Shown here piece after piece: positions 1-64,000 of a stretch of DNA of 64,000 nt. Under the pieces are notes generated by a model. It was not told where the DNA came from and searched no databases. It worked only from the letters and a program-made list of their open reading frames with translations. A program made the position numbers and the translations under genes. Positions within the stretch are counted from its first letter, which is position 1. Each line of letters begins with the position of its first letter. The DNA is from Isurus oxyrinchus. Taxonomy: Eukaryota. The stretch lies in contig JANJGN010000140.1 in the NCBI GenBank assembly GCA_026770705.1, positions 1,178,001-1,242,000 on the forward strand, given 5' to 3'.

Positions 1-997
1 GCTTCTTCAGGGGAAACACGACTGGTTTGTCAACATAGATGTTAATTTTCATTGTCTGTTTGTTTCATGAGCTGTTGGAGTTTACTGTGAAGTGTTCTTT
101 GATTGATGAATGTTGTAGTTGTAATTATAGGATCCATAGCCAATAAAACCTGTATCTTAATGTGAAACCGATTATCCCTGTCTTTTTGTTTTTGCCAAAG
201 AGAAGTTAAAATGTATGAACCAACACCAACTAGAACTACTTTATTGTCTCTCAAAACTGAGCATTTATACAGCGCCTTCAGAGTATCAATATATCAAACA
301 CATTTCATGTGAGTGTTCTCACTAAATTTAATAGCGAGGTAAATAAGAAAATATCATTGCAGAAGGTAAAGCCTTTAGTCAAAGGGATAGGTTTCAAGAA
401 GCCTCTGAAGGAGATAAAGAGAGGTAGAGGGGAAGGGAATTGTATAGTTCATTGCCTTGGCAGCTGAAGTCACAGACGCCGATGGTGGAGTCATTAAAAT
501 GGGGAATGTACAAATTGTTAGGCTTGCAAGAGTGCAGATATGTGCAAGCGCATTATAACTGGAGAGAGTTACAGGCAGAGGGAGGGGACGTCATATAGAA
601 ATTTAAAAATAAGGAGGAGAATTCTCAGAATGAAGTGCTGCTCAACCGAGAGCCAATGTAGATTAGCAAGCACAAGAGATGATGAATGAATGAGACTTGG
701 TGCGAGTTACGGCTTGGGCAGCAGGCAGAGTACTAGATGAGGCTAAGTCTATGGATGGCAGAACGTGGGAAACCGGCCAGGGACACGTTGCAGTATTCAA
801 AACTATAAATAGCAAAGGCATAGATGGCTTTCCATCAGCAGATGAGCTGAGACTGTGGATGAGACGGATATTGCTATGGTTGTGGAAGATGGCAGTCTTA
901 CTGATGGTGCGGGTATTTTGTTGGAAAAATCCCTGATGGTGATAAATACTGTTGGTGAAGTGGAGGCAGAAACAGGCTATATTCGGCAATTGTAAAC

Positions 998-2660
998 TCA
1001 CAGAATCACACAGTGCAGAAGATGCCCTTCAGCCAATCGAGTCCGCACCGACACGTGAAAAACACCTGACCTACCGATCTAATCCCATTTACCAGCACTT
1101 GGCCAATAACCTTGAATGTAATGACGTGCCAAGTGCTCATCCAGGCACTTTTTAAAGGATGTGAGACAACCAGCCTCCACCACCCTCCCAGGCAATGCAT
1201 TCCAGACCGTCACCACCCTCTGGGTAAAAAGGCTTTTCCTCACATCCCCGCTAAACCTCTTGCCTCTCACCTTGAGCTTATGTACACTCGTGACTGACCT
1301 TTCAACTAACGGGAACAGCTGCTCCCTATCCGCCCTCTCCATGACCCTTATACTCTTGTACACCTCGATCAGGTCGCCCCTCAGTCTTCTCTGCTCCAAC
1401 GAAAACAAGTCTATCCAATTCTCTTCATAACTTAAATATTTCACCCCAGGCAACATCCTGGTGAATCACCTCTGCACCCCCTCCAGTGCAATCGCATCTT
1501 TCCTATAATGTGGCGACCAGAACTGCACATAGTGCTCCAGCTGTGGCCTCAACAAGGTTCCATACAACTCCAACATGACCTCCCTACTTTTGTAATTTAT
1601 GCCTGGATTGTTAAAGGCAAGAGTCCCATATGCCTTTTTCACTACCCCACTAACATCCCCCTCTGCCTTCAGAGACCTATCGACACACACGGCAAGGTCC
1701 CTTTGTTCCTCAGAACTTTCTAGTGTCATGCCGTTCATTTAATGCTACCTTGTCAAATTGCTCCTTCCAAAGTGTTTCACCTCACACTTTTCAGGGTTAA
1801 ATTCCATCTGCCACTTATCTGCCCATTTGATCATCCCGCCTATATGATACTATAACCCAAGACACTCAACCTCACTGTTAACCATCCAGCCAATCTTTGT
1901 GTCATCCGCAAACTTACTAATCCTACCTCCCATTTAGTCATCTATGTCGTTTATATAAATGACAAATAATAGGGGACCCAGCACAGAGCCCCGTGGTACG
2001 CCACTGGACATTAGCTTCCAGTCAGGAAAGCATCCTTCCGTCATCACCCACTGTCTCCTACAGCTAAATAAATTTTGAATCCACCTTATCAAATTACCCT
2101 GTATCCCATGTGCATTTGCCTTCTTTATAAGCCTCTTATGTAGGAACTTGTCAAAGGCTTTGCTGAAATCCATATAAACTACATCAACTGCACGACCCTG
2201 ATCGACACACCAGGTCACCGCCTCAAAAAATCCAATCAAATTTGTTAGGCATGACCTCCCTCCGACAAAGCCATGCTGACTGTCCCTGAGCAACCCTTGC
2301 CATTCCAAGTGGAGATAGATTCCCTCCTCCAAAATTTTATCCAACAGTTTCCTTACCACTGACGTGAGGCTCACTGGCCTGTCGTTCCCTAGCTTAATTC
2401 TACAACCCTTCTTAAATAGTGGAACCACATCAGCTGTTCTCCTGTCCTCTGGTACCTCCCCCGTGTCCAGAGAGGAATTAAAAATTTGGGTCAGAGTCCC
2501 TGCGATCGCCTTCCTTGCCTCCCTCCACAGTCTGAGACACAAATCATCCAGACCTGGAGATTTGTCCACATTTAAGTCTGCCAACACCTCCAATACCTTG
2601 CCACTCCCTATATCAAGTTGCTTAAGAACCTCGCAGTCTCTCTCCCAGAGTTCGATACCT
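998..2660 (-). mobile_element. CR1 LINE, 5'-truncated, decayed ORF2 (RT and C-terminus) plus 3' tail
   Basis: ORFs 1934..2593 (RPVSLTSV, QHGFVGGRSCLTNL, YMDFSKAFDK, SGVPRGSVLGPLLFVIYINDID), 1466..1738 and 1079..1456 (LFSLEQRRLRGDLIEVYK) are typical CR1 ORF2 pieces broken by stops and frameshifts. Confidence 0.92.
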
Positions 2661-3344
2661 CATCCTTTATTAATCTCCCCGTTCTCTTCAATTTACTTGC
2701 AAATTTGTTTCTCTTTATCTTTCCAAATACTGGGCGGCCTATAGCATTCAACAAGCAACTTAATGGTAAATTTATCGTTTATTAGCTTTAGCCAATTATA
2801 TTCTGTCCTTGACTCCTCTGGGACATCAACTCCCCCAAACTTTCAATGAAGCATCTCAGAGTCCAGCAGTACCTTAGATCACATGCTCAAATCCATTGCA
2901 CGTGGCATGAATAGCCCACCCTCAGTCATCAGAGGTCCGAGATTTACCACTGAGTCAAGCTTGCCACGTCGATAGGTTATAGGGGTATTTAAAATTACAC
3001 AGGGGATTGATAGACCAATTATAAACATTTTACTTTTAACAGCGGTGGAGGATCAACAACCAAAGGATGCTGAATATGAACTTGAGCAAAAAAGCAAAAT
3101 ATTTCAGACGAAGAGGCAATTCTGAGGCATCGACTTGTTTTACTGTAGGAAGCACTATCTGGGAGAGTTGGAAGCAAATTGGAGAGTAACTTTCAAAACA
3201 GAACTTTTACTTGCAAATAACACATTTACTGTACTACAGGGAAAGAGAGAGATCGAGACTAATTCATTCTGCAGTAGATCAATTGCCAATACTCAATGAG
3301 ATGTCCATTGACAAAGATCCCTCCTGCGTTAATACAAATGCAGG

Positions 3345-3685
3345 ACCCCAGTTCCAACCAGCAGTTGACAAGGCGTCAGTACAACCTGAGATTCAATCCT
3401 CGTGCCTTCTGCCCAATCCCCCCCCCCCCCACCCCCAACCCCGTCCCCCTCCCCCGTCTCACTCATTACATTATTAGGGACTCTTGGCCTGGTCCTGCAG
3501 TAAACAAGGGATCAGTACAACCTGAGATTCAATCCTCTTGCCCTCTTCCACTCGCTGCCGTCTCACTCATTACATTATTGCAGTCTTTTGCTCTGATCCT
3601 GCAGTAGATCAGTATCAGTACAACGTGATGTGCAACCCTCTTGCCCTACCTCCTCCCTGACACTGGTCGTATTATTATGGACTCT
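3345..3685. repeat. Degenerate tandem repeat, about 3 copies of a 110-140 bp unit
   Basis: Recurring CAGTACAACCTGAGATTCAATCCTC...GTCTCACTCATTACATTATT at about 3377, 3513 and 3616. Confidence 0.8.
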
Positions 3686-3742
3686 AAACACCTGACAGGC
3701 TCTTCACTGAAATTTCCATTTCTTGTCCTCCTATAAACCAAC

Positions 3743-3870
3743 TCTCTCTCTGTCGCTCTGTCCCTCTGTCCCTCTCTCTCTCTCTTTCTCTCTCTCCCTC
3801 ACTCACTCTCTCCCCCTTTCTCTCCCTCTCTCTCCCTTTCCTTCCCTCTCCCTCTTCTTCTCTCTGTCTA
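3743..3870. repeat. (CT)-rich microsatellite
   Basis: Seen directly. Confidence 0.9.
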
Positions 3871-4612
3871 ACAATGTATCACTCTCCATCAGCACTTCCA
3901 CCACAGCTTGTACATAGATAGGCAGCTTGAAGCGTGATGCATAGGTAAATATTAATAGATAGATAAATTGATTGATATAAAATAGATAACATGAAAATAG
4001 TTAATTAAATAGCGAGATACGAATGAATATATATATATATACATAATAAGATAGGTAGAGCGACAGTAAATTATTTAGCTTTGAGATAGATAGCTGACAC
4101 AAAAGTAAATAGAAACAAAATATGGAGGAAAACGTTGATGCAAAGATAAATAATGAGCAAAGATTGATCAATACCTGTCGATCACAGGCGAGATGGCTAA
4201 ATCGACAGATAGCTGGAAAGATGCAGAGAGTTTGATATTACTTTGCAGATCACAAACATCAAAGATAAGAACAAAATGCTCAGCAGTGAATGATTGCTTT
4301 GGATATTGCGGGTTGGTTGCCATGGACGGTCAACATTTGTTTGCAGTTTGTGTTTATACTATGGAAATGTATCAGAGTATGGAAATTTCAGCCTGCACTG
4401 ACAACTGATACAACCCAGGACAGGCCTGCTGCACCAGAAGAGGGTGGAAACATTTATCCCACCTGTTTGTGATGCATTTGACCCCTGGCCCTCGATGGTC
4501 AAATGTCAACATCTGACCTATGGCTCAAACCAATGCCTATCAGTGAAACTTGAACGGCCCTGTGTCTGGGCTGGATTATACACAAGTCAACAATGAAATT
4601 TTATTTGGATGC

Positions 4613-6043
4613 TGTTATGACACTACCGATGCTAAATGAAGAGTTGTTCAAATCCCAAAGGGGACGTTGAAACACAACTTGGTTTGCAGTTTGCATAAAT
4701 TTCGAGATGAATGCCTTGAATTCAGGAATAATAAGGCCACCAATTCTTATAGCTTTTTCACAAAACTAGATTAAAAACTTATTAAAAGGAGGAATAATCT
4801 TAAATACATACATAGATCTGCAAATTACTACTATGATAACTTCTAACGTCGCTAATTAATCTAACTCCCAGTTACACTTTCGTTAAGGCAATAATAAGAT
4901 GCATAGATTTTAAAAGACCCAGGCAAAGAAACATGATACCCTGAACAAGTCGAATTCAAAATGAGTTCTTTTAGCTTCAGTCCACTGAAGACAGTAGTTT
5001 GAGGCATAGATGCTGAAGGCTTCTCACCCTTGTTAGACCTCAAAATGCCTAACCTACACACAGTCTTTGCTCCTTTATGCATATTTTCCCCTTTGAATGA
5101 AAACTCTCATTGTTTCACTAGGTTTTTGGACTTTATTTTTCTGAAAATAAAAAAAATCTCTCATAGCTCTAAGTTTTACCAGTAATCTTTGGGAATATGC
5201 AAATACACTCTTTCTAAACTACACCTGGCGAGGTGACACATTTCACACCCTCTTTTGAAAACAATCTAGTCTGGTTTATTTTAAAATGCAAATATTCCCT
5301 TGATACCAATGATTCTAAACATAGAATCATAGAAACTAGGAGCAGGAGTAGGACATTCGGCCCTTCGAGCCTGCTCCGCCATTCACTATGATCATGGCTG
5401 ATCATCCAACTCAATAGCCTGCTCCCACTTTCTCCCCCTACCCTTTGATCCCTTTCGCCCCAAGAGCTATATCTAACTCCTTCATGAAAGCATACAATGT
5501 TTTGGTCTCAACTACTTTCCGTGGTAATGAAGTCCACAAGCTCACTACTCTGTAGGTTCAGAAATTTCTCCTCATCTCAGTCCTAAATGGTCTACCCTAT
5601 ATCCTCAGACTGTGACCCCTGGTTCTGGACTCCCCCAGCACCGGGAACATCCTTCCTGCATCTACCCTTTCTAGTCCTGTTAGAAATTTATGGGTTTCTA
5701 TGAGACCACCCACCCCCCACTCCTCATTCTTCGAAACTCCAGCGAGTATAATCTTAATGGACTCAATCTCTCCTCTTATGTCAGTCCCGCCATCCCAGGA
5801 ATCAGTTGGGTATCGCCATGTTTACCTAATTAACATTTCAAAGCTAACATCTCTTCTTACAATTGAATTAAGTGTCCCTATCACACACAACGACTACATA
5901 TAGACACACAGACACATCCCACACTTACTCTATTTTAGAATAAATTCCAATAACGCTGTGAGAATTATTGTATCTTCTTTACAATTCACACCAGGAATGC
6001 TATTCATTGTGGGAGTTGCCAGGAACTCGAGGAGTCCATAACA
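4613..6043. mobile_element. Possible solo LTR with TGTTATG...CATAACA termini, interrupted by a CR1 fragment
   Basis: 7-bp inverted termini at 4613-4619 and 6037-6043 (TG...CA); no clean TSD found. Confidence 0.35.
5317..5807 (-). mobile_element. CR1 LINE 3' fragment
   Basis: CATAGAA-type tail repeats and CR1 3' sequence similar to 9424-9800 and 63400-63790. Confidence 0.85.
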
Positions 6044-7136
6044 TATAGAAGACATGCACCAATCACATCCGGGGCACTACAAAACGTCAGTGATCCCAAC
6101 AGCTTCTCTTTGAAGATGGGGGGTCCATGAAAACTCTCCTTTTCCTCTTGTACTTGCACACGACTATGCACAACAACAGCAAAAAACAATAGCCTGAACA
6201 ACATATGTTTATATAGCGCAATTAAAGTAATGAAAAGGTCCAAGGTGCTTCACGGGAGCATGATAGAACTAAATATGACATCAAGACGTGTTACGGAAAT
6301 ACAGGATCAGATGGCCAAACGCTTGGTCAAAGAGGTCGGTTTTAAGGACGGCCTTAAAGGAGGAAAGTGGGGTAGGGAGATGGAGAAGTGCAGGAAGAAT
6401 ATTCAAGGGCACTGAGCCTAGGGAAATAATGTCATGGTGACATACGGTGGAGCAATTTATACTTGTAGATGCACAAGAGGTCAAAATTAGTGGAAAGCTG
6501 ATAACCCGAAGGCTTGCGGATTTCGAAGTGATTGCAGAGATAGGAAGTGACAAGGACTTGGAGGGATTTAAAAGTAACGCTGAGAATTTTAAAATCAAGC
6601 AGTTGTTTGACCTTGAACCAATGTAGATCAGAGAATACAGGGGTGATAGAAGTATTGGATTTGCTGCAAGTTAACACAATTGCTGCTGATGAAACAGGTT
6701 CATCTGTAAGTCCATTTCGACATTCCCAGATGTCAGCATCGTTCATGGGTAATGGTAGAATCACTCCAAATCGCAATGAAAATACTGCCAAGTGGGGGTG
6801 GATGGAAAAGAGTTGGGTAATTTCCAGCTTTTGAAGGAGCATGGACAGGTTGACTGGGGCAAACTTCACGAACAGTGACAGAGAGTAGGGATGGGTAAGT
6901 CGAAATCGAAGATGGATGCATAGAGACAGGAGATGTTGAGCAGACAATAGGAACTGGCGAACAGAAACTGTGTAAGGGTAAACAGAGTGCAGGAACGGGG
7001 GGATTAGGAAAGCATAAAGTTAAAACGGAGCATGGGCTCCGGGGATGAATGAGGTTCTATTAATGTTTTGGTGAACCCTAATCTGTCTAGAAATGTTAGG
7101 TTGATTTTTAACAGAATTTCACCATGAGAGATGCCA

Positions 7137-7495
7137 CTCAGTGTTCATATATCTCACTGAGTGGGATATACTGGCAGACACCAGTCAGTTTAAAGATATC
7201 TCGCTGACAAAGAGGGGCATGAGAGACACCAGTCATTGTGCAGGTATTACCCTGGGGAACTGGAACTGAGATACACCAGTCAGTGTACAGTTTCTCCCTG
7301 GGGGAGTGGGAATTGAGAGACACCAGCCAGTGTACAGATATCTCCCTGAGGGAGACGGGACTGAGAGACACCAGGCATTGTACAGATATCACCCAGGGGA
7401 ACTGGAACTGAGAGACACCAATCAGTGTACAGTATCTCCTTGGGGGAGTGGGAACTGAGAGACACCAGTCAATGCACAGACATCTCTGTTTGGGA
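7137..7495. repeat. Minisatellite, about 48-bp unit, about 7 copies
   Basis: Unit approximately GAGACACCAGTCAGTGTACAGATATCTCCCTGGGGGAGTGGGAACTGA. Confidence 0.9.
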
Positions 7496-7723
7496 GATGA
7501 CTTAGCAGAAACAATTTAGACAGGTATCTCCCTCGCAAAGAAATAGGTTAACAGAATTTTGAGTACTGCTACAAAAACTCTGATCACATCCGCCTTTTTG
7601 TGGCATTCCGCTTCCTCGCTAATTTCAGCAAATCCCGATTCTGGCACCAGGGAAATCTATTATGTATCTGCAGCTTAAAAACCGCATTTCACCAAACCTC
7701 ACCACATGAAATGGGATCAGCGT

Positions 7724-8687
7724 GTAGAACCATAGAACCATAGAAAAGTTATGGGTCAAAAGGAGACCATACTGCCCATCTTGTCCATGCCAGCCCGAGG
7801 ACACCCAGGTGCCCTTTCTAATCCCACCTTCTTGCACCCGGCCTATAGCCTTGCAGCTTACAGCACTTAAGGTGCAGATCCAGGTACTTTTTAAAAGAGT
7901 TTAGAGATTCTGCCTCTACCACCAACTTGGTCAGCGAATTCCAGACATCCACTACCCTCTGCATAAGAACGTTCTTCCTCAAGTCCCCCCTACACCTTCT
8001 GCCACTTATCTTTCTGCCACTTATCTTGAATCTATGTCCCCTGGTTCTAGAATTCTCCACCAAGGGAAACAATGTTATCCTGTCCACTCCATCTATTCCC
8101 CTCATCATTTTGTACACATCAATCAAGTCAGCTCTCAGCCTTCTTTCTTCTAAGGAAAATAACCCCAACCTATCCAATCTCTCCTCGTTGCTACTCTTTT
8201 CTAACCCTGGCATCATTCTTGTAAGCCTTCTCTGCACTCTCTCCAGAGCGATTACATCCTTCCTGTAATGTGGTGATCAGAACTGCACACAATACTCCAG
8301 TTGAGGCCTCACCAGTGTTTTATACAATTCCAGCATTATATCCATACTTTTATATTCTATACCTCTGCCAATGAAGGAGAGCATTCCATATGCTTTCTTT
8401 ACAGCCTTGTCTACTTGAACTGCTGCCTTCAGGGACCTGTGCACTTGTATGCCAAGGTCTCTCACTTCATCTACCACTCTTACTATATTCCCATTTATTG
8501 TGTAATCCTTGTAACTGTTTGACATCCATAAATGTATGACATCACACTTCTTTATGTAAAGATCCATCTGCCACTTTACCGCCCACTCCACCAACCCATC
8601 TATATTGTCTTTGGAGATTTTGGCTATCCTCTATATTATCCACTACTCGGCCAATCTTTGTGTCATCTGCAAATTTCCCAATCGTGT
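7724..8687 (-). mobile_element. CR1 LINE 3' fragment
   Basis: ORFs 8542..8724 (KFADDTK), 8277..8594 and 7818..8237 (LFSLEERRLRADLI); TAGAACCA tail repeats. Confidence 0.92.
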
Positions 8688-9423
8688 AAGAGAACTGAAT
8701 CTCACAGTAAGTCTGAACTGACATTGGATAATATATCTTTATATTTTTCCCACATTATTCAACAGTTGTTACATCCTGACTAACTTTAATTTGGACCAAA
8801 ATTTTCAACTGAGGGGTTGCTGTACAAATTAAAGCATCTTCATCTTGTGCGTTGTGCAGTCATTGACAAATATTTTCTGTTAGTAGCATTTTGACATGTA
8901 TCTATCATTCCTAAATGCTCATATTGTTATTCTCGTTTTAGTTATCGACCTGTTTGTATATTGTTCTCTGTCTCCCTGCAGACCCACTAGCGTTTTTATT
9001 AACTCTCTATGTAACTCTACCCACTACCAGTTACTTGCTACCTTTCTTTGTATCTGTTGATGTATCGATTTATTTCGTTACCTACTAATATTTAAATCAT
9101 CCTCTGAATATCTCCATCTAGCTAGCTAACTATCTGCACCCACAGAGAGCACAGAGCAAAATAGCCACCCAGCATTTGGTGTTCCAGGCTCATTATTGGG
9201 AGAATAATAATTGTGGAATTTATGTGACGTCACCCTGCTTTCTTACGATAACAGCAGCCGAGGAGAATCTGGCAAAACTAAAATCCAGGTCTTTAAAGAA
9301 CTTGTAACTGCCATAAGCTCATCAGCCTCACAACAACTTTCCAGCGTTGTAAATGTTGTTGAGTATACAAAGCTTCATGTGGTTCAATTACTGCTTTGAA
9401 ATAACAAATGCAAGATTAATAAC

Positions 9424-12400
9424 ACCATAAAACATAGGAACAGAAGTAGGCCATTCGGCCCATCGCGTCTGTTCCGCCACTCAATGATATCGTGGATGAT
9501 CTGATAACCCTGAACTCCACTTTCCTGCCTTTTCCCATAACCCTTGATTCCCTTACTGATTAAAAATCTGTCTATCTCAGCCTTGAATTTACTTAACGGC
9601 CCTGCCTCTACAGCCCACTGTGGCAAAGAATTCTACAGATTCACTGCCCTCTGAGAGAAGATGTTTCTCCTCATCTCTGTTTTAAGAAGGCGTCCCCTTA
9701 CTCTGAGATGATGCCCTCTGGCCCTAGTCTCTCCCACAAGGGGAATACCCTCTCGGCAACTACCCTGTCAAGCCCCTGCAAAGGATGTTACATGTTTCAA
9801 TAAGGTCGCCTCTCATTCTTCTAAACGCCAGTGAGTACGGATCCAAACTACTCAACCCCTCCTCATAAGAAAATCTCTCCATCCTCTGGCTCAACCCAGT
9901 GAACCTTCTCTGGACTGCCTCAAATGTCAGTATATCTTTCCTTAGAAAAGGAGACCAAAATTGTTCACTGCTTTCCAAGTGTGATCTAAGGAATGCCATG
10001 TACAGTTTTAGCAAGACTTCACCATTTTTATATTCCATTCCCTTTGAAATAAAGGCCGACATTCCATTTGCCTTCCCTGTTACCTGCTGAACACTGCTCG
10101 CTTTTTGGAACTCATGCAGGAGGACACCCGAATCCCTCTGCACTGGAGCTTTCTTCAGTCTTTCCCCATTTAAATAATAATCAGTTCCGCTATTCTCCCT
10201 GCCAAAGTGCATAGCCTCACATTTTCCCACATTATATTCCATCTGCCACGTTTTTGCCCATTCACTTAATCTGCTTATATCCCTCTGTAGACTCTTTGTG
10301 TCATCCTCACCTCTTGCCTTCCGAACTATTTTTGTGCCATGTGCAAACTTGGCAATAGTATATCCACTTCCCTCATCCAAGTCATTAATATATATTGTAA
10401 ATAATTGTGGCACCAGGACTGATCCCTGTGGCACTCCACTAGTTAAAGTTTGCCATCCTGAAAATGACTCCTGTATCCCAACTCTCTGTCTTCAATTAGT
10501 TAGCCTGTCCTCTATCCATGCTAATACGCTACCAAAAACACCATGGGCTCTTATCTTATTAAGCAGCCTTATGTGTGCTACCTTATCGAACGCCTTTTGG
10601 AAATCAAAACATATTACATCTACAGGTTTCCCTTTATCTATCTTGCTTGTTACCACCTCAAAGAATTCTACTAAACATGTCAGACATCATTTCCCCTTCA
10701 TGAAGCCATGCTTATTCTGCTTGATTAGATTATGCATTTCTAAATGCTCTGCTATTACATTCTTTATAAGAGACTCCAACATTTTCCCAATGACAGATGT
10801 TAAGCTAACTGGCCGATAGTTACCTGTTTTTTGTCTCGCTCCCTTTCTGAAGGGTGTTACATTTTCAATTTTCCAATCCTCTTGGATTTTTCCAGAATCT
10901 AAGGGCTCTTGGGAGATTAATACCAGCGCATCCATTACCTCTGCAGTTGTTTCCTTTAATATCCTGTGATTCAGTCCATCAGGCTTTAGCCCGATTATTT
11001 TCCCCAGCACTTTCTCTCCAGTGACAGTTAGTGTATTTATTTCCTCCCCATATTTCCTCATGATTATTTAATATTTCTGGTATGCTATTAGTGATTCCAA
11101 ACGAGAAGCTGACGCAAAGCATTTATTCAACTCCTCTGCCATTTCTTGGTTCCCCATTAATATTTTCCGAGCCTCATTCTTTAAGGGGCCTATATTGACT
11201 TTGGCCTTTTTATATATTTAAAGATGTTCTTACTGTCCGTTTTTATACTACTTGCTAGTTTGCCCTCAAATTTTATTTTCTCCCTCTCTATTTTTTTTAG
11301 TAATTTTATGTTGGCTTTTACAACTTTGCCAATCCTCTGGCTTACCATAATGTTGACCTCATTGCATGTTTTTCTTTCACTTTGGTATAGTCTTTAACTT
11401 TCTTGGTTAACCATGGTTGGTTTATCCCCTTGCTACAATCCTTGTTCCTCGCTGTGATATATCGTTGTTGTGAGTCATGTATTATATCTTTAAACGTCTG
11501 CCATTGTTCATCAACCATCTTTTCTGCTAAACTCCTTTCCCAGCCTACTACAGCCAACTCTGCCCCAATTTCTTTGTAATTACCCTTATTTATGATTAGC
11601 ACAGGTGTTTCCGAACTAAGTTTCTCATTCTCAAACTGAATGCTAAATTCCACCATGTTATGTTCACTGTTTCCTCGGGGATCTTTTACTCTGAGATCAT
11701 TTATTAAACCTGCCTCATGACACATTACCCGATGCAACGTAGTCTGATCCCTGGTTGGATCCTAAAAATATTATTCCAGGAAACTGTCCCGAATACACTT
11801 TATGAATTATTCCTCGTGGCTACCTCTGCTAATTTGATTTTCCCAATCGACATGGAGATTCAAGTCACTCATGACTAATACACTGCCTTGTTTACATGCC
11901 CTCATTATTCCCTGACTCATTCTCTGTCCAACAGCATAGTTACTATTAGGGGGCCTATGGACTACTCCTACCAGTGTCTTGTTATTTCTTACCTCCACCC
12001 ATATGGATTCCACATCTTCCGATCAAGATCATTCCTTGCTATCGTACTTATTCCATCTTGTACTAACAAAACTGCCCACCACCCTTTTTACCTGCCCATC
12101 CATTCGAAAAGCCACATTCCCCTAAACGTTTCGTTCCCAGTGCTGATCTCCTTGAAACCATGTCTCAGTAATGACGATAAGATAATGCCCATTAACATCT
12201 ATATGCGCCGTTAATTCATTTATTTTGTTCAAAATACTAGGTGTGTTTAAGTAAGAACCATTGATTGTGACTTTTTTAAACCATTTTTCCCTCTTAGACC
12301 CTATTTGCTGCTTTTTAAAAAAATGTTTGTACACTCTGTACCTACCAATCACACTCTGGGTATCATTTCCTAAGTAGCTGCCCTGCAATGCTGCCATACC

Positions 12401-12495
12401 ATTTTGCTTTGTCAGCCCATTTATCTCCTCTCTAGAACGCTCCGCACCCTCTCTTCCAACTTTATTTAGTTTAAAGCCCTCTCTACAGCCCTGCC
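9424..12495 (-). mobile_element. CR1 LINE with decayed ORF2 (APE endonuclease and RT)
   Basis: YLNTPSI/ITETW (12122..12397), VVHRPPN (11807..12013), NYRPVSLTS (10687..11061), PQGSVL..FTIYINDL (9760..10434). Confidence 0.93.
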
Positions 12496-13530
12496 ATCGC
12501 TATCCTATTTTATTCAATTTGTTCATTAATTACTCTTGTAGCCCTACTCTTTAAATGTTGATTAGTAGGAAAAATTATTCAAAGCCAAAATTATTGGTGT
12601 CAATTAATAGCAAATATAATTGTCAGTGATTGTACCGTATTACATAAGCTAACGTATGCCGCTGATGTACCATAATGTTGGGTGAGAAAGGACAAATGGA
12701 ACGAAGTCGAAAGCAAGGTGAGGTCTATAAATCCAGCCTGCCAGGTGGTTTACAATCCTAGTAACATACTGAGAGTGTGCCATCCTAAATAAAACATCAA
12801 ATAGGATTTGTAAGTCTATCTCAATGGGATTCTGGTACTGTGGGACACGAATTGCCTTTGAGTGCCTGATGCAAGCAATATCGTTTTTAATTTATTCTCT
12901 TGCCAATACAGGTCAGCTGGAGTTTCACGCAGTGAGTCGATTGTAGTCTCCATGTAGAACGGGATTGTCGAGCCAGGGGAGAAATACACCAGGAGCATAT
13001 AAAATAATAGTCTCCAATTTAAATTTATTCATTTGGATCTTGTCTCACACAATTTTCTCATGTTATTATTAGCACGTAATTAGCTGGGTTTAGTCTATTT
13101 GGGGGCTCTGTTCATGGCTTGTGGACATCTTCTCATGGCTACCTTGTCATTTCTCCCTTCCTTTATCATTCAGTCATGATTAAGTTAACAATTGCAATGC
13201 TACTTTATGTTAGGGGCATGCTTAGAAAAGTCATATCATGGGCGTTACAAATACTGGGCCTGTGTGCTCAGGGGTTAAAATAAGCTATTACCTGAGATAG
13301 AATAACGAGTGACTTTCTGCGAGTTTGGTCATTGAGGAAATATTCTATCGTTTCAAATGGGGCATCTCCTCGCCCTGCCTGCTTTTATACTTGTTTCTTG
13401 GATGATTGATCGATAGGGACAGGAAAGGTCCACGTTTAGGATGCTGAGTGAATAAAGTCAGATTATTGCGCTAAACCTTTGGTTTCTTTTTTTTTTGCAG
13501 TTTTGACAATACTAAACATGGATTTGTACT

Positions 13531-13570
<40 letters not shown>

Positions 13571-13742
13571 CCCCCCCCCCCCTCCCCCGACACACAAACC
13601 TTAAACCAACTTATATTTCAACTCTTTCTTGGACTCGAACTCAAGTTCTGTCGAAGGGTAATGAGGACTCGAATCATCAACTCTTTTCTTCTCCGCTGAT
13701 GCTGCCAGATCTGCTGAGTTTTTCCAGGTAATTCTGTTTTTG
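13531..13742 (+). mobile_element. Penelope-like pseudo-LTR fragment, same family as 38944-44099
   Basis: Near-identical to 40695-40885 (TTCTTGGACTCGAA..CAAGTTCTGTCGAAGGGT..CTGCTGAGTTTTTCCAGGTAATTCTGTTTTTGTT). Confidence 0.88.
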
Positions 13743-13769
13743 TTATGTATTTGTAAGCCTGGCTATCTG

Positions 13770-14745
13770 CTATTTCTCATGTACATTATGCCCCTCAGCG
13801 ACATCACCTGGGAAAGCAACATCAGGTTCATGCTGGTATTTTTGTTTTTTGACTCACCACTATCTCTCGCGGCCTCTCCACTGTCTCTAAACTGCCGGAT
13901 ATCATTTTGTGACCCCCAGTATTGGAAAGGCCGGAGTATCTCCAGCTTGATATTGGGAAAACCCAACCCATTGTCGTCGGTCCTCAGCACAAACTCCATT
14001 TATTAAGCACCAACACCATCCTCCCCTTGCCTACCTTCTGAGGCTGAACCAGGCCGTTCAGAACCTTGGCGTCAGATAAGCCTTGATATCAGCTCCCAAT
14101 TACATATCCACGCCAAACCCAAGAAGGTAGACGTTCATATTCTGTATATTTCTCAACTCCGCTGCTGCCTGAGCTGACCAGTTGATGAAAGCCTCATCGA
14201 GGCTTTTGTTGCTGCTAGACGTGATTATTAAAATTATTTCTTGGTTGCACTCTTGGTTTGACTTTATCCAAAACTCTGCTAGTCATAAGCAAAAACGCAA
14301 TTCAATCTTGTTGATCCACCACCTCTGTTTTTGCTATTCTAAATTAAGAACTCAAATTTATAATTCCTGTCATTGTTTCCCATTCCTTACGAGGCCTCGC
14401 CAGTATTTACCTATGATAACTCCTCAGATCACAGGTTGCTGATAACTGCACTTGACCAATTGCAGCCTCTGACACATCCCTTCATTAATCACTATAGGTT
14501 GCGCGGTGGGGTTATCAGCTGCCTAGGCTCTAAACACTGATAATCCCTTTCTAAACCTCTCCATCTCCCGACCTCTCTTCTCTTCCTTTTCGACATTGTT
14601 TAGAATTCACTAATTAAATTTTTGGTCATCTTTCTTGATATCTCCTGATATGGTTTGGTGTCAAATTGTGCTTTATCTTCGCTCCTGAGAAGCGCCTTTG
14701 GAGATATTATTGCGTGAGATACGTTAGCTAAATGCAAGTTGCTGT
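13770..14745 (+). mobile_element. Old L2-like LINE 3' fragment (similar relics at about 250-960, 6180-6670 and 17560-18130 on the minus strand)
   Basis: Highly decayed; cross-similarity among these stretches and residual LINE-like peptides (e.g. ITPVFSDLHW..KILSVTFKSL in ORF 6432..6947). Confidence 0.5.
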
Positions 14746-15129
14746 TATTCTGAGATGAGGAATAGGTTGTTATTTGTTTGTGAGAGCATGGTCTTTTAAA
14801 AAAAACACGTATAAAACTGAAAAGGATCGTCTTGTTTAACATAAACACACAGATCTTATTAGCTGCTGACATTACAACTGCATAATTCATCGACGCAAAC
14901 AGGATTTCGTAGCAAACTCCAATAGGCCAGCAAAAGCAAGAAACAACGAGAATTGACATCTGTGTTGACATTGTGCCCCTCCTTGAGCATATGCAATTGT
15001 CTACATAAAGAAATTGTGATCTCACCCAATAATAAATGGTAGGTAAATGGCACATACCGAAGCCATTCGCTTAGGTCATATAAACCTGTTTCCGCATTGC
15101 CCAGATGTGTGACCTTATAGTTCTTTTCC

Positions 15130-15830
15130 TTATGTCAACCCCAAGTAATCTCACACCCTGCTAAATCTTGTACCATGATATCAATCGCAGACTGATCTGA
15201 CTGCGTTGCTTTCCCCATGATCCTGTATCAATGCCAATCTAACCCCACTGCCCCGCTCTCTCCCCACCGTCCTCTGTTAATTCTAAACTAATCCCACCCA
15301 TTCTTGCTGCGCCCATGGCTCTGTATCAATCTCAAGTTAACCACACTGCCCCGCTCTCTCCATAGAGGCCGGCATTAATCCTAATTAATCCCACCGATCT
15401 GCTTTCTCCTCATGGACCTGTTTCAATCCCAAATTAATCTCAATAGTCACCGTTTTGCATATTCTGTTGTCAAAATGATGCCATGCCAACTCTCTCTCCC
15501 TGTAGACCTATAATCATCTAAAACAAATTGCATTAATGCATAACTCCCGATAACCTTTGATTAATGCAAAGTTACTAAATTTGCCCCCATTTTCTGCACA
15601 GACTTGTCTAAATCCCAAACTAATACTACTCGCCATTTACTCCCCATAACCCGATGTTAATCCCACACAATCAGCAAAATGATCCCATATTGTTTTGCAT
15701 TAATTGAAAACTGTTGCCACCGCCCCGTTCTCTATTCATAGATCTACATCCATCCTGAACGTATTCCCTTGTTCCCCGCTCTCCCCACATCCCTGATTTC
15801 ATTCCAAAGTAAACCCTACTCTCTTTCCAT
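15130..15830. repeat. Degenerate tandem repeat, about 55-60 bp unit
   Basis: Recurring CCCCGCTCTCTCCCCATAGxCCTGTATCAATCCCAAACTAATCCCAC-like unit. Confidence 0.75.
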
Positions 15831-15954
15831 TATGACGTGTTACACAAACAGTAGCAATATAGCCTCAACTGGAAATGTTGGGACCTGAAAATGTAAGCAA
15901 GTAATTGAGGACGATACTGAGGGAAGTGAGGGCCCAGGCATACGGCCGAATGTT

Positions 15955-16125
15955 TTTTGCATACAGGGCAATTTTCCATATCGCCCTGTAGATGTCAGTG
16001 TTGTCGCGGCACTGGAACAGCTTAGCTAAGAGCGCAGCAATTTCTGGAGCACAAATCCTCTGTACTATTGCCAGAATATTATCAGGGCCCATTGCTCTTT
16101 CAGTTTCCATTGCCTCAAGCAGCAT
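15955..16125 (-). mobile_element. Non-LTR retrotransposon RT fragment
   Basis: AMGPDNILAIVQRICAPEIAALLAKLFQ..WKIA, the conserved pre-RT region of LINEs. Confidence 0.7.
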
Positions 16126-16636
16126 TTGCGACCCCTCAGGTACTAAAGCAGTCCATGAACAAATGCAGCAAGACTTCCCCTGCTCTTAAATGTCTGCAAC
16201 TCCTTAGTCGAATTGACTCCCCGATCTCAATTAGAACGTTGCCAAATAATCTGCCACCTAAAAGCACAAAATAATTGCGAATGTGGCAGACATGGGAAGA
16301 AACATTTTTGAGTTAGAGATAGAAACCCAGGTCTGTATCTTTGATCAGCAGCTCAACTTATGGTAGGTGCATGGTTTCTGGAGAGGGGGCAACAGCAGAA
16401 TTTGCAGCCAGCAGTTGACCCAAGTGTATAATGGAACGATCCACGTTGCCAATGTTGCAAATGGGAGGCATGAAATTATGAGTTAGTCTGTTTGTTTACT
16501 GAACTGTAACTAAGATGCATGTTAGAACTTAATTGTCCCTCTGGAGACTCTTATTCGAAATAAATGAGGGACTCTTTGAATGCATCACAGAACTAAAGTA
16601 CATAGCATCGAGAATCCCCTGCTTTTCTGAGAGACG

Positions 16637-19152
16637 ATGTATGGACCAGCAAAAGGCCTCTTCTTTGCCATTTGCTATCCCATTCTCCCTCTTATTGGCG
16701 CCCCTGGTAAGTGATGGGCCCAGATAAGTTATTTACGTTTTTTGTAAATCTCCAGAAAGTTTGTCTGTCCCATTCCATGATCGGGATGATTTTTTCTACT
16801 TTCAGTGTTATCGGCGTGTAAAGGGCTTCAACAGGGTTCCTACATATATGTGTTTGTATGTGCATATATATCTGCCTTATATGCGATTACACTGTGTTAT
16901 GGTGAAGTGTGCAGCATTACAATGTATTATTTAATTGATTATACTGCACATTTATAGGAGTGCCGTTTACTGGATTCCTGTAATATGAACTATAATGTAT
17001 GGCTCTGCATATTGTTATATTGTTGAACACTGGATTTTCTTTTAGTATAGTCAGATACAATCCAGAGTTTTAAGTAATGTGCGGAATAATAGTATATCGT
17101 AGTGTTGTAGCATGCATTTTCGTGCACAGATTGTATTACAGCACCAGGAAACTAATTACTACAGCGAAACCATTATATTAGATGAATTGCAATATAAAGG
17201 TACATTCAGTAATTACACAAATGCACTTTTTGACCTGTGAAAGGATGTAATAGCTATTGTACAGCAAGTTCCCACTGGACAGTCCCGATTCTTAATGTAG
17301 TCTCAGCAATTAATTATAGAAAAGCTTGAAAGACGTTTGTGGAGATCCGAAATTGCAAATCTATTATGTATTTTGTTTTGTGCTGGCTGGTTTTGCACAT
17401 TTTGAATAATAATATTTTTTAATCATCCACGGTGTGTGGGTGTAACTGGCAAGGTCAAAGTTTATCGCTCATCTTTATTTCCCATTTGAAAGGTGGAGTT
17501 GCATTTGTTTCTTCAGTCACTGCAGTGCGTATAGTGGGGATGCTTCACAGGAGCCTGAACTAATACATTTACTACTGAACACCAGGAAGAGATACTTAAC
17601 CCAAATTTTGATCAAAGATTTTGGTTATAAGAAACTTCCTAAAGAATGAATGAGATGCGGAGCCGCTGCAGATGGGAATTAAAGAGATGAGGGCCTCAGA
17701 ATCTCCAGGCATAACTGCTGCTCATGGAGCAGTTAATTTCAGAGATACAAAAGAGAGCAGACGTACGCTGATGTCTCAGATAGTTGTAGCTGGCGGGATT
17801 AAAAGAGGCGAGGAAGCAGAAGGATTTCAAAACAGGAAGGGAACGATTAATAAAAGCACGATGTTGCCGTCAGAGACCTAATCTATGTCAGTGAGCATAG
17901 GCTTAATGGGAGCACGGGTATTGCTTTGACTATGGCCATCGGCAGTACATGTTTCGGATGATCTTAAGTTTTATAGCGAGGCCTTGGGATTGACTCACTG
18001 GCCAGAGAGCAGAGTTTGTGGCGAGAACCGATTGAAATGCCGTCTGCATTGACAACTGTTTGGTGCAGCATTGGATACCGAACACTGACCAAAGGCTTTG
18101 GAACAGCTGGAATCTGGAGATGGCGGAGTTGCAGAAGAGGGAGCATTCAGTAACTGTTTGCATGAGCCAGGAGGTAGTGATTTGAGTCCACTCAGTAACA
18201 TCTCTTTCTCCTGATTTCTCACAGCCAACCTGCTGGAGATCATAATCTTATCCTGAGGATGGTGCGGACTCTCCCAGTGTATCACCTGCTATCTGGTGAT
18301 GGTAGAAATAAGCGATTCCCTGGTCATCATCACCGCCGTTATCCTCAACCGGATCGGCTGCATCTACTTTCAGGGCAGTGTCCTGTCCACCACTCCCGCA
18401 TGCGCACTCAGCAATGTGCTGGTCTGTGCCACGCGGCATGTGTCAGTCTGGCTGACGGTTGCCTTCACCATCGACCGTTTCGTGGCCATCTGCTGTCAGA
18501 GCCAGAAGACCAGATACTGCACCGAGAAAACTGCATTGCTGGTTATAGGACTGGTCTGTGCCCTGAGCTGCGCCAGGAACGTCCCTTTTTACCTCAACTA
18601 CGAGCCTTTGTATATTCGAGATGGGGCGCCATGGTTCTGCAGCATGAAGCCCATCTATTACACCTCGCTCCTCTGGCAGGCCTTCGAGTGGCTGGACCAC
18701 TTCTTAACCCCCTTTCTCCCTTTCTTCCTCATTCCACTGCTCAACGCCCTGACCGTAAGTTACATCTTCGCGGCCAGCAGAGCCCGCAGGAGCCTCCGGG
18801 ACGCCGAGATTCAGGGAGACCAGGAGATGGTCAATCGCAAGAGTCCATTGTCCTGCTTTTCGCCATCTCGCTCAGCTTCCTCCTCCTGTGGGCCATCTAT
18901 CTCGGACATTTCCTCTACGTGTGGATCACAGGCGAGGGCTATCTCACCAGCCTGGACTTCAATGAATCAGATTACATCCTCCAGGAGACAGTCAACATGC
19001 ACCAGTTAGTCAGTTCGTGCAACAACGTCTTTATCTATGCGGTGGCCCAGAGCAAGTTCCGAGAAGAGATGAAGAAGGTGCTGATGAGTCCCTTCACCAT
19101 GGTCACTGGTTGTTTTAAGCAGTTAAATCACGGCAAAATGCCCCCACGTTAA
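16637..19152 (+). pseudogene. GPR139-like (rhodopsin-class) GPCR pseudogene, two exons (16637-16706 and 18225-19152)
   Basis: Exon 1 MYGPAKGLFFAICYPILPLIGAP|GTAAGT splices in phase to tttctcacag|ANLLEIIILS*GWCGLSQCITCYLV..SVWLTVAFTIDRFVAICC..LTPFLPF..NVFIYAVAQSKFR; TGA at 18254-18256 and a frameshift near 18840. Confidence 0.9.
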
Positions 19153-20199
19153 TTCACTTGCATCACAGTGGTTCAGTTTGTAGCAGCGCTCCATATCCCA
19201 CCCACACACCTTTTCTCTTCCTCTCTCTCCCTCTGTCTCTCTCTCCCCCTCTCTCTCTCTATCTCTCCCCCTCGCTCACCACCCCCTCCCTCTCTCTGTC
19301 GCCTTCTTTCCCCAAAACATGAATATCCTGAGCTGTAGCTCCCTTACTTGAGAGATGTCAGGTCCATACTCCAGTGCTGAAAGTACGCCTGTGGCACTAA
19401 ATGAAGGTTGAACTATCGCATTTTCTACTTTTCTGGATGTGGTACTAAGCCACGCTGAGTATCTGCCCTCACAGGTGGAACGTCAATACCCCATGGTTGC
19501 AATTTCAAAAATGAGCAGGAAAAGCTTACCCGGGTTGTTACAATAATTGTCCCTCATTTAACATGACTTTAACCGGCGATCTGATGATTTTTCCAATTAC
19601 ATTTGTGGAAGCTTGCTCTGTGCACATTTGTTGACGTGTTTCCCACATTACACTGGGGGAAGACTTAATTGGCGGCAAAGTAGTTTGGGAAATCCTGAGG
19701 TCGCTTCTTTCCATCTTTCTTCCTGCCTTTCGTCCACCCTTTTATTCTTTTTTACTTTCATTCATTCTTTCTTTCACTTTTTTCATTATTTCATCATTCT
19801 TTCTTTCTCGCACTTTACAGAGACAATTTCCACTCATATTACCCTTTACACTTAAAACAGAGTATGTGATGGGATGGGAAGTGTTTTTTTAAGCAGTGAA
19901 TTGTGACTTGGATTCTGCAGCCTGAATGCGAGCTGGATGCATGTTGAATCGTAGGTTTCAAAAATTAATTTAATAAATACTAGGGGGAGTTTTGTTAAGA
20001 GCAAGTAACAATAAGTAGCTGGGTTGCTCTTTCAGAAACCCGGCATACACACAGAGACCAACTGATCTGCTCCTTTACCTTACAGATGTAAACAGCGATC
20101 TCAGGCCACCTGAAAAGTCTTTCTCTTTCTGAGAAACGTTAAAGCAAATTTGTGCAGCGACAGGTCCTTAATCTCATTCTTATCACTCAAAACTATCCA

Positions 20200-20790
20200 T
20201 CAGTCCATCGTTGTTTGGGATGAGGGGCTTATCTAATGAAGAAATCTTTGATAGTTTGGATCAGTAGCCAGTGGATATAACAAGAATGAAAGATGAAGTT
20301 ATTGCAATGTATAGCATCCTGAGGCGGAGGGTGGCCGGGCGGGGGGTTGGGGGGGGGGGGTGGTGGTGGTGGTGGGGCGGGGGAGTGGGGGATGGGGATG
20401 GGAGGGTGGGAGGGGGGTGGCGGTGGGTCTTGACAGGGTGGATACCGGGAAGATGTTTCAACTTATGGGAGTGACCAGAAGGAGGAGCACATTGTAAGAA
20501 TAAGAGGCTTGCCTTTAACACGGAGATGAGGTGATTTGTTTTTCTCTCAGTGAGTCGTTGGTATGTGAAATTCTCTTTCCCAGAAAGCAGTGGAGGGTGA
20601 GCAATAAATGTACTCAAGGATGAATTATATTGTGCCAATACCAAGAGTTAGACGGATTTTTGATGGACAATGAAGTTAAGTAGCAGACGGAAACGTGGAG
20701 TTGAGACGACAAGCAGATAATCCATGAATGTACAGAATGGTAGATTAGGCTCTAAGAGTTGAATGGCCTACTCCTGTTTCGAAGTCCTAT
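20200..20790 (+). mobile_element. CR1 3' fragment with an internal G-rich tract
   Basis: Similar to the 3' end of the CR1 at 63300-63790. Confidence 0.65.
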
Positions 20791-23343
20791 AGTCGCATTG
20801 TTATATGTTTGGCGAGAGAGTGTGGACGGGTGTGTGAGGTTTGAAACACAGAATGTCAACGAGATAGTCAGGTCTACTATAAACAGCGACATGGTACAGC
20901 CTAGAGTGACAGGAACTAAACAGCAGTCTAGTGTAACATGAACGGAGCCAAAATGTGTCCTCACCTAATCACAGAATAAGATCTAATCTCACAAAACGTG
21001 GTGATGTAATGTAATAGAGGCAAGACCTAATAAGCCAATAACAGATACGGAAACTAATATCATATAAAAGGGGACATTTTCTATTTCATAGAGAACTGAG
21101 ACAGGGACTTGCATTACGTAAACAGAGACACACTCAAGTACAATAATAATTGAAAACGGATCTTGTGTGACGTAAACAAAGGCATTGCCTTGCATGGTAT
21201 GAAATAAGGCAGTGTCAGGGTCTAATGCGATATTACCAGCATCATTCACAATGATGTGCTTTGTGCTTTATACACACATGTACTCTACATACGAAATATG
21301 CAACATGCATAATGCAACACATATGTACATGGTTTATTTTCACACACGCACATAAACACATACACACACACACGTACACACAGGGAATTGGTAGAGCACA
21401 ATACAAGCACGAATCATTATACTTTCATACAACACGTTTTGTCCCTAAACAGTGCTCACAACGAGGGACCAATCCCACTTCCCTCTCAGAGATTGTTAAA
21501 AGACTCACCCCAACTTCTCCACCATATATTACGTCCTCAGGATTTCAGAAAGCGACAAGGCTGAATTTGTTTTCAAGTATAGTCGATATTGTAATGCAGG
21601 GAATGTTATTTACACGGAGGAAGGCGGGAATGTACAATTATTTGTCAGGAGGTTTTGTCAATCCGAGAATATCGGGAATAAAGGAATGGTGGTAGTTCCT
21701 GGAAAACTTCGATTCGTACCCAATAATAAAAATTTAATTAAGGTACAAAATGATCAGAATATCTTAACATCTGTTTATGAATCATTGAGAAACCAATCTG
21801 AATGAAGGGTTTGTGAGTCCTTTTCTTCGGACTACCCGGTGCCATTGGACCATGAAATGCAATGATTCCCAGAGCTCACTGTCTAACCCTCCTTTGCCAC
21901 AACACCTGCAAATTATGTATACGTTCTTGCCCTGAATGTACCTTTGTATGAAGTGAAGTGTCACGGAACAGAAGTATTTCATGTTATGTCCATGGCACCA
22001 GTAAACTGACGGTTTGTAAGTTTTGGCCAAAGCTGAAGTGTTGGAGTGCCTTCCAGTGGAAACCTGCGGAAAGCAATGACTGAATTTCGACCCAAATATT
22101 GCAGCATGATTTTGCTGAATCATTATTACGTGAGGTTGCAATGAATGCTATTATTTTGATTTTACTATTAGTATAGCTTCCCTCCTTAGTCTTTTCCATT
22201 CGTTGCTATTGCTCTTTTGCACAAATAGTGAAATTAATTGTCTCAGTTCTCTCGTGTGCTAAATCAATTAACACAATATATGCTCATTTGCTTTCACATT
22301 AATAATTCCACCATTATATTTATATTATATATTTCCACGATTATATTATTTGCAATTTCGTAAAAAAAGCGCTTCCCAATTCCTTAAGGATCAAAGGCGG
22401 TCACAAATCAAAATTGAATAGATCCATCAATCACGTGTGATAGGTATTTTGCTATTTCTGTGTTTGTGTATATGTGTGTATCTATGTTCGTGTGTCAGTG
22501 CTGCTCACCAACCTAGCATATCACTCAGGATCATCATTGGTTACTCAACCGATAAATTCTCCCTCTACACAACCCTATGAATCACTGTCAGGACAGGTAT
22601 TAAACAGTTATGATACAAAAATCTCCTTCTACACTGCTCAACCACTCTTATTCCGAGTCAGTACTCTGCACTGTCCCACAAACAATTACAGGGCAGATAG
22701 AACAGGGATCAACTACAGGGCAAATCTCCCTCTAGACTGTACCACATTCCTAGTGCAACTCCAGCACAAATGAAAGGCAGAAAGAGTCTGGTTCGAAGAA
22801 CGTTGATTATGCGCGAAATTGTGAAATAAATGAACTTGCAACTTCTAAATAATTCGAAATAATATTTTGTTTTATCAACTTACACAGATGATGTATTTGC
22901 ATATCTAAATTACATTTCTAAAGACTTTTATTTCTGTATCTCTCACTTCTGAAGCCCGTGACTTGTTGTCTCCTCAGTCTCCATGCCCAGTAAGTTCTCA
23001 TATATGCTCCTTGGCTCTGCGTTTCACGATGACTCACTGCTCTCTAACATGTGGTAGGGCCTGACAGCTGAACCGTGTTAACAGTGACAGCGGTGGAGAC
23101 GATCTCACGGATCACAGATACTTTAAACCTTCTCCCAACTCCTCCATCTCTGTATGTGAAGATAAGATACTCGGGAGCTTAATTGGAGAATTGCCAGTAT
23201 CAGAATACGAGTTCTAGCCCGAAAGGTCTCCGATACATCGATATCTAAAATGTCTCCGAGGGACAAAGAGCAGCTTCCAAACCAAGAATCAAATTAATTT
23301 CATGATATATGAAAGCAGAATTAAATAAAGTGCCTGTGGACTT

Positions 23344-23506
23344 NNNNNNNNNNNNNNNNNNNNNNNNNNNNNNNNNNNNNNNNNNNNNNNNNNNNNNNNN
23401 NNNNNNNNNNNNNNNNNNNNNNNNNNNNNNNNNNNNNNNNNNNNNNNNNNNNNNNNNNNNNNNNNNNNNNNNNNNNNNNNNNNNNNNNNNNNNNNNNNNN
23501 NNNNNN
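23344..23506. other. Assembly gap (N run)
   Basis: Ns. Confidence 1.
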
Positions 23507-23889
23507 ATCCACCTATCTATCAATCTATTCGTCTGCCTTTCGGCTTGACCCTCTGAATCTCTTTCTGTCTATCTATCTATCTACCCATCCAGCTGTCTGT
23601 CTGTCTATATACTTATTCCCTTGTTTATCAATCTTTCTCTCGCACCTCTATCTAAGTATCTGAGAGCGAGAGTTGTTTTTCTGTCCACCTCTACATCTTG
23701 TTTGTTGAACAACCACTCAGAAAATTTTACTTAATATGTCTCGATATCTGCATCTGTAACGCCAGCTAAAGGATGTTGTAACTTTAAGTTTGTATATGGG
23801 GACGTAACATTTCTGAATATCACCAGCCTTTCTAAAGGGCCTGGCTTGGGGAAAGGTTAACGGTGCAGCTGACACACAGCGGTTAACAA

Positions 23890-24354
23890 GAGAGATTGGA
23901 CAGCAGAATCCGCCTTTGCCTGACTGTGTCCCTGTCGCACAATGATGAACTTTGACGCCCTGGATCTCAGTGTTACCTATAGACAAGATATTGAGCGTCT
24001 TCGCTCGGTCAAAGGAAAATATGTAACGTCCTTAAGCCATATTCCCCTGGTGAATGGAGGCGATACGTTTCGCAGCCCCTGTCGGTGTTTGTCTGTACCA
24101 GGCTATGGAATAACCAAATTCAACCGAGAGCTGATAATCCTATTCAATCCGTTCCCCTTCCCGAGACAGCACCTGCTCAGGGTGGGAGCTCTGATCCTCA
24201 CACTGAACGGCAGTGAACAAAACGAGGTCACTCAACTACCACACGGTAATAAGAGATTGTTAAAATAATACCTCTGATGATATAAATAAACTAACACAAT
24301 AGCAACAGCAACAGGGCTCCAACTGGAAAGGTATTTGTGGGGTTTTCTGTTCAT
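23890..24354 (-). pseudogene. TCR alpha/delta-type V pseudogene (leader 24296-24354, V exon about 23929-24210)
   Basis: EGERIE*DYQLSVEFGYSIAWYRQTPTG..*GRYIFSFDRAKTLNILSIGNTEIQGVKVHHCATG; heptamer CACAGTC at 23922-23928, nonamer decayed; inverted paralog of 28696-29047. Confidence 0.8.
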
Positions 24355-26806
24355 GACGATGAAGATGGACCAAAGGAGGATCAATCAGAGTCTGATTTCC
24401 AGACTGAGGTTTGCTGCCGAGTCCAGGATTCTCAATGGTGTGGAGAAAGAGAGGGGAGAGCTTCACATTCTCCTTGTAGAGTGGGAAACTGATGGGCTAC
24501 ATTCTCACCAATTGGGCTGTTATGAGATGTCATTATCTGACGTTTCCTACGGTGACACTGAACGATTTGTGGTTTCTTGAACTGTCACCGCTCATGAAGT
24601 TCTCTGCTTCCGGTGTATCAACGGGTTAAATCATTTCATTAGATTTGTTCTCTCTTGTCTTTCAAACTGAAAAGAGCCTTTCACCATATTAGAATCATAG
24701 AGTTTTAAAGCACAAAGAGAGGCACTTTGGCCCACTATGTGCTGGATCTCTGAAAGACTTATCCATTTATTCTTAATTATCTGCCTGGGGTCTGCATATT
24801 TGTCTTTGTAAATTTCCTTTTACTGGTCAAATATTTATTCATTTGTCTTTATATATTACTTATAAATTCTGCCTCAGTCGCCATTTCTCATGAACCATCA
24901 TATCCTCTATCAGTCCACTGCTCAAAATAGAAAAACATTTTCCGCTATAATGGCGATAAATTACGCCATCGACCGACTATTGAGTGAACAGTTGGATGAA
25001 CTCTATTTCTTTTTAACCTTTTGAAACCTTCCTTGATTGGATACAGTTATGTCGGACCACTTCTTAATATTACCTGTCATAGTGAAAAGTTGCTCAGGTA
25101 TTTGGATTATCACCTTCTGCTCTCCTCTGCTTCATCTTTCTCTGTCTGTTCCACACTCTGACTTTGAGGTTAACAGCAAGCGAAAGAAGATTTCTAAAGC
25201 TGGTCCAAGTATTTGAATTGTGTTCTCACCAATAATATGTGCAGCTTTACCCTTGTCTTCTTGTGTTTTACGTTCTGCATCCCTGTTTACAGCTTCAGAT
25301 TATTTAGCTCTTTAAGGCAATCAGCAGCTTGTTCCCCACTTCCAGCACCTGAATCCTGAATTATTTCTCGTCCTTTACTTTAGATGAATACTTTAAATCT
25401 TTAAATTAATATTTCATTCTTATTTCCTTTCTCATTTCATCTACTTTACATTTTGTGTTTTTTTTTTGTATGAGAGAGACAGAAATTTTTGGTTGTACTT
25501 TGGACCATTACCACATTTGTTCTCCTGACGGTCACTGATTGCCCTTTCTCTCCTCTATCTGTATGAATATACCGAGTTGGGCAGACGCGCCTCCTTTGGT
25601 TGTAAACTGGTAAATATGTTTATCGATATCAGTTCCTGAAATGTTCTATTTTAAAAATTTACTTTACAATGGAGGGGGAAGCTGCTACGTGAGGCACTTA
25701 GCTGAACATGGTTGCAAATTTTGTAAATATTGCATTTTTATCGATTTCATTTGAAGTGCGAGCAAATGATAAAAATGATGTTTAATTAACAATGAAAACA
25801 TACATCCTCGACATTCGGGCGTCGATGGTAATTCTGGTTCTTATTGTTCATCTGTAAGCGAACCCTCCAATGTCTGGACCTCCCTACGTGACACCTCAAA
25901 AATGTCGCCCGCCTTGTTTGGTGCATCCCACTGAAATCATCTCCCATGTGGGTAGTGAATTCAGTAGAGAAGTGAACAACACCAATGGGATGTTTAACAT
26001 CGAGCCAACAAGGACACAAGTCAGAAGATGTTCTAAATGAAACATAGAAAATTGTAGTCGAACCATACTCCATGAGCATTGTCTCTAGTTCTCGCTGCCA
26101 AGCACGAATAAGGTGATTGAAGCTTGGCAGGAGTTCAGGGGTGATACAGGAGGCTGATTCTTCAGTTTGAAGTGTTTGGGTTGAGAGGAAAAACGAAAAC
26201 AGCATTTCCGGACTATTACCAAATGGTTGTTGATCGGACAGTGAGTGAACGCTGGTTGAACAGGTCTTCACACAAAGAGACACAGTCCGAACACATGGAA
26301 TATCCTTAGTAATAACTAACCAGAATTGTAGGGATGTCAGGATGTCTGGAAGGACAAATTAAGATGGGACAAACGGCTCCCTCGTCTGCCAGTACCTCTT
26401 GACTTTGAAATTGGTCTGCGGCAGTGATAACACCAAAATCACGAATAAGCCTCCAGTGATGATGTGAGGTAAATTGCTATTCCACGGTTTCTGCACTTTA
26501 ACTAATTAAAACAACAGCAACCTCTTGTTTGGTGACCTACTGTGGCTATCTCTCTGTGCACGCGTGTGTGTAAATATGTGTTTATCTATATGAATCTGTG
26601 CGGAATTCCAAAATTCTCGGTGAGGCAGGTGCTCTCCAGTGGAAGGCGCTCTCTGATCCCTTGATGATGTTCAAGATCCCAGCTAAATGGAGTGGTTGCT
26701 CGACGAGATGTAAATTCCCGCTTAACAGTTGAGATCCTGGCGATGTTTAAGTTTCCTTTTTCCCTCGGTGATTAAAGATTCTGATTCTGGAGCTCAGGCT
26801 GGCACC

Positions 26807-26852
26807 ATGGAGGTGGAGTTCTACCAATTTTTGGTTATTGCTCTGATCACTG
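26807..26852 (+). pseudogene. Orphan V-type leader exon
   Basis: GCACCATGG Kozak context; 46-nt phase-1 hydrophobic exon MEVEFYQFLVIALIT-G followed by GT; no V exon found downstream. Confidence 0.5.
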
Positions 26853-27819
26853 GTCTGCAATATTGCGGCTCCCCCACAATATTCCCCTATTATTGCATAA
26901 TTACCCAACAGAAGAGTACCGGGGAATTTACATAGAAAATAAAGGAGAAATCCATCCTGATCTGAAAGCAGTCCTCTGATTAAATCACCAACTTCAGGAT
27001 AAGGAGAAGTGTAGTTTCTCAATCACTTTAAGTTACGGTCAAATTCGGATACTTCAACCCATAGTATTAGTAGAGACCTGTAGATTTTTGAATGAATAAC
27101 AGAATCAGTTTCTGCAGGAACCAATTTTTGGGTGTTCTGTTAAGGCTTCAAGTTACATTTTCAAAGACATCTCACCGGTGCACAATCATGTTCACTTAAC
27201 CATGCCCCTCACCTCCTCCCGCTCTGACTGGTAATGGAGCTCATTGACTGTGGCAGTGCTGACAGGGACCCAAAACGACTTCCGTTATTTTATGCTTCAA
27301 ATGTCACTGAAGAGAGAGGGCGGGGAATGGGGTGGAGAGAAAGGGAGAGTGAGGGGGAAAGAAAAACTACGAGTTAAACGGAGAGTAAGACATATAAAGG
27401 GAGAAGCATTGAAAGAAAAATGCTGAGAGAGAGTTTCAAGGGAAACACAGCTGCATAAGTAAAATGGGTGACAGCACGACAAATAGAAAGATGGGGAGTG
27501 AGAGAAGAGAGATAGAGAGAGAGAGAGAGGGAGAGAGACAGAGAGAGAGAGAGAGAGATGGGGGAGGGAGGGGCGGGGGGAACAGGAGAGGGAGAGAGAG
27601 CTGCAAATATAGAGTCAAAGAGTGAGAAAGAGGAAGAGTTGAAGAGATGGATTGACACCGAAGCATCAATAGAGACGGAGAGAGTGAGAGACAAACAGAC
27701 AGACAGAGAATCTTACTCACACAGCTAGGCAAGGAAAAGGTTGGGCTGGAGACATCAATAATTAACCCACAACTAGCACTGGTTGGTATATATCTTTAGG
27801 CAGCTCTGAGAGACCAGCC

Positions 27820-28075
27820 AATCTTGACAAAGAGGAAAGCCCCAGAAAGTGAACTGGACCAGCCATATAAATACCATGGCTACAAGAGCAGGTCAGAGGC
27901 TAGGAATCCTGCGACGAATAACTCACCTCCTGACTCCCCAAAGCCTGTCCATCATCTACAGGGCACAAGTCAGGAGTGTGATGGAACACTCTCCATTTGC
28001 CTGGATGAGTGCAGCTCCCACAGCACTCGTGAAGCTTGACACCATCCAGGACAAAGCAGCCCGCTTGATTGGCAC
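27820..28075 (+). mobile_element. LINE ORF2 C-terminal fragment (L2/CR1 group)
   Basis: WTSHINTMATRAGQRLGILRR..IYRAQVRSVMEHSPFAW..LDTIQDKAARLIG. Confidence 0.8.
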
Positions 28076-28695
28076 CAAAATGGAGAAACATGCAGCTCCA
28101 CTAAGCCACCAGCGAGACCGTCCGGCTGGAGTATTTGCCTTGATTTTGAAGTGAAAGGAAAATCAATAAATGTAATTTCCATTTATCTCATTCAATAAAA
28201 CCACGGTGACTAGAGGCCACATGGCCGCCATGGTAAATATCAACTGGAGGGACAAGGGAGGGAAATATGAAGCAAATATGCCTTTAAAAGTTAAGGGACA
28301 AAGGGTTTTGATGTTTAGCGCCAGAGAGTGGGGAAGAGCAAATTATGCTGTTAAATTCTGTGATTCGAAGACGGTGGTGAGAATTTGAGTTTGAAATAAA
28401 ACAGAGGTCCTCCCAAACCATTAGATTCGTCACTACTCAGAGAGAAAGGAAAATTCCATCCTTGCGACAGAACAAGTTTTCTTTGTTTTGAGAAAGTCAA
28501 TCCTCAAGGGCAAGTCTATGACATCTGATGACCACATCCCGCAAGAAGCCAATCGGTTAGAATGTCGCCCATCATTCATTCACTATACGATAAGGATGTC
28601 GTCTCCTCCCATCATTGAGAGTCTTGGGCTCGGCAACAAGTCCCAGTCTGGAATTCAGACACTTACCGATCCGTCTTTTGCCCACCTTCATCATC

Positions 28696-29047
28696 ATGAA
28701 TAGAAACGCCCACAAAGACCTTTTTCTAATTGCAGCCCTGATGCTAATAACATTTTGTGAGTTTACTTTTCTAATCAGATGCCCCACTTGTCAATCCTAT
28801 ATCCTCTTTCACTGGAGCAATGTTACTTTGCTCGCAGCCTTTAGTGTGAGGAGTGGAGTTCAGAACACGTGGTGACTCTAGAAGGATAATGTGTTGAACT
28901 GGACTGCCGGCTCTCCATTGATATTGGAAGCAGCTTAGCCTGGTACAGGCAGACACTCACAGGGGCTCCGACATTCATCAGCTACATATATCAGGGGACC
29001 GAGGCTATAGGACGCTACACACTGTCCTTGGTCTAAGTAAAGAAAAC
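28696..29047 (+). pseudogene. TCR alpha/delta-type V pseudogene, 3'-truncated by CR1 sequence (leader 28696-28756, V exon from 28838)
   Basis: Leader MNRNAHKDLFLIAALMLITF|GTGAGT; LEG*CVELDCRLSIDIGSSLAWYRQTLTGAPTFISYIYQG..GRYTL; no YYC or RSS. Confidence 0.85.
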
Positions 29048-29049
29048 AT

Positions 29050-29900
29050 CTATATAGATGGCACAGCCACCCGGGGGTTGGCAATATATAAAAGGTAGAG
29101 AGGAGGAAAGAGTTTCTAGAATGTGTTCAGGGCAATTTTCGAGTCGGTCTATCTCCGCTTCCATGAGGAAGATGGCGTTGCTGAACCTGCTTCTTGGAAA
29201 TAAGGTGGGTCAACTGGATTAAGTCAGTGTTGGGGGGGGGGGGGTGTTGTATTTCGGGGACAATGATAATATAATCGTTCAAATTATGTTAGTTCTGGAA
29301 AAGGGCAATGAGAAATCTAGTGTAAACACCATTAATTTCGGGAAGGCAATATCAATGGAATGTGAAGAATCTGGTGCCAGTAAATTAGAATCAAACTTTG
29401 GAAGGGGAAACTGTAATGAAACAATTGGCTGTCTTTAAAAAGAAGGTACTTTAGGTTCTATCACGGTGCATTCCCCTGAAGGATAATGGTAAGACTAACA
29501 TATCCAGATCCCGTTGGATGACGAAGAAAACAAAAAGTCAGATGAATCAGAAAAGAGGTGCTCATGAAAAATGCCACATTAATGATAGAAGGGACAACCA
29601 GTCTGGATACATAAATTTCAGGGGGAAATGACAACAAGAAACAGGAACAGCAAGCATTAAGTCTGAGAATAGACTGGCAGCTCACAAAAAATGGAATCGA
29701 AAGGTTATCTTTAGGCATTGGAAATGGATAGTAAAAATAGATGGTCAATTCGGATAAAAATAGAAGGATTTATGCATGGAGGCAGAGGGCTGAGGGACTG
29801 AGCGAATAGTTTGTATCGTCCTTTGCCAAATACGAAGATGCTCTTAAAGTGATAGAGAAGGAGGAGGTAGTAGTAATACTAGATGGATTAACATAAGAAC
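29050..29900 (+). mobile_element. Decayed CR1 ORF2 fragment
   Basis: Residual similarity to the CR1 endonuclease and linker region at about 61350-62200. Confidence 0.55.
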
Positions 29901-30292
29901 CTATTTATTTTATGGGTTCTTACTTTTAAGATTCGTAAATTGCTTTAAAGTTAAAGTTCTCTCCTAGTGGTCTTTGTTTACGCTATAGACTAATATTTCA
30001 AATCAAACATTATTTATTCCTTTGCCTTCGGTTCTTCCATAACAGCGGTACAGGGGCATATCTGGTTCCAGGTGGCGAGCTTCCAGGAATCCCCAAACAA
30101 ACAACAGCCAATTCTGACTTCACAAAATTAACACACTAACTAGACGGAATCAGTATTCAATATGAGTGATTTTAAATGGTGTTTATGTAGATTGTGCTCG
30201 GGGTATGCGTGCACCGGAATGGATTCACGTGTCAATGTCTGACCCGCTGTTATAAGCAGCCCTCAGCAAACAGCAGCTGTGACCCAGAAAGC

Positions 30293-31386
30293 TGCAGCAG
30301 TCCGAGGACTTCGCTCAGTTCCATCACTGTGCAACTCTGTGCACAGTAATAGACTGCGGTGTCAGGCAGCCGCAGCTCCGATATGGCTAATCGGTACAAT
30401 TTGTCTGACTGGTGGACTGTATCAAAAAACCGGCTCTGAATGAAATCCGCTTTCAATTCAGAACTACCGCCCTTGTGCCTCCGGACTGCTGGGTCCTGCT
30501 GGTACCGGAATAACTAATCAGCATCGTCAGTATAGGTGAAGGTGAAAGTGACATCTTTGCCCTCTGCCTGAGTGACCGAGGATTCCCTCTGAGTAACAGA
30601 ATCTCCATCGCTTATATCTGGAAGACACGGTTAAAGAAAGCGGAAACCATCAGTTAAAAGTTCAACTGAACAGAACTGACTGTGAAAATTCACAGTAAGT
30701 GTGACATAAAATTATTTACAATTTATAGTTCAAAAGCTCATTCTGCCCAACTGCCCTATGTCGTTGTTTACAATCACCATGAGCACCCTCCCTCCCTCTT
30801 CATCTCATTACATCAGCAATTCTCTCCGTCATTTCTTCCACCATCTGTTTATCCAGCTTCCCCTTAATGTATTTGTGTATTTTGCTCATCTGCTCCTTGT
30901 GGCAGTGAGTTCCATATTCTAAAGAAGAAAGAAGTTTCTCCTGGAGTCCCATTTGGATCTTTTTTGTGACTCTTATTTATGACCCATAATTTTGGAATCC
31001 TCCTCAAGTGAATACATGTTCCGCTTATCTCCCCAATGAACCATTTAGTCATGTTAAAGAGCTCTATCCGGTTACCAATCAGTCTTCCCTTTAGTAGAGG
31101 AATGAGCCCCAGTCTGTGCAATGTTATCTCTCAATTCTGACATCGTCATTATGATTAATTTTTACGTTGCGTTTTGTCTCTTTATTATTCTTACAAGAAA
31201 GATACCAAATCTGCCCACAATAACTCATGTGCTTTCTAACGCAGGCCCGGCACTTGATTAACATGAATTCCTGTTCTTTTTCTTCAAATTAATCCCTCCA
31301 GAAACTGAAGCCTTATTAAAAAATATTTTAAATTTCTTGCCGACAGCGGATGTCACCCAGATCACAGCGAGAACGGAGATTCGCAT
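30293..31386 (-). pseudogene. TCR delta/alpha-type V pseudogene (leader 31341-31386, V exon 30332-30617)
   Basis: Leader MRISVLAVIWVTSAV-G with a GC donor; DSVTQRESSVTQAEGKDVTFTFTYTDDAD*LFRYQQ..KADFIQSRF..LAISELRLPDTAVYYCAQS (first Cys and Trp lost, in-frame stop); CACAGTG at 30325-30331, nonamer decayed; CR1 piece in the intron. Confidence 0.9.
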
Positions 31387-31534
31387 TTCAGTTGTTCCGG
31401 GGTTCATGGGACTCTTTGTGTGTCATAAACCCGCAGAATATCAAACAAGAAAAAGTTGAGAGCACTGGCTACTGCTGGTCTGATGTCGCACCCTGCAGAA
31501 CATGCCATAGGAAGAGCTGAGATCACTGGACCTG

Positions 31535-31551
31535 ATTGGTCTGATGTCACT
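31535..31551 (-). promoter_or_regulatory. TCR V-promoter CRE-like decamer AGTGACATCA plus CCAAT box
   Basis: Minus strand reads GGAAGTGACATCAGACCAATCAG, about 150 bp upstream of the leader ATG at 31386; matches the decamer described for TCR V-beta promoters. Confidence 0.65.
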
Positions 31552-31772
31552 TCCGTAACCACAAATCTGTTGTTTTCAGCGAACTGAGACATTGACGACG
31601 CATTCTGCTGATCAGAGAGGCAGGCCAGTAAATATAGACAGTTTGATCTCTTATTGATCTGAGAGATTGTTTGATATCTAATTGACAATCGTCTCAAAAA
31701 CTGCACGTGTTGAATGTGGATGAAGATTTTCACGACCCCGTCCAACGAAATAATATAATTATTTTCCCCCAG

Positions 31773-32131
31773 TAAAAATCCATTCCCCGTGCGCCTGTTT
31801 TAACCAAGATGCCTTTCCCAAAAATTACGTCTGAAGGGGGAAGTCATTTCACACCTAGTAGTATCTTGAAGACAAACGATTCTCGCCCTTTCGTGAACTG
31901 GTACAGCCAGGAACAAGGCCAGTCTCCACAATACATAATTCATCTTATCTTATGGGGGAATGTAAACATGAACCTGCGCGTCATTCACTGATCTATTCCG
32001 TTCTATGTTAACGAAATTACCAATATACTGAGTTAAAGATCAGCCACACTCTGATCTCTCACACTCTCCTGGATTTCCATGCCATGGTGCCCAAATTGAT
32101 GGAGCGATATCACGTATCCTGGATAGAGACC
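31773..32131 (+). pseudogene. Highly decayed TCR V pseudogene (same family as 37.2 and 54.6 kb)
   Basis: ILKTNDSRPFVNWYSQEQGQSPQYIIHL..TELKISHTLIS; RSS remnant CAAATTG-24-ATAGAGACC at 32092-32131. Confidence 0.8.
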
Positions 32132-33054
32132 CACGCTGAGAGGGCCAGTTGGCGCTCACCAGAGGGCGCTCTCACACCAATATATGGAAACAGTAATACA
32201 GCCTCCACTGGGATTCACATGGATTTTCTTAATATTGCAACGAAGCAGAGCACCCAATAACAAGAAGTGAGGCCCACTCATGAAATTATATTAGATTATA
32301 ATTTAAATTGCGTTTACAATCGGCCAAATCTAGTCATAACAAAGTTTAAATGGCAGCAGTTATATTAAAATCTCAGAGCGTATTGAAAAGACAAGAATCA
32401 TGAAGTATATCTACATTGCCTATACCTGACACTTGAATTAACAATGAAAATCTACAACGCAGTGACATTGGACCATGAAATAAAATGATTTATAGGCCTC
32501 CATCTTTAAGTCTCTTGTGTAATTCACCTATCAATCCTTGCCCTATATACAGTATTGTTGGCAGTAACGTGTCACAGCGCCAAAATATTTCCTGTAATCC
32601 CCAGCTGTCACCTGTCAGAGCGGTGAACTGACGGTTTAAGTTTTCTCCAAAGGCAAGGTCCTGGAGCGCCATCCAGTGGAATATTGTCTGTAAAACAACG
32701 ACGCTCAATTTATTCTCGAATATTGCTGCAAGATACTGCCGCATGATTATTCTGCCACATTGTTGTGGTTCTCATAGCTTTAGTTTTACTATTACTGTAA
32801 CTTTTATCTGTTCATTGTTTTGCTTATGATACCTTTACTATTTAATATTCATTCCTAGATTATTTGCCTCAGCTTTCTGAGGTGCCCACGTCATTATGGC
32901 AGTACCTGTTCATTTCCATAAATAGATGAGACTCTTGTTCATAAATTCATTAATACGCAACTGATGAGGTTGTGATTGTTCATATCGGAAGAATGTAAGG
33001 CTTGCGAGCACCCTAATCATCAAAGGACTATGTCAATCAAATCAAATATATACA

Positions 33055-33390
33055 AACATAGGAAATAGGAGCTTTAGTAGGCCTGTCGGCCCTTCGAGCT
33101 TGCTCCTCCATTCAATAAGGTCATGTCTGATCTGACTGCAACCTCCCACCTACCCCCGGTTATCTTCCACTTACTTGCTTATCAAAAATTGATCTCCCTC
33201 TGCCTTGAAAACATTCAAGGACCCTGCTTGCCCTGCCCTTTGAGGAAGGGATTTCCAAAGACCCCCGACTTTCCGAGACAAAACATTCTTATCATCTCTG
33301 TTTTAAATAGGAGACCGCTTATTTTTGTACAATGTCCCCTAGTTCTAGATTCGCCTACAAGAGGAAAGATCCTTTCCATGTTTGATTGAT
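33055..33390 (-). mobile_element. CR1 3' fragment
   Basis: IFPLVGESRTRGH motif and CR1 3' UTR. Confidence 0.8.
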
Positions 33391-34262
33391 TTTTGCACAG
33401 ATGATTAATCTGCATGTTATTATGTTATTATAAATAATAAAGATATTTTCATTCCGTTAAATTATTCGGATGATGAACTGCTTTTTTTTGTAGAATTGAC
33501 TGGTAGCAATCTCGCTTCTAAAGCCCATGTCCAGATTGCCTCCCCAGTCCCCATGTCGAATGAGTTCTACTACAGCCTCCTGACGTCCTTGCCTCCCCGT
33601 GTTTCACCGTACTGCACTACTGCATCTGGGAACTGAACCAAGTGAACGATGAGAGTGGTAGAGACTTGCTCACAGTGCACAGATACTCTAAATCATCCCT
33701 CAACTCTTTCATCACTGAATATGGGACGGGATGCTCAGGAGCTCGATTTCAGAAATGCTGGCTCAAGAATATAAGTTCATTTGCAGCAAAAATGGAGTTA
33801 TGGTGAAGCGAAATGATTCTCCTTGCGTTCCCGATAAACTAATACCTGATTCTTTCCCCAGTGACAAGGAGTAGCTTCCAAAACAAGAATGAAATTAACA
33901 GAATGATATATAAAAGGAAAATTAAATCAAGTGTTTGTGGAAATAGGTACAATAAACTGATCAATCCACCCCTCCACCAATTCACCCTGGGTCCACTTGA
34001 GTTAACGATTTTGTAAGAACAGCCCATAATTATCAGCTACAGGGACTCCACTTCTGAGAGATTTCTTTTCCTCTGTTGGCAAATCGATGTCCCGGTTCGG
34101 CTCGCAGATATTTACCCTATAAATGGCGGTATGGAGATAATTTTGCATATTTCCCAAAACTGCTCTTTTGTGGATTTGGACAAGGACAAATAGAGCAATA
34201 AAACTGCGGTACATAGACCTGCCTGTTTTACATCTCTGGAACCACGGAGCAAAAACCGATGA

Positions 34263-34301
34263 GGTTTTTGTACGGGATTCTCGCTGCGATCTGACGCTGT
34301 G
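34263..34301 (-). promoter_or_regulatory. 23-RSS (CACAGCG-23-ACAAAAACC)
   Basis: Heptamer 34295-34301, spacer 34272-34294, nonamer 34263-34271. Confidence 0.95.
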
Positions 34302-34830
34302 CCTCACTGCACAGTAATACAGCGCCCCGTCCTCCACACTCAGTTCGCTTATATTGAGGTAACCGTTCTTTTGAGACATGTCAGCAGCCGCCAGATATCG
34401 TCCTGAAATTACATCTTCCTTCAGTGCTAAGATATTGGTGATAATCCATTTTGGTGGCCGTGCCGTTTGCTGCCGGTACCATTGCATGGAATAGATATTC
34501 TTTTCTGCATATTCACAGTCTAACTGCACCAAATCGCCCTCTGAAACCGTTATTGCAGCTGGAGCCTGAGTGACTGGATCTCCGCATATTCCGCCTGTGA
34601 GGTAGAGGAATGAAATATCAAGCAGTTAAACCGTGTTGATCAATATTTGTTTGTAGCTATGTAAGTTTGTAGAACCTCCTATTTACCCAGCTCTCGATCG
34701 TCTGGATATTTCAGATCGTTAATTGTATTAATTACCAACGCAATGTCTCTACATTAATCTACTGATCTGCCGTGATGTACTTAATCCAGTACTTACTATC
34801 CAGCAGCGCCGCCAGTATTATCAGAAACAT
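34302..34830 (-). CDS. Intact TCR alpha/delta V gene segment (leader exon 34797-34830, V exon 34302-34594)
   Basis: MFLIILAALLD|SGICGDPVTQAPAAITVSEGDLVQLDCEYAEKNIYSMQWYRQQTARPPKWII..GYLNISELSVEDGALYYCAVR; GTAAGT/cacag splice sites in phase; canonical Cys-Trp-Cys. Confidence 0.95.
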
Positions 34831-35021
34831 GACTGACTGAATCTCTGTCAGTGAATATGAATGGAATGAGCCAGAGATTGAGAAGGAGAGAGGGAACCCG
34901 GGCTCTGTTCAGCTTATTGTTCCACCCACACACTGCAGTGAGGCCCATTGTGACCTCACTCAGGGAATCATCCCTTTTGGCGTTTCCAACACGTGACTTA
35001 GTGACGCCCATGCTTGAACTT

Positions 35022-35036
35022 GGCGCCCTCCGCTGG
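35022..35036 (-). promoter_or_regulatory. CTCF-like motif upstream of the V promoter
   Basis: CCAGCGGAGGGCGCC, about 190 bp 5' of the ATG at 34830; conserved in the paralog at 38717. Confidence 0.65.
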
Positions 35037-37129
35037 GGAATCCGGTTCAATCCCTCTTCGGATGCTGCCATTCAGTTTTTGAAATGCTTATCAAGACACA
35101 AAGGTGCCCCCAAAGCCTAAAGTGGAGCTGTTTAGACACAGTCTTCGTTGCTGCTGATGTTTATGTCAGAGAGTATTTATAAATCTTTAGAAATCATCCC
35201 TGGATTCTCTGTCCAAATCCTGGGTGCGACGAAGTAGAAGTAATGCAAAGATTTTGGAGAAAGTGCGGACGCTGTACACCAGAATGGCACCAGAGATGAG
35301 GAACGTTTGCGGGAATAGTCTAGAGAAACTTGGATTCTTGCCCTCGTAACAAAGAAGGTAAAAGAGATGTGCTAAAAAATTGTGCCCATTTGACAGATTA
35401 GGTCGCAGTTGCTTCCATTATCAGAAAATTCAATAACCAAATCATTTCGATTTCATGAAAACAACAGAGGGACAAAGATCTGTTTTGTTTATTACATTGT
35501 ACGTGTTAACATCTGGAATAGGTGCCTAAAATAACGGGGGAAGAGGATCCAGTCATAAATTTCAATATGGAATTGTTATAACTTGAGAAAGGAAAACAGC
35601 GTGGAAAATGCGCGGTGTGAAAGGCGATTGTGATGGGTCTTTTAAATAGACACAGATACGGTAAGCGGAGTCCTCATTCCGTTCCGTATCTTTTTACAAT
35701 TCTGGTCCCTTCCTGCCCTCCCTTACTAGTTTTTCTCAGCCATTTGATGTGTGAACAGGTGCAGGATGCTCGGAGACGTCTGGAGTTTTAACCGTCGCTA
35801 TTTCTGCTCCATCAGTTCCGGCTGCAGCTGGTCACCGCCGTGCACTTTTATCAGTTTTCAAGCTGCAGCATCGCCGGCCACAGCTTCCGTTTGTTCCTCT
35901 GCTCTGTCCCGGTTTTGTTCTTGGAGGTATTTCTTCCGTTGGTCTATTCTTGCCATTGGGTAGCTCAGCTGTACAGTGAACCAGGGACCTGAATTGAAAC
36001 AGAGATGAGGCGATTTTTTTCACTCAGGGGATCGAGAGCCTTTGGAACTCTTTTCCTGAAAAGGCGATGGAAGCAGAGTCCTTGAATATTTTAAGAAAGA
36101 TGTGGATAGATTCTTGGTAAGAGAGGTGGTGATAGGACAGCGGGGGTAGGTGGGGTGAACATTTCAAGTTGCTAAATAGCGAAGCAGGCTCGAGGGACTG
36201 AATGGCCTACTGCTGCTCCTCGTTCGTACGCTTGTACTCGAAGGGGAATAAAGTTTTACTCGGAAGGAAATACTTAGTGAGATCTGATATAATAGGAAGG
36301 AGCTGTACAGTATGGTTCCACATGATGATTCTTCTTTCTGTAGCTCTGCAGCCCTGGAAATTCTCTGTCAGAGCAGAAATACCGAGCCCCGCTCGGCTGA
36401 ACCGCTGATCTAAACAATGCCAAACAGAGAACAGCGGCACCAATCTGTCCAATCACACAGGGCAGGCAAGGCGGATCAGAGAGAAGGCAGCAAAGTAAGC
36501 TGTGGGCGGGGCTGGAGCAGGAAGTGTTGTCACACGTCGAATCCATTTGTAAGGAGCTTAATTCAATATTTATCTCCCCTTCTAAAATAATATAACTCTG
36601 CCTCTCGATAACAGCTGCTGTAATTTCATATTTATTCCAAATTGGGGGAGAACAGAGTGAATACAGGCGTGTCAGGATTGGTAAATAAGTAAATAATAAA
36701 TTAAGTTTTCATTGGCTAAATCGGTTAAAACTGAGGCAGACCCTATGGCCGGCTGAGTTAGCATAGTTTTGAGTTAATGTTCAAAGAAGTATCAAAGGTT
36801 TGAAATCTTTAAACCAAAGACCAAAGAAGGAGATGTCTGAAAATATGGGTAACGCGTGGAGAGACGGCGTGAGAATGACCAAGTCGGCAGGAAAGGCATC
36901 GAAAGAGAAAGAAGTGACGTAAGGCACCACAAATTGGTCCGTAATTTTAATGTTATCAGATATGTAAGTTGAAATCGCAAATGAATATTACTGCAGAAAT
37001 TGTCAGTTTCTATTATTGCAGAAGGCTGTAGACGTTTGCAATTTTTCTCACTGCGGAGGCGGGATTATTGCTTCTGTTTATCGGTTTGAGAGAACCCTCT
37101 GTTGAACACTAACGGGAACTCTCAGTCAG

Positions 37130-37674
37130 GGTTTTTGTGTGGGATCCGCTATATCTCTGCAGCAGTGTGGGGTCCAAGGCACAGAAATATTGCGCGCTGT
37201 CAGAGATCAGGATGTTACCGATCATGAGTTCGGTAATCTTGGTAGTTTTATTGAACAATGTTGAAAACTAATCACTGATATCCTTATGTCTGAATGGCTT
37301 CCCTCCCAGAATATGAAGCATGTACTGTGGAGCTGCTCGTGGCACTGACTGTGCCAGTACACGTAAGGGTTATCAGTACGTGTTTTCAATATGCAATCCA
37401 CTGTGATATTACTTTTCTCGTCAAAAATTATTGCAGCAACCAGCTGTTCCACTTTGTCTTGGTGGCTCCATTCTAACATAAAACAATAGCAATAACAACA
37501 ATCAGTATCAGCCTCACATTGATCAACAGAATCATCATCATCGCCATCACTATTGCTTTGTTAACAACAATATCTGTGTCATAGTAATTAGAGGAAAATG
37601 GATTATTCACTGGGAATGAAATATTTACTTGGAAGTGACATAATGATGAGGAAAAAAGCAAAACAGTTCCCCAT
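37130..37674 (-). pseudogene. TCR V pseudogene (leader 37629-37674, V exon 37170-37472) with CACACTG-24-ACAAAAACC RSS
   Basis: MGNCFAFFLIIMSLP|..DKVEQLVAAIIFDEKSNITVDCILKTRTDNPYVYWHSQ[frameshift]PQYMLHIL..D*FSTLFNKTTKITELMIGNILISDSAQYFCALD; RSS 37130-37169. Confidence 0.92.
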
Positions 37675-38716
37675 GACACTTCCTACGTCTTTAACCCTGC
37701 AGTGCGAGAAAGAGCAGAAATACAGATCCCCGTCCCACTGCACTGCTGATCCAACCAATGACAGGAATGGAACAGCGGCAGCAATCTCTCCAAACACACA
37801 ATCGAGTCAGAGCGAGAGCAGCAAATGGAAGCTGTGGGCGAGTATACCGTAGACTCAATGTTGAGTGAAGTGTGCGGTGACTCTCAGCTGCACTCGGAAA
37901 TGATGGAGGGGAAATAGTGACGGTTGAACATTCAATGTGAATGACTAGCCCGCACCTGCTGACTGTTCAAGTGTCTGACAACAAATAGAGTGGGAGGGAC
38001 ATGAAGGAACAAGAATAATCGAATATTAGAGCAAAGAATTGAGGCTATTTGGCCTATCATGTCTATGCCTCATTGGAAGAGTTATCAATTCATCTTTCAA
38101 CCCCATATTTTCTACGAAGGCCGGCAGTTTTTTCTTCTTTTAAGTTGCGTATAATTTTCTTCTAAGTTACATATAATTTTCTTCTGAAAGTTTCTAATGA
38201 ATATTCTGTCATCCTTTTAGACAGTACAATCCATATTTGAACACATGGCTGTGTAATAAGTGAATATAACCTTTCCCTGTCTCTTTTCTCTTAAACTTGG
38301 CTACTTGGATTATCAAATTTTCTGCCAGTGGAAACAACAGTACACGATCTAGTTCATCAAACCTCTTATAATTTTGAGCACTTCAATTAACTACCTCCTT
38401 TAATTCTTTTACATAAGAAAAGTATTACCAATTTCCTTCGTCCATTCACATTGGAGGCCGTCATCCCAGGTACTATTCTGGTCTATTATCTCCAATATCT
38501 TGACATTCTATGTGGTTCCCTGATCCCTAAACAGCGAGTTATAAACTTTCAATATTATTTAAATACTACATAAACATCAATGGAAAAAAAAGATTGATTC
38601 TGATCAGCTCCAATTTAGACTTCTGGGGGAAAAAATAACATTCGTGTTTTGATATGTAAACCGATAAACACAAAATCTAATCAATGGCCCCCTTAACCGG
38701 ATAAAAACAGATTCCA

Positions 38717-38731
38717 CCAGCAGAGGGCGCC
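38717..38731 (+). promoter_or_regulatory. CTCF-like motif upstream of the orphaned V promoter
   Basis: CCAGCAGAGGGCGCC, 200 bp 5' of the ATG at 38931. Confidence 0.7.
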
Positions 38732-38943
38732 AAGTCGAGGTATGCTAATTAGAAAGTCACGTGTGGCCAACGTCAAAGCCAATTGATTGGTTGCCTGAGT
38801 GAGATCACAACGGGCCTAGCCCCCTGCCGATCGTGGGTGGAACAATGAGCTGAACAAAGCCCGATTCCCTCTCTCCTTTTCAATCTCTGGCTCATTCCAT
38901 TCATATTCACTGAGAGAGATTCAGTCAGACATGTTTCTCATTA

Positions 38944-41900
38944 AATAAAATCAAAGAAAACTGCGGATGCTGGAAATCCAAAACAAAAACAGAATTACCT
39001 GGAAAAACTCAGCAGGTCTGGCAGCATCGGCGGAGAAGAAAAGAGTTGACGTTTCGAGTCTTCATGACCCTTCGACAGAACTTGATTTCGAGTCCAAGAA
39101 AGAGTTGAAATATAAGCTGGTTTAAGGTGTGTGTGTGGGGGGGGCAGAGAGAGAGAGAGAGAGACAGAGGTGCTTGTGTAGACAAACAAGCAGTGATAGA
39201 AGCAGATCATCAAAAGATGTCAGTGACAATGGGACAAAAGAACACATAGGTGTTAAAGTTAAAGTTGGTGATATTATCTAAACGAATGTGCTAATTAAGA
39301 ATGGATGGTAGGGCACTCAAGGTACAGCTCTAGTGGGGGTGGGGGGAGAATAAAAGATTTTAAAATATTTAAAAATAATGGAAATAGGTGGGAAAAGAAA
39401 AATCTATAAAATTTATAGGGAAAAAAAAGGGGAAAAAAAGGGGGAAACAGAAAGGGGGTGGGGATGGGGGAGGGAGCTCACGACCTAAAGTTATTGAATT
39501 CAATATTCAGACCGGAAGGCTGTAAGGTGCCTAGTCGGAAGATGAGGTGTTGTTCCTCCAGTTTGCGTTGGGCTTCACTGGAACAATGCAGTAAGCCAAG
39601 GAGAGACATGTGGGCAAGAGAGCAGGGTGGAGTGTTAAAATGGCAAGCGACAGGGAGGTTTGGGTCATTCTTGCGGACAGACCGCAGGTGTTCTGCAAAG
39701 CGGTCGCCCAGTTTACGTTTGGTCTCTCCAATGTAGAGGAGACCACATTGGGAGCAACGAATGCAGTAGACTAAGTTGGGGGAAATGCAAGTGAAATGCT
39801 GCTTCACTTGAAAGGAGTGTTTGGGCCCTTGGACGGTGAGGAGAGAGGAAGTGAAGGGGCAGGTGTTACATCTTTAGCGTGGGCATGGGGTGGTGCCATA
39901 GGAGGGGGTTGAGGAGTAGGGGGTGATGGAGGAGTGGACCAGGGTGTCCCGGAGGGAGCGATCCCTACGGAATGCCGATAAGGGGGGGTGAAGGGAAGAT
40001 GTGTTTGGTGGTGGCATCATGCTGGAGTTGGCGGAAATGGCGGAGGATGATCCTTTGAATGCGGAGGCTGGTGGGGTGATAAGTGAGGACAAGGGGGACC
40101 CTATCATGTTTCTGGGAGGGAGGAGAAGGCGTGAGGGCGGATGCGCAGGAGATGGGCCGGACACGTTTGAGGGCCCTGTCAACGACCGTCGGTGGAAAAC
40201 CTCGGTTAAGGAAGAAGGAGGACATGTCAGAGGAACCGTTTTTGAAGGTAGCATCATCGGAACAGATGCGACGAAGGCGAAGGAACTGGGAGAATGGGAT
40301 GGAGTCCTTACAGGAAGCGGGGTGTGAGGAGCTGTAGTCGAGGTAGCTGTGGGAGTCGGTGGGTTTGTAATGGATATTAGTGGACAGTCTATCACCAGAG
40401 ATTGAGACAGAGAGGTCAAGGAAGGGAAGGGAAGTGTCAGAGATGGACCACGTGAAAATGATGGAGGGGTGGAGATTGGAAGCAAAATTAATAAATTTTT
40501 CCAAGTCCCGACGAGAGCATGAAGCGGCACCGAAGTAATCATCGATGTACCGGAGAAAAAGTTGTGTTAATTAGCACATTCGTTTAGATAATATCACCAA
40601 CTTTAACTTTAACACCTATGTGTTCTTTTGTCCCATTGTCACTGACATCTTTTGATGATCTGCTTCTATCACTGCTTGTTTGTCTACACAAGCACCTCTG
40701 TCTCTCTCTCTCTCTCTCTGCCCCCCCCCACACACACACCTGAAACCAGCTTATATTTCAACACTTTCTTGGACTCGAAATCAAGTTCTGTCGAAGGGTC
40801 ATGAAGACTCGAAATGTCAACTCTTTTCTTCTCCGCCGATGCTGCCAGACCTGCTGAGTTTTTCCAGGTAATTCTGTTTTTGTTTTGGATTTTCAGCATC
40901 CGCAGTTTTCTTTGATTTTATCTCTGTGTTTAATTGACTGCCACTGCACTTCAAGAAATGCCTACCTCCTTGAAGAAGTTCTGTTCCTCTCTGCGACAAG
41001 ATTTCCGTATCTCTCTGTTGCCTTGTTCACCTTCTTTGCTTTCCATTTCCCTCCTAGTGTTTGACAAGGTGTTTACTAAAACCCGCTTTCACAGCCACAT
41101 CTCCTTTCTCAGTGACTGCCTCCGTCTCCGACTTACCCCACGTGGATTTCAACTGAAATTCCACCCCTCATCTTTCGAACCCACCCAGGATTACCGGTAT
41201 CTCCGGGACATAAAACGTTTCTCAGACTGCTGTTCCCATCACATTCTGAAATCCACACTCAGTGCCATGCGCCGCCATATGAACACACTCGACCTATCCC
41301 TCCAGCAGCACCGCCTTACCCTTTTTCAAAGCTGCGCGTGCCCCCAGTTTCATTTTATCCTTCGGCTCATCCGACGCCTCAACAAGAAACTATTTCTCTT
41401 TCTCTCAACTGCTAAGGAACGCAAGCTCCAACAACTCATCGACACCAACACCCATCTAGGACCCTCCACCCCAGCCTGTCCCTCCGTCCCCACCCCATCT
41501 TCCAATCCCAGCCCCAGCCGTGTATTCACTATACCCCCTGACCTTCCCCTCTCCGATGCTGAACGTTCAGTGCTCAGCAAAGGACTTAGTTTCATACCCT
41601 TACGCCCTCACCTCAATGAATTTCGGGCTCGGCATGATACTGAACTCTTCTTTCGCCGTCTTCGTCTCTGGGCTCACTTCTTTGGGCAGGAGTCCTCTCC
41701 CAGTTCAACGGATCCTTTTACCCATCTCCAATATTCTCCCTCCACCTGGACCCCTCCCTCTGGATTCTTACCGTCTCTTGATCTTTTCATTGAGAACTGT
41801 CAGCGCGACATTAGTCGTCTCAATTTCTCTGCTCCTCTCACCCATTCTAACCTGTCTCTCTCTGAACTTACTGCACTCCATTCTCTCAGGTCCAACCCTG

Positions 41901-44099
41901 ACATTGTCATCAAACCCGCTGACAAGGGTGGTGCTGTTGTTGTCTGGCGCACTGACCTCTACCTCGCGGAGGCTGAGCGTCAACTCGCAGACACTTCCTC
42001 CTACCTCTCCCTGGACCATGACCCCACCACTGAACATCAAGCCATTGTTTCCAGGACTGTCACTGACCTCATCTCCTCTGGGGATCTCCCTCCCACAGCT
42101 TCCAACCTGATAGTCACCCAACCTCGGACGGCCCGCTTCTATCTCCTACCTAAAATCCACAAACAGAACTGCCCCGGTAGACCGATCGTCTCAGCTTGCT
42201 CCTGCCCCACAGAACTCATTTCTCGTTATCTTGACTCCCTTCTCTCTCCCCTTGTCCAGTCCCTTCCCACCTACATCCGTGATTCCTCTGACACCTTACG
42301 TCACATCAACAATTTCCAGTTCCCTGGCTCCAACCGCTTCCTCTTCACCATGGACGTCCAATCCCTCTACACCTCCATCCCCCACCAGGATGGTCTGAGG
42401 GCCCTTAGCTTCTTCCTCGAACAGAGGCCCGAACAATCCCCATCCACCACTACTCTCCTCCATCTGGCTGAACTTGTTCTCACGTTGAACAATTTCTCCT
42501 TCAACTCCTCTCACTTTCTCCAAATAAAAGGTGTGGCTATGGGTACCCGCATGGGCCCCAGCTATGCCTGTCTCTTTATGGGATATGTGGAACATTCCTT
42601 GTTGCAGTCCTACCCCGGCCCCCTTCCACAACTTTTTCTCCGGTACATCGATGATTACTTCAGTGCCGCTTCATGCTCTCGTCGGGACTTGGAAAAATTT
42701 ATTAATTTTGCTTCCAATCTCCACCCCTCCATCATTTTCACGTGGTCCATCTCTGACACTTCCCTTCCCTTCCTTGACCTCTCTGTCTCAATCTCTGGTG
42801 ATAGGCTGTCCACTAATATCCATTACAAACCCACCGACTCCCACAGCTACCTCGACTACAGCTCCTCACACCCCGCTTCCTGTAAGGACTCCATCCCATT
42901 CTCCCAGTTCCTTCGCCTTTGTCGCATCTGTTCCGATGATGCTACCTTCAAAAACGGTTCCTCTGACATGTCCTCCTTCTTCCTTAACCGAGGTTTTCCA
43001 CCGACGGTCGTTGACAGGGCCCTCAAACGTGTCCGGCCCATCTCCTGCGCATCCGCCCTCACGCCTTCTCCTCCCTCCCAGAAACATGATAGGGTCCCCC
43101 TTGTCCTCACTTATCACCCCACCAGCCTCCGCATTCAAAGGATCATCCTCCGCCATTTCCGCCAACTCCAGCATGATGCCACCACCAAACACATCTTCCC
43201 TTCACCCCCCTTATCGGCATTCCGTAGGGATCGCTCCCTCCGGGACACCCTGGTCCACTCCTCCATCACCCCCTACTCCTCAACCCCCTCCTATGGCACC
43301 ACCCCATGCCCACGCTAAAGATGTAACACCTGCCCCTTCACTTCCTCTCTCCTCACCGTCCAAGGGCCCAAACACTCCTTTCAAGTGAAGCAGCATTTCA
43401 CTTGCATTTCCCCCAACTTAGTCTACTGCATTCGTTGCTCCCAATGTGGTCTCCTCTACATTGGAGAGACCAAGCATAAACTTGGCGACCGCTTTGCAGA
43501 ACACCTGCGGTCTGTCCGCAAGAATGACCCAAACCTCCCTGTCGCTTGCCATTTTAACACTCCACCCTGCTCTCTTGCCCACATGTCTCTCCTTGGCTCA
43601 CTGCATTGTTCCAGTGAAGCCCAATGCAAACCGGAGGAACAACACCTCATCTTTCGACTAGGCACCTTACAGCCTTCCGGTCTGAATATTGAATTCAATA
43701 ACTTTAGGTCGTGAGCTCCCTCCCCCATCCCCACCCCCTTTCTGTTTCCCCCTTTTTTTCCCCCTTTTTTTCCCTATAAATTTTATAGATTTTTCTTTTC
43801 CCACCTATTTCCATTATTTTTAAATATTTTAAAATCTTTTATGCTCCCCCCACCCCCACTAGAGCTGTACCTTGAGTGCCCTACCATCCATTCTTAATTA
43901 ACACATTCGTTTAGATAATATCACCAACTTTAACTTTAACACCTATGTGTTCTTTTGTCCCATTGTCACTGACATCTTTTGATGATCTGCTTCTATCACT
44001 GCTTGTTTGTCTACACAAGCACCTCTGTCTCTCTCTGTCTCTCTCTGCCCCCCCACACCCACACCTTAAACCAGCTTATATTTCAACTCTTTCTTGGAC
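38944..44099 (+). mobile_element. Penelope-like retroelement: inverted 3' copy (38944-40566, minus), then pseudo-LTR (40567-40920), ORF, and 3' pseudo-LTR; TSD GACATGTTTCTCATTA
   Basis: RT and GIY-YIG ORF; near-identical inverted repeat; TSD at 38928-38943 and 44097-44112 (GAC overlaps the element end). Confidence 0.95.
40958..43714 (+). pseudogene. Penelope RT/GIY-YIG endonuclease ORF with one in-frame TAA (43316-43318)
   Basis: KPADKGGAVVVW, LLPKIHK, PGRPIVS, MDVQSLYTSI, GVAMGTRMGPSYA, RYIDD, LPFLD; then in frame CNTC..NLVYCIRCSQCGLLYIGETK..RFAEH. Confidence 0.93.
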
Positions 44100-44668
44100 A
44101 TGTTTCTCATTATACTGGCGGCTATCTTGGGCAGTAAGTACTGGATTATGTTCATAAAAACAGGTTAGCACATTGAGGCAAAGGGCTTGCACTAGCAATT
44201 AATAGGATTAACGATCAGATGTATACATATTGTGAACAGCTTGGTTCATTGGAATTTGCGCACAGTCATTTAGATAGACAGATGTTTAGATGGATCCTCT
44301 TTAACCGTATACTCTTCTGTTTTTCTACTTTCACAGGCGGGCTGTGTGCCGATCCAGTAACTCAGACCCCAGTGATGTTAAGCGTGTCAGAAGGGGGTTC
44401 GGTGCAGTTAGATTGCGAATATACAGACAAGGCTATATACAGTATGCAATGGTATCGGCATTATTCAGCACAGCCTCCAAGCTGGATAATTACCAAAGTA
44501 GTAGGGCTGAGAAAAGATGAAATCTCAGGACGATATCTGGCGGCTGCTGACAAGTCTAAATAGTACGGTTATCTCAATATAAGCAGACTGAGTGTGAAGG
44601 ATGGGGCGGTCTATTACTGTGCAGTGAGGCACAGCCTCACATAAAAGCCAGGAGCCCGTACAAAAACC
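44100..44668 (+). pseudogene. TCR V pseudogene, paralog of 34302-34830 (leader 44100-44133, V exon 44337-44629, RSS CACAGCC-23-ACAAAAACC at 44630-44668)
   Basis: MFLIILAAILG|SGLCADPVTQTP..LDCEY..MQWYRH..AADKSK*YGYLNISRLSVKDGAVYYCAVR; TAG at 44561-44563; promoter displaced to 38.7-38.9 kb by the Penelope insertion. Confidence 0.95.
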
Positions 44669-44747
44669 TCAGCGAGTTAGGCTAAGTGTTCTTGGTGGCT
44701 CCAACTGAGAAGTTAGTTTGTTTCTGGGTTCGTAGAGAACAAAAACT

Positions 44748-45149
44748 GACAGCTTTACGTGTGAAACATTAGAATTGCTGTAAACACCTATGGCCAAATC
44801 ATCAGAGATCTGGTCTGGGAAATGTTGAGGCTTATCCCCATGCCCCGAGTAACAGTGTCTCAGTAAATATCTCGGAGCTTACCGGGAATTTTGATGTACC
44901 AACGAGGTAGAGAAAGCTCACAGAAATGGAGTAACTGTAGCTGATCATTACGGTCTGTTCTTCCAGACAGTAAACTCAGAGGGATCCAGGGGCAGTGAGT
45001 CTGCGCCACTGCACCACTCGTTGCTGTAACAAACACAGAATGTGTCAAAGTCTGGGATTGAATTTAACACATGAAATAGACAATGACCCTTTAAACATCG
45101 GCTCACCGCACAGCACGGCCATTATCAGACAGGACAATCGGGAAAACAC
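44748..45149 (-). pseudogene. Decayed, 3'-truncated TCR V pseudogene related to the 47.7-kb V (leader 45107-45149 with ATG changed to GTG)
   Basis: Pieces ADSLPLDPSEFTVW / EQTVMISYSYS / WYIKIPGK / PRYLLRHCYSGHGDKPQHFPD align to the 47.7-kb V with frameshifts. Confidence 0.75.
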
Positions 45150-45340
45150 GGTGTCTGGTTCAGGCTTCGACAGAAAATAACAGAATTTTAAACGGATGTT
45201 GAAAATGCTTGTCTAAAATTAAAGAGGAAACTCCGATCAGGGAAATCTTTTTTTATTGGGCGACTGATGGACGTTTCCTTATGAACCTCCCAGCTTTCTG
45301 ATTCCTGCACCGACGACAAACCGTGACGGTCACCCTGGCA

Positions 45341-45897
45341 GGTTTTTGTATGGTCCCTCCTGATCTTTGCTGCACTGTGCCTCAACAGCGCAGAAATAGG
45401 TGGCGGTGTCTATCACTCGAGCATCACTAACATTCAGAGCACTGCTCCTCTCTGCTGAAATGAACTGAGCCGTGATCCTGTCCCGATCGCTGGTACCAGT
45501 CGCCAGGTGCTGCACGGTGCGGTCCGGGTATTGTCTGTACCACTGTAGGATTCATCCTGCTGCTGTGGTGGAACAGCTCAACGATGCAGTGTCTTCCTCG
45601 GTAACACCCAGTGACTCAGGAGACTGTGATACTTCTTCACTGCCAGTTGCATCTGAAAATAATATGTAGATATAGAGTAATTTCATGAAAACAATATTAT
45701 CTAGTACAATAAAATATAGCAGAGCACAATAGAGCACAACATAACATACTACATGATATGCAATAAAGCAAAGTACAAAGTAACACAGCATAACAAATGT
45801 GTAAAACTATGTGTAAATTATTCCTGTCTGAAATAGCAATCGTACTCATACGGGGGGAAGAGTAAGACATCCAGACAGATTGGAAGCTTAGCTTCAT
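45341..45897 (-). pseudogene. TCR alpha-type V with a single nonsense codon and a perfect 23-RSS (leader 45852-45897, V exon 45380-45652)
   Basis: EEVSQSPESLGVTEEDTASLSCSTTAAG*ILQWYRQYPD..SALNVSDARVIDTATYFCAVE; TGA at 45552-45554; CACAGTG-23-ACAAAAACC at 45341-45379. Confidence 0.93.
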
Positions 45898-46489
45898 GTT
45901 GGATTCTATCGACTTGTGTAGAGTAAATCTAAACAGATTCAGGCCAAGGAAGGCTGTCGGAGGAGGCAGCCCTGTGGCAAATCAAACTGAGCTCAACACC
46001 AGTTACACTGTGTCCGCCAGACCCGGGTCTCTAGCACTTGATGGGATGTCGTGGTTTGGGGGGGGTGGGGGGGGGGGGGGGGGGTGGAATGCGCATACGT
46101 CAGGGCATTTGTAATATGTAATATTTGTGACGCCACCCTACAGTCTGTGTGACGTCAGCCAGTCAGGTTGGAGGATCAGAAACATCATTCCCGGAGTTGA
46201 TCTGAATATCGAGCCCGGGGTTTAAGGGAATTAACAGCTGATCAGAAACAGGAAGAACGGTTTAACCTGTAGATTGATTTGACGATGGGTGTGTTCTGTA
46301 GAATCAGATTCTGCAGTTTTTCTCCCTCGGCCGCCGCTGGAAACAGATGGGTGACAGTTTGATCCGAGGTGAATGTGGTTTCCTCTCTGTTTCTGTCTGA
46401 GCGGCAGACAGGGCCGGCGAACATTATGGCTGCACCTGCCCGAGATTCGATACAAACTCAACAGGCAGGAGCTCCCAAACATAGCTCAA

Positions 46490-46961
46490 AGTACGGGGAG
46501 TGAGACTGCTTCCCATCATTAACTCCGGCTGAGAGCTCTGCTTCTAATCCACTCTTCAGAGTCACTTTCTCCACTCAGAGAGAGAGGTTTGATTCCCTGA
46601 ACGGTGCATTTGCTGTTTTCTATCTCAACGATTGCTTGTAGGCATGAGTAAGACTGCCTCTGTGAATACATTCGGATTGGAATCAGCCGGTACCAGAATA
46701 AAATACAGTCACTCTATGTAATATCATAGGTGAAATTTAAAGCAGCTACCTCTCCTTCTGTCTTAACAGTTGAGGACAGTACCTGAGTGACAGGGCCTTC
46801 ATGATGCAGATCTGAAACACATGGTCAAGCAGGAAATATTCGTACCGGAGAGTGTTTAAAATTCAGATTGAAACCATGTTTCGAAAGTGAGATGAAATGT
46901 GTCTATTTCACAGTTCCCTGTCAGAAATACCCATACAACCCAATTGCTGCCTGACGGCATT
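46490..46961 (-). pseudogene. Chimeric TCR V relic, paralog of the 52.3-kb V; 3' half replaced by unrelated sequence
   Basis: GPVTQVLSSTVKTEGEVAALNFTYDIT*SDCILFWYRL, then about 155 bp of foreign sequence, then an RSS-spacer remnant and 3' flank homologous to 52070-52290. Confidence 0.8.
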
Positions 46962-47668
46962 GTCGCTCCCCGCTCTGTAAAAGGGAAATTGAGATTGGGA
47001 GAAACTCACTCTAATCTGCACCATCAATAATCGGTTGTCATTCTCATGATCCTCTCATCTCACTTTCTTTTGCCTCAGTTGACGCTTTAAGAACTGTAAG
47101 TGGTGGAGTGGCTGTCAGCGACTGGAAGCAGTCCGAGCGGGGCTATAGTCCGTATAATGGAGATGGTTACATTGTTAGGGACAGGAGTGGGGATGGTTCC
47201 CCTTGTCTGGTTATTGAAAAACAGAATCACTAGATTGTGAATTATGTCAGAAAACATTAAACAGATACTCGAAAAGACAATGAAAATTGAGGGAACTCTG
47301 TGCTTGGGGCTTGTTTAATAGAGCGCAATCATTACCTTGTGAAATGTATTCATTTTCCATATACCTTCCCTGAACCAGAAAAGTACTCTGATCAAATAGA
47401 CAACATGTGCGGCTTTGACCAAAGAGACCTCGAAAAGGACGGTGGGGATCAAGAAAGGGCTGAAAAATAATTCAGACAGGCAAGAAAAGATCATCAAAAT
47501 GCAAAATGTGACTCAACGCACCAGAAATTAATTTGTGAAATTAATTTTTAGTATGGAATTGCTCAGTTGCTACTCACCTGTTCTTGTTCAGTGTTATGTT
47601 TGGGTTTGATATTTTATTAATGACTCTGTGACACCCACAGGCTGAATTGTTTCTTTTTATCGGTGTGA

Positions 47669-47684
47669 GACCGCCCTCTGCTGA
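47669..47684 (-). promoter_or_regulatory. RSS-adjacent CTCF-like motif
   Basis: TCAGCAGAGGGCGGTC, 23 bp past the nonamer; homologous motifs at 32156-32171, 37090-37105 and 51327-51342. Confidence 0.6.
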
Positions 47685-47707
47685 GCGCTGACTGGAACTC
47701 CCAGTGG

Positions 47708-47747
47708 GGTTTTTGTACGGGATCCGCGATATCTCAGCAGCAGTGTG
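47708..47747 (-). promoter_or_regulatory. RSS with 24-bp spacer (CACACTG-24-ACAAAAACC)
   Basis: Heptamer 47741-47747, spacer 47717-47740, nonamer 47708-47716. Confidence 0.92.
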
Positions 47748-48179
47748 GTGTTCATGGCACAGAAATACACGGCGCTGTCGGAGAGAACAGACTCGGCGAC
47801 ATTCAAATGAACCGTTTTGTTTTCTTTGTGCAAAACACCAGTGAACTTGTCTGGGAAATCTGGAGACCTATCTGCATTCCCTGAGCTATATATCTTCATT
47901 AAATATATCGGAGCTTCCTCGGAATATTGGGTGTACCAGAACACAGCTGGAGCAGCAGTCGAGTAATTACAGTCCAATTCTATGCTCTGTCCTTCCAGAA
48001 CCGTTAATTCAGGGGGATCCTGGGACACCGAATCTTGGCCATTTGTTCCTATAACAAAACACATAATGTAGCAAATATCTGGAATTGAAGAAAGCAGGTG
48101 GAACAGATATTGACCATTTACACATTGACTCACCAGGCAGCAAGACTATTATTATCATGAAGGAACAAAGACAGCACAT
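47748..48179 (-). CDS. Intact TCR alpha/delta V gene segment (leader 48134-48179, V exon 47748-48048)
   Basis: MCCLCSFMIIIVLLP|GTNGQDSVSQDPPELTVLEGQSIELDCNYSTAAPAVFWYTQYSEEAPIYLMKIY..VHLNVAESVLSDSAVYFCAMNT; GTGAGT/tatag splice sites. Confidence 0.95.
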
Positions 48180-49916
48180 GGTGTCAAGATTAGAGGTCGG
48201 AAGAAATAAGGTAATATTTGAAATAGGTTGACAGTCTGTTCTGATATAAAGAGGAAATTCGGATCAGGGGCAGGCTTCACTTATTGAGAAATTGAGAGGC
48301 GTTTCCTAGCGATATGATTGGCTGGTCTCTCAGAACTGATGTGAGTTCGAAACCCATTAGTTCTGGACCGATTATTCCCCTGACTTTATCTTTCTCCCTG
48401 TCTTTCTCGGTATCGCTTCATCTGAGGATCCGTGTTTCTCGCACTGTTGTTGATTTAATTAGTCAGGGGCTGAATGGTCCTGGCGGAACCCAAGCTGGAC
48501 CTCAGTGAGCAGCTTATTGCTAAGCAAGTGCTGCTTGGTAGCACTGTTGTTGACCCCTTCCATCACTTTACTGATTATCGAGAGTAGTCTGATCGGGTGG
48601 TTGGATTTGTCCTGTTTCTTGTGTACAGAACATACCTGGGCAATTTACCACATTGCTGGGCATTCTCCGGTGTCTCTCAGATAGCACCCCTGAGAGATAT
48701 ACATGCACATTCGTATTGATCAATCTCTTCTGGTGGATATTTATTTAGAATGACTGACGTCCTTCAGTCTTCCTCCCCCAGTAATCCTCATACACATTCC
48801 CGATATCTACTCAAACATCCCTCGCTCTTCAACCCCCGGTCCGCACATTTTATTCTCTGATGCCCATTCCCTATTGTCCCAACACTGCTGTCTAATCCCC
48901 CATTCTTTCTCTCTAATGTCCTATTTCCATTTCTCAGCCCATATCATCACTGACGAATTTTTGATTCCCACTCGTTACGTTCCAAATCCCATTCTTTTTC
49001 CCACCATTTCAGATCTCTACCGACCCATCCCCGTTCTTTATCCTTAATCGCTGCATTTTCTCCCCTGAATCCAGCCCTGTTCATACAATTGCTAAAAGTG
49101 CCGCTCACTTTCTACTCTCTCCCAATTTCTATGTTTTGGACTGAAGTAATTGTAAACTGATCCAGTATCAGTGAATGTCGACGTGGACTCACAACATCAT
49201 GTGTTATTATTTTTGAGAGTTGATTTTAGGAGTAGAGCAAGATAGAAGTGATAGGTTTTCAGACAACCCTTCATCCAACGTTCAACAGCCGCAAGCAGCT
49301 GGGAGGATTGGCCGCTTTTTATAGTTCCCAGGCAACAGTTGATCTAATAACTCCACTCGCCTATGTTAAAGGAAACTCAGGCTCCTCCCACCTTTGCTTA
49401 TTGGACTGGACTCCTCATGCGTGACTCGTTGTAATGCCATGATTGGTGAGAATCGTGGTATATTCTCCACTAATTTCTGGGATTGGAGTTAACTGAAGGC
49501 CCAGACAGAGGAGATGTTGATCGATCTCTCCTCAGGAACGGATTTGGGCATCAGATCAGGCAACGACATTGCAACTCTCGGGATCCAGGATTAACTACAG
49601 CCCCAGTCAGTCGGGATGGATGTCACCACTCGCTTCTCGGGGACTGATTCTGGCAGTGCGACAGACATGGACGTTTTGCTCCCAGCTCTGGAGCAATCTC
49701 AGAACGTGAGGTGAAATGTTCTCTCTGCAATGGATAAATTGGTTGTTTAATTCGATGAAACGATTAGATATGTTGTGTGTCAGTGTGCAGCGAATTCTCC
49801 ATCCTCAGACCACCAAGGCCCCTGTATATTAGTACACACGCTGCTACGCAGGCCACACCCATAATAGATCAGATTGGAGTGCACACTGTGATTTTGGCTA
49901 CAGAGCCCCACCCCAT

Positions 49917-50048
49917 NNNNNNNNNNNNNNNNNNNNNNNNNNNNNNNNNNNNNNNNNNNNNNNNNNNNNNNNNNNNNNNNNNNNNNNNNNNNNNNNNNNN
50001 NNNNNNNNNNNNNNNNNNNNNNNNNNNNNNNNNNNNNNNNNNNNNNNN
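49917..50048. other. Assembly gap (N run)
   Basis: Ns. Confidence 1.
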
Positions 50049-50859
50049 GCTAGCCAGGTAGCTACGTACCTATCTCTCTCCCCCACGCCACTCTCTCTCT
50101 CTCTCTCACTCTCTCTCTCTCTCTATTAAATGCTTCAGGAAGGTTTGCTGTGTCGTATTTCGAACTCCAATGGTCATTGCTGCTTAGAATCATAGAACTT
50201 AACAGCTTTGCTTGCTTGTTCCTTATTCACTGTCTCGGGACTCCTAAGTCGTTTTGCTCCTTTATCTTGAAATGCATATTTGCTTCATGTTTCCTTTCCT
50301 TACTCCTCTATTTTATATTTACCATGCCACCCCTATGGTCTCTGGTCACTACGGTTTCATTGAAAGAGACAAACAGAAACGACATTGTTTGATTGATTTT
50401 AAGTCTGATATCGCAATTATATCTGATATCCACATTAACGTTCATGCCTCCTGGTGGTGTTTTAGTGTAACTGCGTGTTTGCGGAGTTTGTCAGACGCTG
50501 CATTCATTCCCTAAATTATTTGTTCCCACCTCTATGCATTTTTACAGAAGCGAGGAAATTCACTTCGAGGACAGATTGCCTCACCAGGGAGACAGAGGTC
50601 GCGGCAAACAAACCGAGACTCTGAGAACATCGGAGAGAGATAAAGAACCAATCAGAGAACACTCTGGTTTGCAGCTCTCAGTGACTGGAGCGCAACTGTA
50701 ATCAGTACTGACAGCCAACCTTGTCCCTGGGAAACGCTCCCTGGTGTCTCAATAAGTGAAATCTGACTCTGATCTGGGTTACATTTTAATATCAGACCTA
50801 ATAGTATCAATATATTTAGAGCATTATGTTACTTTCTGTCAAATTCTCAACCGAACACT

Positions 50860-51303
50860 ATATGTTCCCCATGTTCCTAATTGATAATAATGGTCTTGCT
50901 GCCTGGTGAGTCTATGTTCAAATAGTCACTGTGCCTCCAGGAGTTGTATTAAGTTCCTGACTTTTGAAAATGTATGTATTTATGTTGCAGTAATAAATGA
51001 CGAGGTTTCAGTGTCTCAGGGTCCGTCTGAATTAGCGGTTCGGGAAAGGCAGAACATTACTCGGCACCCTGCCCTGCCACCAACTCTCTTCCAGTATCCT
51101 GGGGAAGTTCCGAGTAATTTATTGAAGGTGTATAGCTTGGGAAATGAAGAAAAGTCTTCAGGTTTACCAGGTAGATCCTCTGCTGAGGAAACAAAACTCT
51201 CCATTCAAATATCACCTGGGATCTTCTCTCAAACATCACCGTGTATTTCTGTGCCATGAAGCCCACACTGCTGCAGAGAGACAGCGGATGCCAGACAAAA
51301 ACC
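50860..51303 (+). pseudogene. TCR V pseudogene, inverted paralog of the 47.7-kb V (leader 50860-50905 with ATG changed to ATA and a stop; V exon 50991-51263; RSS CACACTG-24-ACAAAAACC at 51264-51303)
   Basis: VSVSQGPSELAVRERQNI..QYPGEVPSNLLKVYSLGNEEKS..VYFCAMKP with internal deletions. Confidence 0.9.
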
Positions 51304-52258
51304 CAAGTGGGCGCTCCTGTTACTTCCCAACAGAGGGTGCTCTCACACCATTTAACAGAAACAACAAATCCCGCCTCCATAGCGAAAGTCACAGGAGCCT
51401 TCCAAAAAAATCATAACAAATAAGAAAACTCAACATTAAGAGGTGAGAAAAACTTGTGAAGTTGTATTAGTTAATTTCAAGTCGAATTGGTATGATAACC
51501 GACCGTCATAAAGCTATTTGATCACCTTAATTTACTTTTTGCCTTTTAATGCAGTTTCAGTGCCTGTCTGTAATAGTGAGTTCCCCTTTCCCCATTTCCC
51601 CTTTCATATTCCTGGAGCCTTTGGCCGCGGCCTGTTCACAGGATTTATTCGAACAGAGTGTGTTGCTGGGCCAGAGACAGTTTGTACACAATGAGCGGAG
51701 TTCACCAGATCTTTAACACAAACCTCAGGTACAGAGTCCACATCGAGTTTGAGAATGTTTCCTTAATGCTGGGATGTTTTCTGTCACTATTATTAATCCC
51801 GAGTTTACTGGTGATAATTAACAGACCAGGGTTTCACTCCTCCACTCCCTTCTCTAAAAGTGCAGCCATTCCTCCATCAGGCCATTGACTGTAGTACAGT
51901 TCGGGGTGCTTCCATTCAATGTCAGACAGCTCATCACCGACGGATCCCATAGAACCAGAGACACAAGGAAGTCAGGTGAGAACATTCCTAGGCATGACAG
52001 CAAATTATTGAGCGTGGGGATTAGAACTGATACCTTCAAATCTGACTCTGTGATGGCCTTTTGGTTGGATCGGATTCTGCAGTTTGTTTTCTTAGCCGCT
52101 CCTGAAAATATTTGGTGACAGTTTGATCCCAGGTGAATGTGTTTTCTTCTCGATGTGTGTTTGAGGGGCTGATAGTGCCTCTGTAGATTGGCGCTGCATC
52201 TTCCAGAGATTCGATACAAACTCAATCACACAGGAGCTCCTATCCACAGTCCAAAGGC

Positions 52259-53222
52259 CGGTTTTGTACAGGGGCCAGACCGTTTCCCATCATTGTGAGT
52301 CTTAGAGCGCAGTAATACACGGTAGCGTCAGTCAACCGCAGACCCGTGAAGGTTAAATTGGTGAATTCATTCGAGGTCTGGAGCTCGACTGAGAAACGGC
52401 TTTTAGCAAAACCTGCTTTAACTTCACTACCAATCCAATGTTTCCATAATATAAAGGCAGGCTGTGTACCTGGGTGTTGCCAGTGCCAGTATAAATGACA
52501 GCTTCTATCTGTAGTTTCATGGGTACAGCTTAAAGTCACCGCTTTCCCTTCTGTCTTAACATGTGAGGACAGTGGATGAGTGCTGGAGTCTCCATGACCT
52601 GCATCTGAAAAAAACATGTTCAAACAGAAAAAGATCAGACCAACGGCTGTTCAAAGTTAGAACAAAAACAAAAATACCGGGAAAAACACAGCAGGTCTGA
52701 CAGCATCTGTGGAGAGGGATACAGTTGACATTTCAAGTCCGAATAACTCTTCATCAGAACTGTTCAAAATTTACGTTTTTGTTAAATATTCAGGAGATAC
52801 AGGATGTATACTGGGCCAGCATTTATTGCCGATCCCAGTTGCCCTTCATGGTGACAACTGAAGGCTTGCCGGGTCATTTCAGAGGACATTTTTTGAAAGA
52901 GGCAACAACGTTGCTGTGGGCCTGGAGTCACGCGGAGAGAAGACCAGGTAAGGGCGGCAGATTTTCTTCCCCAAAGGACATCAGTGAACGTGATGGGTTT
53001 TTATAACAATCAATTCATTGCAATTATAATCCCAGGTTCCTAATTAAATCAAAGTTCACAATTTGCCATGGCGGGAGCCGAACCTGGAACCCTAGAGCAT
53101 TAACCTGAGTTTCTGGATTACATGGCGTCCCCTCATGATTTAAAACTGAGAAAAGATCTGTGTGGTCAACAATTACTTGTCGGAAATGCCGTCCGCACAA
53201 TCCTGATGCTGAGTAGCCTCAA
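52259..53222 (-). pseudogene. TCR delta/alpha-type V with an open V exon (52298-52604) but a decayed leader (about 53177-53222, ATG changed to TTG); RSS CACAATG-23-ACAAAACCG
   Basis: GDSSTHPLSSHVKTEGKAVTLSCTHETTDRSCHLYWHWQHPGTQPAFILWK..KAGFAKSRFSVEL..LRLTDATVYYCALRL. Confidence 0.85.
52660..52762 (-). mobile_element. Short Penelope-derived insertion with a minimal hammerhead-like motif, in the V intron
   Basis: Similar to the pseudo-LTR at 40784-40885; flanked by CTGTTCAAA direct repeats (52647-52655, 52760-52768). Confidence 0.7.
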
Positions 53223-54084
53223 TGTCACTGTCTGCTCTGTAAAACGGGAGTTGGATATTCGAAGATACCCATTCTAAGACCCATCCTTGATAACCTGCTG
53301 TCGTGTCTTAGAATGTCCTCACCTCACTTCCTTGTCTCACCGGTGCTGCTGTGACAAGGGTAGATGTTGAGCTGGCTGCCAGTGATCAGAAACACCATGA
53401 GTTGGGATTCAGTCAGTGTCTTCATCGGGCAAATGTTTCAGTTTTGCACAAAAGATGGTGGTAATTAAATCCATGTCTGGATATTGAATCTGTCAAACAC
53501 AGGATTGATCATGGGTTTGGTTTATTCCGGGTGAATTTGTTCTCTATAATTATTTTCGCCTCACTGTCAGGACACGAGCAACAATGAGATTTCCCTCGTA
53601 ACCCATTTAACGAGTAATCTGACTATGATTTTATATCTTGTCGGACTGATTTATGGACTTATCATATTAGAGCAACGATTTCTGTTGTTACTGCACAAAC
53701 AAATGAACAGACTTAGGCAATGGCCCACTGGTATTGTCGGTGGAGTAGTAACACAGCGACCCTGAGAAGTGCCCTGGGGACCATGGCTTGCCACGGCAGA
53801 TGGTGGAATTTGAATTAAATAAAAATCTGCAATTAAAAGTCTTACCATCGATTGTTGTAAAAATCCATCTGGTTCATTAATGTCCATTAAGGAAGTAAAC
53901 CTGCTGCCCTTACCTGGTCTGGTCTCTCTGACATGGCCTATAAGGCCACTTGGTTGCATCAAAATGCTATGAAATCTCAAAGACGAATGGGCGGAGCACA
54001 CAGAATCGACCAAGACATCAGAAACAACAACCGCAAACTTAACCCTGTCGGCCCTGCAAACTCCTCCTTACTCGCATAGACTTA

Positions 54085-54618
54085 CAGGCGTTTACAGCAC
54101 AGAAGGAGGCCACTGGGCCCACCTTGTTCGCGCCGGTCAACAAAGATCTGACCACACTAATCATATTTTCCAGTGCTTGTCCCAAAGCCTTGGATGCTAT
54201 GCCAACGGACGTGAATATCTAAATACTTCCGAAATGTTACAAGAGTTTCTGACTCACTACTCAGTCAGGCAGCAAGTTTCAGACTCTCACTACCCTCTGA
54301 TTGAAAGAAAAACCTCCTCAACACCTTTCTTAGCCTTCTACTATCTACCTTAAATCTATGGCCTTAGCCCCCCCCCCCCCAACCCCACCACCCCGCCTCG
54401 CGCCACCCATCCCAACCCCCCACCCCCGGTTATTGATCCCTCTACTAACGGGAAAAGTGCCTTATTACCCACTAAATCTATGCCTCTCATAACCTTATGC
54501 ATCTCTACCAGGTCCCCACTCAACCTTCGCTACTCCAAGGAAAACAACCCCAGCCTATTAAATCCTTCCTCATAGATCAGACCCTCCATCCCAGGCAGCA
54601 TCCTGGTAAATCTCCTTA
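54085..54618 (-). mobile_element. CR1 3' fragment abutting a V RSS spacer
   Basis: Similar to 1000-1460 and 7724-8230. Confidence 0.75.
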
Positions 54619-54621
54619 CAG

Positions 54622-54929
54622 CAGTGTAGGGAGTCTTGGCACAGCAACACACCCGGATCAGAGATCAGGGCTGTACTAATCATTAACTCTGTGATCTTAG
54701 TAGTTTTACCAAACCTAGGCAAAAATCGAGCCGCAAAGTAGAATTTCCAGTTTTCTATACATCCATGGAGAGGGTGGACAACGGAGGGTGCCAGGAGTGT
54801 TGACTACTCCACAGCACACATAGGGCTTAAAAGAGCTTGGTTTGAAGGTGATGTTCAGGGTGATATTACTTCCCTCATCTGTCGCCATTTCAGCAGCCAA
54901 CTATTCTACTGTGTGTTGATGGCTCAATT
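54622..54929 (-). pseudogene. Decayed TCR V pseudogene (same family as 37.2 kb)
   Basis: LSHQHTVE*LAAEMATDEGSNITLNITFKPSSFKPYV..KTTKITELMISTALISD; heptamer TACACTG at 54622-54628, then CR1 sequence. Confidence 0.82.
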
Positions 54930-55539
54930 CTGACATAAATGTTGGGAATAGTCACCATCTCATCATCAGCAACATCATTACCAGTGCAACGTTTTATTCA
55001 TTTATGGGATGTGGGCTTCACCTGCCAGGCCAGCATTTATTGCCCATCGCTAATTGCCGTTGAGAAGGTGGTGGCGAGCTGCCTTCTTGAACCGCTTCAA
55101 TGCATGTGGTGCATGTAAATAAACACAGGGAATCGCTGGATTTAAAATGAAGTTGGAATTAGCTCCCATGTATCTATTCGCCTGCATTACAATATATTAC
55201 AATAGTAATAATATGAACAGGAATAATACAACACAATCATGCTACAACATCCTTCAATAATTTGAGAATCCGGTGATTTTTCCAGGTAGTGTCCATTTAA
55301 CCCAGGTCGCCACCAGATGGAGCTCCTATGTTGTGTTTGTTTGTTTACTGCTGGAGGTACGGGCACAATAACATGGTGGTTATGATCTTGATCTAGAAAT
55401 CCAGGAGGCCATATAGTTCTCGGAAGTCAGCCTTTCCATATCATGTGTTGCATAATGTTATTTTTCTTTCCCTCCTGGAATTCCTGCTTCTAATTAGGGC
55501 ACATCTTTCCTCACAATATTACGGTTTCTCTCACTACGT

Positions 55540-56180
55540 ATACCTCTGTTTACCTTGCTGTCTGTTCGTTTGTCTCTCTTCGTCTATAATATCCCCTTAT
55601 TGCTACAACTTTTTCCTTCCCTGTATCTTCATCCATTTCCCTTCCTATCTCCGTCTCTCCCTCATTCTCTCACTCTCTCCCACTGTTTAGCTCCCAGTGT
55701 CTCCTTCATTTCTATCATTCCCATCCCTTCTAGTTATCTCCCTATATCTCCATCTGTTTCTCTCCCTCTCTCTGTCTCTGCCTCGATATTTATCACAGTC
55801 TCTCTCTCTGATTCATTTACTCTCTTTTCATTTGTTTCTCTTCGTTTCGTGGTTTAATGTGCCCGTACTGCTACATTTGTTTCTCCTTCTGTACTTGCAT
55901 CTAAATCCTACCCTATCTCTCTATCTCTCTCTGTGTCTCTCTCCCTCTATCTCTCCCTCTCTTTCTCTCTCATTTCTACCCTTTACCCCTCTCTCATTTC
56001 TCTCGTTGCTTCTCTCTCTGTTTATCTCTATGTTTCTCCTTCATTTTCTGGCATTGCCTTCCCTCCTGCTTATTGCCCTGTATCTCCATCTCTGTTTTGC
56101 TCACTGCCTGTCACTCAGACTTTCTCTATATTTCTCAATCAGTGTTTCTACCTTTGTCACTGCCTGTTTTTTTTTCTGTC
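55540..56180. repeat. CT-rich low-complexity tract (others at 19210-19310, 27500-27600 and 59710-59790)
   Basis: Seen directly. Confidence 0.85.
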
Positions 56181-58114
56181 TGCCAGTCGAAATGATTCTC
56201 CCCCCAGAATCTCCCTCATAGACAGGTTTTTTTTTTTTAAAAAAAACAAGTATTTAGATGAATCGTGGTGATCTAGTCCACCTTCAGTTCTCAATTCATT
56301 GAAAATATCCAAGTGTTCCTTGTACATTCTATTCCCTGGAGATTCATCAGCGTTAGATGCCGCTTCCTGTTGTAGAAGGCGAGGTTAGTCAATAATGTGC
56401 AGCCACGGGAGGTAATACAATTCATGTGTATCCGGGCCTGGGCACAGCAACAGGCCTCAAATGTGCGTACATTAAAGGTATTCGTTTCCAAAACCAAATG
56501 CAGTCATTCATCATTTTTGAGCTCTAATTAAATGCTGGAGAAATTGCAGCATTAAATCAACTGATGCACTCAGTCTGCATCAGACACAAAAGATGTGTAC
56601 CTTGTATGAAAGCAAAAAAATACGGGTGCTGGAGATTTGAAATGAAAGCAGAAAATGCTGCAAAAGGTACAGCAGGTCTGGCAATACCTGTGAAGAGAGA
56701 AGCAGATTGAACGTTTTGGATTCAATATTACTCTCCTTCCGAATTCTGGGCTGGCCCACCAGTACTTCCTGAGCTAAAGGATATATTTGTGGCTTTTATT
56801 GAAAAGGATGAATGAAAAACCTGGCTTCAGAGGGCATATCAGCGAGAGCAGCGCATCAGCGTTGGATTGAACCCTTGCCCTCCGTGATGATATGAAAGAT
56901 ATTTACCACGAATTTAATATTCTTGATTGTAAATCCCAATAATTCCCAATTAAATCAAATCTCCAATAATATTCCTGATCCACTGAGTGCAGAAACCAGG
57001 AAACACAATGAACGGAATTGCAGCTTCATCCTTTTGATCTTTAGCGAGGAATGACAACCTCCACACCCAACGCTGTTCTCCTCAATACGGTTGACTCATT
57101 TGTGAACTACAGGTCCACAGATACCCTACGTTCAGCAGGGAAAGGTTTAACAGGGTCGGCTGAAGCCTGTTACCGTTTTGCTGCTATCATTTTCTCATAT
57201 TACTAACCTTCAGCTCTTGACTGTTGGGCAGGTCTGTGGCGGAAACAGTGTTTAGTTCAGTCAGGCGCAGAGCAATACACCATACAGCAGAGGAGGAGTC
57301 CATTCGGCCCATTGTGCTCGTGCCAGCTCTTCGCATGACCAATACAATTAATCCCACATCTCCTCTCTTTCCCCAAACCCAAGACAATTCTTCAATAACA
57401 TGTTTGTAACATGATTCAATTAATTCATTTTAAAAAAGAAGTAATGAAAAATATTCGGGAATAGAGATTATCATTTCAAATGAAAAGTCTATTTCATTTT
57501 AAAAATTATGATGAACGTTTAAGATATTAAGAATGTAAAGATGTTGTAAATATAGTTCATTGAGTAGATTTTGTCTAATCTCATCTGCTGCTTACCTCTC
57601 CCATTCTGTTCAACCCTGTCAGTCAATCCACATTTCATTCACGTAATAGGTGGAATTGGTCCATTTGACCGTGTTGCTTTATTCAAAGCTTTCAGAGCAG
57701 CCTGGTCCTCTATAACCGCTGTGGATTGCCCTAATCATCAGACAACAGTTCTTTTAACGTGAACTTCCTACACTGATAACAGCACAATATGATCTCTTTC
57801 CATTCATTACACACACCTCGCAGCCTCAAACAGCTTAAGGGATAACATTGTGTTTAATTGCTGTCCTACTCTCTGTTCCATTCAGTGTTGCCCGATCTGA
57901 TGTCACGAATTGGAGAGTAAAGGAACTCTCAGCTGATTGGACGAAAAACAGAATAAAGAACCTGATTGGAAGCCACGTGCTGATTCTGTGAGGAATGAAC
58001 CAATAGGCAGAGACGCCGGATGTTGCGCAATATTAACCGAACTCTTCACGAAAACCATTACAGGTACACGCCCTCTGCCCTGAAAACATCCCCAGCAGAA
58101 GGGGTGCAGATAAA

Positions 58115-58488
58115 GAGTGGGGGAGCCTGGTCCCGGTGCTGACGGTAGAGTTGTATGAAATAGAAACCGGCAGTGGTCGCATAACTGAAATTAATGTTCA
58201 CCGAGTCTCCATCAAACTGTTTCACTCTCTCCGGCTCCTGCGAGACAGAGTCCGCAGCATGAACACCTGCAGAAATTTAGAAATACAGAACTTAAACTTT
58301 TTATGCGACTTTTATTTTAACCAATTGTTACTGAGTTAAAGGGATATATGCAAATACAGATAAAAGGCAGTTAAAGGGAAGATTACTATCTCAGTGTCAC
58401 CATCAAGATGAAAATTGCGTAACTTGTCAATCTTACCAGTTAAGAGAGCTGCAGCTGCGAGGAGTGATTTAAATGTAACACCCAGCAT
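58115..58488 (-). pseudogene. 3'-truncated TCR V pseudogene (leader 58437-58488, V exon from 58266)
   Basis: MLGVTFKSLLAAAALLT|GVHAADSVSQEPERVKQFDGDSVNINFSYATTAGFYFIQLYRQHRDQAP; Cys and Trp lost; no 3' half. Confidence 0.85.
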
Positions 58489-58599
58489 GTTCGCGGAGCT
58501 GATGGTAGATTTGAACACAATGAATTTCACCAGAATTGTTTTTGTTGCTGAATATCAGCTGGACCTCGCAGCCGATTGGCTCATCCCTGAAAGAGTTAA

Positions 58600-58730
58600 C
58601 AGGTGACTGCGTACAGAATGTGCCAAAATCTGTGAGTAAACATAACCCATGAAACACACACTGAGGATTTTAGCTCAGACTCTCCGGGCAGCACGACCAT
58701 TATTATTAGTAAAGCACACAAGGAACACGT
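58600..58730 (-). pseudogene. Leader and intron remnant of a V from the 47.7-kb family (ATG changed to ACG, GT changed to GA)
   Basis: ACGTGTTCCTTGTGTGCTTTACTAATAATAATGGTCGTGCTGCCCG matches the leader at 48134-48179; upstream 58780-58870 resembles the 48230-48340 promoter. Confidence 0.7.
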
Positions 58731-59710
58731 GGTTCCTGATTCGATAGTAAACAGCACGCTGTTTAAAATATGTTGACGCTTGGAGTCTTATGCCAAAGGC
58801 AGTTTTCTCTTCTTGGGGAACTGATGGGCGTTTCTCAGCCCTACGATTGGCTGGTCTCTCTGATATGAAGTCAGTTCTGCACCAATCACTGTTGGTTCAG
58901 GGTAATGTACAGCTGACACTGACCAATCACCTTCCACCCCTGGCTGTGTCTACCTGTCTTTCTCGCTCCCTTGCTCTGTCTCACATAATCAATCATTCTG
59001 TCTCTTTCTCGCTTTAACTAGCTTTCTTTATAATTCAATGCCTCTATCTTTAGATAGATAGATCTTTCTCTCATATTAGTTTATGTCTCTGTTTATATCA
59101 CATAGTTTCCTAAATCAGTTAAAGTTGCAATGCGCCCTGTATCTGTTAATATAACACTAGTCCCTGTTTCTGTTATGACTGCACTAGCCCATATCTCTGC
59201 TTATATTATACTACACCTAGTCTCTGTTATTACTGTATTAGTCTATGCCCCTGTGAGATGGAAAGATAATATTATAAGTAAAGATGTTGTTGTCGTAATT
59301 TGCCTGTGGTTTTGGCCTAAAACGGGCGGTACCGAAGTGGCCGTCCATTCTGCGCAGCGCCTGATATTCAGTTTAAGTGCATCAATGGAATTACATTTCA
59401 GAGATCGCCTGATCTGTGTGTTTGTATAAAAACAAATCATTTTTCATGCTTCCACTGTCATTCCACAGAGATATAAGATTTATCTTCACCAGAATGTTTC
59501 GGCGTTTTATTTTCTCTTCTTGAAACTTCAAATGCAGATCTTTTAATATCGAAATGTGTTATTGATATCATTTTCTGTTATGCATTCTTGTTTAGAAATT
59601 CGTGTCATTATGGCCATTCCATTGCTGAGGCGGTCATGTCTGTCAGAAAAATCGTTTAATCTCCCTCTTCTTTCTGTCTGAGAAAGTGGATAATTCACTG
59701 AACCACTTTG

Positions 59711-59745
<35 letters not shown>

Positions 59746-59997
59746 AATGCTCTATCCCTCTTGCCCTTTCTCTCTCTCTCTCTCTGAGACATTCCCTTTT
59801 TTATTTTAAATCTCTTATTTTCTAATAACTCTCTTTAGGGAAAGTATTTTTTTAACAATTATACTTCATTTCTCTCAATGATAACGTTCAGCCCATCCCG
59901 CCTTCACTGAATGTGTTAAAACACAAATAGTTCATGTATTTTAATTGTAGATTGTTCAATACTGTAATGATTTGTTGATAACCATTCTGTTATGTGC

Positions 59998-62900
59998 TTT
60001 AGCTCTTGACCTTTCCCAACAGGTACGAGGTAATTGCTCCCTATGTGGATGAGGAACAGGGTTGTAGGGAGGATGAGCCAGCTGACCATGGCACTGTGGC
60101 ACAGGAGTCAATTCAAGAGGGGGGAGCAACAAGACAAGTGGTACTTGTAAGGGTTTCTATACTTAGGGGAATTGATACCATCTTTTGTAAACAGGATCGA
60201 GAGTCTTGCATGGTATGTTGCCGGCCCGGTGCCAGGGTGAGGGACATCTCTGACCAGCTTGAAAGGATATTGGAGGGGTAGGGGGAGGATCCATTTGTTG
60301 TGGTCCACGTCGGGACAAATAACATAGGTAAGACTAAGAAAGAGGACCTGTTTGAGGATTATCAGGAACTAGGAACTAAATTAAAGAACAGGTCCTCGAG
60401 GGTTATGATCTCCAGATAACTACACGAGCCACGGGCAAATTGGCATAGGGATGCGAGAATAAGGGAAGTAAACACATGGCTAAAGGAATGGTGCGGGAAA
60501 GAGGAATTCTATTTCGTGGGGCACTGGCATCAGTATTGGAACAGGAGGGATCTGTACTGTTGGAATGGTCTCCACCTGAACCGATCTGGGACCAATGTTC
60601 CAGCGAGAAGGGTAAATTGGGTAGTCAACAGGGGTTTAAACTAGAAAGTGGAGGGGAAGGGAAGGCTCAAACGCCAAGAAGTATGATTAATGGGAAAAAA
60701 AGCAGCAGGTAAGCGTGTGGGGGTGGATTCAACTTCATGGAAAATTATGGGAAAACTGAAAAGAAAGGAGAGGCAAGGAGAGGTTATTAAATTCTGTCGA
60801 TCAGAAAATAGGAGAGTGTTTGGAAAGGGCTAGGAATCTAAGTTCAAGCACATCAGATAAAGGGACGACAATGAGAAAGGGGACGGGAAATACCCGACTG
60901 AAGGTGTTGTATCTGAATGCACGCACCATACAAAATGAGGTAAATGAGCTTGTGGCACAGATTGAAATTGGCAGGTATGATGTGGTGGGCATCACGGAGA
61001 CTTGGCTGCAAGGTAATCAGGACTGGGAGCTAAATATCCAAGGATATACATCCTATCGAAAAGATAGGCAGGTTAGCAGAGGTGGTGGGGTTGTTTTGTT
61101 AGTAAGAAATGAAATTAAATCGATAACAAGAAACAACGTGGGGTCAGATGATGTAGAATATGTGTGGGTAGAATTGAGGAATCGGAATGGTAAAAAAAAC
61201 ATAATGGGAGTTATGTACAGGCCTCCGAACAGTAGTCAGGATGTGGGGCACAAGGTACACCAGGAGATAGAAAAGGCGTGTAAGAAAGGCAAGGTTACAG
61301 AGATCATGGGGGATTTCAATATGCAAGTAGACTGGGAAAATCAGGATGGTAGTGGATCCCAAGAAAAGGAACTTGTGGATTGTCTATGAGATGGCTGTTT
61401 GGAGCAGCTTGTGGCGGAGCCCACTAGGGAACAGGCAATTCTAGATTTAGTGATGTGTAATGAGGCAGGTTTGATAAGGGAGCTTAAAGTGAAGGAAGCC
61501 TTAGGAGGAGGTCACCATAATATGATAGAATTTATCCTGCAATTTGAGAGGAAAAAGCTGGAATCAGATGTAACAGTATTACAGTTGAATAAAGGCAACT
61601 ACAGGGGCATGAGGGAGGAGCTGGCCAGAATTGACTGGGAGATGAGACTAGCAGGAAAGACAGTGGAACAGCTATGGCAGGAGTTTCTGGGAGTAATTTT
61701 GGAGACACAGCACAAATTCATCCCTAGGAAGGAGAAGCATACTAAAGTGAGGACGAGGCAACTATGGCTGACAAGGGAAATCAGGGACAGCATAAGAGCT
61801 AAAGAGAAAGCACACAACACGGCGAAGAGCAGTGGGAAACCAGGGGATTGGAAGCCTACAAAGACCAACAGAGGACAACTAAAAGAGAAATAAGGAGGGA
61901 GAAGATTAAATGTGGGGGTAAACTAGCCAGTAATATAAAAGAAGATTGCAAGAGGTTTTTTTTTTAGATTTATGAGAGGTAGGAGAAATGCAAAAGTGGA
62001 GATTGGGCCGCTGGAAAATGACGCTGGAGAAGTAATAGTGGGGAACAAAGAAATAGCGGAGGAACTGAATAGGTACTTTGCGTCATTCTTCACGATGTAA
62101 GACATGAGTAACATCCCCAAAGTTCTAGAGAGTCGGGGGGGCAGAGGTGAGTATGGTGGCCATTACAAAGGAGAAGGTGCTAGGAAAACTGCAAGGTCTG
62201 AAGGTGGATAAATCAACTGCATCAGATGGATTACGCCCCAGAGTTCTGAATGAGATAGCTGAACAGATAGTGGAGGCGATAGTGCTGATCTTTCAGGAAT
62301 CACCCGAGTCAGGGAGAGTCCCAGAGCACTGGGAAATCGCTAATGTAACCCCCCTGTTTAAGAAGGGAGTGAGGCAAAAGATGGGAAATTACAGGCCGAT
62401 TAGCCTGGCCTCGGTCCTTGATAATATTTTAGAGTCCATTATTAAGGATGGAATTTCAGAATACTTAGAAGTGCATGGTAAAATAGAGCAAAGTCAGTAT
62501 GGTTTCATCAAGGGGAAGTCATGTCTGACAAATCTGTTAGAAATCTTTGACGAAGTAACGAGTCAATTAGACAAAGGAGAGCCAATGGATGTTATCTACT
62601 TGGACTTCCAGAAGGCCTTTAACAAGGTGCCACACAGGAGGCTGCTCAGTAAGATTAGCGCCCATGGTGTTAGAGGCAAGGTACTAGCATGGGTAGAAGA
62701 TTGACTGTCTGGCAGGAGACAGAGAGTAGTGATAAGGGGATCCTTCTCAGGATGTCGTCCGGTGACTAGTGGAGTTCTGCAGAGGTCAGTGTTGGGACCT
62801 CTTTTCACTTTATGCATTAATGATCTAGATGAAGGAACTGAGGGCATTCTGGCTAAGTTTGTAGATGACACAAAGCTAGGTGGAGGGACAGGTAGTATTG

Positions 62901-63790
62901 AGGAGGCGGGCAGGCTGCAGAAGGGTTTGGACAGGTTAGGAGAATTGGCAAAGAAGTAGCAGATGGAATACAACGTGAGGAAGTGTGGGGTCATGAACTT
63001 TCGTAGGAAGAATAGAGCCACGGGCCATTTTCTAAATGGGGAGAGAATTCAGAAATCGGGAGTGCAAAGGGACTTGGGCGATCTCGTCCAGGATTCTCTT
63101 AAAGTTAACTTGCAGGTTGAGTCGGTAGTTAGGAAGGCAAATACAATGTTGGCATTTATTTCGAGAGGGCTAGAATATAAAAGCAGGGATGTGCTGCTGA
63201 GGCTTTATAAGGCTCTGGTCAGACCACATTTAGAATATCGTGAGCAATTTTGGTCCCCATATCTCAGGAAGGATGTGCTGGCCCGGGAGAGGGTGCAGAG
63301 GAGGTTCACGAGACCGATCCCAGGAATAAAAACAAATGAAGAACGTTTGAGGACTCTGGGTCTATACTCAATGGAGTTTAGAAGGATGAGGGGGGATCTG
63401 ATTGAAACTTACAGAACACTGAAATGCCTGGATCAAGTGGACGTCGGAAAGATATTTCCATTAGTAGGAGAGACTAGGACCCGAGGGCACAGCCTCAGAG
63501 TAAAGGGATGACCTTTTGGAACAGAGTTGAGGATAATCTTCTTTAGCCAGAGAGTGGTGAATCTGTAGAATTCATTGCCACAGAAGGCTATGGAGGTCAG
63601 GTCATTGAGTGTATTTAAGACCGAGATAGATATTTTCTTGATTGGTAAGGGGATCAAAGGTTACTGGGAGAAGGCGGGAGAATGGGGTTGAGAAACTTAT
63701 CAGCCATGATTGAATGGCGGAGCAGACTCGATTGGCCGAAAGGCCTCATGTCTGCTCCTTTGTCTTATGATCATATGGTCTTATGGTATT
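59998..63790 (+). mobile_element. Near full-length CR1 LINE (ORF1 SGNH-esterase part and ORF2 APE/RT), disrupted
   Basis: CRPGARVRDI..VVVHVGTNNI..GLHLN (ORF1); YLNARTI, ITETW, MGDFN, YRPISL, YLDFQKAF, FVDDTK (ORF2); TCTTATGG-type tail. Confidence 0.95.
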
Positions 63791-63966
63791 GCGGCAAGTA
63801 AAGAAACGAAATGTAGCTCTTGCGGAGGTGTACTTAAGGAAAGCAGATTCCTTCCAAAATTCGAAGAGAAAACATAGAAAGAAGAAAAAAGTGCTGTAGA
63901 AAAATTGTTAAATGCAATCTTAAATGCCGAAGGCGACCAACTGTTCGAAAGCTACACCAGTCACCG

Positions 63967-63981
63967 CCACCAGAGGGCAGT
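63967..63981 (+). promoter_or_regulatory. CTCF-like motif
   Basis: CCACCAGAGGGCAGT, close to consensus. Confidence 0.6.
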
Positions 63982-64000
63982 GGGAGACTGTTGTGATCAG

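Follow-up and report, generated by a model that had tools for sequence, protein, structure and literature searches.

Head-to-head insertion of a Penelope-like element at the start codon of a shark V segment

Results

The V segment and its surroundings

In the shark Isurus oxyrinchus, 5.15 kb of Penelope-like element (PLE) separates a V segment from its own promoter. The insert lies in a 64,000-nucleotide stretch of contig JANJGN010000140.1, hereafter the window, in whose coordinates all positions without a contig name are given (Table 1). Leader, V-set exon and 23-spacer RSS are all present, the splice acceptor (...CACAG) ends at 44336, and the homologs of the V are shark proteins. An initial annotation of this DNA had described a leader regenerated to the right of the insert, a promoter stranded on its far side and a V with a single lesion, and all three descriptions hold. 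The leader exon is complete and followed by its GTAAGT donor, the CTCF-like site has been left upstream together with the promoter, and the TAG codon stands alone as a defect. The RSS is identical in two empty sister copies, so the TAG is the only lesion; the sole other private change in the V exon, at 44467, is silent.

Table 1. Features of the filled site and of an open paralogous V, in window coordinates
Feature	Position	Strand	Detail
Open paralogous V	34301-34830	-	68% aa; leader MFLIILAALLDS; 23-RSS
V promoter and 5' UTR, orphaned	38690-38927	+	98-100% to empty sister blocks; AGTCACGTG box at 38755
CTCF-like motif upstream of V promoter	38717-38730	+	exact match to the presumed consensus
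Left TSD copy	38928-38943	+	ATG at 38931, now read as MFLIK-stop
Inverted 5'-truncated arm	38945-40566	-	u2061 to u3327, on to u355; ends in ~35-nt tail
Putative hammerhead-like motif, minimal, in inverted arm	39048-39078	-	CUGUCGA...GAAACGUC
Direct copy, near full-length	40567-44099	+	u1 through to u206-208; blunt join to inverted arm
Upstream pLTR and 5' UTR of direct copy	40567-40921	+	hammerhead-like core 40788-40818; donor-like GTAATT at 40868
RT + CX4CxxC linker + GIY-YIG ORF	40958-43717	+	broken by TAA at 43316-43318
Downstream pLTR	43894-44099	+	ends early at u206-208; GAC microhomology to TSD
Right TSD copy	44097-44112	+	ATG at 44100
Leader exon MFLIILAAILG	44100-44133	+	ATG at 44100; donor GTAAGT at 44134
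V exon, TCR alpha/delta type	44337-44629	+	CAG to TAG at 44561-44563
23-spacer RSS	44630-44668	+	CACAGCC-23-ACAAAAACC; identical in both empty copies

We infer that the V is of TCR alpha/delta type. A predicted shark protein, P0003, joins this V family to FGxG J-like pieces and to a constant/TM region that, by its signature, we take to be TCR alpha-like. Contig C242 holds paralogs of this V together with 10 exact 12-RSS matches (671490-694169) in a J-like array. A PF09291 profile search of the assembly gave no match, and a PDB sequence search for the identity of the locus returned antibody fragments only and was uninformative. On C16, 24 dispersed, near-identical 12-RSS matches (85.79-88.47 Mb) look like a cluster-type Ig locus.

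Other V-like segments, several with stops, occur on both strands of the window (24181, 28881, 30606, 45641, 48034 and 52593), and two RSS among them have 24-nt spacers after CACACTG. Further afield, a 91% paralog V exists in five copies that are ~99% identical to one another (L074-L078; contig C2529 and C26 at 33.29, 33.39, 36.51 and 36.57 Mb); all break at one point before the YYC motif and have no RSS, a pseudogene amplified through block duplication.

With what we presume to be the CTCF consensus, exact matches number two in the window, against a mean of 0 in 30 shuffles. The open paralog has a CTCF-like motif at 35036 (minus strand), and further ones lie at 47684 (minus strand), 32156, 32679, 55310 and 63967. 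One of the motifs lies immediately past an RSS, and two precede V leaders by ~210 nt. Such V-linked motifs recall the CTCF sites of mammalian V segments.

The inserted element

The insert consists of two copies of a PLE joined head to head. The Penelope-like identity given in the initial annotation stands, but not its picture of a single element: an inverted arm precedes a direct copy, both 3' ends point outward, and only the left end carries a tail. We number the unit from u1 = 40567 with a period of 3327. At that period a partial tandem creates the pseudo-LTRs (pLTRs), 96.6% identical between 40567-40774 and 43894-44099. Older pLTR fragments of the same family lie elsewhere in the window (13546-13752 and 52661-52761; 80-88% identical).

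Domain searches and motifs place the element among the EN+ PLEs. The reading frame matches the RT profile PF00078 (E=3e-8; 34 bits, cutoff 29.6) and, in the same frame, the GIY-YIG profile PF01541 (E=1.4e-4; 22.5 bits, just under the cutoff of 22.6). By eye, the translation contains a CCHH motif with two Cys between GIY-like and YIG (LVYCIRCSQCGLLYIGE...EH...CH), and a linker, C-P-R-x-R-C-N-T-C, lies between RT and EN at 43307-43333. In the accessible text of PMC8557442, a CX2-5CxxC linker defines the Neptune clade and is absent from Penelope/Poseidon. Judged by this motif, the element is an EN+ PLE of Neptune type rather than of Penelope/Poseidon type.

Both arms carry the same TAA within the RT-EN frame, where 60 of 60 other aligned copies read AAA; exact matches number 57 with TAA versus 19,635 with AAA. 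A spreading sub-lineage with this stop is ruled out by these counts and by the heterogeneity of the 30 TAA loci examined, and the same two observations point to recurrent mutation. Six TAA matches form a tandem array at C1:101083407-101100475 (~3.4-kb spacing), each comprising only u2417 onward, and two more matches lie at C1 100.95 Mb.

The putative hammerhead at u222-252 departs from the canonical core by a U at A6; the hammerhead consensus is CUGANGA, with A where this family has U. CUGUCGA-stem II-GAAACGUC accounts for 117 of 144 matches within the 12 commonest forms, U at A6 being the family norm. An Rfam search gave no hammerhead match and three chance matches only. Minimal PLE hammerheads are described in the accessible text of PMC4209133.

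The target site and its empty sisters

Two empty sites establish that the insert is flanked by a target-site duplication (TSD), which has doubled the ATG. The 16-mer GACATGTTTCTCATTA occurs once at either end of the insert, is absent from both strands of the rest of the window, and occurs once in each of the two empty sister sites, which upholds the TSD originally proposed. Its companion claim, that the left flank resembles the paralog at 34830, is likewise supported, since left and right flanks together align to that paralog gaplessly across the site; the paralog's ATG at 34830 proves to be on the minus strand. The right repeat opens with GAC, which the element shares, so the duplication measures 13-16 nt. 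A single extra A (38944) sits between the left TSD and the element, and TTAA occurs on either side of the inverted arm (38941-44 and 40567-70).

The sister blocks lie in the same assembly (contigs C152 at ~202.0 kb and C26 at ~36.024 Mb), are ~99% identical to the window block and run colinear with it across 72-81 kb, with substitution of 1.05% and 1.37%. Promoter and leader are contiguous in both. Three copies in one assembly cannot all be alleles; one or both of the empty sites must be paralogs. We did not adopt a polymorphic allele as the reading of the insertion, given these three copies and the 98.6-99.1% likeness of other V blocks inside C26.

The window block's private branch is 0.49% (353/71,806) and patchy, with 0-44 private changes per 2 kb (window -10000 to 67400 versus C152 and C26), a pattern suggestive of conversion or recombination between these blocks. 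At C26:36011871-36013300 (window equivalent ~54910-54914), where window and C152 have an empty site, the C26 block carries a private 1.4-kb insert of the same PLE family; it has a tailed end and a duplication of ~5 nt.

In short-read contigs from a single sample, which may be the source of the assembly, the filled right junction occurs as 54-nt pieces (44073-44126) without mismatch in at least two of four runs, pieces that fall short of our bridging threshold of 31 letters each side. Contigs of the same sample contain the empty-site join in three of four runs, as a loose end. At the TAG (44561), neither of two read comparisons gave an entry, an outcome that with contigs does not demonstrate absence. 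Misassembly of the inverted repeat would be in keeping with read support confined to the right junction and with the trouble that tandem and inverted PLEs are known to give assemblies (PMC8557442, accessible text). We find it scarcely credible in view of a perfect TSD set against two independent empty sites, of filled right-junction contigs from two runs of one sample, and of 28 other inserts with the same layout. The insertion of a Penelope-like element at the V start codon is real, and as an event it is ordinary. Literature searches, which covered few subscription papers, turned up no description of this insertion and none of twin priming in PLEs of sharks.

TSDs and ends across the family

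Clear TSDs are the rule in this family, and the rarity that the initial annotation ascribed to them in Penelope elements does not hold here. The family has ~20,000 exact matches to one 26-mer. We surveyed 60 stretches taken in order along C1 (first 16 Mb, L149-L208) from the first 100 matches listed, skipping two complex arrays, and obtained 74 inserts, 63 of them with both ends inside the stretch. A flanking repeat of at least 8 nt bounds 42 of the 63 position-ordered inserts, compared with 1 of 300 flank-swap controls; repeat lengths include microhomology and are thus upper bounds. Among head-to-head inserts, 26 of 28 have such a repeat and in 20 of 28 it measures 13-16 nt. Their TSD mode is 14-15 nt, versus 5-14 nt for single inserts.

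Head-to-head inserts also follow a one-tail rule. Exactly one end is tailed in all 28, and by hand tally in 11 of 11 of a second, score-selected set; among single inserts whose end falls in the pLTR region, 11 of 29 are tailed. Family ends cluster at u316-333 and u343-366. Non-tail ends are shortened (268-309) in four of the 28 head-to-head inserts, and microhomology is frequent. The right end of the V insert, at u206-208, is shorter than all 28 of the sampled head-to-head ends. Its extra A at the tailed junction is also seen in L191.

A probable single event primed from both cut ends

The reading we consider probable is a single head-to-head Neptune-type insertion at one of three ~99% identical V blocks, with both cut ends priming and with silencing preceding the stop. 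A staggered cut of 13-16 nt would have produced two nicks ~14 nt apart, each priming one cDNA. The first would have been primed at the tail start site (u355). The second would have used GAC microhomology to begin upstream of the usual second site, at u206-208 instead of ~u320, and the two 5'-truncated cDNAs would have been joined at 40566/40567. Within a single TSD the two 3' ends both point outward, so each 3' OH of the staggered cut likely primed a cDNA.

Evidence from the whole family bears on this scheme. Fold-back copying of one arm from the other was rejected: the tail is on the longer arm in 13 and on the shorter arm in 15 of 28 inserts, which argues for two cDNAs. Rare variants are common to the arms of one insert 16 times more often than to arms of different loci (36/28,685 versus 8/103,267 columns), a pattern that fits a common source or later conversion.

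The biochemistry of PAc (Poseidon, Anolis) both resembles and departs from the shark pattern, as far as the accessible text of PMC11167929 goes. There, a PLE cleaves and extends both strands in vitro, starting RT at two sites between which the tail lies, its RT crosses an uncleaved hammerhead, and ATT features in the target; the shark TSD ends CATTA. PAc start sites lie inside the ORF, whereas the shark sites lie in the 5' UTR. The PAc sites also show no strand difference in vitro, which counts against a one-of-each model, yet 28 of 28 shark head-to-head inserts use one of each.

Lopsided arms and their explanations

The arms of the V insert have diverged very unequally. Over 1473 nt, 14 substitutions are plus-only and 1 is minus-only. 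Clean columns split 10:0 (p=0.002; ~0.06 after 29 tests), rare variants split 6:0 between the arms, and the V insert is among the 2 of 29 arm pairs with p under 0.05. Equal ageing after one event would leave the arms symmetrical, so the 14:1 split counts against our best explanation, and so does the unusually short right end. The mean arm divergence of 0.52% nevertheless matches the 0.49% private branch of the block. RNA editing or AID was rejected as the source of the imbalance, as the changes, judged by eye, run in both directions.

A very young single insertion from two RNAs, one from a near-master and one from an older copy, could account for the imbalance; the V would then already have been a TAG pseudogene and the hit neutral. 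The inverted arm alone has ~1 private change in 1828 nt (0.05%, 95% upper limit 0.30%) against 0.49% on the block's branch, and the direct copy, whose spectrum is neutral and CpG-rich, has diverged by ~0.9% over its length. Across the family, arm pairs show mild overdispersion (chi2 42.3, 25 df, p=0.017), and several other V segments of the window have stops. We nonetheless hold this account to be possible but doubtful. Of the 55 TAA matches outside the window, the 30 examined all lack the shared set, and no source locus for the variants common to both arms was found. A 43-mer with two of the shared variants has only 5 other matches, in old copies (91-93%) without TAA, and a TAA-bearing template would require mobilisation in trans.

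Alternatively, the two copies may have arrived in two steps. The direct copy would have come first, with a 16-nt TSD and a 5' TTA microhomology, and would have aged where it stood. Its 5' junction would later have received a young inverted arm, duplicating the 4 nt TTAA, and short conversion tracts would then have copied the TAA from arm to arm. This accounts for the TTAA on both flanks of the inverted arm and for the 14:1 split without an external source. It also suits the stretch 42921-43473, which holds three shared variants and shows no substitution difference between arms, as well as the right flank, whose private divergence (0.85% across 5.8 kb) resembles the direct copy's. The sequence of events is nevertheless improbable. 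It needs a second hit at most 4 nt from the first junction, while the TSD length, single tail and shortened non-tail end are all as in the head-to-head class. Moreover, of the 29 single inserts whose end falls in the pLTR region, none stops below u317, and L191 has the extra A as well.

A more elaborate version of one-event integration strikes us as unlikely: one dimeric PLE particle integrated two different RNAs, one per strand and start site, with template exchange. It would explain the one-tail rule in 28 of 28 inserts, the ~14-nt stagger, and a private stop shared by arms that otherwise differ 14:1. Were it true, transcription from the orphaned V promoter in thymocytes would now run into a hairpin that spans 1.5 kb and is 99% perfect.

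Probable silencing of the V and the order of changes

Returning to the single event primed from both cut ends, the insertion likely silenced a redundant V, and the stop was probably gained afterwards. The initial annotation had proposed this order and suggested asking whether empty copies already carry the TAG. Both read CAG, as do 9 of 9 closest paralogs examined (L070-L078), so the proposed order passes that check. The check does not prove it: insertion and TAG are both private to the window block, the empty sites may be paralogs instead of alleles, the assembly shows no intermediate state and the arms give conflicting ages. By the mean arm divergence of 0.52%, the insertion is early and the TAG probably followed it; by the 0.05% of the inverted arm, the insertion is late and the TAG probably preceded it. 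Under neutrality, a stop is expected 0.09 times on the block's branch. By judgement, we lean somewhat towards insertion before TAG.

The leader-V unit does sit directly behind a pseudo-LTR, as the initial annotation said, but a pLTR/V chimera seems doubtful because the pLTR is cut before its putative promoter region. Exaptation, with the downstream pLTR now driving the regenerated leader-V unit, has in its favour an intact leader, splice sites and RSS directly after the pLTR, as well as transcription starts inside the pLTR in Penelope and Chlamys (PMC8557442, accessible text). We consider it very improbable. The pLTR ends ~100 nt short of the donor-like site (40868) and before the hammerhead-like motif, and that donor-like site by analogy marks the internal promoter, making pLTR drive of the V unlikely. 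In addition, the TAG voids any product, and two intact sister copies exist. A search for expression listed no RNA data set that contains the sequence.

Discussion

The insert can be set beside two familiar phenomena. In L1 twin priming, the second strand end primes internally via microhomology, yielding an inversion inside one TSD whose two parts are non-overlapping pieces of one RNA. The shark arms, in contrast, overlap in the 1.47 kb that each of them copies, and each ends at a 3' start site. Translocon TCR alpha/delta loci contain TE-disrupted V pseudogenes, in which a redundant V is lost via insertion and nonsense change. The shark case differs in that the TSD restores the entire leader, leaving just the promoter detached.

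The layout is already published, hence not new. An inverted 5'-truncated copy, a one-sided tail and a TSD are described for Adineta vaga Pen2a_Av/Pen2 (PMC3846280), and the legend to Fig. 2 of PMC8557442 gives a general scheme of PLE layouts. As far as the accessible text describes it, Pen2 matches the shark insert in RT with C-terminal GIY-YIG, direct pLTRs, an adjacent inverted copy, a 30-40-nt tail at one end, a TSD round the whole unit and an empty site with one TSD copy. The shark TSD is longer (13-16 versus 8-10 nt), the shark inverted arm is 1.6 kb long and includes ORF, its internal junction has no palindrome, and the right pLTR stops before the hammerhead-like motif. The CPR-x-RCNTC linker before EN and the two Cys between GIY-like and YIG are shared with Neptune PLEs as the accessible text of PMC8557442 presents them. 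Unlike those, the shark site shows no microsatellite targeting and the shark family has clear TSDs.

Two oddities are unexplained: the right end is very short and shows GAC microhomology, and the arms differ 14:1. With the layout known, they carry what interest remains. The locus itself is minor: one redundant V has been lost from a large, recently duplicated family, of which intact sister copies remain. What it offers is a clear worked case in which two empty sites prove the TSD. The statistics of the family, one tail in 28 of 28 head-to-head inserts and a TSD mode of 14-15 nt, make a testable model of how PLEs integrate more precise: two nicks, a pair of RT start sites and two cDNAs.
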